Of a stretch of 64,000 nt of DNA, positions 1 through 64,000 are shown in pieces. Below the pieces are notes generated by a model that was not told where the DNA came from, did not search any database, and worked only from the letters and a program-made list of their open reading frames with translations. The position numbers and the translations under genes were made by a program. The stretch comes from Podarcis filfolensis (Eukaryota): assembly GCA_964270895.1 (NCBI GenBank), contig OZ185435.1; one strand, written 5' to 3'. How positions within the stretch are numbered: position 1 is the stretch's first letter; every line of letters starts with the position of its first letter.

Positions 1-1068
1 CTGCATTTTTAAGAAATTGATCTTTTAGTGTGACAACGCCCCCATTTTGGAACTCCCTGCCTATGGCCATCAGACACCTTCACTGAGCTCTTTTTGGTGC
101 CTGTTTAAAACCTTTTTGCTTAGAAAAGTATATCCAGACATGTGTTTTAATCTGGTTTTTAGCTTATCACTAATTTCAATTATTTTAAAATGTTTTAAAT
201 GGTTGGTTTTAACTGCTTTTTACTGTTAATTTTACTGCTTTCTTCTTTTCGTAAACCACATTATTATTATTATGTCATTTTATACTCTGCCTTGTTTCCT
301 GATGGGACTCAAGGCAGCATACAGATAAAAACAAGAACTGCTGAAAACATAGAAAAATCAATCATTAAAAAAACAATTAAACACTGATAAAATTAAAACT
401 ATATACACATATAAAATCTGTTTAAAACATAGCAATCATTACCATAAAAACAGCACGGCTTTGAGGTCTTATTACAATCAAGTGGTATATAAATATTGTG
501 AAATATATATATTTTAAATTACCCTCTGCTACTCTAATTCTGGCTCTGGTTTTCAGTTTTGGGGAGATTACAGAGAAAGGGGCTGCTTGGGGCTTGCCAG
601 GCTTCTCTCATCCTCTCTTGAGAGGTGTAGTTTCTGTCCAAGTTTGACTCATCAAGGCATGACTGGTATGGGATTGACTCCAGCAAGTTCTCCTTACACA
701 AGAAGAGCAGCGCTTGAAACCCCTGGTATAAATGGCCCTGCTGAACTTCCTGCTTGAACACCTTAACCGGGATACTAGCCAACTACTAATTACTAGTACG
801 CTGGGAAACAACATTGACTGAGGAATACACAGCCTTGAAGATGTTGTGTAACAAAGGCTGTGTACATATTGCGGACTTAAAACGCAGCAAGGTTGTGTTT
901 TCTCGATTCAGATCAAAGCTGGCTTGGGGGGACGACAATGTCAAAATGCAGTATTTCAAAGAAACAACAAGATAAATACAGGCTCGTCATCATCATCATC
1001 ATTTTATTTGTATGCTGCCTTTCCATAGTTGAAACTATGAACAAGGCGGCTTACAACATGTCGAGAAT

Positions 1069-1290
1069 TGTTGTTGTCATTGTTTAGTCGTGTCCGACTC
1101 TTCGTGACCCCATGGACCAGAGCACGCCAGGCACTCCTGTCTTCCACTGAGCTACGCCTTGTAGGGCCACCCAAGATGGACAGGTCATAGTGGAGAGTTT
1201 TGACCAAACGTGATCCACCTGGAGCAGGAACCGGCAAGCCACTCCAGTATCCCTGCCAAGAAAACTCCATGGACAAAGACAATGACAAGA
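1069..1290. mobile_element. BovB/RTE-derived composite of two oppositely oriented pieces
   Basis: Left: reverse BovB-like 3' end (GTCGTGTCCGACTCTTCGTGACCCCATGGAC). Right: forward BovB-like segment (GCCACTCCAGTATCCCTGCCAAGAAAACTCCATGGAC). Confidence 0.7.
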
Positions 1291-3880
1291 TTTACATAAC
1301 TACAAACATAGCAGAAGTCATAAACAATAAATAAAACACATCAAAACGTACACAACCAAATGGAGACAATTTCCACATAAATCGTAAGATCTAAGACTAA
1401 AGATACAACAATAATATCAATAACAGCAACAAGCTCTCTCAGCCCCCCATAAACAATACCCCAGCCCAAGAATCTGTTCAACAGCCTCAGTTTTTGTAGC
1501 TGGAGTCAGTCAGCACTCCACTCTCCCAGGCCAGATGGGAAAAGGCCAGCAAGGCAGGGTGCAGGATAGAAATGGATTGTAGTTTATGTCATGTGTACAC
1601 TACTTCCCCAAACAGCATCAGAGCTAAATGGCAGTTTGTATGCAGCCCTAGTGTCAGGAGCTGCTGGATCTGAATGCAGCTGCCCCATGTGGTAACCTAC
1701 TGAACTGCAGCTGGCAACCTTCTTGATGTCCTTGGACCAGTTCTACCCACTCAGGCTGACCCTTGGCTCCTCCCAGACAGGAAGGATGATAATGGGCTTC
1801 CTGTTGCAGCTCTGCTTGGCTTGAGCAATGCTGTGATGCGTTCCTGTATCTCTGGTTGTTCTTTGGCCTTGCATTCCTGTGTGCTTCTTGACCCAGTCTT
1901 CTCTTTGGGTTTATTCTCTAGTGTGAAATATGGAAAAATGCCAGACTTCTCTTATCTCAGGCTACCAGAAGGCACAATAGAGTTCACTCCACACTGTTGT
2001 AAAGAGAGTACTGGAAGGATGACTTAAAGTTGTTGTTACGAAGACAATTAGGTGCAGGCCAGTTTGTGAGAGACCAGGGCCACAACATTTGGCTCTGGTT
2101 TGCCCTTTGGTCTTGAGTTCTCCTTCAGTCCTGACTACTGCCTTGTCCTGTGGCCCCTGGCTTGCTTCAGACTGCTGTCTGTGGCCCAGCCTTGATACCT
2201 AACTCCCAAGTTGTCCTAATGTAGCCTTTTGTGCTTTCATTTTCCATGGGAAATTCGGGGAGGTGTGTGGACAGAGAAGAGAGACCAGGGAATTGCCCTT
2301 GACCTTTTCTATAAAGTAGGCTTTAGGCCAGGAGTGGGGAACTTGTGGTTTTTCAGAAGTTGTTGGACTCCCAATTCCCATCAGCCCCAGCTACTGCATA
2401 TAATGCATGTGCTCTGCCACTGAGCTATGCGCCTTCCCTATAGGAGGCAGCTGTAGCCTTCACACCAGAGATATTTTGCTAGAAATTGTTGGAGAGACGA
2501 TACTGAAACAGACGTATGCTGTGTGATACAGCAGCACCCTGATGTTCTTATGAATTGACTGAAAAATATTGTGTTTGAGGAAATAATACAATTTCTGTCT
2601 ATGACACTAGAACTCTGATGACCTATTTGCATGTGCAAATTATCATTTCATGTTAGGATAATCATCTGTTGAATATCTGTGTGACTGCTTCATTCTCAAC
2701 TGAGCTTTCTTCATTCCAGCTCACACCACCTCAGTTTTCTTCTCCACTGAATAAATTCCATTGTGTAACTATTCCTGCCTCCTCCATTTCTGAGTTTGTC
2801 ACCAGGAACCACCCTGCCATGCTCCGTTCTCAACTGCACATGAGCATACATGTCCACATGCATATAAGCACCCACTGCTTCTTTGATGGGGATTGCCATC
2901 AAAGAATGATGTGGGCCAGAAAATGGCCTTTAGGCGCATGACACAGTTCTACAGAACAGGTTTGGTGTGAATGGGAGAGACTGCCTGGAAGCTGTAGGCA
3001 AGCTGCTCATTGATGAAAAGCTGGGAATCAATGGGATAAGTAAGGAACAAAACAAGTTTCACCGGAACTGCAACAGTCTTTTCCAGGATGCCAGATTTTG
3101 CCATACTCTGTACCTGTCCTTTCTTGCCCATTTTCAATACTGCTCTTTTTACATGGCAGAATTACATTCGATTGTTGCTGGAAATGGTATAACATGTAGT
3201 AAATGGTATAGTAAAACTTACCTGCACCCTGACACCATTGTGACATTGTCCCAGTAAGAAGAGTGAGAATCACAGGGACTAAGGACTTTTAAAAAATGGG
3301 GGAATCCTCTCTTGTTTCTGAAGAAAGGGAGAAAGCTCTTGCATGCATGAAAAACACATCTTCCCATCCGTTCCATCCCTGGCACACGCACACACACTGT
3401 CATTCTCATCTCCCACCCTGCCAGTTTTCAAAATAGTCGCAAGTTTCTGCCAAAAGTTAATAAAGCAAACATATTTTGGACAACATCTATATTGCTATCA
3501 TTGACCATAAAAATACTTGGTGCATCGCCAAGTCCCCACAGCACTGCAGGGATTTTTTTTCTTTCTGTTTGTGTTTCTGGAAAGGCAATAATCCTTCTTT
3601 GGCTTTAGCTTTTCCACAGCCCTGGCGTTTCTTCATGATTCCTATCATGCTGTCCAATAGACAGACAGACAGACCTAACCCCAGACCTAAATCCAAAACA
3701 TACTATGAAAGTTGCATGCATTTGGGGGGGTGCCCTGTCCAGTGCTCCACATTTTAAGGAGGACACAGACAAACTGTTCTTACTCGTGAGGAAGGCAAGA
3801 AGAACGACAAGGGGTTTTGGAAAGCAAGTCCTGTGAGAAACAGGTAAAAGAAGTGGGTGTGTTTAACCTGGAGAAGACTT

Positions 3881-4258
3881 TGTGTGAAACAAACACTCTT
3901 TGTAGAGATAGTGAAGAACTTTGTTAACTTCTCAACCTGTCTCCTAGAATGACTATTGGTCTTACACTACCAGTAAATCACTCCCAGCCCCTTCTAGGAT
4001 CTTTGCCTTCCCCTCAGGGAAACAATCTGGGTTGCCTTGCCTGCCTAGCTAACCACTAATTCGTTCCTAACCAGGCTCTAAATAGATTCTTATCTAGGTA
4101 CTTTTCAAGCCCTAACTAACACTCACTGACAAACAAGTTTGACTGCCAGTTTCTAACTTTTTAATATTTTTCTCTCTCTCCTGACTGGATAACACTCCAC
4201 CCAGCTCTGATTGGTTACTGGGTCACCAGGAGGCTGATCCAGGGTCTGTCCATCACAC
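3881..4258 (-). mobile_element. Probable LTR fragment inserted after a CR1 remnant
   Basis: Minus strand starts TGTGATGG with a CCAAT box nearby and interrupts CR1-like sequence at 3730-3878. No TSD seen. Confidence 0.4.
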
Positions 4259-7037
4259 CCCCAGTTAAAAGAATTCTAAGTACCAAGGGAGTGTTACTAA
4301 CAGTCTGTTGTGTGCTGGGCTACATGAATGAAAAAACAGCAACTGTTACAAGATCAAGAAATCATGAAATTGGTAATACAGTACTGAATTGGAAAAGGAT
4401 TGATGTTATGAAGTTATGCAAAATTAATTTTAAGGCCCCCCACTTTCAAATATTTTGTCTAAAGCAACATCCTCTGGGTTATATGCAATGAAGTCATCCC
4501 ATTCATGCAAGGACTTCTACTTGTGCAGCAAAACTCTACCCCTGCCCTCTTTCCCCAACATACCCCTCCAAAATCCATTCTGGAAACCCTCTAGAGCAGA
4601 TTGTGAGGGTAGGCAAGGGAAGAGGGAGAGGAAGCTCTGCTGCAGAAGTCCTTGCCTGAAAAGGGCAAGTGCATTGGATGCAACCCACTGACTTTAATTG
4701 GACAACTTAGACAAAAAATAAATAAATGTCATGGGCTTTTATGGATTTTTTTTTAACTGTCTAAAGCTCAAAAGTCTGGGTTTTAAAAAGGCATCTGATT
4801 CAGCTCAGGAAGGAAGCCACAGCACAGACAACACAGCAAACATTTTACTGGAGCGTTCCATCCATCATTTTCAGGACTTTCCTAAGCTTTGGATGATAAG
4901 GAGATTCAATCTTGTAGGGGGACTTAATCCTCCCCAGTACAAAGCTTCAAGGAGAGAAAATGTCAGCTTGTAGACAATGTAAGCAGAGCAAGGAACCAAT
5001 GGCGAGACTATACTGGGACCACAGCTCCAATGTGGCAGCTATGTGGATCTTGCCATCTGCTTGTGAGTGTAATAAGCTGCTGTATGGTGGAAAGAACCGA
5101 GCCTTTGATTCCACCCTAGGAAGAATGCCAGATTCACTTGTGGTGAGGCAATGGACCATACTTGTTACAACTGTCCTTAATTTAGGCACCTGGCTGGTAG
5201 CCATAGGTGATAAGGGATTCCGTGCAGGTGGGCATGGATGCTGCCAGGGGAGGGATCACTCTGTTCCCCCTCTTTGCCCCACATGGCAACCAAGAGAGCC
5301 AGCAAAAGAGGGAATCCTTTTTCTTTGCACCAAGTCACGGAGCTCACCATTCTTCTTTGCCAGCCCACAGTAGGCAGGGTTTTTTTGTTTTTGTTTTTTT
5401 AAAGCCGTGTTAGTAACTTTTGTGGACTTCTTTCAAAGTCTGCCTTAAAAAAACCACCCCACACCCTTGGACTCTTGTCAATAATGGAAGGCAAACACCA
5501 AAACACTTGACAAAAATCGGGAGATGCAGGGCAATCATGCTCCGAGTGGCCACTTGAATGACAGAATGAAAAGGACTCTATTCCAGTCTTTAATGACTTC
5601 ATAAACTTATTCAGTAACACTGGCTTTTCTGCGTTCTCCTCAGGGCAAGGTGCCCAGCTGGTGTACATCGAACCCACAGCTCCAGCAAGTCCAGTCAAGC
5701 TACGCCGGTGACATCTGCTGGGGATCTATCCTTGTACTTGGAAACAGTTCAGTGCTACTTTGGTCTTGGTCAGCTTCCCAGGGCTTGTCAGGCAGCTGGA
5801 TAATAAGGCCTCAGCTGCACCACAAAACAGCTTTAGCCAGAAAGCTCGCTGTTTCCCTTCAAAGTGTATTACAACCCTTTCGGTTCGTTACTAGTGGCCA
5901 GTAACCTCGGCGGTCCAAAGGCCCACTCTGCCATCCATTCATGAAGCATGAAAATTCACCTCATGGGGCTGCTGGTTCAAACAACAGCACTTACAGAAAG
6001 ATAATTTCGCTTGAGCCCTAGAGGAAACTGCATAGCTGAGTCACATTAGGGGGAGGGAAGATGGTTGAGGACAGTGCTCTGTAAAAAAATATATATGGGG
6101 AAATCTGGAAGAGGAAGCCAGAAGCCCAAATATTTCCCTGAATAGAGCTGGGGAGGTCTAGACTCACATCTCTACTTGCCTATTCAGCTCCCAAGGTGAC
6201 CTTGGGAAAGGCACAGGTGCTACCAGTGTAACTTACCTACTTTTATTCTTAGGCAATTCTGTGAGAGAAGAGCTGTATATTTACCAGCTGGAGCTGTTTG
6301 GTGGAAGAGCAAGCTATAAACGCAATTAATAATAATTTGGAGTTACTGGTAAGAACGAGACAAACCCTTCCCTTTCTCTCTTTAGGCATATTTTGCATAG
6401 TGTGTGATTACCTTATATGCTGATGGAACTTGATGGCACAGAGACGGCTCAATATTTCCTCAGCAATTACACACTTGAGCATTCCTGTTTGTCCAGGTGA
6501 CAGAGACACCCGAGGCCTGTGGGTGGTTGTTTCCCTCTTCCCACCATGCATCTGGATAATCTCATCATGTCCTTCCCACCTGCAAGTCTTTCATTTCTGC
6601 ACCACTTTTTTTTTTGGCCTTGCTTAATCCCCTTTCGCTCAGATATTTGACTGAGTCAGCCTTTAACATGACTGTCAGGAAAGCCAAGGGAATAGGTCTT
6701 AATTAAGAGAGTTCATTTGATGTCGCTATGCGGTACGGCTTGTTTCCTGCAGTGGATTCTCTCCCAGATCCAGAGCAGAGCCATTGAATTGGCAATGTTG
6801 GTGTAGCTACGACGGGATGGTCTCAGGTTAGCTTCCTCCTTGCAAATTATGTGTGTGTCAAATTCATGAATCACCATGCTTGCAAATGGTTCTACATTAA
6901 AGGAAAGGACTGTGATGTTACACCTTGTTTTCTAACCCAGTCTGCAATGTTTTCTATGGCTACTTAATTGATTCCAAAGGGTAACTGCCACCACAATAAA
7001 AAAAACCTACCCTGCATTGTGCAGAAGGGGCCTCATG

Positions 7038-7090
<53 letters not shown>
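7038..7090. repeat. (AAT)n microsatellite
   Basis: About 17-18 perfect units. Confidence 0.97.
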
Positions 7091-7644
7091 TTTTATTTAT
7101 ATCCCACCCTCCCCAGCCGAAGCCGGGCTCAGAGCAGCTAACAACAATAAAAGTAACACAGTTTACATAAAATCACAGTCAATTAATTGAAATGCATTCT
7201 AAAATCAATTCATTCTAAAATCAATTTGAAATCAAATTAATGGCAGCCATTGGGCTAGAGTTCTGTGAGGATTACCAAAGGAGGGGGTCAGGCTGTGCCT
7301 TGGGCAAAGGCCTGGTGGAACAGCTCTGTCTTGCAGGCCCTGCGGAAAGATGTCAAGTCCCACAGGGCCCTAGTCTCTTGTGACAGAGCGTTCCACCAGA
7401 TCAGAGCCACAGCCAAAAAAGCCCTGGCTCTGGTTGAGGCCAGCCTAACCTCCCTGTGGCCCGGGACCTCCAAGATGTTTTTGTTTGAAGACCGTAATGT
7501 CCTCCGTGGGACATACCAGGAGAGGCGGTCCCATAGGTACCAGGGTCCCATAAGATGGTATCTGCAGGAAGCCCTCATCTGCAGAGCACAATGATTGTTG
7601 GGTTTATAAGGGGTGAGGCAATCTTTCAGGTGTCCTGGTCCCAA
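7091..7644 (-). mobile_element. L2 LINE 3' end with (AAT)n tail
   Basis: ORF2 C-terminus YVPRRTLRSS...FRRACKTELFHQAF. The tail is the (AAT)n at 7038-7090. Confidence 0.85.
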
Positions 7645-8012
7645 GCTCTATGCAGCATGGCAACAAGGATTCAGCTGATATAAATGTGATGGGTGTGCAG
7701 CAAGTGGCGGGGAACTAATTTGAACAAAATAGTGCGTCGCAGCCAAATGCAAACTCTTATTTCTGCTGGCTAATCGAGAAATAACTCAGGTCGGCTAAAG
7801 CTGATAAGAATATTAAGCTGAAACCTGTTTGACTGCTTCCTGACAGGAAACCAAAAACAAAGCAAAACAAAACCTTGATGATGCCAAGGAAAACTGCTTT
7901 CGCCAAGATTCCTCCCTGGTGTGTTAGCTTCATTCACGCAGAATGAATAGGATTCAAGCATGCAGTTGCTCCACCTGCCTTCCAAAGTGCTGCACCATCT
8001 AGTTTGCAAATG

Positions 8013-8195
8013 CCCAACTCAGTGGTAGAGTACATGGTTTGTATGCAAAAGGTCCTGGGTTCAATTTCCTGCATCTTAAGGTTGGGCTGAGAAAGACTCC
8101 TGTCTGAAACTCTGGATAGCAGCCAAGAATCACTGTCGACAATACCGAGTGGGTTGGGCCAATGGTCTGGTGCTGGGTATAAGCTAGTTTTCTTT
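8013..8195 (+). mobile_element. tRNA-derived squamate SINE (decayed)
   Basis: A-box/B-box-like CTCAGTGGTAGAG...GGTTCAAT followed by GAAAGACTCCTGTCTGAAAC. Related copies near 22600, 52160 and 59510. Confidence 0.6.
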
Positions 8196-8715
8196 GTTCT
8201 TTTGTGTGCGAGCGAGTGGGAAGTCTAAAGAGTAGTCAAACTTGCAAATGCTAAAATATATACTATACAGCCTTGACAGGGATTCCATACAGGGTATTTT
8301 TTAAAAAGAGACCTATCACAGACATTGACACGTTGTTTCGAGGTCAGAGGGGGAAAAGGGAATGTTATATTCACAAGCAAGCAAACAAAGAATAATCTTG
8401 ACTGTACTAGAAAGAGCAGGGATAGGCTAAACCAGTGGTTTTCAACCAGTGTGTCGTGGCACCCTGGGGTGCACTGAACGAGTCTGGGGTGCTGCAGGCA
8501 ACACTGGCCTCTGTCCCTCTTTCCTTCCCTCCCTCCTCTGATGCCTCCGCCTCCCAAAGGCTTGCACAGCTGTTTATTGCAGTAGCCCTGACTATAAGCT
8601 CTGCAGGCAGCACCTCTCTTTGGGGTGGGGAGTGGGGCAGCTTAGAGACCAGGGATGGCGGCAGCAACTGCCCAGAGGACTCCCAAGGAGAGAGGAGAGG
8701 AGGCTGATGGAACAC

Positions 8716-8838
8716 TAAGGTTACCAGATTTTTTTCAATGAATCTGGGGACCCTTTTCAACTTCAATGGATTTTGTATGGGGATTGATTTGTAAATCTGG
8801 GGACTGTCCGCGGGAAACAGGGACGTCTGGTAACCTTA
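8716..8838. mobile_element. hAT MITE
   Basis: TIR TAAGGTTACCAGA / TCTGGTAACCTTA, 8-bp TSD TGGAACAC. Confidence 0.9.
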
Positions 8839-9950
8839 TGGAACACTCCACAAGGGAGGGTGTTCAAGAAAGGTCGAGAGGCGGCCAGCTCTGCAGGCGA
8901 GGGGTGACATAACTGGGCTCCTGAGCCCCACAAGAGTGCTGTAGAAACAATGTAGTTGGTCAAGGTCCTGGACTCAAAAAGGTTGAAAATGTCTGGGCTA
9001 AACCATGCCTGCTTTGGTAGAGAGCTCTGTGCTGCCCTCGTGTGGATAACTTTGGTATAAACAGATTGGCCAGTTTTAGATTCTGCATCAGTTGCCCCAC
9101 TTAAAGTCAACATTCCACTGACCTCAGCAGAATTCTGGATGTGGCTGAATAAGGCACTCATGCATGCACTCTCTCATGATGAACCTTTGATGCTTCTGTT
9201 TGCAGTTCCTTCCAGGCTGTAATAATAAACCTAATGTAATACTTGCTAATATTTTATTTGACCCTAGGGGCAAACAACTTCTTTCCCCCCATTAAAGCTG
9301 CATTGGAGGATTTTTACCATTGCATATTATTGAGCTTTCTAGGCCCTTAATAATCCTAATTTATTTATTTTTTTACAATCTATTTCCATGTGCACTAACA
9401 GAAACTTCCTTCCCAGGATAAATAACAGGTGCTTTTTGGGGTGGGTGGATTTTCACTGGGACGGTAATGTGGGACTGCCTTGTCGCCTCCGCTTCTGTGC
9501 ACCCAGAAAATCTGCTCCAGATGTTTGAGGAACCTTCTGGATCTTGGGGAGAGGCGAGGGGGAGGTCCTATTGCATGAGTGGAAGCAGAAAATTCAACAT
9601 TTGGGGAAAGAGTGCAACTATCACCGCAAGTGTGGACTACCTTAGAGCCACCCTTCCACCTTTCTCAGAGGTGTGGTTCCGTTGGTAGTTATTATTGTTT
9701 TGCTGTGTTATTATAAATTTGTTTTTGTGGTGTTTGTTTGAAATGCATCCTTGTTTCTTTGTTGTAAGTCACTTTGAGCTTTTTTTGTGGAAAAGTGGCA
9801 TACAAATAAAATGAATCAATCAATCAATGATGAGTTCAGTGAAATTCTGGGGAGATTAGCTTATCTCCTGCATTTATACCTTAGGACAACTTCACCATTA
9901 TATTTCTGATCAGTGCCATTTTAGCTTTGTATTTTTAAAAACCCACTATT

Positions 9951-9956
9951 TTTATT
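9951..9956 (-). terminator. Candidate polyadenylation signal (AATAAA) of the nucleotidase gene
   Basis: AATAAA on the minus strand about 400 nt after the stop codon. Not verified. Confidence 0.35.
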
Positions 9957-10358
9957 TCTGATCTTTTTGCATACACATATATAAAATATTAGAGCAACAG
10001 CATTTAAATGAAAATGTATTTTAGTGCAATAAAAAAGGCTAAAAAACCCCCCAGCAATTACTCTGCTTTTTTTCTAGTCACCATTTAGCTATCAAGTCAA
10101 TCAGTTATACTTCAGTCATTGTTCCTTTATGAGCTTTCCGCTGCTCAAGTTAAATGGGTCCATATACAGTATTTGAATTTGTTCAGAATATATCGCAGCA
10201 AAGCAGCCAACACTGTATCTTCATGCAGCAGTTTTGTTCCCTTGGTCCCTAAATGTAGTCAATGCCATTTCAACTTTGTCCTGTCAGTCTGAAGCTTTGC
10301 CCAGCCATCCTTCAATTTGTTCAATCACCACAATACTGGGGCCATGATGTGGTCCCTG

Positions 10359-10661
10359 TCAGCAGTCACAAGGAACCAGGGCAGAGGGTATGCCAACATC
10401 CTGGGCACCCTGGATATTGTGAAGACCATCGTCAAAGAAGATATGGGGCTGAATCTTAGAGAGTATGGGGCCTTTAGGTGCTCCATCCATGAAGAAGGCC
10501 TCATCAATTGCCAGGCCCCATTCCCGAAGCGTTTTTATGGCCCGGATGCCCATGTCACGGCCACTGCGGGCAGTTACCAAGTAAATGCGGATGGGAGAGT
10601 CCTCTTTGCCAAATTTTTGGCGCATCTTACCAAGATGCAAAGCAAATGCTTTCAGTGGGCC
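10359..10661 (-). CDS. NT5C1A-like: 5'-nucleotidase I family, last coding exon (GPLKAF...IYLVTARSG...GAPKGPIL...HIFFDD...VPCDC*)
   Basis: 303 nt, TTTTACAG| acceptor, TGA at 10359-10361. HAD motifs II-IV (TARS, K, FFDD) present. Confidence 0.95.
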   Translation of the reverse strand, partial: GPLKAFALHLGKMRQKFGKEDSPIRIYLVTARSGRDMGIRAIKTLREWGLAIDEAFFMDGAPKGPILSKIQPHIFFDDGLHNIQGAQDVGIPSALVPCDC

Positions 10662-11324
10662 CTGTAAAATACAGTAGACAAAAGGGAGGCATTATATTAT
10701 TCCACAGAACAGTAAATTATAAACCAAACAATTCTATTCAGAGGGGGACAAAAGTATAATGTAAACCACATGGGTTTATCTTACTTTACACAAGTGACAA
10801 CATTCGAGGAGTGATTATAAAAACGGCAAGTTTTTAAAGAAGTCACTGTATATGTGATCATTTCATCAGGGCATGGGAGAAGAGTTTTAAAGTGTAGGTC
10901 GTCTGTCTGACTTTAGCATTCACTAGATCAAAGTACAGAAACCAGAGAAGATTGCTTTGTAAAGCTAGATCAATGCAGCAAAGCCCCATCAAAAGAATCG
11001 CCTTCCTGGCCACTTCAGTCCTTTGAACTGGGTGGGGGAACTGTGGCATTTCAAAGAGTCAACTTACAGGTGAATATGTGCCATTTGATGACTTGTAGTT
11101 GAACATATTCATCGCCTCCATTGAAAAGAAGCAGGTTTGAGATAGTGCCAGGTGATAGGAAAACTGTCAGACACATCATCCGTAGTCATCAGGTAATGAA
11201 CATGCCTGTGTGAATTCATCTCTCAGGCCTCTGCCAGTCATGACCCATCATGCCTCTAATAAAGCCCCCCCACTTCCACTAACCATACAGATACGAGCCT
11301 TGCTGCTGTTATCCACACTCTGGT

Positions 11325-11779
11325 TGTTACGAAAAAGGAGCAATGCTGCTGAGTGCTCCAGATGGCTGGAAAGCCAAACAGGATGTTGATGTTATGGGAC
11401 TGTACCGTGGGAACAAGGGACAGTCTATTATGTGCACTGAGCACCGGATGTTAGCTCAGAGTGTCACATGACCCTGTACTGGAAGTACATGGGTGGAGTT
11501 ATTCTCTCTCTGGCTGCTGATGTGAGAGGGTGCAGACACGTTTCTCTGCACTACTGGAAAGACAGAAATAAAGGCATGTAAATACATTTCTGTCTGTCTC
11601 TCTCCCCTCCCTGGGAGTGAGGGAGGAGGGATGGTTGTGTTCTTCTCACGTTGAGGAGAATCGGCCGATAGAGACCTCGCCTTGTCTTGCCGGGAGTCGC
11701 TGACGGGGAGGTCAACATGGAATCAAAGCCGGGCACCTGGAGAGTGCCAAATTCCTCTGACAAGGCTTGAGATTCAACA
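11325..11779 (+). repeat. 5' LTR of the Copia-type element
   Basis: TGTTACG...TTCAACA, contains AATAAA, near-identical to 14249-14703. Confidence 0.97.
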
Positions 11780-11781
11780 TA

Positions 11782-11799
11782 TGGTAGCAGAGGATGGTT
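11782..11799 (+). promoter_or_regulatory. Primer-binding site for initiator tRNA-Met (TGGTAGCAGAGGATGGTT)
   Basis: 18-nt complement of the vertebrate tRNA-iMet 3' end (AACCATCCTCTGCTACCA), 2 nt after the 5' LTR. Confidence 0.95.
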
Positions 11800-12292
11800 A
11801 TCTGATCCATGGGAATCAGCATGAGAGGTGAGAGGTTGATGGATCGTGTGCCATCCTCTGCACCAAGGAAAGAAGATAACGTCTGATCAGCTGAACAGAC
11901 GGCTGGACACCAAGAGGGGGTGTTTTCCAAGCAACGGAGCCCCAAAAAGGTATGCTGAATATCGGGCTAAAAGTGTGAATGCAGATTGATTTATTCTCTG
12001 GTTCACGAGAGCTGCGTTTGGAAAAACAGCTCTGAGAGCCTAGGCTTGCATACCAGGCATATTTGCGGTGAGATAAGAAAGAGAAGTATGCACAGTTGCT
12101 AAGCAACGACAGTCAGGACAGTGGAAAACTACTGACACCTGGGGCTGGCTCAGTCAGAGCCGGGAAAGCGAAAGTTGTTTTGACTTTGAGACAGCTTGGA
12201 GATTGCCTGCCTGAGAAAGGCAGAAAACAGCTCAAAAGGCAGCTTTTGGGATTTTACTAGCTCGAGTGAGAGAGCTGAGACTTGGATTCAAA

Positions 12293-14395
12293 ATGGATGC
12301 CAAGGACAGGGGGAGGGAAGAACGGAGTTCTAATTCCCCCACTGATGTTGCTACTGGAGAGGATGCTGTAGCTTTGAACGCTGTCCGATGTTACAATTGC
12401 GGACAGGCTGGGCATCTTCAGCGGAACTGCAAGAAGCCACGCCAGCCGAAAGGAGCGAAGGGCCGCTCAGCAAAGCCTGAGGCAGCAGGCAAAGGTCGTA
12501 CCAAGTCTTCGGTGAAACCTGCAAAGGCCCTGATGGCGAAAGGAACCACGCCAGATGTTGGACACTCGTTTGTGATCGATACGGGCTGTAATTTTCATAT
12601 GTCCCCACACAAGGCGCTCTTTTCGACGTTTAAGAAGCAAAGCTTCGCTGTGGAACAAGCCAACGGTCAGAAGCTGGAAGCGACCGGGGTTGGAACTGTG
12701 TATCTTAAGAGTCTGAACCTGACTATACACAATGTTTACTTGGTTCCTGAATTGAAGTTCAATCTGCTGAGTGTTTCGCAGATTGCAAAGAAAGGACTGA
12801 AACTGTCCTATGATGATAAGAGCTGCGAGATCTTCAAAGATGGAGAGTTATATCTTTCTGCCAGACAGAAAGATGGACTGTATTTGTTGACTTTTGACCA
12901 AAGTGATTACATGGAATGTAATTCTGAGTCTAACTTGATTTCTCTTGCAGGTGTGACCAAGACGAGCACCAAGAAGGTGGCCAGGGTCGACAGAGCATTT
13001 CAGCGGGTGTATGCTGATGTGATTGGTCCTCTAGAACCATCTAGAGGCAAAGCAAGATTTTATCTTGTGTGTGTAGATCATTTCTCTAACTTTGTCTGGG
13101 TTTATGTGTTAAAGAGGCCACAGGAAGCCTTGGAAAGGTTTCAGGAGTTTTGTGACAAGGTTAAAGATATGCATGATGCTAACATTGATTGTCTTTTGAC
13201 AGATGAGAAGCAGATTTTTCTTTTACAGGATTTCCAGAGGTTCCTGCACAAGAAAGGGATAAGACACAAGGTTGCTGTTTCAGCGGAAGCGTGGAACAGG
13301 GGTGTCTGTGTACGGGTGAACAAAGAATTGCAAAAGGGGATGAATGCGCAATTGCTTAGTTCACATCTGCCACATGAGTTCTGGGCGGAGTCACTCATGT
13401 CGTTTTGTCATGCGTGGGTGAGAAAGGTTTCAAAAGAGTTGGGAAGTTCTCCTTTTGAGAAACTGTTCCAGAGAAAACCTTCTGTTGCCCATTTCAAGGT
13501 TTTTGGGTCTCATGTGAGGACAGAAGCTCCAGGGGGAGTAAAGAATGCCAGAGGCATTTTTGTGGGATATGAAAAGGGTCTCTACAGAGTAATTTTGTCT
13601 GAATCTGGTCAGGTGATTCTCACAAAATTTCTAGAGAGTGCTCCTGAAAAGGAGAGAGTGATAGCACACACATTTCCCACAGAGGACGATTCAGATGATG
13701 ATGATGATTTCACAGAGTACAGTGGTACTGAGAGCGACAGTGATAGCTCAGAGAGCTCTGTTGTCACAGTCATTGAGAGGAAATCTCACACAACGGATAG
13801 ACCTTCACAGGTGAAGGTTGAACCACTGTTTACCATTGGAACTGGTTCTCCAAAGAGTCCTGAGACAGAACCAGTGAGCAGAGAGGATCAGCACCTCATA
13901 CGCAGGTCTGAGAGTGTCACAAAGGGTGAACCACCCAAAAGGTACTCAGAAGAGTATGCTAATTTAGCTGTTGCATGTGTTGCTGTTGTACACAACCGAG
14001 GACAGGTTGGAGCTGTGTCTAAGTCAGAGACAAAGACACAACAGAGAGTTGCTAGCCAAGGTAATGCAGATGCACTCATTCCTTGGAAGCTAGACAACCA
14101 GAGAGGTACACTGGGGAAACCAGTGGCGGGTAGTTCCAAGGGTGGAACTGAAACAACAGGGGAGTGTTATGTGTATAACAACTGTTTGTTTTCTTCTCTG
14201 GATCACGCTTTGCTTGCCGCAACATGCATTGATTCTTTTGGGGGAGGTTGTTACGAAAAAGGAGCAATGCTGCTGAGTGCTCCAGGTGGCTGGAAAGCCA
14301 AACAGGATGTTGATGTTATGGGACTGTACCGTGGGAACAAGGGACAGTCTATTATGTGCACTGAGCACCGGATGTTAGCTCAGAGTGTCACATGA
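12293..14395 (+). CDS. 700-aa Copia-derived polyprotein: CCHC zinc knuckle, aspartic protease, degenerate integrase core, acidic/Ser-rich tail. No capsid, RT or RNase H
   Basis: CYNCGQAGHLQRNC (12389-12430), FVIDTGCNFHM (DTG at 12578-12586), YADVIGP / LTDEKQIF / GVCVR integrase-like motifs. The last 49 codons lie in the 3' LTR. The track ORF starts at GTG 12266; the first ATG is at 12293. Confidence 0.88.
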   Translation: MDAKDRGREERSSNSPTDVATGEDAVALNAVRCYNCGQAGHLQRNCKKPRQPKGAKGRSAKPEAAGKGRTKSSVKPAKALMAKGTTPDVGHSFVIDTGCNFHMSPHKALFSTFKKQSFAVEQANGQKLEATGVGTVYLKSLNLTIHNVYLVPELKFNLLSVSQIAKKGLKLSYDDKSCEIFKDGELYLSARQKDGLYLLTFDQSDYMECNSESNLISLAGVTKTSTKKVARVDRAFQRVYADVIGPLEPSRGKARFYLVCVDHFSNFVWVYVLKRPQEALERFQEFCDKVKDMHDANIDCLLTDEKQIFLLQDFQRFLHKKGIRHKVAVSAEAWNRGVCVRVNKELQKGMNAQLLSSHLPHEFWAESLMSFCHAWVRKVSKELGSSPFEKLFQRKPSVAHFKVFGSHVRTEAPGGVKNARGIFVGYEKGLYRVILSESGQVILTKFLESAPEKERVIAHTFPTEDDSDDDDDFTEYSGTESDSDSSESSVVTVIERKSHTTDRPSQVKVEPLFTIGTGSPKSPETEPVSREDQHLIRRSESVTKGEPPKRYSEEYANLAVACVAVVHNRGQVGAVSKSETKTQQRVASQGNADALIPWKLDNQRGTLGKPVAGSSKGGTETTGECYVYNNCLFSSLDHALLAATCIDSFGGGCYEKGAMLLSAPGGWKAKQDVDVMGLYRGNKGQSIMCTEHRMLAQSVT
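14238..14248 (+). promoter_or_regulatory. Polypurine tract of the Copia-type element
   Basis: TTTGGGGGAGGT directly before the 3' LTR. Confidence 0.8.
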
Positions 14396-14703
14396 CCCTG
14401 TACTGGAAGTACATGGGTGGAGTTATTCTCTCTCTGGCTGCTGATGTGAGAGGGTGCAGACACGTTTCTCTGCACTACTGGAAAGACAGAAATAAAGGCA
14501 TGTAAATACATTTCTGTCTGTCTCTCTCCCCTCCCTGGGAGTGAGGGAGGAGGGATGGTTGTGTTCTTCTCACGTTGAGGAGAATCGGCCGATAGAGACC
14601 TCGCCTTGTCTTGCCGGGAGTCGCTGACGGGGAGGTCAACATGGAATCAAAGCCGGGCACCTGGAGAGTGCCAAATTCCTCTGACAAGGCTTGAGATTCA
14701 ACA
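14249..14703 (+). repeat. 3' LTR of the Copia-type element
   Basis: Matches the 5' LTR except CCAGGT versus CCAGAT near its start. Confidence 0.97.
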
Positions 14704-14942
14704 CTGGTAACCTGGTAGTTGAATTACTGCAATGCATTATATATATGAAGCTGCTTTAGAAAATGGCTTGGAAACTTCACTTGGTCAAAACAGGGCAGCT
14801 AGGTTATTACTGGAGAGTGGTAAATATGATTGTATTACAGCAGTGCTCCATCATTTGGAAGCCGGCTAGAGTGACTGGGGCAACCTAGTTAGATGGATGG
14901 GGTACAAAATAAAAATAATTAATATTAGCAGCAGCAGCAGCA

Positions 14943-15330
14943 CCATACCTTCCAACATTTCTCCAATGAAAATAGGGATGTCCTATTCCATAATAATAGT
15001 TTTATTTTTTTATACCCCATTCATCTGACTGTGTTGCCCCAGCCACATGGGGCGGCTTGCAACATATATAAACACATAATAAAACATTAAACATTTTTTA
15101 AAAAACTTCCCTATACAGGGCTTCCTTCAGATCTCTTCTAAAGGTTGCATAGTGACTTATCTTCTAGGCTCAGGGGTCGCATAACTCCATACCCTCCAAC
15201 ATTTCTCCAATGAAAATAGGGACTTGCTAAGGAAAAGTGGGACATTCTGGGATCAAGTCAGAAACCAGGACGGCTTCTGTAAATCTGGGACTGTCCCTGG
15301 AAAATAGGGACATTTGGAGGGTCTGCTGCA
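14943..15330. repeat. Composite interspersed repeat with an internal direct repeat
   Basis: CCAACATTTCTCCAATGAAAATAGGGA occurs near 14952 and 15198, bracketing an L2-like tail fragment. Confidence 0.55.
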
Positions 15331-15619
15331 CTGGCTCCCAATCTGTTTCTGGGACTTTTAAAGCTCTGCATGGCTTCAGGACAGGCTACTTAAAGGATCA
15401 TCTTCTCAGCAGTTGGGTATGTGCGGCTGCATGAGCAAAGCCCATCGACTTAAGCATAACCCTGACCTTGCCACCTCGCCCTTGCTCAAGATCTCAATAG
15501 CTAGTTATATTGATTCATATATATTATAGAAATGAGTCTTACAGGGAGAAATCACTCATACACCTTGCGGGGGGTGGGAATGGATGCCAGCAAAGGATAA
15601 GAAAAGTAAGCAACCTCAC

Positions 15620-15798
15620 CTCTCCCATGGGCACACTTTCCATCTTTTTCTCATACGCTACAGCCCCCTCCAGCCCCTTCTCACGAAAGACCCGCTCCGT
15701 CTCGTCTGAAAAGAGTACAGCATCACCGTCAAAGACGACGCGCAGCTGGGTGCTGGGAGCCTGTATCTCCTGCTGGAAGATGAGTGCTGCTGAAACTC
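15620..15798 (-). CDS. NT5C1A-like: 5'-nucleotidase I family, coding exon 5, with HAD motif I (QLRVVFDGDAVLFSDE)
   Basis: 179 nt, CATACAG| and |GTGAGG. DxDxV nucleophile motif intact. Confidence 0.95.
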
Positions 15799-16559
15799 CT
15801 GTATGACAGAGAGACGGTTAGATTGCCTGTCTGGAAGTGGTTCAGCAGAGGATGCATGATAGACACAGCTTGGGCTAGGCCCCAATTTAAATATCCTATT
15901 CTCTGGCATGAAATGATCTCCTGAGGTTAAGCAGACACAGATGTGGTGTATCTCTGGAAGTGACAGATGTGAGGCATGCTCTGTTGGTTCACAGCCTGCT
16001 CATGACTATTAAAGCTTTTAGATGTCACAACTGACTGCTTTATTTTTTTGTTTTATTTTGCTGTCAGCCTTCAAAGGGAGGAGGACAGGTTGTCTTTGAT
16101 GCAGCTGCCTTGTCACAACAACAGGCTCCAGGGGGAAAGCAGAAGAGACGAAGCAGTCTTGCCTGGGGTTGAAGCCTCTCTCCCACTTTCTCCATGCACT
16201 AGCTGAACAGGTCAGTGTTTCCTCAAGATGTCTGTTCAGAAGTGTGAGGAACACTGCAGGGAAACGCTATTCCTCTTCCGCAACGAATGTGACTTTCCTC
16301 ACAATCACGCCACTAGAGGAACTTACCACACTAAACAATGACACCAGCTGGGATTTATCCGGGGTACAAACCCACAAACAGCATTTCGGAGCGAGAGAGC
16401 AAGCACATTTCTCTGTTGTTTGAACTTGATGGGGCGCAGATGATTTTGAGAGGACATATGGAAGGAGAGATGGTAGGCCCAGGACATAAAATAAAAGCAA
16501 TGTCAACAAACTGTAACAGGAAATTTTTAGGCGAAAGAAAAGAAGAAACAGAAACAAAC

Positions 16560-16682
16560 CTCTCTGAAGCGCATTGCACACATCTGTCATGTCAGCTGAG
16601 AGGAAAAGCTTCACATTGTGGGTTTTCAAGTATTGGGTAGAATCTTCATCACTGACAAAACAAAACTTGGAGATCTCCAGAC
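16560..16682 (-). CDS. NT5C1A-like: 5'-nucleotidase I family, coding exon 4 (LEISKFCFVSDEDSTQYLKTHNVKLFLSADMTDVCNALQR)
   Basis: 123 nt, TAAAG| and |GTTTGT, phase 1-1. Matches NT5C1 'RFC...YLKAY..NLYLSAD'. Confidence 0.9.
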
Positions 16683-19398
16683 CTTTAATCCAGGGAAAAA
16701 TAAATATTGTGCAGTAGTTGTAAAGGGGGGGACTACAAGGAGTTTAAGCATATTAGAAGAAAATATACACTATTACAAGGTCTGATTTGCAGGGCTGAAC
16801 TAGGCAACCTCTTCTTAATCTTGGTTGTGTAACACTTAGAAATTGTCACCAGATGTCACTATAGTGCTGCTTGCACAGCTAGAACAAAAGGTATCAAGTC
16901 TTTCATTCTGGACCAAACTGGATACAATGTCAATGGCATGTAAGCAATTCATGGGCATAGTGTTTTTTTAAATGCGAATGTGGGGAGGCCCAAGCAGGAT
17001 CAGGACTGTGATGCACAGGGAGGGGCATCATCAATCATTTCCCCGGTCACCACCTTGGCAAAAATCACTCCGGAAGTTGGCATTAGCCTTAGGAAGAAAG
17101 CTCCCATTGGTGCCCTAGAACCGACACTTCACAGACTCAGTCAAATCTATGCTCAGTCACAGCACCAGTGTTGGAGTGCAACTCTGATGGGGTAAACATA
17201 TGTTCGTTTTTAGCCCCATCCCAATATTAAGTTTTGACTCTCTGTTGTAATAGAAATCAAGAAAATCATAGGCATTGACCTAGCATTCAATCAGTTGTTT
17301 ATCCTGTTTAGATATATGTAGGTTAAAGTGCCAGATCAGAATGTGGAAATGTTCACTTTTAATAGCAACTCAATTGATTATTGATTGTTGATTAGTCAGC
17401 ATTGCAAAAAGATTACCCCACCTTCTATAGGAGGCCAGTGTCTGTAGGTATGAGATATGGCTTATTCAATCCAACTTTGTAAGAGTCGGAGAAGGGAGTT
17501 GCCAAAATAATGTCCTTATTGAGAAATTGAACTTCTTCACGCAGTATTGGAACAATAGAGTACAGGACACAATACAGCCCTGCTCTGTTTTGGAATGGAT
17601 TTAAGCAACAGTACTAATTACAAAAGCAGAACAGCAGCACTGTTAAAATCTATGATTATATTATTCTAACAGCACTGCTGTTCTGTTTTTATAAATACTG
17701 TCAAGCATGGCAAAATGATTAAAGTGGCCATACGATGGGAACACCCACAAACTATTCTGCATCTTTTATTGTTTTCTTTCATTTTCACTAATAAAGAAAG
17801 AGGAAGGAACTACAGAAAGTTGTGATCTTCAAAATGTGGGTTTTTCTACATTTGATGCACGTACAGGGATGGGAGTGGTTATCTAAAGCACATACCCAAG
17901 CCCTGAGAGAGGGGTTTGGGGCCCATGAGATCGTGCTGATAGTTTGAGGCAGTCTCAGGCTCACATGCCCTTGCATTTTGAATCTGAAAGTCCCTGTCTT
18001 GGTTCCAGGCGCCTTCCCCCCTCAGCACCCGCACTGTGGTATGCCCTCAAGGGTGCCTGTTCCACCCATACAAGTCCGGGGAAATAAGTACAGCTGGTTA
18101 AACTGTACCTAGGTGAGTCAGAGCTTGAGACCACACCTTGGCTGCTTCCAGGTAGCCTTGTGTTTCTGCTCACATAACTTCACAGCGTCCCCAGCTCACA
18201 TCCTTACACAATGGGGAATAAACACCACAGGAAAAGTGGCAACCTTGCCAACATGTAAATGCAGCACTTGCTCTCTGCTCTTCCCTGCTGCGTCCTTTGT
18301 GGAAACTTCCCTCCATACTTTTATGTCTGTAGCACGTACCCTTTCCCTGCCAATTGTGGGGAGGCTGCAAAGTCTCAGAGCTCATATTCACAGCTATAAC
18401 CCAGATGATTCTTAAATGTGTCATCTCCTTCTTGGAGTACATGCCTGGTTCTGATTTTTTTTTTGGAATGTGGACCTAGTCACAGGCAGATTGGGCTGAA
18501 TGGAAGCCATCTCTGTCCCAAAGTGGTGAAGCAGGGGTACATGCAGACACAAGTCTTCAAGGAAGCTAGTTGACATGTGGGATAAGTATAGACTGAACCA
18601 TTTGCAATATGAGACACTGCCATGTGTCTTCATTCATGAGTCTGTTCCATCCCATCTCCACATTTACCTGTGTGTGTGTTTTTGAAAGCATGAAAATTTA
18701 TAGTTAAATTTGGATTTAAGTACATATTTTATCATAAACAATGCATTTCAGTACATATTTCATTGCAATGCGGGCAATCATAAACATACTTTATATAATG
18801 CACAAATTTCAACAGATTTTTATACATTCTTTGATCCAACGCAACGACTGCTTCGCAACATTTGGAGAGGTGTGAAATCCAAAAGATAATTTCAGTGCAA
18901 ACTTGGTCAGCGCACTGAAATATGTGGGCCAAACAACATTATCCTCCATCCTGAGCTGCCACTAAATTTTGGAGCCAAGTGCTCCCTGCCTTCTTCACCT
19001 TCTGCCTGCAAACAATATAGTCCTGTTCATATAGATCATGATCATAAAACAAAGATGGTGTCTTAGGCTGCAGTCCAAACCATATTTATTCAGAAGTAAG
19101 TCCCTCACTGAATGCAACAGGCTTACTCCCTGGTGGGATTCCGCCATAAGTTACTTACTAGTGCTATTTGTTCCTCCCTACTCCCTGGTATGTATATTGT
19201 TGTGAGTTTTTTCACACTTAAAGTGACCTCCATGCATGCACTTTGGCAATATACAGGGACTATTTGTGCTTTAAGATCAGCAGGATGACCTGTGTGGTGT
19301 GAGGGCCAAGGGAAGTGCATTGTCAGTGGTGATTCTTTGCATATGGAACTCCCTCTATTTCAAGGTGTGTGCAGTCCTGCCTTTATGTAGTGTTAGGT

Positions 19399-19535
19399 CA
19401 GGTATCCCCAACCTGTGGCCCTCCAGATGTTTTGGCCTATAACTCTCATGATCCCTAGCTAACAAGGACCAGCGGTCAGGGATGATGGGAATTGTAGTCC
19501 AAAACATCTGGAGGGCCGAAGGTTGGGGATGCCTG
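19399..19535. mobile_element. hAT MITE
   Basis: TIR CAGG.ATCCCCAACCT, 8-bp TSD TGTTAGGT. Confidence 0.9.
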
Positions 19536-20183
19536 TGTTAGGTGATTTGTCAAAATGCACCTTTTTGGTGTGCATTTGGAATACAAGGTTGACTAGAAAA
19601 AAGGTCTAATTTGCTGCTGGTGGTACTGTTAGTAAATTGCTACATAAATTGAATCATTATGAGCTGCTGTGCTTTACAGTTTAAATGAGTGTGTGTGGTT
19701 TTTTTTAAAAGAGTTTACTTCTTTTTAATTCATTTGACCTTTTAGCAAAGTGCTCTGTGGCTTCTGCAAAGGGCAGGATATATATCACTGAAACAAACTA
19801 ATAAATGAAACCACATTTGCCTGTGGCTGCCTGATTTGTGCAAATGCATGAGCCTTTTTCTAGATGACTACTCCAGGTATGGGTCTCCCAAGGCACTCAG
19901 AAGTGGTCCTCTATAAGCATGAACTAGCCTCCTACTCCATACTAAGTGCTGTCTTCCTAGCACAGGGATGAATGGCTTTGTAGCCTGTCCAGTGTCCTTA
20001 CCTCTTTTCGTTTCGCGATTCACAATACATACGGACTCGTCATTGTAATGTGCAGAAATGCAAACGAGGTCATGAGGAAATCAAAATTACCCCAAGAAAG
20101 AATGAAATTTACAATGAATGGAAAAAATGAAATCTAGAGGTTTCTGGAAAATGGCTTAACAGTCTTATGTCTAGGACACCTAC

Positions 20184-20313
20184 CATGTTGCTTAGCACTG
20201 TTGATGACCCGCACACCACTCTCTGGACTGTTATTGGAGAGGACAATCACGTCAAAGAGCTCCTTCTCCTCTGGGTCTCTTTCAAGAAGTTTCTTGTTCA
20301 CAAACTGTGCTGC
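20184..20313 (-). CDS. NT5C1A-like: 5'-nucleotidase I family, coding exon 3 (AAQFVNKKLLERDPEEKELFDVIVLSNNSPESGVRVINSAKQHG)
   Basis: 130 nt, CCCCAG| and |GTAGGT. Matches NT5C1 '[20 protein letters not shown]'. Confidence 0.93.
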
Positions 20314-20774
20314 CTGGGGCGGGGGAGAAGAGTCCAGAGGTGTATTACCATTCATTACTATATAAACCCTGGGCTTTAAGGCTGTAAGTGGTGAAGGCAA
20401 ATGTGTTAGCATTTTAAATATGGCTCAGATTACGGTATTTGAAAGCATCTTCACTACTCTGAAAGCACAGGTGCATATTACTGTGCGAGAGGGAGTCGTG
20501 AAGAAGAAAAACCAGATCCACAATTTTCTAGCAGTTTCAGGGAACTGCTTCTGTCACAGGCAAAACTGATTGTACAGTATTTGCACTGCTTATGGTGCTC
20601 TCACATACCCACTCCCCAGTTGTGGGACAAAGCAATTTTGCAACCATTTATATATATATTAAAAACTGGAATTTTTTGCAAGGCAAAGTATGAATGTGCA
20701 TGCAAAAGAACACTTATACATTCATTTAAAACATCTTTACTGTCTGATTGAAACATGACGGGGGCAAGATTAAC

Positions 20775-20837
20775 AGACACTTTTGCTGTTGAAATGGGTG
20801 GCAGTAACTGCCACCCATTTCAACAGCAAAAGTGTCT
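20775..20837. repeat. Perfect inverted repeat, 31-bp arms with a 1-nt spacer
   Basis: AGACACTTTTGCTGTTGAAATGGGTGGCAGT-A-ACTGCCACCCATTTCAACAGCAAAAGTGTCT. Confidence 0.97.
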
Positions 20838-20921
20838 ATTAATTCTGAGATGAGAATTTTAAAAGACACAGGGGATCTGTATTTCACACATGCCTTGACC
20901 GAGCTCTTCTGGGCACTTTAC

Positions 20922-21089
20922 CTGGATAAAAGCAAAGGCTGTTCCTGGCTCCAAAGGGTTGTTCTCGTTCGTTTGCTGATGCTTCACATACTCCTCCTTT
21001 CCCTTTGTCAAAAAGATCTCGTGCTCCTTTTCCAGGTTGAAAATAGCCCTTGTTGTCACAGCAATGACCAGAGCTTCCTTGGGATCTTT
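20922..21089 (-). CDS. NT5C1A-like: 5'-nucleotidase I family, coding exon 2 (KDPKEALVIAVTTRAIFNLE...GTAFAFIQ)
   Basis: 168 nt, CTCTTCAG| acceptor and |GTAAAG donor. Resembles NT5C1A 'AVTIAVSSRALF...PGPAFPFVK'. Confidence 0.93.
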
Positions 21090-22166
21090 CTGAAGAGGAG
21101 AAGCCCGAGAACAAAGTCGAGGTTTGGCAACCAACATTGGTCAAGAGGGAAAAGTGCGCTGAAGGAAACCTGAACGAACATTTGTGTCTCACCTGTATAT
21201 TTGCCACTCCTCCCCACTCAAAGCCACACTATTTGGATTTAAGACTATTTCACTGCTATATGTTTTGGCCACCTCTCCTTACACAAACTGATCTGGAAAC
21301 AGTAATCATCATCCAAGGCCCTTCTTCATGAGCTCCTTTCATAAGAAGTCTGGAGGGTGGTATCTCTGCTTGTGCAATGCTCTCTCCAGGAAGATTTCCC
21401 TGGCACCATCTCAATCTATCGTTAGGTGCCAGGCTATAAACTTCCCCTTTGACCCTGGCTTTTGGCCCTTGATTTGAAGGAGTTCTAAATATGTGTGGCC
21501 TCTCTTAGTGAGGCAGGATCTCTAAAACCTGTCTTTTATTTGTTTGGATATGCTTTTAAAGGTTTTTATTAGTTGTGTTTATTGTAATTGGTTTTAATAT
21601 TTAAAATTTGTGTTGCTTTTGTGAATATAAACAACAGCAGCAGCAAGAATATGCTTATAGCACATACCTCTACCTTCTTGGGAAACTAATGCTCAGAAAC
21701 ATGTATATCCTGGCAAGCTTAAGGCAAGCTGTCCCTATAATTACATCCCCTGCAGAGAGCACAGATGTGATGAAGCAGAACTTGAACTCCAGTGTCAGGA
21801 CTCCCAGCCCATGACTTTAATTTGTGAGCTGGCAAAGGAACTACAGAAAGCAGCCAGACTAGTTTTAGGCATGTTTGAACAGCAATAGGCCAGAGTACAT
21901 CATCTGGTACCAGCAGCTTGCAGGTTAGGCTTGCTCACTTGACTTGAGTAACGAGAGGACTATTATTAGCCCTTGCGAGGTAAGTGCAAATCTGCAACCT
22001 TGTGGTGGTAAAAGCAGCTGTGGGTGGAGTTTTAGGAACCAAATGACTGAAAGGATAAAGGTAGTATTCCTTTTCGTTGTCATCTTTGGATAGAAACCCC
22101 TCACCGACAGTTCTCAACAGAGAAATGACCTTTAGGATTCCCAGGGAGCATTCTGCCTTTGAGTTA

Positions 22167-22517
22167 AAAGGTAAATGGACCCCTGACCATTAGGTCCAGT
22201 CGTGACCGGCTCTGGGGTTGGGGCACTCATCTTGCTTTATTGGCCGAGGGATCCGGCGTACAGCTTCCAGGTCATGTGGCCAGCATGACTAAGCCGCTTC
22301 TGGCAAACCAGAGCAGCACACAGAAACGCTGTTTACCTTCCTGCCGGAGCGGTACCTATTTATCTACTTGCACTTTGACGTGCTTTCGAACTGCTAGGTT
22401 GGCAGGAGCAGGGACTGAGCAACAGGAGCTCACCCCGTCATGGGGATTCGAACTGCCGACCTTCTGATCAGCAAGCCCTAGGCTCTGTGGTTTAACCCAC
22501 AGCGCCACCCACGTCCC
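22167..22517 (+). mobile_element. Full-length Sauria-type SINE
   Basis: GGTAAA.GGACCCCTGACCATTAGGTCCAGTC... body with a 12-bp TSD GCCTTTGAGTTA. Confidence 0.9.
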
Positions 22518-22937
22518 GCCTTTGAGTTAGACTGAGCCTAATGGGAAGCACCCTGCTTTGTTTTGGAGGAACTTTCTGATCATTCCAGACCCAGAAAGGG
22601 TTCAGTGCCAGAGAACATGCTTTTTCATGAAAAGCACCCCAGGTTCAAACCCTAATATCTCCAGCTAGGGGAGAGACGCTGCCAATCAGTGTTGACAGTA
22701 TTGGGCTAGATGGACCGATGGTCTGACTCGGCATCTTTTTTTTTGTAAATAAATTTGTATTAGTTTTCCAATATTCCCCCAATAATAGCCAAATTATAAC
22801 AATATCAATATCTGACTCAGTATCCAAGGCAACTTCCTATATTCCTATGGTCTCTGAAACACAGAATATGCCGAACCAATTTGGTGTTCTAAGTTTGGGA
22901 CCAAATTTTGAATCTCTTGGTTTTCATTTGCCCATAA

Positions 22938-23061
22938 CAGGCATAGGCAAACTCCGGCCTCCAGATGTTTTGGGACTACAACTCCCATCATCCCTAGCTA
23001 ACAGGACCAGTGGTCAGGGATGATGGGAATTGTAGTCCAAAAAACATCTTGCCTATGCCTG
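22938..23061. mobile_element. hAT MITE, same internal core as 19399-19535
   Basis: TIR CAGGCATAGGCAA, TSD GCCCATAA/CCCCATAA. Confidence 0.85.
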
Positions 23062-23266
23062 CCCCATAACAGTGGTACTGTACTGTTCACATATCTCTAG
23101 GCTGTATTTGTCTGGAAAAAGAGACTCCTCAGTGTCTTAGTGTATACTGAAGGGGAAACCAGTTTCATTATGTTTAGAACCCTATTGTACTTAATTGAAA
23201 GAAAACAAAATATAGTTCCTCCTTTAATATGCTGACTATAAACTACTATAGCTATTAATGCCATAC

Positions 23267-23311
23267 CTGGGTCACACTGGTGTTTATGACTGTGCTTTCG
23301 AGGTCTGCCAT
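23267..23311 (-). CDS. NT5C1A-like: Cytosolic 5'-nucleotidase I family gene, coding exon 1 (MADLESTVINTSVTQ). Full CDS = complement(join(10359..10661,15620..15798,16560..16682,20184..20313,20922..21089,23267..23311)), 948 nt, 315 aa
   Basis: ATG in GAAGATGG context, 45 nt to a GT donor (CAG|GTATGG), phase 0 matching the next exon. An acceptor (CCTCCTTCAAG|) lies 14 nt upstream of the ATG. Confidence 0.75.
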
Positions 23312-24182
23312 CTTCCGCTTCTGACCTTGAAGGAGGGGAAATAGCTGAGGCACCAAGCATCACATTACATTCTATCTACTGGCAGGAAAGGGAGCATTTA
23401 TCAACTGTGAGAAAGATTGCATATGACACCTATGCCACACTATCTCTTGCCATAATTTGTGGAAACAGACCTGCAAACCTCTGTGGCACAAACATAACTT
23501 TTCATAGATTTATGCAAAACATTGTCAGAGCCAAAGATAACATGAAAGCCAGGAAATAGCAACAGCTTAGCCACTGAGACAAACAATATAAAACACAAAA
23601 CAATATAAAAGCACCCGCAGAGAAAGTAACAGAGAGAAACAGAAATAAAAGGCTACCCTGCTAGCATTCTCCCCAAACTGATCTCACCTCCAAGGAGCGC
23701 ACCACAGCCATCGTTGCCACCACAGCAGCAACGAGTGATGCATTTTCTGGAGGCAAGACCTGCTGCCCCTGTGGATTATGCCACCTGAGGCAGTTGTCTC
23801 AGTTTGCCTCTGGGTGGGCAGGCCCTGCATACGAGGAATCTTTAAAAAAGCAACTAAGCGGCCACTCATGAAAGAGAGAGCCTCTGATCACCTCCAGGTT
23901 AGACTTTTGCAATGCATTGTGGGGCTGGCAGGGGTTGCCTCTAGAGACTGCACAGTTAACAACAGCCACTTGGTTACTAAAATAGCAGTCCTAACCCCAC
24001 TTTCATAAGAGCAAGCCCCACTGAATTCAACATGGCTTGCTTCTGAGAAGACATGGTTATAGAAGACTGTAACAGAAAAATCCTACAGGTCTACTTAAGT
24101 TATTTGCATGAAAGGAAGACCAACTGGAATTAATGGCAGCTACTTCTAGGTAAGCAAGACTAGAGGTCTTGAATGCAAAACG

Positions 24183-24850
24183 TTATTTATTTGCTTATAC
24201 ACCACTTGATTGTAAAACGAAACCAAACCCTGAAAGCGGTTTACAGAAAAGATAAAACAATAAAGTTACCAATAAGATGAATTAACCATAATAACTTATG
24301 ACTTTTGAAAAGTTAAAATAACAAACTTAAAGTTAATTAAAACTCATATCAACTTTCAAAATATCTGGGTTGCCTTGTCTAAACAAAAATGCTTTTAGCA
24401 GGTGCCGAAAAGAGTACAGTGAAGGCGCCTGTCTGACATCAATAGGCAGGGAGTTCCAAAGTGTAGGGTGCTGCCACACTAAACTATCAAGTTCTTACAG
24501 ATGTAGAACAGGTATTATGTGTCACCTTTAACAGTGCCAGTTCTGCAGATCAAAGCAGCCAAGTGGGTGTATATGAGGTAAGGTGATCTCACAGGTAAAC
24601 TGGTACCAAGTTGTTAAGGGCTTTATATACTAACACCTTGAACTTGGCCCGGTAGCAAATCAGCAACCAGTGCAGATATCTGAGCATAGGTGCTATATGC
24701 TGACAAGGCCTCAGTCGTGTCAAGCAATTGTACTGCAGTATTCTGCACTAACTTCAGCTTCCAGCTCAAGAACAAGGGAAGCTCCACATAGAGTGCATTG
24801 CAGTAATCCAGTCTTGAAGTAACCAATGCACAAACTACCCTGACAAGGAA
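24183..24850 (-). mobile_element. L2 LINE 3' fragment
   Basis: VTSRLDYCNALY...LVQNTAVQLL and an L2-type tail. Boundaries approximate. Confidence 0.8.
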
Positions 24851-24873
24851 TTCCCAGCCCAGGAATGACTGTA

Positions 24874-25115
24874 CAGTGGTACCTTGGGTTAAGTACTTAA
24901 TTCGTTCCGGAGGTTCGTACTTGACCTGAAACTGTTCTTAACCTGAAGCACCACTTTAGCTAATGGGGCCTCCTGCTGCTGCCGCGCTGCGGGAGCCCAA
25001 TTTCTGTTCTTATCCTGAAGCAAAGTTCTTAACATGAAGCACTCTTTCTGGGTTAGCGGAGTCTGTAACCTGAAGCGTATGTAACCTGAAGCGTATGTAA
25101 CCCGAGGTACCACTG
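24874..25115. mobile_element. Tc1/mariner-type MITE
   Basis: TIR CAGTGGTACCT(C/T)GGGTT with TA flanks. Confidence 0.9.
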
Positions 25116-25359
25116 TAGTTGTTGAACAAATCGCTACTGGTTAAAGGTACTTCTTGCCACTGTGGCTACCTGAACCCCCAGTGACAGAGCTGGATCCAAA
25201 AGCACCCCCCAAATTTCTTGGACACAGGAACAACTCACCCATAGTGTCTCTGTCTTGCCAGGATTCAAGCTCATATTACAGATCCCTTGGTTGGTAGGTA
25301 GTTAGGAAGTTACCCAACAACTTCCTGTTTCGTTTCTAAATTCTGGTAAACTTCTGCAC

Positions 25360-26220
25360 ATTCTTTTCTAACTCCGGGCCTGGCTCGCCGAAGATCAAAA
25401 GTGTGGAAAGGTGGGAATTTTTTGGTAGCAAATCTGATGGGTTCAGCACAGGAGCCCGAGAAGACCTGGTAGTCATTTGCTCCAAATCCCGTTGTTCATA
25501 GCAGAGCCCTACAAGCCCCGAGGTAAGCCAGAGCTATAAACTAACATTTTGACCTGTGATCCCATCACTGCCCCTACAAGCACGCGCAACTCTGGTGTGG
25601 AGCCCAGCTCACCCCAGCGGATCTCCTTCTTTTAGCACGCCCCAAAGTTTGAGAGAGAATGCTTGGGTAAAGAGCAGCAGCAGGGCGGCAGAAATCATCT
25701 CTGATTCCTTTCTGCAGGATCCCTGTATCTCCTTTTAAGGGCTGAGTCCGAAAAGAAAAAGAGAACGGGAAGGATCGTCCCAGGGGATACCAACTTCGGC
25801 GGCTTCCCGCATGAAAAGTGAGCGAACAGCAAGGATGGCCTGGGTTCCTTTTCACTATCTGCAAAACACACCCATACACAAGAAATTCAAAAAGACCGAA
25901 ACTCACCAAACGCAAATGCAACTTGTCTCATCCAAAACACCCAGTATTTGAAAAAGATGCTGCCTCTTTCTATCCGGCAGAAGTAGAGGCGCCAGGCATC
26001 CTGGGACTTGTGGTCAACGCCGCTGCCTTTCTTCCCTCTTCCGACGACGACAAAGAAGGCGGGGGACTCGGTTTCCCAGCGTGCTTTGCGCTAGCGCGCT
26101 GTCAACATACCAGAGCGGTGGGGTGAGGAAGAGTCTGGCGATGGGTGGAACCATCACGGCGATGACAGAGCATCTCTGAGCAGCGCTGCTAAGGGGCAAA
26201 GAGAGACAAGCCCAGAATTA
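25360..26220. promoter_or_regulatory. CpG-enriched region upstream of the nucleotidase gene, with a candidate minus-strand non-coding exon ending at 26111
   Basis: Local CpG enrichment and a minus-strand donor CTCTG|GTATGT at 26111/26110. Confidence 0.45.
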
Positions 26221-27285
26221 AATTTCAGGGTTGCCCTAGGCTAGCCTTTCATTTTGGGATAGGCTGCGCATTCATCAGCCGTAAGCCTACCAAAAGCACT
26301 TTTCTTCTCGCTGCTTATAATTTTACTACAACCCTTTAATTTTATGGGCCGTAAAAGGCAGCTGTTAAATATAGTCCTGCCACAAACCTCATGAAAATAC
26401 AGGCTGCTTATAAAATGTAGCTATCAACATATGAAGAGAATTTGTAAAAACTGATTTCTTTACCAAGTGTTTCTTTACCATCTGTGCTCTCTCCTTCATT
26501 TCTGTTTTATTTTATTTATCTATTTCAAGATAGATTTAGGGTTGACATCTTTATTATTATTATTTTAAAAAATAATAATTCAAATGCCTCTGTACATGTG
26601 CAGAGCACCATTGCCTTGAACAAAGCAAAGATTTTTTTAAAAATCAAAACAAAAACCTAAGGAGGGGAAATGCCTTTGAATTTCCTCTTTTGACAAGAAA
26701 CTGCTTTAAAAATACTAACATGCAAATATCGAAAGCACTGGCCACAATGTTTCCATTCTGCTTTTTATGACAACTGGCCAGGAGGACAGAATTCTGGTAG
26801 GCCAGTAAAATTCAGGCTGGTTGGTAATGGTATTTAGACTGTTTACCGAAGGCTGTGCTCAACTCTCACCCTGTTTATATTTCCTGTAAATTCCAGAGCA
26901 GCTGAAATGGATAGGAACTCCGACATGGCAATGCCACCCAAGTCCATGAGCTGTTGAGTTTCCGCCAAGTGAGTTACAGTCATTTAATTTTAAAATGTCT
27001 AGGCTTCATCCTGATGAAATCAGTGTGCAAGAAAGCACACTTGTAAGAAAGCCCCACCTCAGCATCATGCGTACTTCATACACTTCAGACATTTTAAGAT
27101 CTAATTCACAGGGAAAGGCTGTAGCTCAGTAGCATATATGCTTTGTATGCCAGAAGTCCTGGCTTCTCCACACAATTCTCACTATAGCAAAGGACACACC
27201 AGCTGGGGAGATAACCACATTTTCCCAGTAAGAAGACACTGTTCTTTGAAGCCTTGGGTAACACAATACCCCTGCAATAGAGGTA

Positions 27286-27504
27286 CAGTGGTACCTCGGT
27301 TTTCGAACGTAATCTGTTCCAGAAGACCATTCACGTTCTGAAACTTTTGAAAACTGAGGTGCAACGAGGAAATTGAGAAAAATAACATATACACTCAGCG
27401 AAAGCCGTTTGACTTCTGAGGCGTGTTCGAAAATGGAAGCATTTACGGCGTTTGAGTTCTGAAACGTTCGTCAACGGAGACGTTCGAAAACTGAAGTACC
27501 ACTG
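27286..27504. mobile_element. Tc1/mariner-type MITE (different internal sequence)
   Basis: TIR CAGTGGTAC..CGGTTTTCGAAC with TA flanks. Confidence 0.85.
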
Positions 27505-30059
27505 TATTGTGCTTTAAGGAGAAGATATTTGAGCACCGCACAACAAAGGCACAACAGCTGCACTAGGAATGAGTATTACAGTACTGTGCTGCAAATTGTC
27601 TGGTCAAGTCTTTGGTCAGTGAACACCTCTGACTTTTTGAAAAAGGATGTGGTACAAGTATCTCTCGCTAAGGTATTCCTCAGCTACTCTGGAGCTTGCC
27701 AAGCTTTGTCTGAGGTGCTGTTGCTATGCCCAAGCAGAACAAAACCCGGAGGCCTTTAACCTGCAATGCCTTTTGCGTGACACACTCCGCTCATTGCCAA
27801 ACAAACAGGGCAGACCTGCTCCTGAGGAGATGGGACACCGTCAGAGAACACTCTGACTGACAGCCTTCATAAACATGGCAGCCCTGCAGGCATGCTTGTT
27901 GCTTCTCAGGAATTTATTACTTCTCCCTTACGGGGTGGAGTGAAAAAGTATCCTATTCTAGGCGAGATCAGAAATATACAACCATAATGTATGCGAGATG
28001 CATTGGGTTTCCGTAACCCTTTGCTGTGGCACATTTCAGTGCATCAAGGTAGACCTGTCCCCACACAGACCTGTTTTATAAAGGTTATGGGATTCCATTT
28101 TTATTTTTCAAAGTTAGTCTCCAAAAGCTCCCTGTTGACTAGTTCATTTTATCGTATTTACATATTTTCTTAGACTATTACCTCTTGTGTTCTGAAGTAT
28201 CTCTGTTACGGAGAGACATGTAAACTGTTTTACTCCAGATGAAGATTGGGCTGTATATATGACCCATGCACTCCTTATTTCAATGTCCCTTCAATTAGTA
28301 ATGGTTGAGAGCTCTATCCCTCCCCTCCCCAGATATTATGGATTACTGTACATTTGGGATGGGGGATAAATTTGTTTCAGTTCTCATTTAAAGGCAAACC
28401 TACCTAAATTACACTTTCTGAAGCAATATGCATGCAGAAACAAAGAATTCACATTTTCCCAAATTTTGCAGTGCAGCTCTCCAGCTATGTAATATGTTTA
28501 AAACTGCCTGGAGCCTGTCATCTCACCTGTATGCCAGCTGTATGTCATCTACCCCTCCTTCTGAACTGGATTTAAGCCAGATTCCTTGGCGTGCAGCAGG
28601 ACCAGTAGCAGAAACTTATTGTTGCTTAACATTTGCTTTGTATTTATGTACTTATTCTTAGAGTGGGCTTTTTTGTAATTTATTCTGTGTTTGCTAAATT
28701 GTTGATTTTTGTTATTTTGAATTTACTGACATATTCTGTATTTTGTATACTTGTATTTCCAATGTTCTCTATTTTGATGTTTTGAATGTTCCACAGCTCA
28801 TTGTGGAAAACCAGCATGTAAGTGAAATCAACTAACGAATCAATATATTGAGGTAAAGTGTGCACAGAAAGCATGTATTAGTGAAAACAACATAAAAAAC
28901 GAATTCCAAAAATGTGTATATTAGAAGAAAGTTGCATTAAGATATTGATAAATTTTCATGATGGCTTTTTTATTGCAAACTGACATGGAAATGTGGAGAA
29001 CTGAACTAAATATTAGAAAAATGAGAAACCAAATGAAACCAAATTTGTCAGATTTGCCCTATCCCTACTGTAAATTCACACAAACAGGGTCCCCCCCCAA
29101 CCCTAAATATTTTAAGTTTGATAATGAAACCACTGTTTTCAGGCAGTTACTAGGGGATCACATTAGGAATATTGCACAACAGCATCATGGAATCATATAA
29201 GACTGATTTGATTGTGAAGTTGGGTTCATACAGATACAAATATGTTTGTATTAGATAATTCTACAGGAATTCAACCTGAGATCTGCAAAGCACACACTCT
29301 ACCAATGAACTTTAGTCCCTCTTCCTTGAAATCTTGGCTGTACCAAAAAGTAAAAAAGAAGAAAAGAAAAGAAAGCATGCTAAGAACATGAGCATTGTTT
29401 GAATCCAGCGCAGAAATGTATATGTGTACTTAGATTTATTCATTCATTCATTTCAATATTTATAAACAAGCCTTATTTATATAACATAACACTTGGTTCA
29501 CATGAGAGGGTCCAAACTTAGGAATGCCTGAGCTTGAGGACAATTGCATGGAGGGAACTGGATGGCACTACCAAATGGGTAAATTCATCCATCCATTATT
29601 CTGCTTCTCTCAGATGAGTTTTATTTCTTATTGATTTTCTATTCTCCAGAAGAATGAATTGCAATTAGAATTGTCCTGGCCACAGCACAAGCACCACGGA
29701 AGTAAACATTCTGCACCTGACTGTGGCTCTCGGCTGGCTTTCAACTGTTGAAGGGTATGTCTCATGCAAAGCATACCATGGCATGGAGCTAATGATTAAA
29801 CTGCCTATCCCTGAACTCTGCATATGGAAATAGAAGATTGGGTGGAGCATTACACAGAGCAAATCTCAGAGAGGCAAGAGACTGACTGACATGTACACAC
29901 CATTCAACCAGTTTACTGATTTGGGTGTTGTGAACTTTATTCAGCATTAATTTTGCTGGAAAGGAGCACCTCACTAGTCAGAAACTTGCTATGAGTATGA
30001 GTGCACACATGCATGTATATTATTTAGTGAATGCAACATCAGATGATTATGATTTATTA

Positions 30060-31280
30060 AATATGTATACCACCCTTCATCTGTAGATCATAGGGTGGTT
30101 CACAACATAAAACTACAAAATGAAAAGGCAAAATACATAAGACAAAAGCAAACCAACCAACCAACCAACGACTCTCTCTCACAGACACATTTTAAAAGGC
30201 CCTAGAATGTTAATCAGCCAAATGCCTGGTTGAAGACCAGTGCATAAAGATAGATAATGAATGTGGGGAGAACATTCCACAAATGGGGAGCCACCACAGA
30301 AAAGGCCTGTTCTTGTGTTACCACCCTTGTGCAGAAGGCCCATGAAAAAGGGCCTCAAATCGTGATCATAGTCTCTGGGTTGGTTCATATGGGAAGAGGT
30401 GGTCCTTGAGGTATTGTGGTCCTGAGTCATTTAAGACTTTGAAGGGTAAAACCAGTACTTTTAATTGGACCTGGAAACTAATTGGCAGCTAGTGCAGTCT
30501 GGCCAGGATCAATGCCTTATACTCAAACTGTCTTGCCCCAAAAGCAACCTGGCTGTTGAATTCTGCACCAGCTGAATTTTCCAAGCTGTCTTCAGAGGCA
30601 GCCTTAAGTATAGCATGTTTCAGTAATATAACCAAGAGCATCAGAGCATAGAGAACAGTAGTTGGGCTATCCTTCTCCAGATAGGGACACAACTGGGGCA
30701 CCATCCAAAGCTGATGGAAGGCACTCTGTGCCACTGAGGCCACCTGAGCCTCAAGCAACAGTAAAGGACCCAGCTACATACCCACTCCTTCAACTGATGG
30801 AAATGTAAACCCCTCAAGAGCAGGCAGTCTCCCATCCATTTGGTGTAGGGAACCATCCAATAACAGTGCCTCAGTCTTATCTGGATTGAGCTTCAGTTTG
30901 TTGGCTCTCATCTAGTCCATTGCCAAGGCAACACGATGGTCCAGCACATCTGTTGCCATGCCTGCAGATGTAAAGGAGAAGTAGAGTTGTGTGTCATCAG
31001 CATATTGCTGAAAAAATACTCTTAGGCTCCAGATAACCCCACTCAGCAGTTTCATGTAGATGTTAAACAGCACAGGGGATAAAACTGTACCGTGGGGAAC
31101 CCCACATGGAAGGCTCCATGGGGCCAAAGCGCATTCCCCAAGCATCACCCTCTGGAAATGAACTTCCAAGTAGGACTGGAACCACCACAAAGCGGTGCTA
31201 CCCACCCCCAACTCAGACAGCTGCTCCCCAAGAATATCATAGTCAATGGTATTGAAAGCTGCTGAGATGATGTCTTGCAT
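30060..31280 (-). mobile_element. L2-clade LINE fragment with degenerate RT (GVPHGTVLSPVLFNIYM, QQYADDTQLY)
   Basis: RT motifs in ORFs 30912-31280 and 30489-30758, followed by an L2-type 3' region. Confidence 0.9.
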
Positions 31281-31321
31281 ATCTCAAACATATCTCTGAG
31301 TCGGTTAGAGTGGAAGACAAC

Positions 31322-31780
31322 TGTCAGGGAACTGCCATCGGAGCCAAGAGTGGAGGTAAGGCTCCCCAACGATGCAGGAGAAGGGACCAGCAGGGAGAGA
31401 GAGAACAGTTCCTTAGGGGAAGGAAATCGGCGTGACACCAGGAAGAAAGGGGAGCAGGGAAGGACTTCGGAGAGATGGCTCCAAGACTCTTCCACAGAGA
31501 CCAGCGGGGAGAGCCCAGGACCTCCGCTGGCCACGCCCACTCTGCGCAGAAGACTTCCGCGCAGGGAAGCTAGGCGGAGACTTGGCGTCAAGGAGCTTTT
31601 ATGTTGGAAGAAGTTCAGGAAACGCCCACTGACGGATTCTGCCAGTGACTGACACAGCCACGGAGAAAGGGCTGTCCAGCCAGGGAAAGGTTTGGCCAGA
31701 CAACGTTGCCTAGAGCAGCAGCCCCCTTACGCACGAGCAACCCCCAATTGCCTTTACAACAACAAAATTAATTTTAGGTG
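31322..31780 (+). mobile_element. LTR-like element fragment starting TGTCAGG, with a 110-codon open frame
   Basis: TGTCA start and abrupt GC/CpG-rich composition. No matching TSD found, so the 3' end is uncertain. Confidence 0.55.
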
Positions 31781-33129
31781 AGCTTTCTTTTCTGTTTGGA
31801 AACCCACCCACCCGACAATGGGTATTTCCTTCCACATGAGTATTTATTGTGGGATTGGTGCAACTTATGTATGCAACTTTTTATTCTATCTTACATGTCC
31901 ACACATTTCCCTCAGAATACCAGCCTGTTTCTTCTCCCATCCAATCTGCAATCAGTTTCAAAAAAGACCTGTAACATAAAGCAGTGGAAACCCCAGAAAA
32001 TATTAAACTCTAAAGACTAACTTTTCCCCTCCAGCAGGTCCTTTTCTATTGGTGCAAACAAACACATGAATGCAGATGCCCATTAACTCAAGTTTACAGA
32101 GTCTGTTAGCTCTGTCACAGTGCTGTATGGGTCTCTTATAATATAGGATCTCACTGGGGAGTGCCCAGAGTTCCTGTGTAAAGGTACATAGTTTAACAAC
32201 TGAGGTGGAGCTGACCAGAGCCATTCCTATCACCTTTCTGGTTTCTCAGTTGACAAAGAAGAATTTCCGGTTTAGCTTCTGCGTTACACAGAAAAGGCAG
32301 CCAATTCCTGCAGTTGGGGATTAAATTCAGTGCATTGAGTTGAGGGTCAACAAGTTTTGCCACAATGTGCTCCATTCAAGCTCTGAGGTAGGAAGAGAAA
32401 TGGCTAAACACCAGGAAGAAGGATTCTGTTAAGCTATGATGAAGAGAAACTAAAAAAAAGTAAGTAGTCTTGCTTCTGTTTCCAATTAATACTTGCATTT
32501 TTAAAAAAATCAAAGCTGCCTGCCTTACCTTGATAGCTGTAAAGTTATTACATACAGGGTTTGGGGGGGTATTTTTTTAAAAAAGGAATTATATATTACA
32601 AACTATTTTTGAAAAACAAAATACATCAAGAAATGTATTCTGAGGATTTAAGATATGGGTTACATACTAGCCCCCTTTCTGCATTTCAGAAGTGAAGCTC
32701 AAATTGGCATTGTTGTACGAATGCAACAATATTGCAAAGGAATTAAGTGGATGTGAAAATGATTTCCCATGAATTTGTTAATTATTTGGTGGCTTAGGCA
32801 GATGTGTGACTCCCCAGCCTTCTATATTGTCATCATCTGGTATGCTTAGGAGCTGCCTATGGTTGTTGTTGTTGTTTTTGAAAAACTGGTTTTCTGAAGC
32901 AGCTCGTTTCTAATTCCCCTGAGATCTCTGATCGGTTTCATACAACCATAACTGTAACTGTTTCAACTTGTAATAGTTTCCTGCCTTTTAAGACTTAAGG
33001 TGATTTTGTGGTGAAGCCAACTGAAGGAAATGTAACCCCAGGTTTTTTTTTTTTTAAGGGTCCATAGGTAGGAGGATCCAGAGAATTATAACCCAGTTAG
33101 CTGCTATGAATAAGCTGTAAAAATGGAAA

Positions 33130-33720
33130 GTCTTTTTAGAGTTAAAATTACCAAGCACAGAAGCACAATTCTTCCCGAAGAAACGTCATCATGGCTTCTG
33201 CAAAAGTAAACCCTCCTGTCACACCAAACTTCTAGCATTCTGAGAGTGTCAATGAACATTTGGAACAGGAATGGAAGATACTGGCATCTCAGAAAAGATT
33301 CCCGAGTAAACTTAGTTGCCATGGCATAAGAGTAGGGGGTCCTCTTATGGATGTGTAACTGGTTACAGGAAGTAGGAAGTAGAAATAAATTGTTAGTTTT
33401 CAGAATGGTGGTATGTAAGGAGTGGGGCTCCAAAGGATGAGTGGGGCCAGTGCTTTCTATGAACAAGAGTTCATAAATCTAGAGTTAGACTTGAACAGTG
33501 TGGTGGCCAGCTTTGCTGACAACATCAAGTTATTTCTATGGGATTTGGAGAATGAGGGCAGCTCACAGTCAAGCGAAATCTGCTTGAACCAAAATGAATG
33601 AGTGTGCATACTATCAAAAATGATGCATCTGACATACCACCTTCAACACTCTCTTAGAAATTAATGTCTTCTTCCAGCCTGTACATCTTCTCCAGGCCTA
33701 GGAGGAGAATTATATTAGAA
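33130..33720 (+). mobile_element. Decayed CR1 LINE RT fragment
   Basis: Degenerate 'HGFCK.K.C.TNLL.F', 'QK.F.SKL..HGI.G' and 'FADNIKL' segments. Confidence 0.7.
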
Positions 33721-34331
33721 AACAATTTTCTGCTTTGTTTAATAGTGGCATGTTTAATGGGGGCACATTCATTTCTGATCTTTCACAGCGCCTCGTAGAG
33801 TAGTGTGCAATCAATATTTCATTGGAAAGGACATTTTCATGCACTTGTTACCCACCGTCAGATGTAAACGCTCTTACATTTCGGTACTATCCAGAGATAG
33901 AATCACTGAAGCAAAAGCTTCTGTTTGAGCTTCAGCAGCTAAAGCTACAGCCTATTCAAGCAAGTGGGTTTGGGCTAGTCCTCTGAATGTTGCTGTTCCC
34001 CTCCTGCATTGGCAACCTGACCTGCAACTACCGTCATCCATGACCATTAACTATGCTGGCTTGGGCTGATGGAATTGGAGTCCAAAAGCACCTGGTGGGC
34101 TTCACAATCCCTGCCCTAGAATACCCTACTGTTATTGCTCTTCCATTATAGTGGCACTGTTTCTAGAGACCTCACAATGTCAGAGCAGGAGCAGCAGAGG
34201 CTGGCTTCCTCTCCATTCTTGTTCTCATCTCAACCACCCAAAGTCTATGGCAAGGTGCTCTTGGGACATGTTAAGGAATTTCCACCAAGCTGGTGCAGCA
34301 GGGCTGATGGCTGCTGCCTTGCCACTGGATG

Positions 34332-34499
34332 CAGTGGCGTAGCGTGGGGGGTGCAGGGGGGGCCGGCCGCACCGGGTGCAACATCTGGGGGTTAGGGTTA
34401 GGGGGCGCAAATCCACGGGTTAGGGGGCGCAAATCCACAGGTTAGGGGTGCAAATTACTTGCCTTGCCCCGGGTTCTGACAACCCACGCTACGCCACTG
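34332..34499. mobile_element. hAT MITE with internal TTAGGG-containing subrepeats
   Basis: TIR CAGTGGCGTAGCGTGGG, 8-bp TSD ACTGGATG. Confidence 0.92.
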
Positions 34500-37400
34500 A
34501 CTGGATGAAAGGCAGCAGCAAAGGGACAAAAATTGCCCTTAAGGCAGCACGGGGACACCAGAGTATAATATGGAGAGCAGAAGATTAGATAATAGATTCA
34601 AAAAGGGAGAACTGCCACAAAACATTTCAGTGAAGAGTGGTCCAGTTCGGGGTTCTAACCAGACAGTAGCAGTTGCGCAGGTGTGGCTGTGTTGCCCGAC
34701 TCATTTTGCAATTCTGCAAGTCCCTGTCAGTTACTGGGAGGGCATGGGGCAAGGCAGGGCAAGGCAGGGAGCTCAGCTCAGCATGGTGCAGGTGCAGTGT
34801 GGGGAGCACTGGATTGATTCTGCTGCTGCACTGCACCATGCCAAGCTCCCTGCTGCATTGCCCCATCCCCTTCCTTCTCAGCAACTGGCAGTGATGTGCC
34901 TTACTGAGAAGTCAGTAAAGCGATGCAGCCTGCACAGCCCCGCCAGCTACTACTGCAATTTACTGGCAAAGCCCTTTCCAAGGATGTTCCTTTCTGCCCA
35001 CTCCTGCAACAGTCAGTCAGCATTCTGTGGCTATTTTGAACATGTTCAGTACCTATTGGGTGTTTTGGGGTCTGCCCATCCCCTGCATTAGGGTTTTCCA
35101 TTTTTATACTTCCTTAAGGTTTCTCTGAGCCTACTGATACGTCCCTCTGCTGCCATTTAGGTTGCTTAGGAATCTACCCTTCTCTGAGTTTGCTATTATT
35201 GTATAGGATATTATTAGTATTATATTGCTATTATTATATAGGCTGTATTATTTAGGAGTATAGCTTGCCTTATCTTGGGTAATCACAACACATATAAAAA
35301 TGTGCATTTTTGTCCTGGTTGCTATGTTCTCTTGTTAAATACAACACTAAAAGTTGCTTATTTTGGTTCTTCACTGCGTGCAATATCCTTTGAGAGTTTC
35401 CCCTATTCCCCAGGGATGGAGAGGTACAAATATGTGTTGGGAGTTGTGCCCTTACAGATCATTATTTCCAACTACCTCCACCAGAGCAAAACACACAGTA
35501 CAGTTTCAAAGATGTGCTTTGTTACGTATGTAAGAGTGGAAAACAAGTCACATTTTCTTATGGTGGAAGTGGTGAACACTGCCCCACAGGCCCAAGTATT
35601 TTTTTTCAAGTGGGGGGAACAGGACCCAGGGACCACCTACCACTTCTGTCTGTGGTGGAGTGGTAGTAAAGGTATCCGCTGTAGTGGTGAGAATAATGAT
35701 CCAAACAGAGCTGCATCCAAGCATTTTACTGGGAAACTTGGGGGACAGAATTAGATCTATATGCATATGTATTATATTAGGTTGGCTTGGATGGTGAAAT
35801 ACTGCCGCTAAGAACTAGGAATCAAGACATTGACTATCCTGGAGTGTGCCTGAAATGCAGGAAGACTGGATTGGGTTTGGGGAAATAAAATTCAGCCCAC
35901 AACCAAAGTGAGTGGAAAGATGGGCGAGAGACAGGGGAGCAGTGGTCTGAAGTCATGGGTGAAGAGAAGAAACCCTTTACATTCTTATCCTGTGTGCACC
36001 TCAGGAAGGCATTAGGGAGTGGAGTCAGGTCTCTGCCGCTGCTGGTTCCAGAGGCAGCCCCACAGCCTGTGGAAGTGATTTAAAAGCCTGTCAGTTACGG
36101 TGTGGATTTGCCTCCACTAGTATGAAAGGAGTTGGTTTAAGCCACCCACTGATACCTTTTTCCTTCTCTTAACCCATCCTGGCTGATTTTTAGCACTTGG
36201 TTCCTACTTCTTTTAGTGGATGATGCTTTGGAAACAAACCCAGCTGCTGGAATGCATTGTAGTTTGTGTATCAGATGAGCTAAGTTTGTGTATCCAGACT
36301 CTGGCAAAAGAAACCCCTCTGCTGATATTAGGTCAAACCTGGGTCAGCACAGCTCTTCTCTGAACCCCCCATCCTGGCCCAAAGTGGAAGCCAAGGCAGT
36401 CTGTGGCTGCCTGGCTTAAAGGAATCACATGTAATGCGTAGTCTCTTGTGATTTGGCTTCTTGCCCTTCTGTTTTTTAACCTTCTGGATGCCCAATACAT
36501 TTCAAGGGGAGGAAGCACCATCTTGTTCTATGCCTCAGGCAACAAAATGTCTTGGGCTGGCCCTGTCAAGGATAGTTCCTGTGTACTTAGTAATGTTATG
36601 CTAGCGAGAAGCCTGGAAGCATCAGCTTTTCACAATCATGAGTGAAGCTGAACGATCATGTCTGTTTTATGCAGTTATGAATACGTAGGAGCATTCTGGA
36701 GGCCCTATTGCAGGGGCAGCTAACCTGTGGCCCTCCAGGTTGGACTCCAGCTCCCATCAGCCCTAGCCAGCACAGCCAATGGATAATGGAAGTTGTAGTC
36801 CAGCAATGTTTGGAGAGCTACAGGGTCTCCAACCCTAGCACAGAGCATCTCTCAAGAAAAAGGTGTCAACCTTAGACACAGGGCAGGCCCCAATGGATGG
36901 TGTTGTGCAATGCTCATGATCTGCGTTTACAATTTTTTAAAATCTTCACCTGCTGAAAAGAAAGTTGAAGAGGCAATCTCCAGTAAGGAATGTTGCTTTA
37001 AAAACCATTCTTGCATTGATTGGAAAGCATGGCTTGCTATTTCCAGCTGCGTTTCTTGCTTGCTTACAGAAATGTTAACTCTCAGTATGAGTGGATGTGG
37101 GACAGGAGCCAAGATAAATAAGCAAATACATTGACGCATCTGCCGCCCTGATTTGACGTGCCTCTTGTAAGTGTGTTCCTAGGGCGGAGTTTGAGTTTCA
37201 CACCTTGTTCTGATTACAGAATAGGCAACAGGCAATATGCAGGCAGGTAGAAAGGAAGGAAAAAGTCCGTGTATCTTACTTGTTCCTTGTGTATTATTAG
37301 CTAGGACCTGGCTAAGTAACGTAAAAAGAATGAAAAAATCCTTATTTAAAAAGCCCCCTTCTCAAATTTGGAAATATTCCCACTTCCAAGTTATATCAAT

Positions 37401-37794
37401 TCAAAGAAATACATACATTCTGTTGGGGTGTGTCATTTTGGGGTGGATCAGGAAAGGGGACAAACGAGTCTTCCACAAAAGTTAATCTGCTTATTCCTTC
37501 CTTATTGGAACCTTAGGATGGCCCCCTCCACTCTGCACATGCTCTGAGGAGGAGAGTTTTATTACTACTTCACACTTTAGAAAGCTAGATGTAGCTACAA
37601 AAGGATTGTTTGTGGTACTTGTTTATTTTCCTTTTCTTAAGGAGGTGGTATTAAAAATGCCTTCTGATTTCTGGTTCAAATTAGGCCCTTATTATGAACT
37701 TTAACCTGCATAGGTGAGGTTGGAAGATCATAAACTTTTTTTAGCAAATAATGATTCCATTTGTTTTTCCAGCTTGCCTTCCTGAGCCAGAACA

Positions 37795-37903
37795 ATGTCT
37801 AACACCAGCACTACACCCAGCAGCCCCAGTAACCTCACGGCAACCACTGCTGTGACCACTGCTCAGCCAAGCATCATTGAAGACTTTCTTAACAAAATTC
37901 CAT
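37795..37903 (+). CDS. SYT8: Synaptotagmin-8, coding exon 1 (MSNTSTTPSSPSNLT...FLNKIP). Full CDS = join(37795..37903,40323..40483,40875..40970,43949..44116,45016..45183,50672..50789,51716..51849,52950..53183), 1188 nt, 395 aa
   Basis: Acceptor TTTTCCAG| at 37772, ATG at 37795, donor |GTGAGT. Ser/Thr-rich luminal segment, phase 1 fits the next exon. Confidence 0.8.
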
Positions 37904-38585
37904 GTGAGTGCATGAAAGGGTGGGTGGGGTGGACTCAAATGCGCTGTTTAAAGGATTACTGGAAGACCTTGTCATGAGCCTCATTTTGATTTTATAAGTT
38001 AAAGCCGTTGTTTCCTCCTGTTTTAGCTTCCAAAATATGCGTATGTGTTTTAACTGAAATTCACTTGACTTTTTCTAGAACATGTTGTACAGTTCATTAA
38101 GGAAATTCAGTGCAGCCCATGAGGACAGTAATTTCGTTGGCTAATTCAAACCAACTCAACATATGCAAACCCACCCCATTCCTACACTGACCTGCTATAT
38201 TTGCTCTTGAGGCACTTAACAATGGAGTACCATTTTGTGTAGGTCTGCACTGTTTGGAGAATACAAGAAGAGCAAAATCTTCTCCACAAGCTTAATTGAA
38301 ATGAACAGGAGTTACTCAATGTGTTCTTGAGCAACTTCTGCTCACTTCAATGGCTGTTGCACAGCTGATCATCGTGGAACATTTTGCCTCAGGAGTTATT
38401 GACAGCTTGAACCCTTCAGATGGTCAGATTCCTGCCTCATCTTCACTCTTTTCACTTCTCTTCCCTCATGCCTTCTCCCCATTTCCCTGAAAATATGTGA
38501 GGCACCAAATAAGAATAACAAAGAGAACTGTGATGCTATCATCTAAAAAGAAAAAAGAAAAGGAAGATGTTTGGCAAGAAGAGAC

Positions 38586-38848
38586 ACACTTACCTTTTGC
38601 CCTGCTCTTTCCAGGCACAGGTGCACACTTTAAAGCTCTTTTTTTGTCCCTGCAAAAACCCACTCTCTAAAGCTGAAGTGCAACAAATGGCAATTTGGAT
38701 TTTCTGTGGATTGCCATTTGCTCCAGTTCAGCTTTAGAGAGTGGGTTTTCACAGGAAAAGTTACAGAGCGGGGGGAAATCCCCAATGCTTGGACACAGAG
38801 CTTTAAAGTGTGGACCTTGCCTGGAAAGAGCAGAGGAAAGATAAGTGT
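38586..38848. repeat. Imperfect foldback (long inverted repeat), about 260 bp
   Basis: Outer arms ACACTTA.CTTT..C.CTGCTCTTTCCAGGCA..G.CACACTTTAAAGCTCT and inner arms AAAACCCACTCTCTAAAGCTGAA...CAAATGGCAAT each match their reverse complement. Confidence 0.85.
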
Positions 38849-39719
38849 AAATAAGCCCACAGTCAAGTTGAGCATACAAATCACTGATAGTCATTTATAA
38901 GCTATGGCCACCACTGTGTTCCCATTGGTTGGTTTCTTTCCATTTCCTTTTCAGTCTATTATAAATTGACTTTGACAACATAAAGTGAGAGAAGAAATTA
39001 TTTGGCTGTTTTCGTGAGGGAGACTGCATTACACATTTTGCACAAATGAATTTCCTCTACTTCTCCCAGAACAGTTTCCTCTTAAGGGGAACTAGCATGG
39101 GGAGTAACTATGCCATCTGGTGGTAATCATTACAAGAATTAAAAACAAAAGGGATTAGCTCAGGAACTGTCCCCCCCCCCTTGAAGAAGAGCAGAAATTA
39201 AAAGGATATACAAAAGCACCATAAAAATTAGTTTCTATTTTCCTGGTGGCTGTATGGATTGGCTGTAAAGGCTTGGATTTCAACATTCCTGTCTGATCAA
39301 TTTATAATTTGCCATTTTATATCGATTATTCTGATAAATTGTGTTAATTGAGTTGTTTGCAGCTTGCTGCTTTCTGCAGGACCTAAAAGCAGAAGGATAT
39401 AAGCCAGTAAGTGAAATGAAACAAATGAAATAATTTGCCTGCTGTTAGGAGGTGATACTAGAATTCCCAAAGATATTGACTGCATTTGGATGAGCATATC
39501 TTGGCTTAATAAACCAAGGTATGAAAAAGCCTGTTGTTTGTGCACAATTAAACCAGGAAGTCTCTTAATCATACTTTCCCATTTTGTCCTGATTTGGAAA
39601 CCATGGTTATCAGTTTTGGAACAAGCTAACATATTAAGTCAACTTCAAACCATGATTCAACATCCTGGTTTGTTCTGAATGAGGAAGCTATGGTTTCCAG
39701 CTCCAGATGAAACAGTAAA

Positions 39720-39913
39720 GGCAAAGGTAAAGGTACCCCTGACCATTAGGTCCAGTTGCGGATGACTCTGGGGTTGCGGCGCTCATCTTGCTTTACTGGC
39801 CGAGAGAGCCGGCGTTTGTCCACAGACAGCTTCCAGGTCGGGAATTTGAACTACTGACCTTCCGATCGGCAAGCCCTAGGCTCTGTGGCTTAGACCACAG
39901 CGCCACCTGCACC
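39720..39913 (+). mobile_element. Internally deleted Sauria-type SINE
   Basis: Same 5' and 3' ends as 22167-22517 with the middle missing. 17-bp TSD CCAGATGAAACAGTAAA. Confidence 0.88.
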
Positions 39914-40005
39914 CCAGATGAAACAGTAAACTATGGTTAATTTAAGACTTCCTGGCTTGTTTGCTCATGATGTGAAGGAAGGGGCAAAGAGGCTGCTTGC
40001 TAATC

Positions 40006-40168
40006 CAGTGGCGTAGCGTGGGGGGTGCAGGGGGGCCCGGCCGCACCGGGTGCAACATCTGGGGCGCGCTCGCACTCGCAGCTCTCTGCCCCCTGCTAAA
40101 ATCCACGGGTTAGGGGGCGCAAATTACTTGCCTTGCCCCGGGTGCTGACAACCCACGCTACACCACTG
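40006..40168. mobile_element. hAT MITE, same family as 34332-34499
   Basis: Same TIR, 8-bp TSD TGCTAATC. Confidence 0.92.
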
Positions 40169-40255
40169 TGCTAATCTAAGATGTGAATGCAAACATTGCT
40201 TTTGGGCAAGGATGCTTTATTAATGTGCACTACACAGAAAGTAAGAATGAGCACC

Positions 40256-40267
40256 TTTCTTTCTTTC

Positions 40268-40306
<39 letters not shown>
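40256..40306. repeat. (TTTC)n microsatellite in the polypyrimidine tract of SYT8 exon 2
   Basis: Read directly; ends about 16 nt before the acceptor at 40322. Confidence 0.95.
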
Positions 40307-40322
40307 CCTAATGCTGGAACAG

Positions 40323-40483
40323 TACCCAGATGGGCTCTCATAGCTATTGCTGTCGCAGTGGGCCTGGTCCTCATCCTCTTACTCATCTGCATCATCAAGT
40401 GCTGTTGTTGTAGGAAGAAACGCAAGAAGAAAGAGAAAGTCGCCTTTCCCAGCACCAATGGCTCACCCACCCAAGCCACTCTG
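40323..40483 (+). CDS. SYT8: SYT8 exon 2: transmembrane helix, Cys cluster and polybasic stretch (PRWALIAIAVAVG...KCCCCRKKRKKKEK)
   Basis: AACAG| and |GTAGGT. PRWALIA and CCCCR match SYT8 as recalled. Confidence 0.92.
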
Positions 40484-40874
40484 GTAGGTCTTATTGCTGC
40501 CCCATTGTGCTCTGGTGGGGTATGCTATGCACAAAGCAGAGGCAAATTGGTGTGGGGCAAATTAAGAAAACTTGAGAGATCTTCTCAGAGCTTGATATTT
40601 GGGAAAGCCAACTTGAAAGAGCACTCTACTTTGGTTTATTTGCGTTTGCTATTGCTATTGGCACTCTAGTTTTCATTACTTGGTTCCAAAATGGCTGTTC
40701 CTTAATGCTCACTCACAGCAACTATATTTTTGATTGCTGTTAATGTACCAGCTATGGATTTTAAACTGATATTTTGCCTCCAAGTGAATATAGAGAAGTA
40801 CAATACGCTTAGCAAACTGCCTCTTCTGTCTTAAAATTGTCCATAAAGAGAGGGTGCTGCTGTCTTGACAATAG

Positions 40875-40970
40875 ATCCAACCTGATATCGATGACCTGGA
40901 GGGTGGACTGCAGAATGAGAAGCGAGGACAGCTGCAATATTCCCTGGAGTATGACTTCCGTAGCCAGGAG
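40875..40970 (+). CDS. SYT8: SYT8 exon 3 (IQPDIDDLE...GQLQYSLEYDFRSQE)
   Basis: 96 nt, AATAG| and |GTATGA. Start of C2A. Confidence 0.92.
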
Positions 40971-41292
40971 GTATGATTTTCAAATCCCAGGGTGAAATAT
41001 TTGTGACCCTCTTTTATTATAAAGCTATATTATCACAACCTCTTCCTTTCCCCCCTCCTTCCAGCATTCAAAATCTTTCATTTTCACATAACCAGATTTA
41101 TATCCACCCGCCACCCCACTCCACAACAGAGCAATCCCAAAATGGTGGTGGGGAGATTTCATGCCAGAGAAAACACCCTAATGGCACTGCTACTCAGCTG
41201 CCTTTCCTGGGAGCTTACAATTGTTCCCTTAATGATCATTCCCAGCCATTGTCAGTATAGCTGGCTTTTCCTTCATTCTCACCCAGCCCATA

Positions 41293-43731
41293 TGTCCGAA
41301 GCCGGAGGCAGGAGGTCAGCAATAAAACAATAAGCACTCGATGTCAGTGAAGTTAACTCTTTATTCAAAGAAACAAAACAACTCAATACTAGTGGTCACA
41401 GCAACCCTTCCCAGTAGGTCTTTCCCCAATGAAGCACTTGTAAGGATTGAAGGTGCCCACTGTCTCTAAGTCTCTTCCTCCCCTGGTTCCTTCCGCAGCA
41501 GCCTAAGGCTCCATCATCCTGTCTCTCTTTGTTTTTTTTGTTTTTTTCTGATTTTGGCTGAGTTTATTTTTTTTTTTTTATATAATATTTATTGGAATTT
41601 TACAAAAACACCAGTTTACAAAATACAAAAAAGAACATATGAAAAGAACAAAAGAAAAAAAAAGAAAAAAGGACATAAAAAAGAAGAAATACAAATAAAA
41701 ATACAATATACAAAAAACGAATAGGTAAAAGAGAATTAAAAACAAATCCATTTTTTATAACTTTATGCTCATTAACTTGTTTCCTTGACCTCCTCACACC
41801 TCCCCTTTTTGTATTCCCATTTAGGTAATCAAATCAGCAAATCCTTACCCTCTTTTCATTTATCTTAACTCTATAACTTAACATATTATAACTCTATATT
41901 TTCATCCATTATCAATTCATTTTTGCATATTCTTATTAACTTTGTTGCTAATACCCCCTATTCAATCCAATCATCATTTTAACATTCATTAATTTTACAA
42001 TATTTCTGTAGATAGTCTTTAAATTTCTTCCAATCTTCTTCCACCAACTCTTCTCCCTGGTCTCGGATTCTGCCAGTCATTTCCGCCAGTTCCATATAGT
42101 CCATCACCTTCATGTGCCACTCTTCCAGGGTGGGTAAATCTTGTGTTTTCCAATACTTTGCAATCAGTATTCTTGCTGCTGTTGTTGCGTACATAAAGAA
42201 AGTTCTGTCCTTCTTTGGCACCAATTGGCCAACTATACCCAGGAGAAAGGCCTCTGGTTTCTTCAGGAAGGTATATTTAAATACCTTTTTCATTTCATTA
42301 TAGATAATCTCCCAGAAAGCCTTAATCTTTGGGCACGTCCACGAAAGGTGAAAAAATGTACCTTCATTTTCTTTACATTGCCAACATTTGTTATCGGGCA
42401 AATGATATATTTTTGCAAGCTTGACTGGTGTCATGTACCACCTATATATCATTTTCATAATATTCTCTCTTAAGGCATTACATGCCGTAAATTTCATACC
42501 GGTGGTCCACAACTGTTCCCAGTCAGCAAACATAATGTTATGACCCATATCTTGTGCCCATTTAATCATTGCAGATTTAACCGTTTCATCCTGCGTATTC
42601 CATTTTAACAGCAAGTTATACATTCTTGAAAGTATCTTAGTTTTGGGATCTAACAGTTCTGTTTCCAATTTTGATTTTTCCACCTGGAAGCCAATTTTTT
42701 TGTCCAAATTATAGGCCTCTCTTATTTGATAATAATGAAGCCAGTCTCGCACTTTATCTTTTAATTTCTCAAAATTCTGCAATTTCAATTTCTCTCCTTC
42801 TTGTTCCAATATTTCCCAATATTTCGGCCATTTGGCCTCCATATTGAGCTTTTTCTGAGCCTTTGCTTCCATTGGTGACAACCACCTTGGGGTTTTATTT
42901 TCCAATAAGTCTTTGTATCTTATCCAGACATTGAACAATACTTTCCTGACAATATGGTTTTTAAATGCTTTATGTGCTTTAACCTTGTCGTACCACAAAT
43001 ATGCATGCCACCCAAAAACATTATTAAAACCTTCCAAATCCAAAATGTCTGTGTTCTCAAGAAGCAGCCAGTCTTTCAACCAGCAGAATGCTGCTGATTC
43101 ATAGTAAAGTTTAAGGTCTGGCAGGGCAAATCCGCCTCTTTCCTTTGCATCAGTTAATATTTTAAATTTTATTCTAGGCTTCTTGCCCTGCCAGACAAAT
43201 CTAGAAATGTCTCTCTGCCACTTCTTGAAACAGTCCATCTTGTCCAAAATTTGCAATGATTGAAACAGAAATAACATTTTTGGCAATACATTCATCTTTA
43301 TAGCTGCAATTCGACCCAGCAAGGAAAGCTTCAAATTTGACCATATTTCTTGTCTCTCTTTGTTCCACCCTCTTCATACCTCTTCAGGTTCTGGGAATCC
43401 AGAAGGGAGGGGAGCTGGTCACAGCAGGAGAGCGAGACTCCATGTCTTCTTTAGCAGTCTGCCTCATCCCTGCCTCTTGGCCGCTTCTACTTCTGCCTCT
43501 GATTCTGGGCTGCCATCTGCCACAGCCTCTTCCTGCTCACTAAACCCTGTTGTCTTTTCAGCTTCTGACACCTCTTCACCCTCCCAGTCTGCTCCCTCTT
43601 CTCTCTCTGACCATGCATCGCCATCCCACCACCAATCTCCAGACTCTGAGCCTTCTTCCCCATGGAGTTCCCTTGGGGGTTCACCAGCTGGTGCCTCCCC
43701 CCACTGCTCTGCATTGAGCCAGTCCATGACA
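41293..43731 (-). mobile_element. Solo LTR (about 610 bp, Gypsy-like) split by an L1 insertion, in the SYT8 intron between coding exons 3 and 4
   Basis: TGTC...GACA termini, 5-bp TSD CCATA (41288-41292 and 43732-43736), minus-strand AATAAA near its 3' end. Confidence 0.85.
41534..43350 (-). mobile_element. 5'-truncated L1-clade LINE: ORF2 C-terminus (41979-43334, 451 codons open), 3' UTR and A-tail
   Basis: LSLLGRIAAIKMNVLPK, GGFALPDLKLYY, CCHC finger CWQCKENEGTFFHLSWTC. 14-bp TSD TGTCTCTCTTTGTT (41520-41533 and 43351-43364). Confidence 0.95.
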
Positions 43732-43948
43732 CCATAGCTTACATCAGTTATGCCATCCTAATAGAAATTTTTTCATCTGATTCCTTCTTATCCTCTGCTA
43801 CTCCGAACAGTTATTTCCAACTTTCCTGCTGTTCCATACCATATGTAGCTTTGGTTTCCCCACTCCAGCTGTAGCCTATTTCTGCAGTGTCTAAGGGTAT
43901 GTAAGCCATTCTATGATGTTAAATGCTTTGGTGTTGATTCTTTTTAAG

Positions 43949-44116
43949 ATGAAGGTTGGAGTGAAGCAGGCGGCAGATCTTAAGGCTATGGACAGCGGAG
44001 GCACTTCTGATCCCTATGTGATTGCCTACTTGACATCTGATATGAGGAAGAAGTATGAGACAAAGGTTTACCGTAAGACACTGAACCCTGTTTTCAATGA
44101 GAGCTTCATTTTTAAG
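43949..44116 (+). CDS. SYT8: SYT8 exon 4 (C2A: [15 protein letters not shown]...[14 protein letters not shown])
   Basis: 168 nt, TTTTTAAG| and |GTAGGA. Canonical C2A motifs. Confidence 0.95.
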
Positions 44117-45015
44117 GTAGGAGGTAGTCACCTCTATCAGTTCATTGCTCCACTTATATCCATTTTAGCATTGCAGTGTGTAGATTTGTTTATATTATGC
44201 AGAAAATCAATTAAAAGACCTTGGGTAAAAAGAAAAGAAAAAATCAACATTCCTTGTTATATTCATATTGTCTTTTGTATTTCTGATATATATTTTTATG
44301 ATCTGTGATATTGTGTGTGTTGACGCTGGTCTGTGACCGTATTAATAAATTCATTCATTCATTCATTCAACATTCCCAATCTGGTGTAGTTTAATTGACT
44401 TGAGTGAGATTACACCCCCTTAAATGGCCAGCAAATTGTCTCGTTGAGACTAATATCCCGAGCTCACGTGATAGCAAGCATAGTGTCTTCCACCTGGCAC
44501 TAGGCAGGGCAGGGTGGCATTGCTTACTTGGCTTCCCAACACTGGGGTCATGGCCAGTTCCTGAGAGGGTCAGGGGTGAAGTGGGAGGCAGGCTGGTGCC
44601 ACGTTAGCACAGTGGCAAGAGCTGAGTACCAGTTGGTGTGGACAAATGGCATTGATAGTTATTTCCATCATACTCTGCTTATAAGCTTCCTTGGATTATC
44701 TTTCTGTCCATTGTTGGAGACAGTGCTATACACTGTGGACTTTCAGCCCAGTCTCTTATGCTGAAGTATGACATTCCTGTATCAAACACAATAATTCTTG
44801 CATTAAACCCATAAACTAGCTGTGGGGAACCTTTGGTCCTCAAAATGTTGCTGAACTACAACTCCCCTCAACCTCAGCAAGCATGGCCAGAGGCTAGGGA
44901 TTCAGCAGCATCTGTATGGCCACACCCACCGTACAACTTTAGGCAGGCCTGCAATTTGGGCCTACTGGAAAAAGCTGGAAATCAGTTTGCTTTCTCCCTC
45001 TTTCCTCCTTGCCAG

Positions 45016-45183
45016 ATACCCCAGGCAGATATAGCGGAATCCACACTGGTGATGCAGGTGTACGATTTCAACCGCTTCTCCAAGCACGACATCATTGGTG
45101 AGATGCGGATCCCTCTTGGTGATGTTGATTTGCAGCACGTCATTGAGCAATGGCAGGAGCTCACTGAAGCCAGCAAGATGGAG
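45016..45183 (+). CDS. SYT8: SYT8 exon 5 (C2A: YDFNRFSKHDIIGE...VDLQHVIEQW)
   Basis: 168 nt, TTGCCAG| and |GTTGGT. Confidence 0.95.
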
Positions 45184-45374
45184 GTTGGTATTATCAAGCG
45201 GTGTGGCAAATCCTCTGGGCATTGCAAGTGTCTCCCAGAGTGGGTTACAAATAATAATAAAACAAAATGTGAATACAAAAAAGTAAAATAAGCTAAGCAT
45301 CACTGTGGTAAAAGCAGCACAAAATGGTGAGCAGTGTTCAAGTTGCATCTAAAAAAGTTCTGCAAAATAATTTT

Positions 45375-45875
45375 AAGGAGTCTTTGCCAGGCACTGAAAT
45401 GACAATAAAGCAAACAGCAGGTGAGTCTTGTTGGGATGAGTGTTCCACAGCTAGGCTGCCACCACTGAGAAGGCCCTTTCAGGTCCTCAGATGATAGGCC
45501 GCCACAGGAGGCCCTCTACTGAAGATCTGTATGTATGATTAGGTTCATGATGAGATAGCACCCTTATCCTATGGCATGAAGTGCTTTAAAGGTCAAAAGC
45601 AGCATTTTGAATTGGGAAACAGGCTGGGAGCCTATGTAGTTGGCTTAGCATAGCATAGGTGCAATCCCACTTATTCTGCACTAATTGCTGTCTTCAAAGG
45701 CGGTTGCACATACACTAGTCTAACTTGGTGATTACCTGGGCATGGATAACTGAGCAAATATGCTCAGACTGTGATTCTGAACATGGTATGGACAACACAA
45801 CAGTGCTTTTTGATGTTGAGACTTAGTCCTATGCTGTGCAGCAACACCTGCCTTTGCCAAGGATGCCAACTTAGC
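45375..45875 (-). mobile_element. Decayed L2 fragment
   Basis: TTCCACAG...GCCACCACTGAGAAGGCCCT segment shared with the other L2 copies. Boundaries approximate. Confidence 0.55.
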
Positions 45876-47310
45876 TAGTTTAGCACAGGTTTTCACTTCT
45901 TCTGTGCCAGCTGAAGCAACAACGTAGGGCCAGGCTGCACAATGTTCAGAGGGGAGTTATTGCTCATTCCCCCATGCCCTTGCAAAACCTGCTGGGGCAA
46001 GCCTACAGATCAATGTACAGGATAAAGAAACTTCTTCCATCAAAATATCACATCACAAAAAGGGTATGTTGTTAGCTTGAAATTCTGTGAAAAGGAAATG
46101 CCAAATGGATCCATTTAGTCACAATATCAACTGATTTGACCAATGACGTCCAATCAAAAAATGCTCTAATTATACACGCTTCATTATATAAGTTGATTAC
46201 ATAAGGAGTTTGCCATACTGGAAGTTATATAATTTCTGCCACTTGCAGGGTGGCGTATGTTGCAAATTGTGCTAATTTTTTTGTAGGTTGGAATGCAAAT
46301 CCTTTGCAGTCTGAGAACACTGTGCCAAAACATCAATTCTAATTTTGGTTCTGATAAAACCAAAGTCTTTTTTTTTCATTCTGTTTTGTAGAGGTTTTGA
46401 AAAGCAAAGTATGACATAGCGTGTTTGCTGCATATTCAACTTTTGTGAGGCAGCAAAACAGGATGCAAGGCAAAGCCAGGGGTGAAGGAGAGGCTATGGT
46501 CAGAAACAAAGCAGCATAGGCTTTAACTGAAACAAAATAAAAAAATTCCTTCCAGGAGTACCTTAGAGACCAACTAAGTTTGTCTAAGGTGCTACTAGAA
46601 GGAATTTTTTTATTATGTTTTGACTACGGCAGACCAACATGGCTACCTACCTGTAAATAGGCTATAACTGTTAAACACTTTCTAAAATACCTTGTCTGAG
46701 AATACTATCAAAAAGGGGTGTGGTCAGCCTGCAATTTCCAAAAAGATAAGTTCCAAGACTGAAATTGTATGGAAACCCCTATACAATGAAGCCTTGTCCA
46801 TCAGTTTTAAATATATGAGGACAAACAGAAGTTGCTCAGTGACTGTACATACTTGTATGTATTTTTCTGTATTATATAATATTTCAAATCTGTTTCTTTA
46901 AATACAAGGCTTTGCCAAGCATGGAAGGGGATGTAATGAATGGATGTTGTTAAAAGGAATGTCTGCATGGCTGCAGGATTGCCAACAGCAGCAAGAGATT
47001 TCTTTTACTTATGCCGCTGGGATAAAGCCAAGCTCTAACTTTATATCCGGCTACTTATTGTTTGGGAACAGGCACACACTATATAGTTATTATTTAAATC
47101 AAAATATTTTTTACAAAACTTGTTTCTGCTTTCATTCTCTTAAAGAACTAACTAATTAAGAAGTGCCCAGATTGACAGCTGGATCACTTCTAGCTCAGAC
47201 AAGTAGCTAGAGAGCCATTTTCAGTTGTAACAGCACTGCTAATATTGGTCATATCTAGTATATCTGGATGATAAAGTCTGGAAGGAAGGCCTGTTCATTA
47301 ATTCTAAGTA

Positions 47311-47552
47311 CAGTGGTACCTCAGGTTAAGTACTTAATTCGTTCTGGAGGTCCGTTCTTAACCTGAAACTGTTCTTAACCTGAAGCACCACTTTAGCTAA
47401 TGGGGCCTCCTGCTGCTGCCGCGTTGCCGGAGCACGATTTCTGTTCTCATCCTGAAGCAAAGTTCTTAACCTGAAGCACTATTTCTGGGTTAGCGGAGTC
47501 TGTAACCTGAAGCGTATGTAATCTGAAGCGTATGTAACCTGAGGTACCACTG
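47311..47552. mobile_element. Tc1/mariner-type MITE, same family as 24874-25115
   Basis: TIR CAGTGGTACCTCAGGTT, TA flanks, nearly the same internal sequence. Confidence 0.9.
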
Positions 47553-49203
47553 TATGTACAGACAAGCTGAAGTTGTCCAGAATGCACACAGCCTCCTTGA
47601 CACAAACCTGTGCCTGCCACAGGCTGAGCTGGCCATACAAAGTCAATCTGAGGTCCCTTTGAGTCACAGGAGCAAAGTGCCTCCCAGGGACTGACACTTT
47701 CTAGAGGGAACTGTCTCATCCATAGTTCGCTGCCTAGAGGCTATATAGAGGAACAAGGAAGGGCTGGATCAGGGATGGTGCACTGGGGCCCTCCAGAAGT
47801 TGTTTGGCTCCTGCTTCTGTCAGTCACAGCCAGCACATGGCCAATGGTAGGAGATGATGCAACATCTGGAGCGCCACAGGTTCTCCATCCTTGGGCTAAA
47901 TAAGGGCATGCCAACAACAAGGGAGGGAATGTGTCAGCAAGTAGCCCACTGAATGCAGAGGCAGATGTAAACAGAATGTGTGAATCAACCTGGAGTAGCT
48001 ACTTCCCTCTGGGTCCATATGCCTCACCTCTCCCATGATCGTGTATCCTGCATTCATACTATTTCGGACTACGAAATGTAGTTTAATTGTATTTAACACA
48101 TAACTAATCTATAGTAAGTGAACATGAATAGGTGTATCCCAAACAGTGGAACATTAGGCACTCTGAAGGGTTGTAAGAAGCAATGCCCACAGGCGTTTCA
48201 TTAACATTTACCATTTTGTCCAAAGAGCAGGAGTCATGTCATCTATTGCTCATGACATTCCTTCAGACAACTGAGTTTCAATGATTAATTGTTTGGTGAT
48301 AGCAAATGCCAATGTGCCTCAGGATAAAACTGGCTTTCTCAATCAATCCAACAATTTATTGTGTATAGCCAAAGGCATTTACAATGAACAGCAGAGGGCA
48401 AAAGCAAGGCTGAAATCACACTGGCTTTCTGAAGCACGTCTTTATTATCCCGAACTGTTGAGGAAAGGCTAAGGAAGCTTTAATTGAAAAAAATGATCAT
48501 GCGCTACTTGAGAATTCCCCATGGTTCCTGGCTGGTAGCTACTGTAGGCAGAGAAATGAGTTTGATAGTATCTTGGCCCTAGCAAGGCAATTCTTGTTTT
48601 CTGATTACTGTTGTGGAACTTGTATATTCCCCTTGAGCAGAATGTTGGGACTGTTATTCAGCCCAAGGGCTACATTCCCTTCTGGACAACCTTCTGGGAT
48701 CCACAGACCAATGGTGGCTGGGGCCAGAGGCAAAAGTGGGCAGTGCAATAAACATGAATGCTATCTTTGCGTAGTAGCCTCATTTCCACACACGCACACA
48801 CACACAATTCTCCATCCTGTTGAGCAAGTAGGGCCATCAGAGTTGAAGGACACTTTCCAGCCAACCCGAAGCACTCAAAGAGCGGTGCTCTGAGGAGAGT
48901 CTTGAGGGCTAGATAAACCAGACTAGAGGGTCACATTTGACCCCAGACCTGGTCTAGAGAGCACTATGTAGTGAATATAGCAGATAGGATACAACAGCTT
49001 AGGTTGTGCAAAGACCTAACATAATTAGAAAGCTGAGGCCAATGTACTCTTTTCACAAACCATTGTGTTTTTTGGGTGGGTGTATTCTGCAACATGACCT
49101 TGATGTAATAATAGTGCACTAGGAATGGGTTTATACTGGGCCATACACATGCCATTCCCGTTTATCAGTTGTTCCATTATACTTCCCCGATGTTATTACA
49201 GTA

Positions 49204-49463
49204 CAGTTGTACCTTGGTTTTCAAACAGTTTAGTTCATGAACAACTTGGAACTTGAATGCCGCAAACCTGGAAGTAGGTGTTCTGGTTTGCAAACTTTGC
49301 CTCGGAAGCCAAATGTCCAGCGCAGCTTTTGAGGCTTCTGAGACTTCTGATTGGCTGCAGGACACTTCTACAGCCAATCGGAAGCCGCACCTTGGTTTCC
49401 AAATGTTTTGGAAGTCAGACGGACTTTCAGAACACATTCTGTTCAAAAACCAAGGTACAACTG
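49204..49463. mobile_element. Tc1/mariner-type MITE (third subfamily)
   Basis: TIR CAGTTGTACCTTGGTTTT with TA flanks. Confidence 0.85.
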
Positions 49464-50671
49464 TATTGCCATCTGGAGGGGCACTGTAACACTATATCAC
49501 AACAACAATGGGACACCCCCATCCCCAAATGGATTTTTTCTGCTACTTGTATGTCAACAGAAAGCTATGCTACATGCTCAAAAATGAAGCAAAACTTTTG
49601 CAGGAGCAAAGAGCATTAAAAGCAGAATCACACATCGTCACCCTGATATCACATCTCATCCTCAATACACAACGAAAAGGATGTCTGAAGGGGTCCTTGT
49701 TTCCTCTAGAATCAAATTCTGAGAACACTGATTCTCTTGGTTTGTAGAAGAAGCTGCTTGCGCACAGTGGTGATTGATTGATTCCTTTGACATCGCAAAT
49801 CCATATTCCCAAGAAAGTGTTTCAACTTAAAAATATATATTGCGGTTTGTTTAAATAAATAAAAATCAAAGCAATGAAAGAACATTCCATCAAATAAACT
49901 AGCAGGTGGTACAATATTGATAGGAAGGCAGGCTTCTTGCCTGGGGGTGGGGAATGACAAGACAGATGGTTGAATCAGCATTCAAATTGCTCTGAAGTAC
50001 AGGGAAAAAATCATTTTCATCTTGTGGAAGAAAACTATATGGCAACCCCTTTTCCCCCACCCCTTAAAGGTATGCTTGTACATGCCCTTAGAACAAAAGC
50101 AGTATTATTCTCTAAATGCCCACATGGAATAGTGTTTCCAGCCAATACAGATGTCATGTGGGCGATCCCTCCCAACTTTTAAATAGCCATGGGCTGCTTC
50201 AGTTTTTATCAGAGTTACTGGTGCTGCCAAAGGGGAATCCATGACATTTTCTAGAACTAAATCACCCCCTTAGCCAAAACTGCTGTCAGCCCTGCCTGAG
50301 GTAGTGGATAGAGACAAGTACATGGTTGGTTCCTTCCTGTAATTTCCCCCCTAGTGTGGCTAATAACAGCTTCATAGGAGGGTCCATTTAGATTGGGGGG
50401 AAATGGTGTGGAATCAACTTGATTTGAGAGGAGAGCATCTCTGTGCATAGTTGGAGAGCCCTTCTTTCATCTCCGTCTCATCACAACTGCCCTATCTTCT
50501 TCTGAGGTCAGGGGAAGGACTTTTAAGGACAGTGATCATGACTTCCAGGCAGCTTTGAGACTTGGACATGCCACAATTGGGCCTTCAGTTTCTGCTCTTA
50601 GTTTGTCAGTGGGTTGTAAAATTTTATATTTAATCTTCCTCCTTCCTCCTGCCTTTTTCTTCTTGTAACAG

Positions 50672-50789
50672 CAAGAGCGCCTTGGGGAGATTTGCTTCTC
50701 ACTCCGATATGTTCCCAGCACCAGCAAATTAACTGTGGTCATCGTGGAAGCCAAAAAGCTCAAGCGGATGGATGCACATGGCCTGTCAG
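50672..50789 (+). CDS. SYT8: SYT8 exon 6 (C2B: [36 protein letters not shown])
   Basis: 118 nt, GTAACAG| and |GTAATG. Confidence 0.95.
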
Positions 50790-51715
50790 GTAATGGGAGA
50801 GGATAGCTGGAGCTCACTGTTCAAAGTGAAGGGATGTGAAATAGATGTAGGGCCCCCTCAAATGAAGTCTGGAAGTCTGGGATCATCTTTGACCTACTAC
50901 AACCTGGAGGACATCTTGCCCTGACTTCCCACTGCCCTTGAAAATAGGAAAGATGCCTTGATCATAAGAGCTGCACACCTATCTCTCATGCCATGACAGA
51001 GAATTTGCTTGTCTGCTGCTGCTGATATTCAGATCACGCTGCTGGAACAATACTTTAGGGCAAAGATTTACATCTTAAGATAAGGGAACTGTGTCAAATC
51101 CGAGTGAGTCTTATTTTTTAGAAGCTAGCAAGGAATTATCCCTGCCTCCTCCAAAAGATATCTGAAGAGCAGTTTAGTCTCAGGATGACCCTTTAAGGAA
51201 GGACAGGCTGCATCCAAGGCTCAACAAGACCATTCAACACGTTTCACGAGCAAGAGATTTGAACCTGGGTTCCCACTCCAAAGCCAACACCAAGTCCTAG
51301 AAACTGTACCACTAGCTGCTGGCAAAGCTAAGTAGTGATGAAGGAGCTAGGAGAGGGGTGGGGAACTTGTATCCCCCCAGATGTTGCTGGACTACAACTC
51401 CCATCATCTCTTGCAGCGTTGCTGGGGCTGATGGGCATTGGAGTCCAGCAACATCTGGAGAGCCACAGGTTCCCTGCTCCTGAGTTAGGATGTGTGATGA
51501 AAGTCCAAAAGCTTTGGATGTGGTGATAGGATACCCTTTGTAAGGTTGGGGTCTTGTGGAAAATGGTCCCATTTTGAATTACCGGTAACTTGGTTTATAA
51601 AGACCTCAGAAAGAGACCTTATTCAGTACAGCCCCCTTATATTGTAGGAATATATAGATTGCTTCTTCAGACTGTCAACAGTTTCTGACTTTCCCCTCTC
51701 CCTCCTCCATCCCAG

Positions 51716-51849
51716 ATCCCTATGTCAAAGTGCAGCTTATTCTGAATAAAAAGAGATGGAAAAAGAAGAAGACAAGTGTAAAGAAAAACACATTACATCC
51801 CTACTTCAATGAGGCATTTGTTTTTGAAGTGCCCCTCAGCTTGATCCAG
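51716..51849 (+). CDS. SYT8: SYT8 exon 7 (C2B polybasic: [35 protein letters not shown])
   Basis: 134 nt, CATCCCAG| and |GTATGT. Confidence 0.95.
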
Positions 51850-52599
51850 GTATGTTTCCTCTGTCCAGAAGGCACCATTTCATGGCAGACACATGTTTCT
51901 AGGGAATTAGCATTAACCTAGACATCTTTGCTTGTTGCCTGTGCAGAGGATCTGCTACGAGGACTTCTCTTGTTACACTGAAATATGCTTTGATGGCTAC
52001 AGCTGTTCTTGCTCTTGCATATCTGTTACTGAGCCTCTCCTTCTCTACCAAAGGCTAATAATTGTTTTGCACATAAGAAAACTTACACAAAACTTACAAA
52101 TAAAAGAATGTCAACACCATATTCATATCTAGCCACACAACACCTGCATTAATGGTGCGAAGCTGTAGCTCAGTGGTGGAGCATCTGCTTTGCGTGCAGG
52201 CTAGGACAGACCCGTCTGAAACTCTGAAGAGCTGCTGCCAACCAGCGTCCTGAACTAGGTGGAGCAAGGGCCTGACCAATGGCAAGACAGCTTTCTATGT
52301 AAAGGAGATGCCCTTTAGATTTCTGCAGCATCACAGGGGCTGCTTTTCCATGGATTCAACCCATGGCATTGGTGCAAAGTTTAAAGGCCTACCACCATGG
52401 GGACATGGCCCACGGTACAGGTCCTTATGATGCAGTTGTTTCCTATTTGAGGTTGGGGCTGGCAGTTGGGTGGTAACTGATGTGTCCAGCGTCCTGGAAC
52501 AGTTGGGTGATAACTGGTACTGATGACGTGATGGTGGCCTTTAAACATTTCCCGCAGTGCAAATAGATAAATTCCATGCCACTACTATAACATCTAAAG

Positions 52600-52715
52600 C
52601 AGGGGTAGGGAACCTGTGGCCCTCCAGATGTTGCTGGACTACAACTCCCACTGTCCCTCTGGCCATACTGGCTGGAATTGATGGGCATTAGAGGGCTACA
52701 GGTTCCTGATCCCTG
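52600..52715. mobile_element. hAT MITE
   Basis: CAGGGGTAGGGAACCTGTGGCCCTC...CCCTG, TSD ATCTAAAG/ATCTAGAG. Confidence 0.75.
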
Positions 52716-52949
52716 ATCTAGAGAACATAACAGTACAGAGGCAACCTTATGGGAAGAGGAGGATATGTGGTACATCGTGTCTGCAATGTGATAAAGCTCT
52801 CCCCACTCAGTGTTAAAACTACTTTAATGTACCTGTAGGTACACATTGGGCGTATGCTTCCTGAAAAGAATACATATTCCTCAAAGCTTCCATACTGCCC
52901 CCTGCTTCTTTCTATCCTCTCATCTCATTGCTTTGTGTCTTCTTTCCAG

Positions 52950-53183
52950 AATGTAGACCTGGTGATTTCTGTCTGGGATCGTGACAAAGTGTCCAAAGAT
53001 GACCAGATTGGGAAGCTGTTTCTCAGCTGCCGAGCAACAGGCAACCAGCTACGTCACTGGTCGGATATGCTGGCCAATCCTCGCAGGCCTGTAGCACAGT
53101 GGCACAGCTTGCAGCCCGTGGAAGACGTTGACAAAACCCTGGGACTGAAGACTCGCTTCAAGCTGCCACTACCGAACAGCTAA
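52950..53183 (+). CDS. SYT8: SYT8 last coding exon (NVDLVISVWDRDKVSKDDQIG...HWSDMLANPRRPVAQWHSL...KLPLPNS*)
   Basis: 234 nt, CTTTCCAG| acceptor, TAA stop. NVDLV and LPLP.S terminus are SYT8-like. Confidence 0.95.
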   Translation, partial: NVDLVISVWDRDKVSKDDQIGKLFLSCRATGNQLRHWSDMLANPRRPVAQWHSLQPVEDVDKTLGLKTRFKLPLPNS

Positions 53184-53636
53184 GAACAAAACAAACCTCT
53201 CCACTGGAGAAGATAACCCCAATGTGCTTGGCTAGTAGGAAAAGTTTGCAAAGGAGCAGCTGGTAGCAGAAATCACAGTGTAGCATCATGATCACTTAGT
53301 CAAAAGTGTTCTGAAGGAGAATATTGATCGCTCTTTGCTTGAACTCAGACTCTAAAGGATATTTATCTTGGATGAGTGGGAATCCAAATGTGTGTATGTG
53401 TCTACAACCCATCACCATGAAATGCAGTCACTGTTTCTTCATGACGAAGAGAAGCACACAAGATTCACAAGGCTGTACTAGCTTGGATTTAAAGTGATGC
53501 TACTAACAGGATGTGCGGAAGGCCATGTGCGGACATGTGTGGAGCAGGAATTTCCACCGGGCCTATAAACATATTTGCAATCAATGCTCATTGCCCATGT
53601 TAAAAATCTTAAAAATTCAGGGAACACACCCACACA

Positions 53637-53683
<47 letters not shown>

Positions 53684-53684
53684 A

Positions 53685-53918
53685 CAGTGGTACCTCGGGT
53701 TACATACGCTTCAGGTTACATACGCTTCAGGTTACAAATGCCGCCAACCCAGAAATAGTACCTCGGGTTAAGAACTTTGCTTCAGGATGAGAACAGAAAT
53801 CGTGCAGCAGCAGTAGGAGGAGGCCCCATTAGCTAAAGTGGTGCTTCAGGTTAAGAACAGTTTCAGGTTAAGAACAGACCTCCAGAAAGAATTAAGTTCT
53901 TAACCCGAGGTACCACTG
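53685..53918. mobile_element. Tc1/mariner-type MITE between (TA)n tracts
   Basis: TIR CAGTGGTACCTCGGGTTA; same family as 24874-25115, opposite orientation. Confidence 0.9.
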
Positions 53919-53924
53919 TGTGTG

Positions 53925-53969
<45 letters not shown>

Positions 53970-53990
53970 CTACTAACAAACAGCTTGCTA

Positions 53991-53996
53991 AATAAA
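53991..53996 (+). terminator. Candidate SYT8 polyadenylation signal
   Basis: First AATAAA found by eye after the SYT8 stop codon. Confidence 0.35.
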
Positions 53997-54074
53997 AAGA
54001 GACAGGTTAAATCGAAAGAATCAAATAAATTCTCCTTTCAACATTGCTGCTAGGTATTTTAGACAGGTTTTTCA

Positions 54075-54415
54075 GAGGACATAAGAGCCTGCTGGATCAG
54101 GCCAATGGCCCATCTAGTCCAGCATCCTGTTCTCACTGGCCAACCACATGCTTAAGGGAAACCCACAAGAAAGTCCCAAGCACAAGAGCACTCTTCCTTC
54201 CCTGCGGTTTCCAGCAACTGGTACCCAGAGGCATCATTGCCTCTGCCTGTGGAGGCAGAGCATAGCCATTATGGTTAGTAGCCACTGATAGCCCTCTCCT
54301 CCACGATTTGTCTAATCCTCTTTTAAAACCATCCAGGTTGGTGGTCTTCACTGCCTCCTGTGGGAGCGAGTTCACAGTTTAATGATGAGCTGCATGGAGT
54401 ACTTTCTTTTCTGTA
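54075..54415 (-). mobile_element. CR1 LINE 3' end
   Basis: MNSLPQEAVKTTNLDGFKRGLDK and a CR1-type 3' UTR (…CCATTGGCCTGATCCAGCAGGCTCTTATG). Confidence 0.8.
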
Positions 54416-56769
54416 ATAATCAGGTGTATGTGTGCCTGCTCCTTAGAGTATACCAAGAAAAAAGCACACCAAGAACTCTGGCCAATAAAAGTTTCAATAG
54501 TGGGAGTGGTCCCTACTCACAAATCAAAAGTAAATTGTAACAAAAACTAATTGACTATTGATTTGCGAGTTATGGGGATCCGAAACAAGATCTGTGTGTG
54601 AATTCTCAGCAACAAAAGAAAGCAAGCAGGGAGGGACAAATAAATCTTTATGGTTTCAATTTATTATGTTTGGGGCCAACAAAGAATAAATATGCTCAGT
54701 GTGACACAAAGGAGCATGTTATATCATTATTTTGTTCCAGCTGGGTACATTTGCTGCTTACGTTGCCAGAGACATGTATGGATTGCAATTGCCACCTGCC
54801 ACTACTATCAAGTGTGTCAATAAATGCTGCAATAACTAGGAGAAGATCTTGATTCCTCCTGCTACTAACCTCTTTGGAAGTCAAGTGTAGCTCAGCATTA
54901 TGCCACTCTATCTTGTTCCTTCCCCTGGTACTTCTTCTTCACTATCCCTGCAGGGTTTATTGTCCACAAATGGATTTGTGAGATGATATTAAAAACAGGT
55001 TCTTCCTCTTATTTGTGGAACAAGCAAGCAAAGACTTTCTGTTTCTGGATCTCAGGCAGTGACGTCTGCCATCATATAGAGAGCAGTATCTTGGATACCC
55101 AAAATGAGCAGTGGTCCACCAATCGCAATTGGCTCTGTGGAGGAGTAGACCCTTCATAAATGACTGGGGCTGCTTGGCTGTTTGATTTATTCAAGCAGCC
55201 CCAGCAGGAGCTGCAAACTGGCAAGTTTTTAGCAACAAGGAAGCAAAAATAAAAACCAGTTCATCAGTCTCCGACACTCCTGCTTTTAAAGCTAGGTAAG
55301 TGCCATTATGTATATTTTATTTTAGCCATTCTCAGCTGGAGTCCTGAAGAAGAATGAGGAAACTGATCTGCATCATGTAATGCTGCCTCCTTCTTGTTTA
55401 GCTGACCTTGAAATATGGCCAAGGATCAAACTGAATGTTTTTGCTCGGCCACCAAACTGAACTGCAGGATTCCTGTGTATTTTAGAGCATAATCCTGTAC
55501 TTAGAAGTATTCCCAGGTCAGTGGGTCTAGGACTGCAGCATAAGGCTAGTAGCTGAATTAAGCCTACAAATCTATAAACACACTTAGAGACCTTGAACTC
55601 AACAAGGCTTACTTTTTATGCAAAACAGCGGTAACAGAGACTATTTACCATGAAGGACAGTTATCTATGTAAAATAAATGTGGTAGCAAATAAATCATTC
55701 TAAAAATACATTTCCCTGCAACTCAGAAAGCATACTTTTACATTTATATGTAATGAATGCACATATTTTATGTAATGAATGCACATATTTTATAACACAA
55801 TAAGACAGAATAACATCCAGAATTTCCACATGGAGAAAGTTGTAAGATTGAGCTTTCAAATGTGATAGCAATCTTTTGTTGCTCAGATTGATACCATGGC
55901 CGAATATGCCTTGATAAAAAAAATGGCATGCTCTTTATTTGCAATCTGTATATGTAGGGAGAAACAAGATCCTTCATCTAGTAAACAGCCCTACTAAATA
56001 GCCCATTTGGCTATTTAACCATGCTGTATGGATACCCAAGCTTTTCACTCAACTCGTGAAAATCAGTAAAACATTAATGATTTTGTTGCAATTATATGTA
56101 CTGTAAGTAGGATTATCTGGCCCCGATACTTTAATTACCTGCAATACACAGAACTAGGAAACATCACCAGCAACCGGGTTGTCAGAGTGGCTATAACTCT
56201 GTTATCTTTCCACCAAAGAATCCTTAAGGCTAGTACTGTAGAATCTTAAAGACTAACAAATTTGTTCTGGAAAAAGTTTTCATGGACCAGCTGCATAAAT
56301 ATTATTCTCAATTGGTGAGAATAGCATCAGATGCATGACATGTTATTCTCCGTTGGCAAATGTGTGCGTGCGCACACACAGCATATATGTGTGAAAAAAT
56401 GGAGATAGAGTCAAATGGCAATGATATGCAAAAATTACAGGATGAAAATACAATTAAAGTTTAAATACATGTGCAGTAAGCACAGTGACTATTCACAGGA
56501 GCCATACTTAGTGAGGGGGTGGAAATCCCCATCCACACAAACACATACACCCCCTAAAAGCAGTACTGTCAATCTTAGTCGAACACCCATCTGCTCTCAG
56601 GAGATTGATACAGCAGCATTTTTTTTCATCACCTCAGAGTTACAAGAGACAAACCAATAAGATCCACCCACAGGACGCTTTGCAAATGCACAGTGTGTTC
56701 TTTGGATTTATTTAAATACGAGCGATCCGACAGATGATTCCGAGATGATCTCTCCCCCACCCCCCGCCC

Positions 56770-57330
56770 CCAACTACAGCCTTGTCTCTGAGCAAGAGAA
56801 AAAATTTGCCTGCCAAGCACTTCGTGGCACGCGCTGAAAGCGACACAGACGCGGGCCACGACCACGGGGGCGGGCCAAGTTCGCCGCCCACCGCGGGCAG
56901 GCGAGGGGCGTTCCTGGGAAGGCGGAGGCGCCCCGCTTGCGCCTCGCAGACTACATTTCCCATCCTGCCCTTGCACGGTCCTCGCGGCCCCCCTTCTTTC
57001 CCTCGCCAAGAGATGGCTAGGAAACGCCGAGAGTCTGGCGTGGATCTCGGGGCGCGGAGCTCCTTCCTGGCAGGTGCAGCGCAGGGCGATCCTCGAGGGC
57101 TGCGTCTGGAAGCGCAGCCAGAACTTTAGCCCGAAGTTCTGCTGCAGAGCGCGGCGCCACTTCCCGTCGAGGCGGAGAAAGGAAGCTGCGAGCCCCGACT
57201 CCGCGTATGTGGGGCTGCCCGACGGGCGGAGAGGGGCGCGCTGGGGATCTGGCGGGCAAAACTTGTAGCGTGGCCTCTGCCACGGAAGTGGGCTATGGGA
57301 TCAGGGAGGGGGAGCTGGCCGCCCCCGGAG
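56770..57330. promoter_or_regulatory. CpG island, probable promoter of the downstream DUSP-fold gene
   Basis: Strong local CpG and GC enrichment with GC boxes (GGGCGG) in an otherwise CpG-poor window. Confidence 0.8.
56949..56969 (+). promoter_or_regulatory. ZNF143/SBS-type promoter motif (GACTACATTTCCCATCCTGCC)
   Basis: Close match to the ACTACA(A/T)TTCCCA motif typical of CpG-island promoters. Confidence 0.65.
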
Positions 57331-58671
57331 TCTTTTATTGCTGGTTTTGCTTTGTTTGTTTTACGTCTGATGTCTCAGAATAGTTTATATCTTTCTCTTT
57401 CCTTTCCCTTGGTGAGCTTTATTGTATGCGCTCGTAAACTTCCTGCTTTGTGGTGGGTGCTCTGGGAAAGGACCGGGGCACCAACGTTGCCATTTTTCCT
57501 ATAAGACCCCAGTGCCTCTGAATACCAGTCGCTGGGGGTGAATTGGGGGCGGGGGACAACCGTGGTAGCCAGGGTACTATTGCCCTCATATCCTACTTCC
57601 CAGGAGGTATCTGGTTGGCCACTGTGGCCAATAGGAAACTGGAGGAGATTGGTCCTTGGTCTGATCCATTAGGGCTCTTTTTATGCTCTTGTCTTCTGGA
57701 TGAGACCAAGATGTGGGTAGCCCAGCCCCAAGGGTCAAGTGGGGTGGTCTCAAGCAAGCAGTGACCTTCCGTCCTTCTGCTCCTGCGTGTGTGCCAATAT
57801 CAAGTAATCGGAGATTGCCTCCGAACGTGTTCCGGTTTGTGTGGGAATGTGTAAACATCATTTACAACACAGTGCCAGTTTGCGCATTTGATGTGGGGTG
57901 ATTAATCTCAATGTGGAACATTTATAACATCATGCCGGATGGTGGTTAAATATACAAGACAGAGAAGCCGACATTGTGTAATGAAAGCTGGAGCATAGGG
58001 GGCAGGGGAGATAACTCGGGAAAGAAGACATTATATTGATTCTGGATCATTGCTTGATATTCTCCTGCCCGCCTACACAACATCCACTTCTGTGCTGTCA
58101 GAGTTCCTCTTTCTAATGCTTTGGAGCAACATGCTTTCAGGCTGGCTCTTAGAAGGCAGCTACAGCTGCACCCTGAACTGATGGGGACTCTCCACAGCCA
58201 GAGTTACAGCTTTGTCTACAAGTGATGTTAGGAATTAAAATTATTACAATTATTGAATAATTATTCAAGAACTCCAAAAGAGCTACAGCTCACAAACAAT
58301 GTCGTCGTTTCCCAGGGATGAGAGCTTCCTCTTGCAAGCACTTAAAGCTACTTTTAATAATCAGACAGCTCCCCTGAATATTTCAATTAATAATGCCACA
58401 TTTCCCCTTCATTGTGACTTTCCCCAGGCATAAGGTATATAACTGCTTGCTTTCTCGTTCCTATATAATCTTACTGCTCATATATGGATATATACTTTGG
58501 CGTGTTTTCACAATATGAGGAACTTTATAATTCTAACAAGCAACTTGCTGCTTTCTTCATTTCAGTTGGGGACCAACCTGTTTATGGTTTCTACTTGAAT
58601 TCTTCTTCTGAATCTGCAACCTGATTTTTTTTTAAAAAAAGTTCTACAAGTTCAGCAGTGAGTTTCAAATA

Positions 58672-58912
58672 CAGTGGTACCTCTAGTTACGAACTTAATT
58701 CGTTCTGGAGGTCTGTTCTTAACCTGAAACTGTTCTTAACTAGAGGCGTGCTTTCGCTAATGGGGCCTCTTGCTGCCACTGCACCGCTGGCACACGATTT
58801 CTGTTCTCATCCTGGGGCAAAGTTGTCAACTTGTGGTAACTCTTCCAGGTTAGTGGAGTTTGTAACCTGAATCATTTGTAACCTGAGGCGTTTGTAACTC
58901 GAGGTACCACTG
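58672..58912. mobile_element. Tc1/mariner-type MITE
   Basis: TIR CAGTGGTACCTC with TA flanks. Confidence 0.85.
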
Positions 58913-59206
58913 TAATCGATTACTTACTCTCTTCTAATTTTGATAAGAATAACAATTTGGTCCAGTTTTCCATTCAGATTTGATTTGACACCTCTGGAGC
59001 ATGCAAGCTTGCTTCTGTTCAGCATGCACACTTGAACGGCTTCATTACCACCCTTCAAAGGATTTTGCATATGAACTTGCCATTCTACCTTTTTGTCTTC
59101 TCTCAGTAGGCTAGATCTTCTATGCCCTGCTGTAAATCTGAGCTGTCCTGCTGAGGGTTTAGAGTCTAGAGCCCATCTGTTCTTCCATATTTCAGATTTG
59201 GATGCC

Positions 59207-59270
59207 ATGGAGTCAATGGCAGGCATAATGATGAACAAAGGACCAGATTCTAGGAAAAGTGGGATTACAG
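59207..59270 (+). CDS. DUSP-fold gene, probable first coding exon (MESMAGIMMNKGPDSRKSGIT)
   Basis: Acceptor at 59195, GCCATGG Kozak context, donor AG|GTAAGT. Phase 1 fits the exon at 62889. Confidence 0.55.
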
Positions 59271-60204
59271 GTAAGTAAGAGAAGAGAGACAGACCCAATT
59301 CTAAAGGTACCCTCAAAGGGCTTCTATTGCACAGAGATGCTGAAACACACCAGCACACCCAATCTGCAGCCTATTGTTCAGATTTGTGGCAATAGCCTGT
59401 TTCCCTGTGTGAGTCCATTTCCTGTTCTCCCTTTCTTTGTCCCTGCCCCATGGACATGGGTCTTCAAGATGAAACCTCATAATACTAAGTAAGGTCACTG
59501 GTCCACAGAGCCAAGAGAAAGGTCCACAGAGCCAGAGCAAAGATTCAGTCCCTGGCATCTCTAGGTCAGATGGAGAAGGACACTTGTCTGGAGTCTGGAA
59601 GAGGTACTGCCAGTCAATGCAGACAGTTTCAACCAATGGTCTGGCTCAGTAGAAATCAGCTTCATATGTCTCATGTGTAGCTCACTGTTTTCTCCTATGA
59701 ATGGCAGTGGCTCTCTAGGGTCTCAAGTGGAGGTCTTCCTTGGGCTGAGATCCTACCAAGGATTGAATCTGGAGCCTTCTTCTCTGAGTTCATTGGATGC
59801 TTCCCACATCATGCCCCATTTGTAGACTTCCTGGAAGCATCTCACTGACCTCTGTTGTTGTGTGTGCGCTGGATAGGGAACCTGTGGCCCTCTATGTGCT
59901 GTTGGACTCCAGCTCCCATCAACCTCAGCCTTTTGGCCTATAGTCAGGGATGATAGGAGCTGCCATCCAATTTATAGAACCAAAGCTTCCACATCTTTGT
60001 AGCATCATTATATGCCTGTCCATGGTACTGGGGAGTTGTTCGGACTATGAACCTTGACTCTTGCTCTAAATGTTTTGAGTTGATCCTCTGTGGTTGATAC
60101 AATGCATAAGTGCCATTTTAGGCAATCTCTCTTCATGTCAACATGGAAAGTCTTGTGCTTATTGTATCGACCCTCTTACAGAGACTCTGCCTTGTGCAAA
60201 GTAT

Positions 60205-60555
60205 TTCATTTCATTTATTGAATTTATATACCACCCTATACCCGGAGGTCTCAGAGCAGTTCACAAAAAAAAGATCACAATATATAAAATAAAAATAAAA
60301 ACAATGGTCCAATAACACCCCCACCCCCGCAAAGAGCCACATTTTAAATGGTATAGGATGTTGATTAGGTCAGCCAAAGGCCTGGTTAAAAAGGAACGTT
60401 TTTGCCTGGCGCCTAAAGGTGTATAATTAAGGCGCCAGGTGAACTTCCCTGGAAAGAGCATTCCACAGATGGGGAGCCGCTGCAGAGAAGGCCTGTTCTT
60501 GTGTTGCCACCCTCCGGACCTCTTAAGGAGGAGACACCCGAAGGAGTGCCTCACA
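60205..60555 (-). mobile_element. L2 LINE 3' end
   Basis: Same 3' segment as 30060-30400 (GCATTCCACA.ATGGGGAGCC...AGAAGGCCTGTTCTTGTGTT). Confidence 0.75.
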
Positions 60556-60873
60556 GTGCAGTCTCTGGAATACCTTCCCTGGTGCAACATCCCAAGTGTT
60601 TTGCTGCATTAATGCAACACCGTCACTGCTGTGGCGAAATGTCCCTTGCACAGCAGACATAGGACTCATTTGCACAGCTCTTAGATTTTTTAGGTGCTTC
60701 AGTATGTTCTAAACAGTAATAGTATTGTCAACCATAAGCATTGCACGGGATTGGGGTGGTGGTGGCAGCTCACATGTTGCATGCATCAGCTTTAACATGT
60801 GCTTTTATTTTTACTTTTGATGTTATCTGATAAGCCATTCCTTGCCAACATGCATTTTTCTCTCAATTTCCAG

Positions 60874-60945
60874 GCTTGCTTACAAAGCACCTTTGGAAGG
60901 CCTTGCGCCTGTCTTCCCCCGTGGCACTTTCCCAACACTGTACAG
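60874..60945 (+). CDS. DUSP-fold gene, possible 72-nt cassette exon (LLTKHLWKALRLSSPVALSQHCT)
   Basis: TTTCCAG| and AG|GTAGGT, phase 1-1, open frame. No homology support. Confidence 0.35.
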
Positions 60946-62888
60946 GTAGGTGAAGCATGCGATGCATTCCAATATACTATCTGCTTTTGTATTCTGCTCC
61001 TGTGGACCGAATACTGAAACTGAATCTGGACAGTAAGAAAGAATTGGAACATTTGAACGATGGTGACACCATTTGTTGTGACTGTGAGAACAAATCATGC
61101 ACATCAAGGAAATATAGGCACATCTCTATACGTTGCATGAATGAGACAGGTTGGACAAATATACTTTTTCAGGGTACAGAATTTGTTCACAACTCTTAGT
61201 GCAGAATCCAATGAATAGGGCAAAAGTAGCTATTGTCTTCGATGGAGAGATGCTGGCCACACAGCAAAACACTGGATTCTTACAGGGAGGCAAGATGGTA
61301 GCCTGTGCATGTTCAGCAGCTAGAATTTGTTGTTATGGGTTAGATCCCCTTGTGGCTTTCTCCTTGGGCTTTTAATTCAGCAGACTAGTGAAAGGTGAAG
61401 GTGATTTTTGTGGATTCCCCGTTTCTAACCCCTGCCACCTTCCATGTTGTTCTGGAGGGTCCAGATTTTTCAAGGACTGCAGGAAGGATTGGTGAGAATT
61501 GCTTCTTTCCCACCTTCTCTTAGTGGAAGCGTCTGCTGGATCAAAAGCCTTTCTGCAAGCAGTGGAAGAGCAGAATTGGACTCAACCCTATTTACTTCAT
61601 TTATTTCCTGCTTTTCTGCAACAGATCTCACTCAAAGTAGCAATCTTATAATATAAGTGCTGCTTTACCTGGAATAATCTCTGTTGTATAAGCATGTAAA
61701 AAAGAGCATCTTCCAAATTAACAACAAATTGCTTGATTTGAAGCACAGAATACGTAGCCTAACTGTGCATGTTTGGCTGTGGATTTTTGTAACTGGATTG
61801 CAATGGATTAGCAGCCTAGCAGGATGGATTTGTGCTACTGGGAAAAGCTTTGGGTGCTGCAGGAGTTGCTTTGGCGTAAGCCATTTTGTCCTCTGTCACA
61901 GCTACGCTCATTTGTAGGATCAAGGTATTCTCGGGCTTTCAGTATGAACAGATCCTGCTATTTACTAATTAATTTTAATGCATAAACAAGTTAAGGCCTA
62001 GAGCCTCTAATAACTGTCACCCATGTTAACAACACTCAGTGGTGGTTCTTTTTCCATGTTGCCTCTGGAAGGCAAGTGGCACATCATACAGTTATTAACT
62101 GCATGCTCTTTGCTGAAGGCAATGTGCATTTAAACCAGCCTTGCAAGTGCATTTAAACCAGCCTTGCAAATAAGCCCATGAAAGTTACTAGCCTGCAAGC
62201 AAACCTACCAGCTTGCAGAGGATGACAAAGAGCTCAGTCTCTCCTATGGCAGCTTGCTGCACTTCTATGCTGGGTACAGAGAAGGGGAGCTTCCCTCTTC
62301 TTTCAGCAGCCAGCCTGGGTTCTGTTCTGGTTGTAGTGGAGCAATGGAGCGCTCCATCTTTCTGCCAGCTTGCTTACTCACCTGAATGGAATTCCTGATC
62401 ACCTATGACTGCCAGGCTAGTGCTTAAATATCGGGCTGATTCAAAACACACAGGGTTGTTAGTCCTACGCAGAATGGGGCCATTGAAATTAATGGACATG
62501 GCTCACTAAAATCCACTAAGTTCAGCGGCTGTACTGTAAATAGAACATACAAAGGATACAGCTCACACATTTTAAGGAGTAGATGAATCATTTTAATTTG
62601 TTTTCGTTAGTGGTCTATTAGCATATTTTACGTTTATACGCTGAGACAGAGGGAATGCTTATAGAAACGGATGTGACAGCTACCTTCCAGTGAAAGGCTC
62701 TGCTTAAAGCCGTGTGTGTGCTCATGGCAAAATATAATCTAAAGGCAATGGCAGTGGGAGTTGCGTGAAAGGAATTGCCTCTTCCCAGAGGCACAATTCA
62801 TTAGCATTCATGATACGTTGTAGATCTGTGCAAAGGGGAGCTATTTCATGAGCATCTGTTCTTGGGGGGAACCATCATTTTCTTGCAG

Positions 62889-63070
62889 GTTCTTGCCCAG
62901 ACTTGATAATGAGCAGGAATGAAGTGCCGGAACAAAAGAGAGTCCACAGAGAAGCTTCATCTAGGCCTCGGTCACCCATGAAGACTCACCAGACACTCTG
63001 CTTATCCCTCTCATCAGACAATGCCAGGCAATACAGTGGCTTGGTCTCTCTGGAGAACCTTGATACTCAG
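62889..63070 (+). CDS. DUSP-fold gene, internal exon (SCPDLIMSRNEVPEQKRV...SLENLDTQ)
   Basis: TTTTCTTGCAG| and CAG|GTGAGT, 182 nt, open, phase 1 to 0, joins 63196 in frame. Confidence 0.65.
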
Positions 63071-63195
63071 GTGAGTGATGATCTAAGAGACATTTGTTGG
63101 GGAATACACAGTTTGTTGTCTGTCATGCGGCTGCATCAGTTTGTGAATCTAGTAGCAGGAACTTAACTGATACCTTTCTCCTCTTTTTCAAATAG

Positions 63196-64000
63196 ATGAA
63201 ACAAGCCCACAGTGGTGGGGCAGCCAGCAGCACTGGTTCCCTGGAACGGGCATCCTTGTTTTGTGCCTCTGTACCCAGTTCCTCGTCCAAATCCATCCCC
63301 TCCAAGCCAACGGGATCTCCATCCAAGCCCAAGTCTTCCAACTCTTTGTTTTCTCCGTTGCTGCCAAAGGGCAGCTTTGAATTCAATCCTAATCCACCAT
63401 CTGTTTCTAGCTCCAAGAAGCGCCGCAATGGGAGTCTCAAATCCGGGGAGGCCAGTGACCCAAAGCCAAGGGAGCTGCAGGCGGGCTTCGGTTTCTTGGA
63501 ACCGGTCATCGCCAGGGTAACGGACTTCATCTACGTGGGGAACCTCCGTGCGGCTTACAGTGGGCAGGCGCTGTGCAAGAACCAGATTGACAGCATCATT
63601 GACGTGAGCAGCTTGCCTAGCGACTGCAGGCTGAGCTTTATCCCTTGCACCTGCAGCCGAGGGCCCCAGCATAGCTGGTCCCGCCTCAAGGTGCACGTCC
63701 AGGGGCCTTTGGAGGAGGAGCGTCTTTCTCTGCAGCAGCCGTGCTTCTGGGACATCAACCGGTGCCTTGAGGCCTCGCTGGAGAAAAGGAAGCGGGTTCT
63801 GATTCACTGCAGGGATGGCTACTCCCTGGCTCCTACCTGCGTCATCCAGTACCTGATGGTCAAGCACCACATGAGGCTGCTGGCTGCTTATGAGTTTGTC
63901 AGAGCAAGGTACCCAGTGAACATCCGGGAGTGTCACCAAGACCTGCTGGTGGACCTAGAGAGATCTCTGTGGCCTGGAGAGGTGGACATGGAGTGCTCTA
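63196..64000 (+). CDS. Dual-specificity-phosphatase-fold exon, truncated by the window end (…IARVTDFIYVGNLRAAY…RVLIHCRDGYSLAPTCVIQYLMVKHHMRLLAAYEFVRARYP…)
   Basis: Frame stays open for more than 268 codons (missing from the ORF track because there is no stop). DUSP hallmarks: I(T)xxLYxG, VLIHC, xYLM and AYxFV. P-loop is C-X5-L. Confidence 0.88.
   Translation, partial: MKQAHSGGAASSTGSLERASLFCASVPSSSSKSIPSKPTGSPSKPKSSNSLFSPLLPKGSFEFNPNPPSVSSSKKRRNGSLKSGEASDPKPRELQAGFGFLEPVIARVTDFIYVGNLRAAYSGQALCKNQIDSIIDVSSLPSDCRLSFIPCTCSRGPQHSWSRLKVHVQGPLEEERLSLQQPCFWDINRCLEASLEKRKRVLIHCRDGYSLAPTCVIQYLMVKHHMRLLAAYEFVRARYPVNIRECHQDLLVDLERSLWPGEVDMECS

Follow-up and report, generated by a model that had tools for sequence, protein, structure and literature searches.

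The window, the whole 64,000-nt stretch of Podarcis filfolensis DNA analyzed here, contains a young 3.4-kb Ty1/Copia derivative without reverse transcriptase (RT). Its two LTRs form a TG...CA pair flanked by a 5-bp target-site duplication; a primer-binding site (PBS) for tRNA-iMet adjoins the 5′ LTR, and the 3′ LTR is preceded by a polypurine tract (Table 1). The aligned LTRs are 99.8% identical, with one mismatch in 455 nt. The 2.5-kb interior contains one intact ORF, in which the zinc knuckle, Pol_BBD, rve and SH3_retrovirus domains follow the copia order; the protease is a copia barrel, and RT is missing. Judged by this coding content, the element appears to be a non-autonomous Copia derivative.

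Table 1. Features of the Copia derivative and its leader (positions in the window).
Feature	Positions	Strand	Basis
5′ target-site duplication CTGGT	11320–11324	+	Read directly; same 5 bases after the 3′ LTR
5′ LTR, 455 nt, TGTTAC...TTCAACA	11325–11779	+	Repeat family D2; alignment to 3′ LTR
TA spacer, LTR to PBS	11780–11781	+	Read directly
PBS, perfect 18-nt complement of tRNA-iMet nt 59–76 including CCA	11782–11799	+	Alignment; identical in L001 and L002
Decayed PBS extension, putative antisense remnant of tRNA-iMet nt ~42–58, GATCCAT kept	11800–11822	+	Alignment to reverse complement of nt 42–76
Hairpin loop region	11823–11830	+	Sequence, RNAfold
Sense copy of tRNA-iMet nt 42–76 ending in ACCA (anti-PBS arm)	11831–11865	+	Pairs with 11782–11812
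Leader block conserved between subfamilies (85% identity)	11946–12010	+	Alignment of window element and L001
Intact ORF, 700 aa, no RT; extends into 3′ LTR	12293–14395	+	Zinc knuckle, protease barrel, integrase core, SH3
Polypurine tract GGGGGAGG	14240–14247	+	Read directly
3′ LTR	14249–14703	+	Repeat family D2; alignment to 5′ LTR
3′ target-site duplication CTGGT	14704–14708	+	Read directly

The ORF product is closest to proteins of Podarcis lilfordi, P. muralis and Zootoca vivipara, in line with a lacertid host. When 1.84 billion representative proteins were searched, five lizard-family proteins only were returned, and no relative above ~35% identity outside the RT-less lineages described below. 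The ten further protein hits whose source was looked up are from arthropods, fungi, plants or unnamed contigs, and none is from a lizard. Neither the first 200 residues nor a minus-strand ORF that spans the hairpin gave a match in protein searches.

Four lacertid Copia lineages (the window element, L001, L002 and L004) encode gag-PR-IN and lack RT, and a copia-type gag was found in each of L001, L002 and L004. Besides the ORF in the window, the RT-less coding regions span positions 5265–7764 of L001, 8001–10610 of L002 and 450–2987 of L004. Three of these four lineages are young elements of 3.2–4 kb; L004 is represented by a collapsed contig, which gives no measure of age. L001 is a related element on another chromosome, in P. 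lilfordi, and represents a second young subfamily, with 81% identity to the window element in the coding part and 72–74% in the LTR. Its own LTRs are 99.6% identical (two mismatches in about 458 nt, the 3′ LTR being truncated). L002, an element of Zootoca, is more distant (44% protein identity), and its LTRs are identical over the 300 nt compared.

Two bases after the 5′ LTR lies an 84-nt feature that reads as an imperfect inverted repeat built from the tRNA-iMet 3′ half (nt ~42–76), in which the left arm corresponds to an extended PBS and the right arm to a CCA-ended sense copy. The sequence-only reading had given the PBS and the sense segment correctly, in coordinates and in letters. It had also counted 30 of 35 tRNA positions as matching in the sense segment; 30 matches are indeed obtained, over 36 columns, when two indels are allowed (a base inserted within the T-loop part, and a missing T72), and the ungapped match to nt 42–76 is 21/35. 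The reference used for these alignments was the established vertebrate tRNA-iMet sequence, and a CCA-ended tRNA-iMet retrocopy on a metagenome contig (L121) agrees with it at 34 of the last 35 nt. At the junction of loop and sense arm, GAGAGGT is duplicated in tandem (11823–11829 and 11830–11836), and L001 has a single copy.

The outer border of the inverted repeat is exactly TGGT/ACCA, with no complement of U5 beyond it, and the inner borders of both arms lie at tRNA nt 41/42. The tRNA portion present in the sense arm is limited to nt 42–76, and the cloverleaf with a 5′ half and promoter boxes that marks a tRNA gene is not found. ARAGORN found no tRNA gene, and Rfam gave no tRNA match within 11300–12400. 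A tRNA gene, a SINE, a Pol III unit and a tRNA retropseudogene were all rejected as identities of the segment, the 5′ half being absent and the B-box part altered.

In the window element, L001 and L002, 32–33 of 35 positions of the PBS arm agree with the reverse complement of tRNA nt 42–76. The counterpart of the decayed extension is well preserved in both relatives: L001 has the same perfect 18 nt and an extension arm at 33/35, and in the L002 leader an 11-nt insert separates the 18-nt PBS from a well-preserved complement of tRNA nt 41–58. In the 64-kb window the 16-nt PBS core occurs exactly only once, and its only nearby partner, with three mismatches, is the sense arm. In each of the three lineages the PBS agrees fully with tRNA-iMet over 18 nt and no further. 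The base at position 19, which faces m1A58, varies among them (T, A or G), and in two of the lineages the match breaks off at the m1A58 position. Perfect identity thus stops where a modified tRNA halts plus-strand copying, as is classically seen when a PBS is renewed every cycle by copying of the modified tRNA as far as m1A58. This pattern points to ordinary priming by tRNA-iMet.

RNAfold predicts a hairpin whose basal 4 bp (TGGT/ACCA) are set off by a bulged A from a 12-bp helix, followed by helices of 2 and 8 bp, with a free energy of −43.9 kcal/mol (z −5.8; 0 of 200 shuffles fold as well). The hairpin is retained in both the MFE and the centroid structures of the 541-nt leader context. Alignment and folding together bear out the earlier proposals that the segment is derived from tRNA-iMet, ends exactly at the CCA and pairs with the PBS. 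The stem had been proposed at that stage as 4+11+7 bp, with the same TGGT/ACCA pairing.

The PBS arm of the window element is predicted to pair more tightly with the 3′ half of the real tRNA (−50.0 kcal/mol) than with its own sense arm (−43.1 kcal/mol), and the difference is larger in L001 (−60.6 versus −28.1 kcal/mol). The predicted net ddG for annealing of full tRNA-iMet is −35 kcal/mol for the hairpin-less L002, −28 kcal/mol for L001 and −9 kcal/mol for the window element. Primer annealing is therefore predicted to remain favorable despite the window stem, with a gain reduced from about −35 to −9 kcal/mol. Such a reduction leads one to expect slower or gated primer loading, and the stem should slow or gate this step in the window element.

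The sense arm is a family trait and not confined to one insertion, since L001 carries a homologous arm at the same place. This arm is shorter and more degenerate than that of the window element (24 matches to the tRNA) and is separated from the PBS arm by only 3–5 nt; it still folds onto the PBS, at −34.5 kcal/mol, with a margin over shuffles that is slight (z −1.9). L001 retains T72 and lacks A73, whereas the window copy retains A73 and lacks T72. These complementary losses indicate a common ancestor nearer to the true tRNA 3′ end. In L002, the sense arm is absent and the fold is not significant. Comparison of the three leaders suggests that the ~35-nt extended PBS is ancestral and that the sense arm was gained later, within one lineage. 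The feature is tRNA-derived and lineage-specific. One argument of the sequence-only reading does not survive the comparison. It had held that AGAGGT in the sense arm has no partner in the PBS arm, and that a simple inverted duplication of the PBS was thereby disfavored; the partner is present in the 33/35 arms of L001 and L002 and was lost in the window copy only, so the argument fails. A separate observation concerns L002, in which a second, partly altered PBS and extension, including the family-specific insert, is found after the 3′ LTR (10856–10900). It could reflect elements in tandem, a recombination product, or the end of an aberrant cDNA.

Several known systems share part of this arrangement. 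In Tf1, the PBS matches no tRNA and pairs with the first 11 nt of the transcript, and a cut by RNase H makes the primer. Tf1/sushi-type self-priming elements resemble the window element in that a segment of RNA encoded by the element pairs with the PBS in cis. In the window element, however, the partner is tRNA-derived and lies 32 nt downstream of the PBS rather than at the transcript 5′ end, and the PBS is a perfect tRNA-iMet site. The extended or bipartite tRNA-iMet binding of Ty1 and Ty3 and the PBS-containing stems and tRNA-like element of the HIV-1 and RSV leaders are similar in two respects: leader sequence beyond the 18-nt PBS pairs with, or mimics, the primer, and part of the PBS is already paired when the RNA is free. 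The extra boxes in these four systems differ from the window arm in being short, antisense, or mimics of the anticodon arm, and to our knowledge none of the four has a CCA-ended sense copy of the primer 3′ half. The literature searched contained no description of such a copy beside a PBS.

Drosophila copia was reportedly shown by Kikuchi et al. in 1986 to be primed by a tRNA-iMet half that is cut in the anticodon loop. Two points of likeness are found here: in L004, the fourth RT-less lizard lineage, a copia-type internal site replaces the 3′-end PBS, and the arms in the window end at nt 41/42, near such a cut. The window element differs from Drosophila copia in that it uses the tRNA 3′ end, whereas copia uses the 5′ half. 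The Logan contig of L004 (positions 90–115 and 3729–3766) represents a collapsed element in circularly permuted form, and its leader contains GGTTATGGGCCCAG, a complement of the tRNA-iMet anticodon stem-loop as in the half-tRNA priming of Drosophila copia. The PBS extension of ~35 nt, conserved in three RT-less Copia lineages and ending where a cut in the anticodon loop would free a 3′ half of the tRNA, raises the idea that these Copia elements bind, or are primed by, a tRNA half.

In the fungal GalEa elements, which also belong to Copia, the 5′ LTR is followed at once by a conserved hairpin, a PBS is lacking, and the mechanism is described as unknown (PMC5445492). Their Conserved Hairpin Site consists of conserved 9-bp arms, of which the first is palindromic, and a variable loop, without complementarity to a tRNA (PMC5445492). 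The window element shares with GalEa a hairpin immediately 3′ of the 5′ LTR. It differs in having a classical PBS and arms of about 22–35 bp that consist of tRNA-iMet sequence; the 9-bp palindromic first arm and the conserved A/A mismatch of GalEa are not found.

We consider the hairpin to be most likely a tolerated passenger of aberrant reverse transcription, lying over a PBS that is still served by cellular tRNA-iMet (probability roughly 0.6). A single origin of the right arm, in an ancestor of the RT-less lacertid Copia lineage, is most likely. By one route, plus-strand strong-stop synthesis would have continued through the primer to nt ~42 and then folded back onto displaced PBS RNA, the 5′ end of which would have been set by RNase H at the U5/PBS border. 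By the other, RT would have switched template onto a CCA-ended 3′ tRNA half. The two routes are inseparable, since the tRNA has the same sequence as the complement of the PBS extension. The element would still be primed by the cell's own tRNA-iMet, and in its RNA the repeat would fold into a stem that occludes the PBS and needs a chaperone of the Gag/NC type to be melted. Against this reading, it is unlikely that a 22-bp stem over the PBS is strictly neutral. The feature illustrates the degree of PBS occlusion that an LTR element tolerates.

Alternatively, the stem may be kept by selection as a gate or shield of the PBS. It would hide the PBS in nascent or cytoplasmic transcripts from host factors that read this site, such as 3′ tRNA fragments or pre-tRNA-guided heterochromatin, or it would serve the timing of primer loading, or the dimerization or packaging of the non-autonomous RNA; the real tRNA-iMet would prime after Gag chaperones open the stem. 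We regard this as a real but less likely alternative. Identity between the window element and L001 is 100% in the 18-nt PBS, 49% in the sense arm and 49–58% in the poorly conserved U5 and leader, and the sense arm thus seems to diverge about as fast as its poorly conserved flanks. The conserved block farther downstream in the leader (Table 1) may be a packaging or dimerization signal; the leader around it is 39–58% identical between the subfamilies. In addition, the apical third of the hairpin has decayed in both copies, the L001 hairpin is marginal over shuffles, and the related Zootoca lineage copes without one.

Other observations favor selection. Both versions of the hairpin occur in recently active lineages, which are diverged from each other. 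All four changes in the T-stem helix of L001 turn Watson-Crick pairs into G-U (a post-hoc count, roughly p 0.02). Pairing kept in this way is possible only on the RNA plus strand, and these changes hint at selection on RNA pairing. In RNAalifold with the two sequences the T-stem part is misaligned, and the informative pairs are the basal 13 only. The arguments from rate and covariation rest on the two hairpin-bearing copies that can be read base by base. Thousands of contig pieces from the runs of several organisms align to the window element. In two other species the contig depth of the bin holding the PBS and hairpin equals that of U5, and the next 350 nt fall 5–50 fold; the level depth is compatible with constraint. 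Among the best-supported variants in the contig runs (40 of 237 substitutions and 12 of 88 indels) none lies within 11726–11943, which does not amount to proof of conservation. PBS-directed silencing by the host was reportedly described by Schorn et al. in 2017. Such silencing is known in flies, where it acts through pre-tRNA (PMC13537249). The conserved hairpin right after the 5′ LTR in GalEa (PMC5445492), and the short PBS stems of ERV-like elements with the same PBS, also agree with a selected gate. Under selection, the stem would count as the first known case of a tRNA-half mimic built into an element to gate its PBS, and as a candidate counter-measure against PBS-directed silencing.

It is distinctly unlikely that the anti-PBS arm is a functional, genome-encoded mimic of the primer half, be it as a shield that protects the PBS of a parasitic, RT-less Copia RNA from PBS-directed host silencing until the stem is opened by Gag, or as a tRNA-independent primer freed by a cut at the CCA. 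Were such a mimic real, it could mark an intermediate stage, still with tRNA sequence, on the way to the PBS-less hairpin of the fungal GalEa Copia elements.

An origin at the DNA level, by inverted duplication of the extended PBS or as a chance palindrome, independent of tRNA and reverse transcription, would make the sense arm simply the reverse complement of the 35-nt PBS extension that the family already carries, and fold-back repair can create palindromes. We hold such an origin to be improbable. The outer border at exactly TGGT/ACCA without a U5 complement argues for a primer-defined unit rather than a random DNA duplication, which would also have ignored the limits of the primer unit, observed here as inner borders that both lie at tRNA nt 41/42.

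The proposal of the sequence-only reading that the leader is cut after 11865 and its paired ACCA end extended over U5-R, with no need of a tRNA, suits the geometry, in which ACCA lies on TGGT exactly at the position of the tRNA 3′ end, and has precedents in Tf1 self-priming and the GalEa hairpin in place of a PBS, but it is hardly credible given the 18-nt identity of the PBS to the real tRNA in three lineages, with the m1A58 end in two, the different 1-nt arm deletion of each subfamily, neither of which was transferred into the PBS, the tighter pairing of the PBS arm with the tRNA, and the lack of an evident cleavage signal.

The pattern of PBS, gap and anti-PBS gave no match in metagenome or viral contigs. 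A scan of metagenome contigs for the 18-nt PBS returned mostly one recurrent, GC-rich sequence of bacterial appearance, including in samples labelled as human gut. The long sense arm is absent from all 36 LTR-like metagenome hits with the same 18-nt PBS, many of which have short stems of 7–13 bp on the PBS; two that were scanned among these hits, L065 and L122, are ERV-like, with RT-RNase H-IN. The same 18-nt iMet PBS occurs in L008, L010, L065, L122 and about 30 other metagenome loci, with an animal host. In many of these metagenome elements part of the PBS is repeated in tandem, and PBS nt 5–11 form a short stem with a downstream CCCTGC. L076, L102 and L121 carry CCA-ended antisense copies of most of tRNA-iMet, which are either retrocopies or very long PBS-like tracts. 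Elsewhere in the window, a different dispersed repeat is present in three copies (24871–25117, 47308–47554 and 58668–58914), 63–94% identical to a reference copy.
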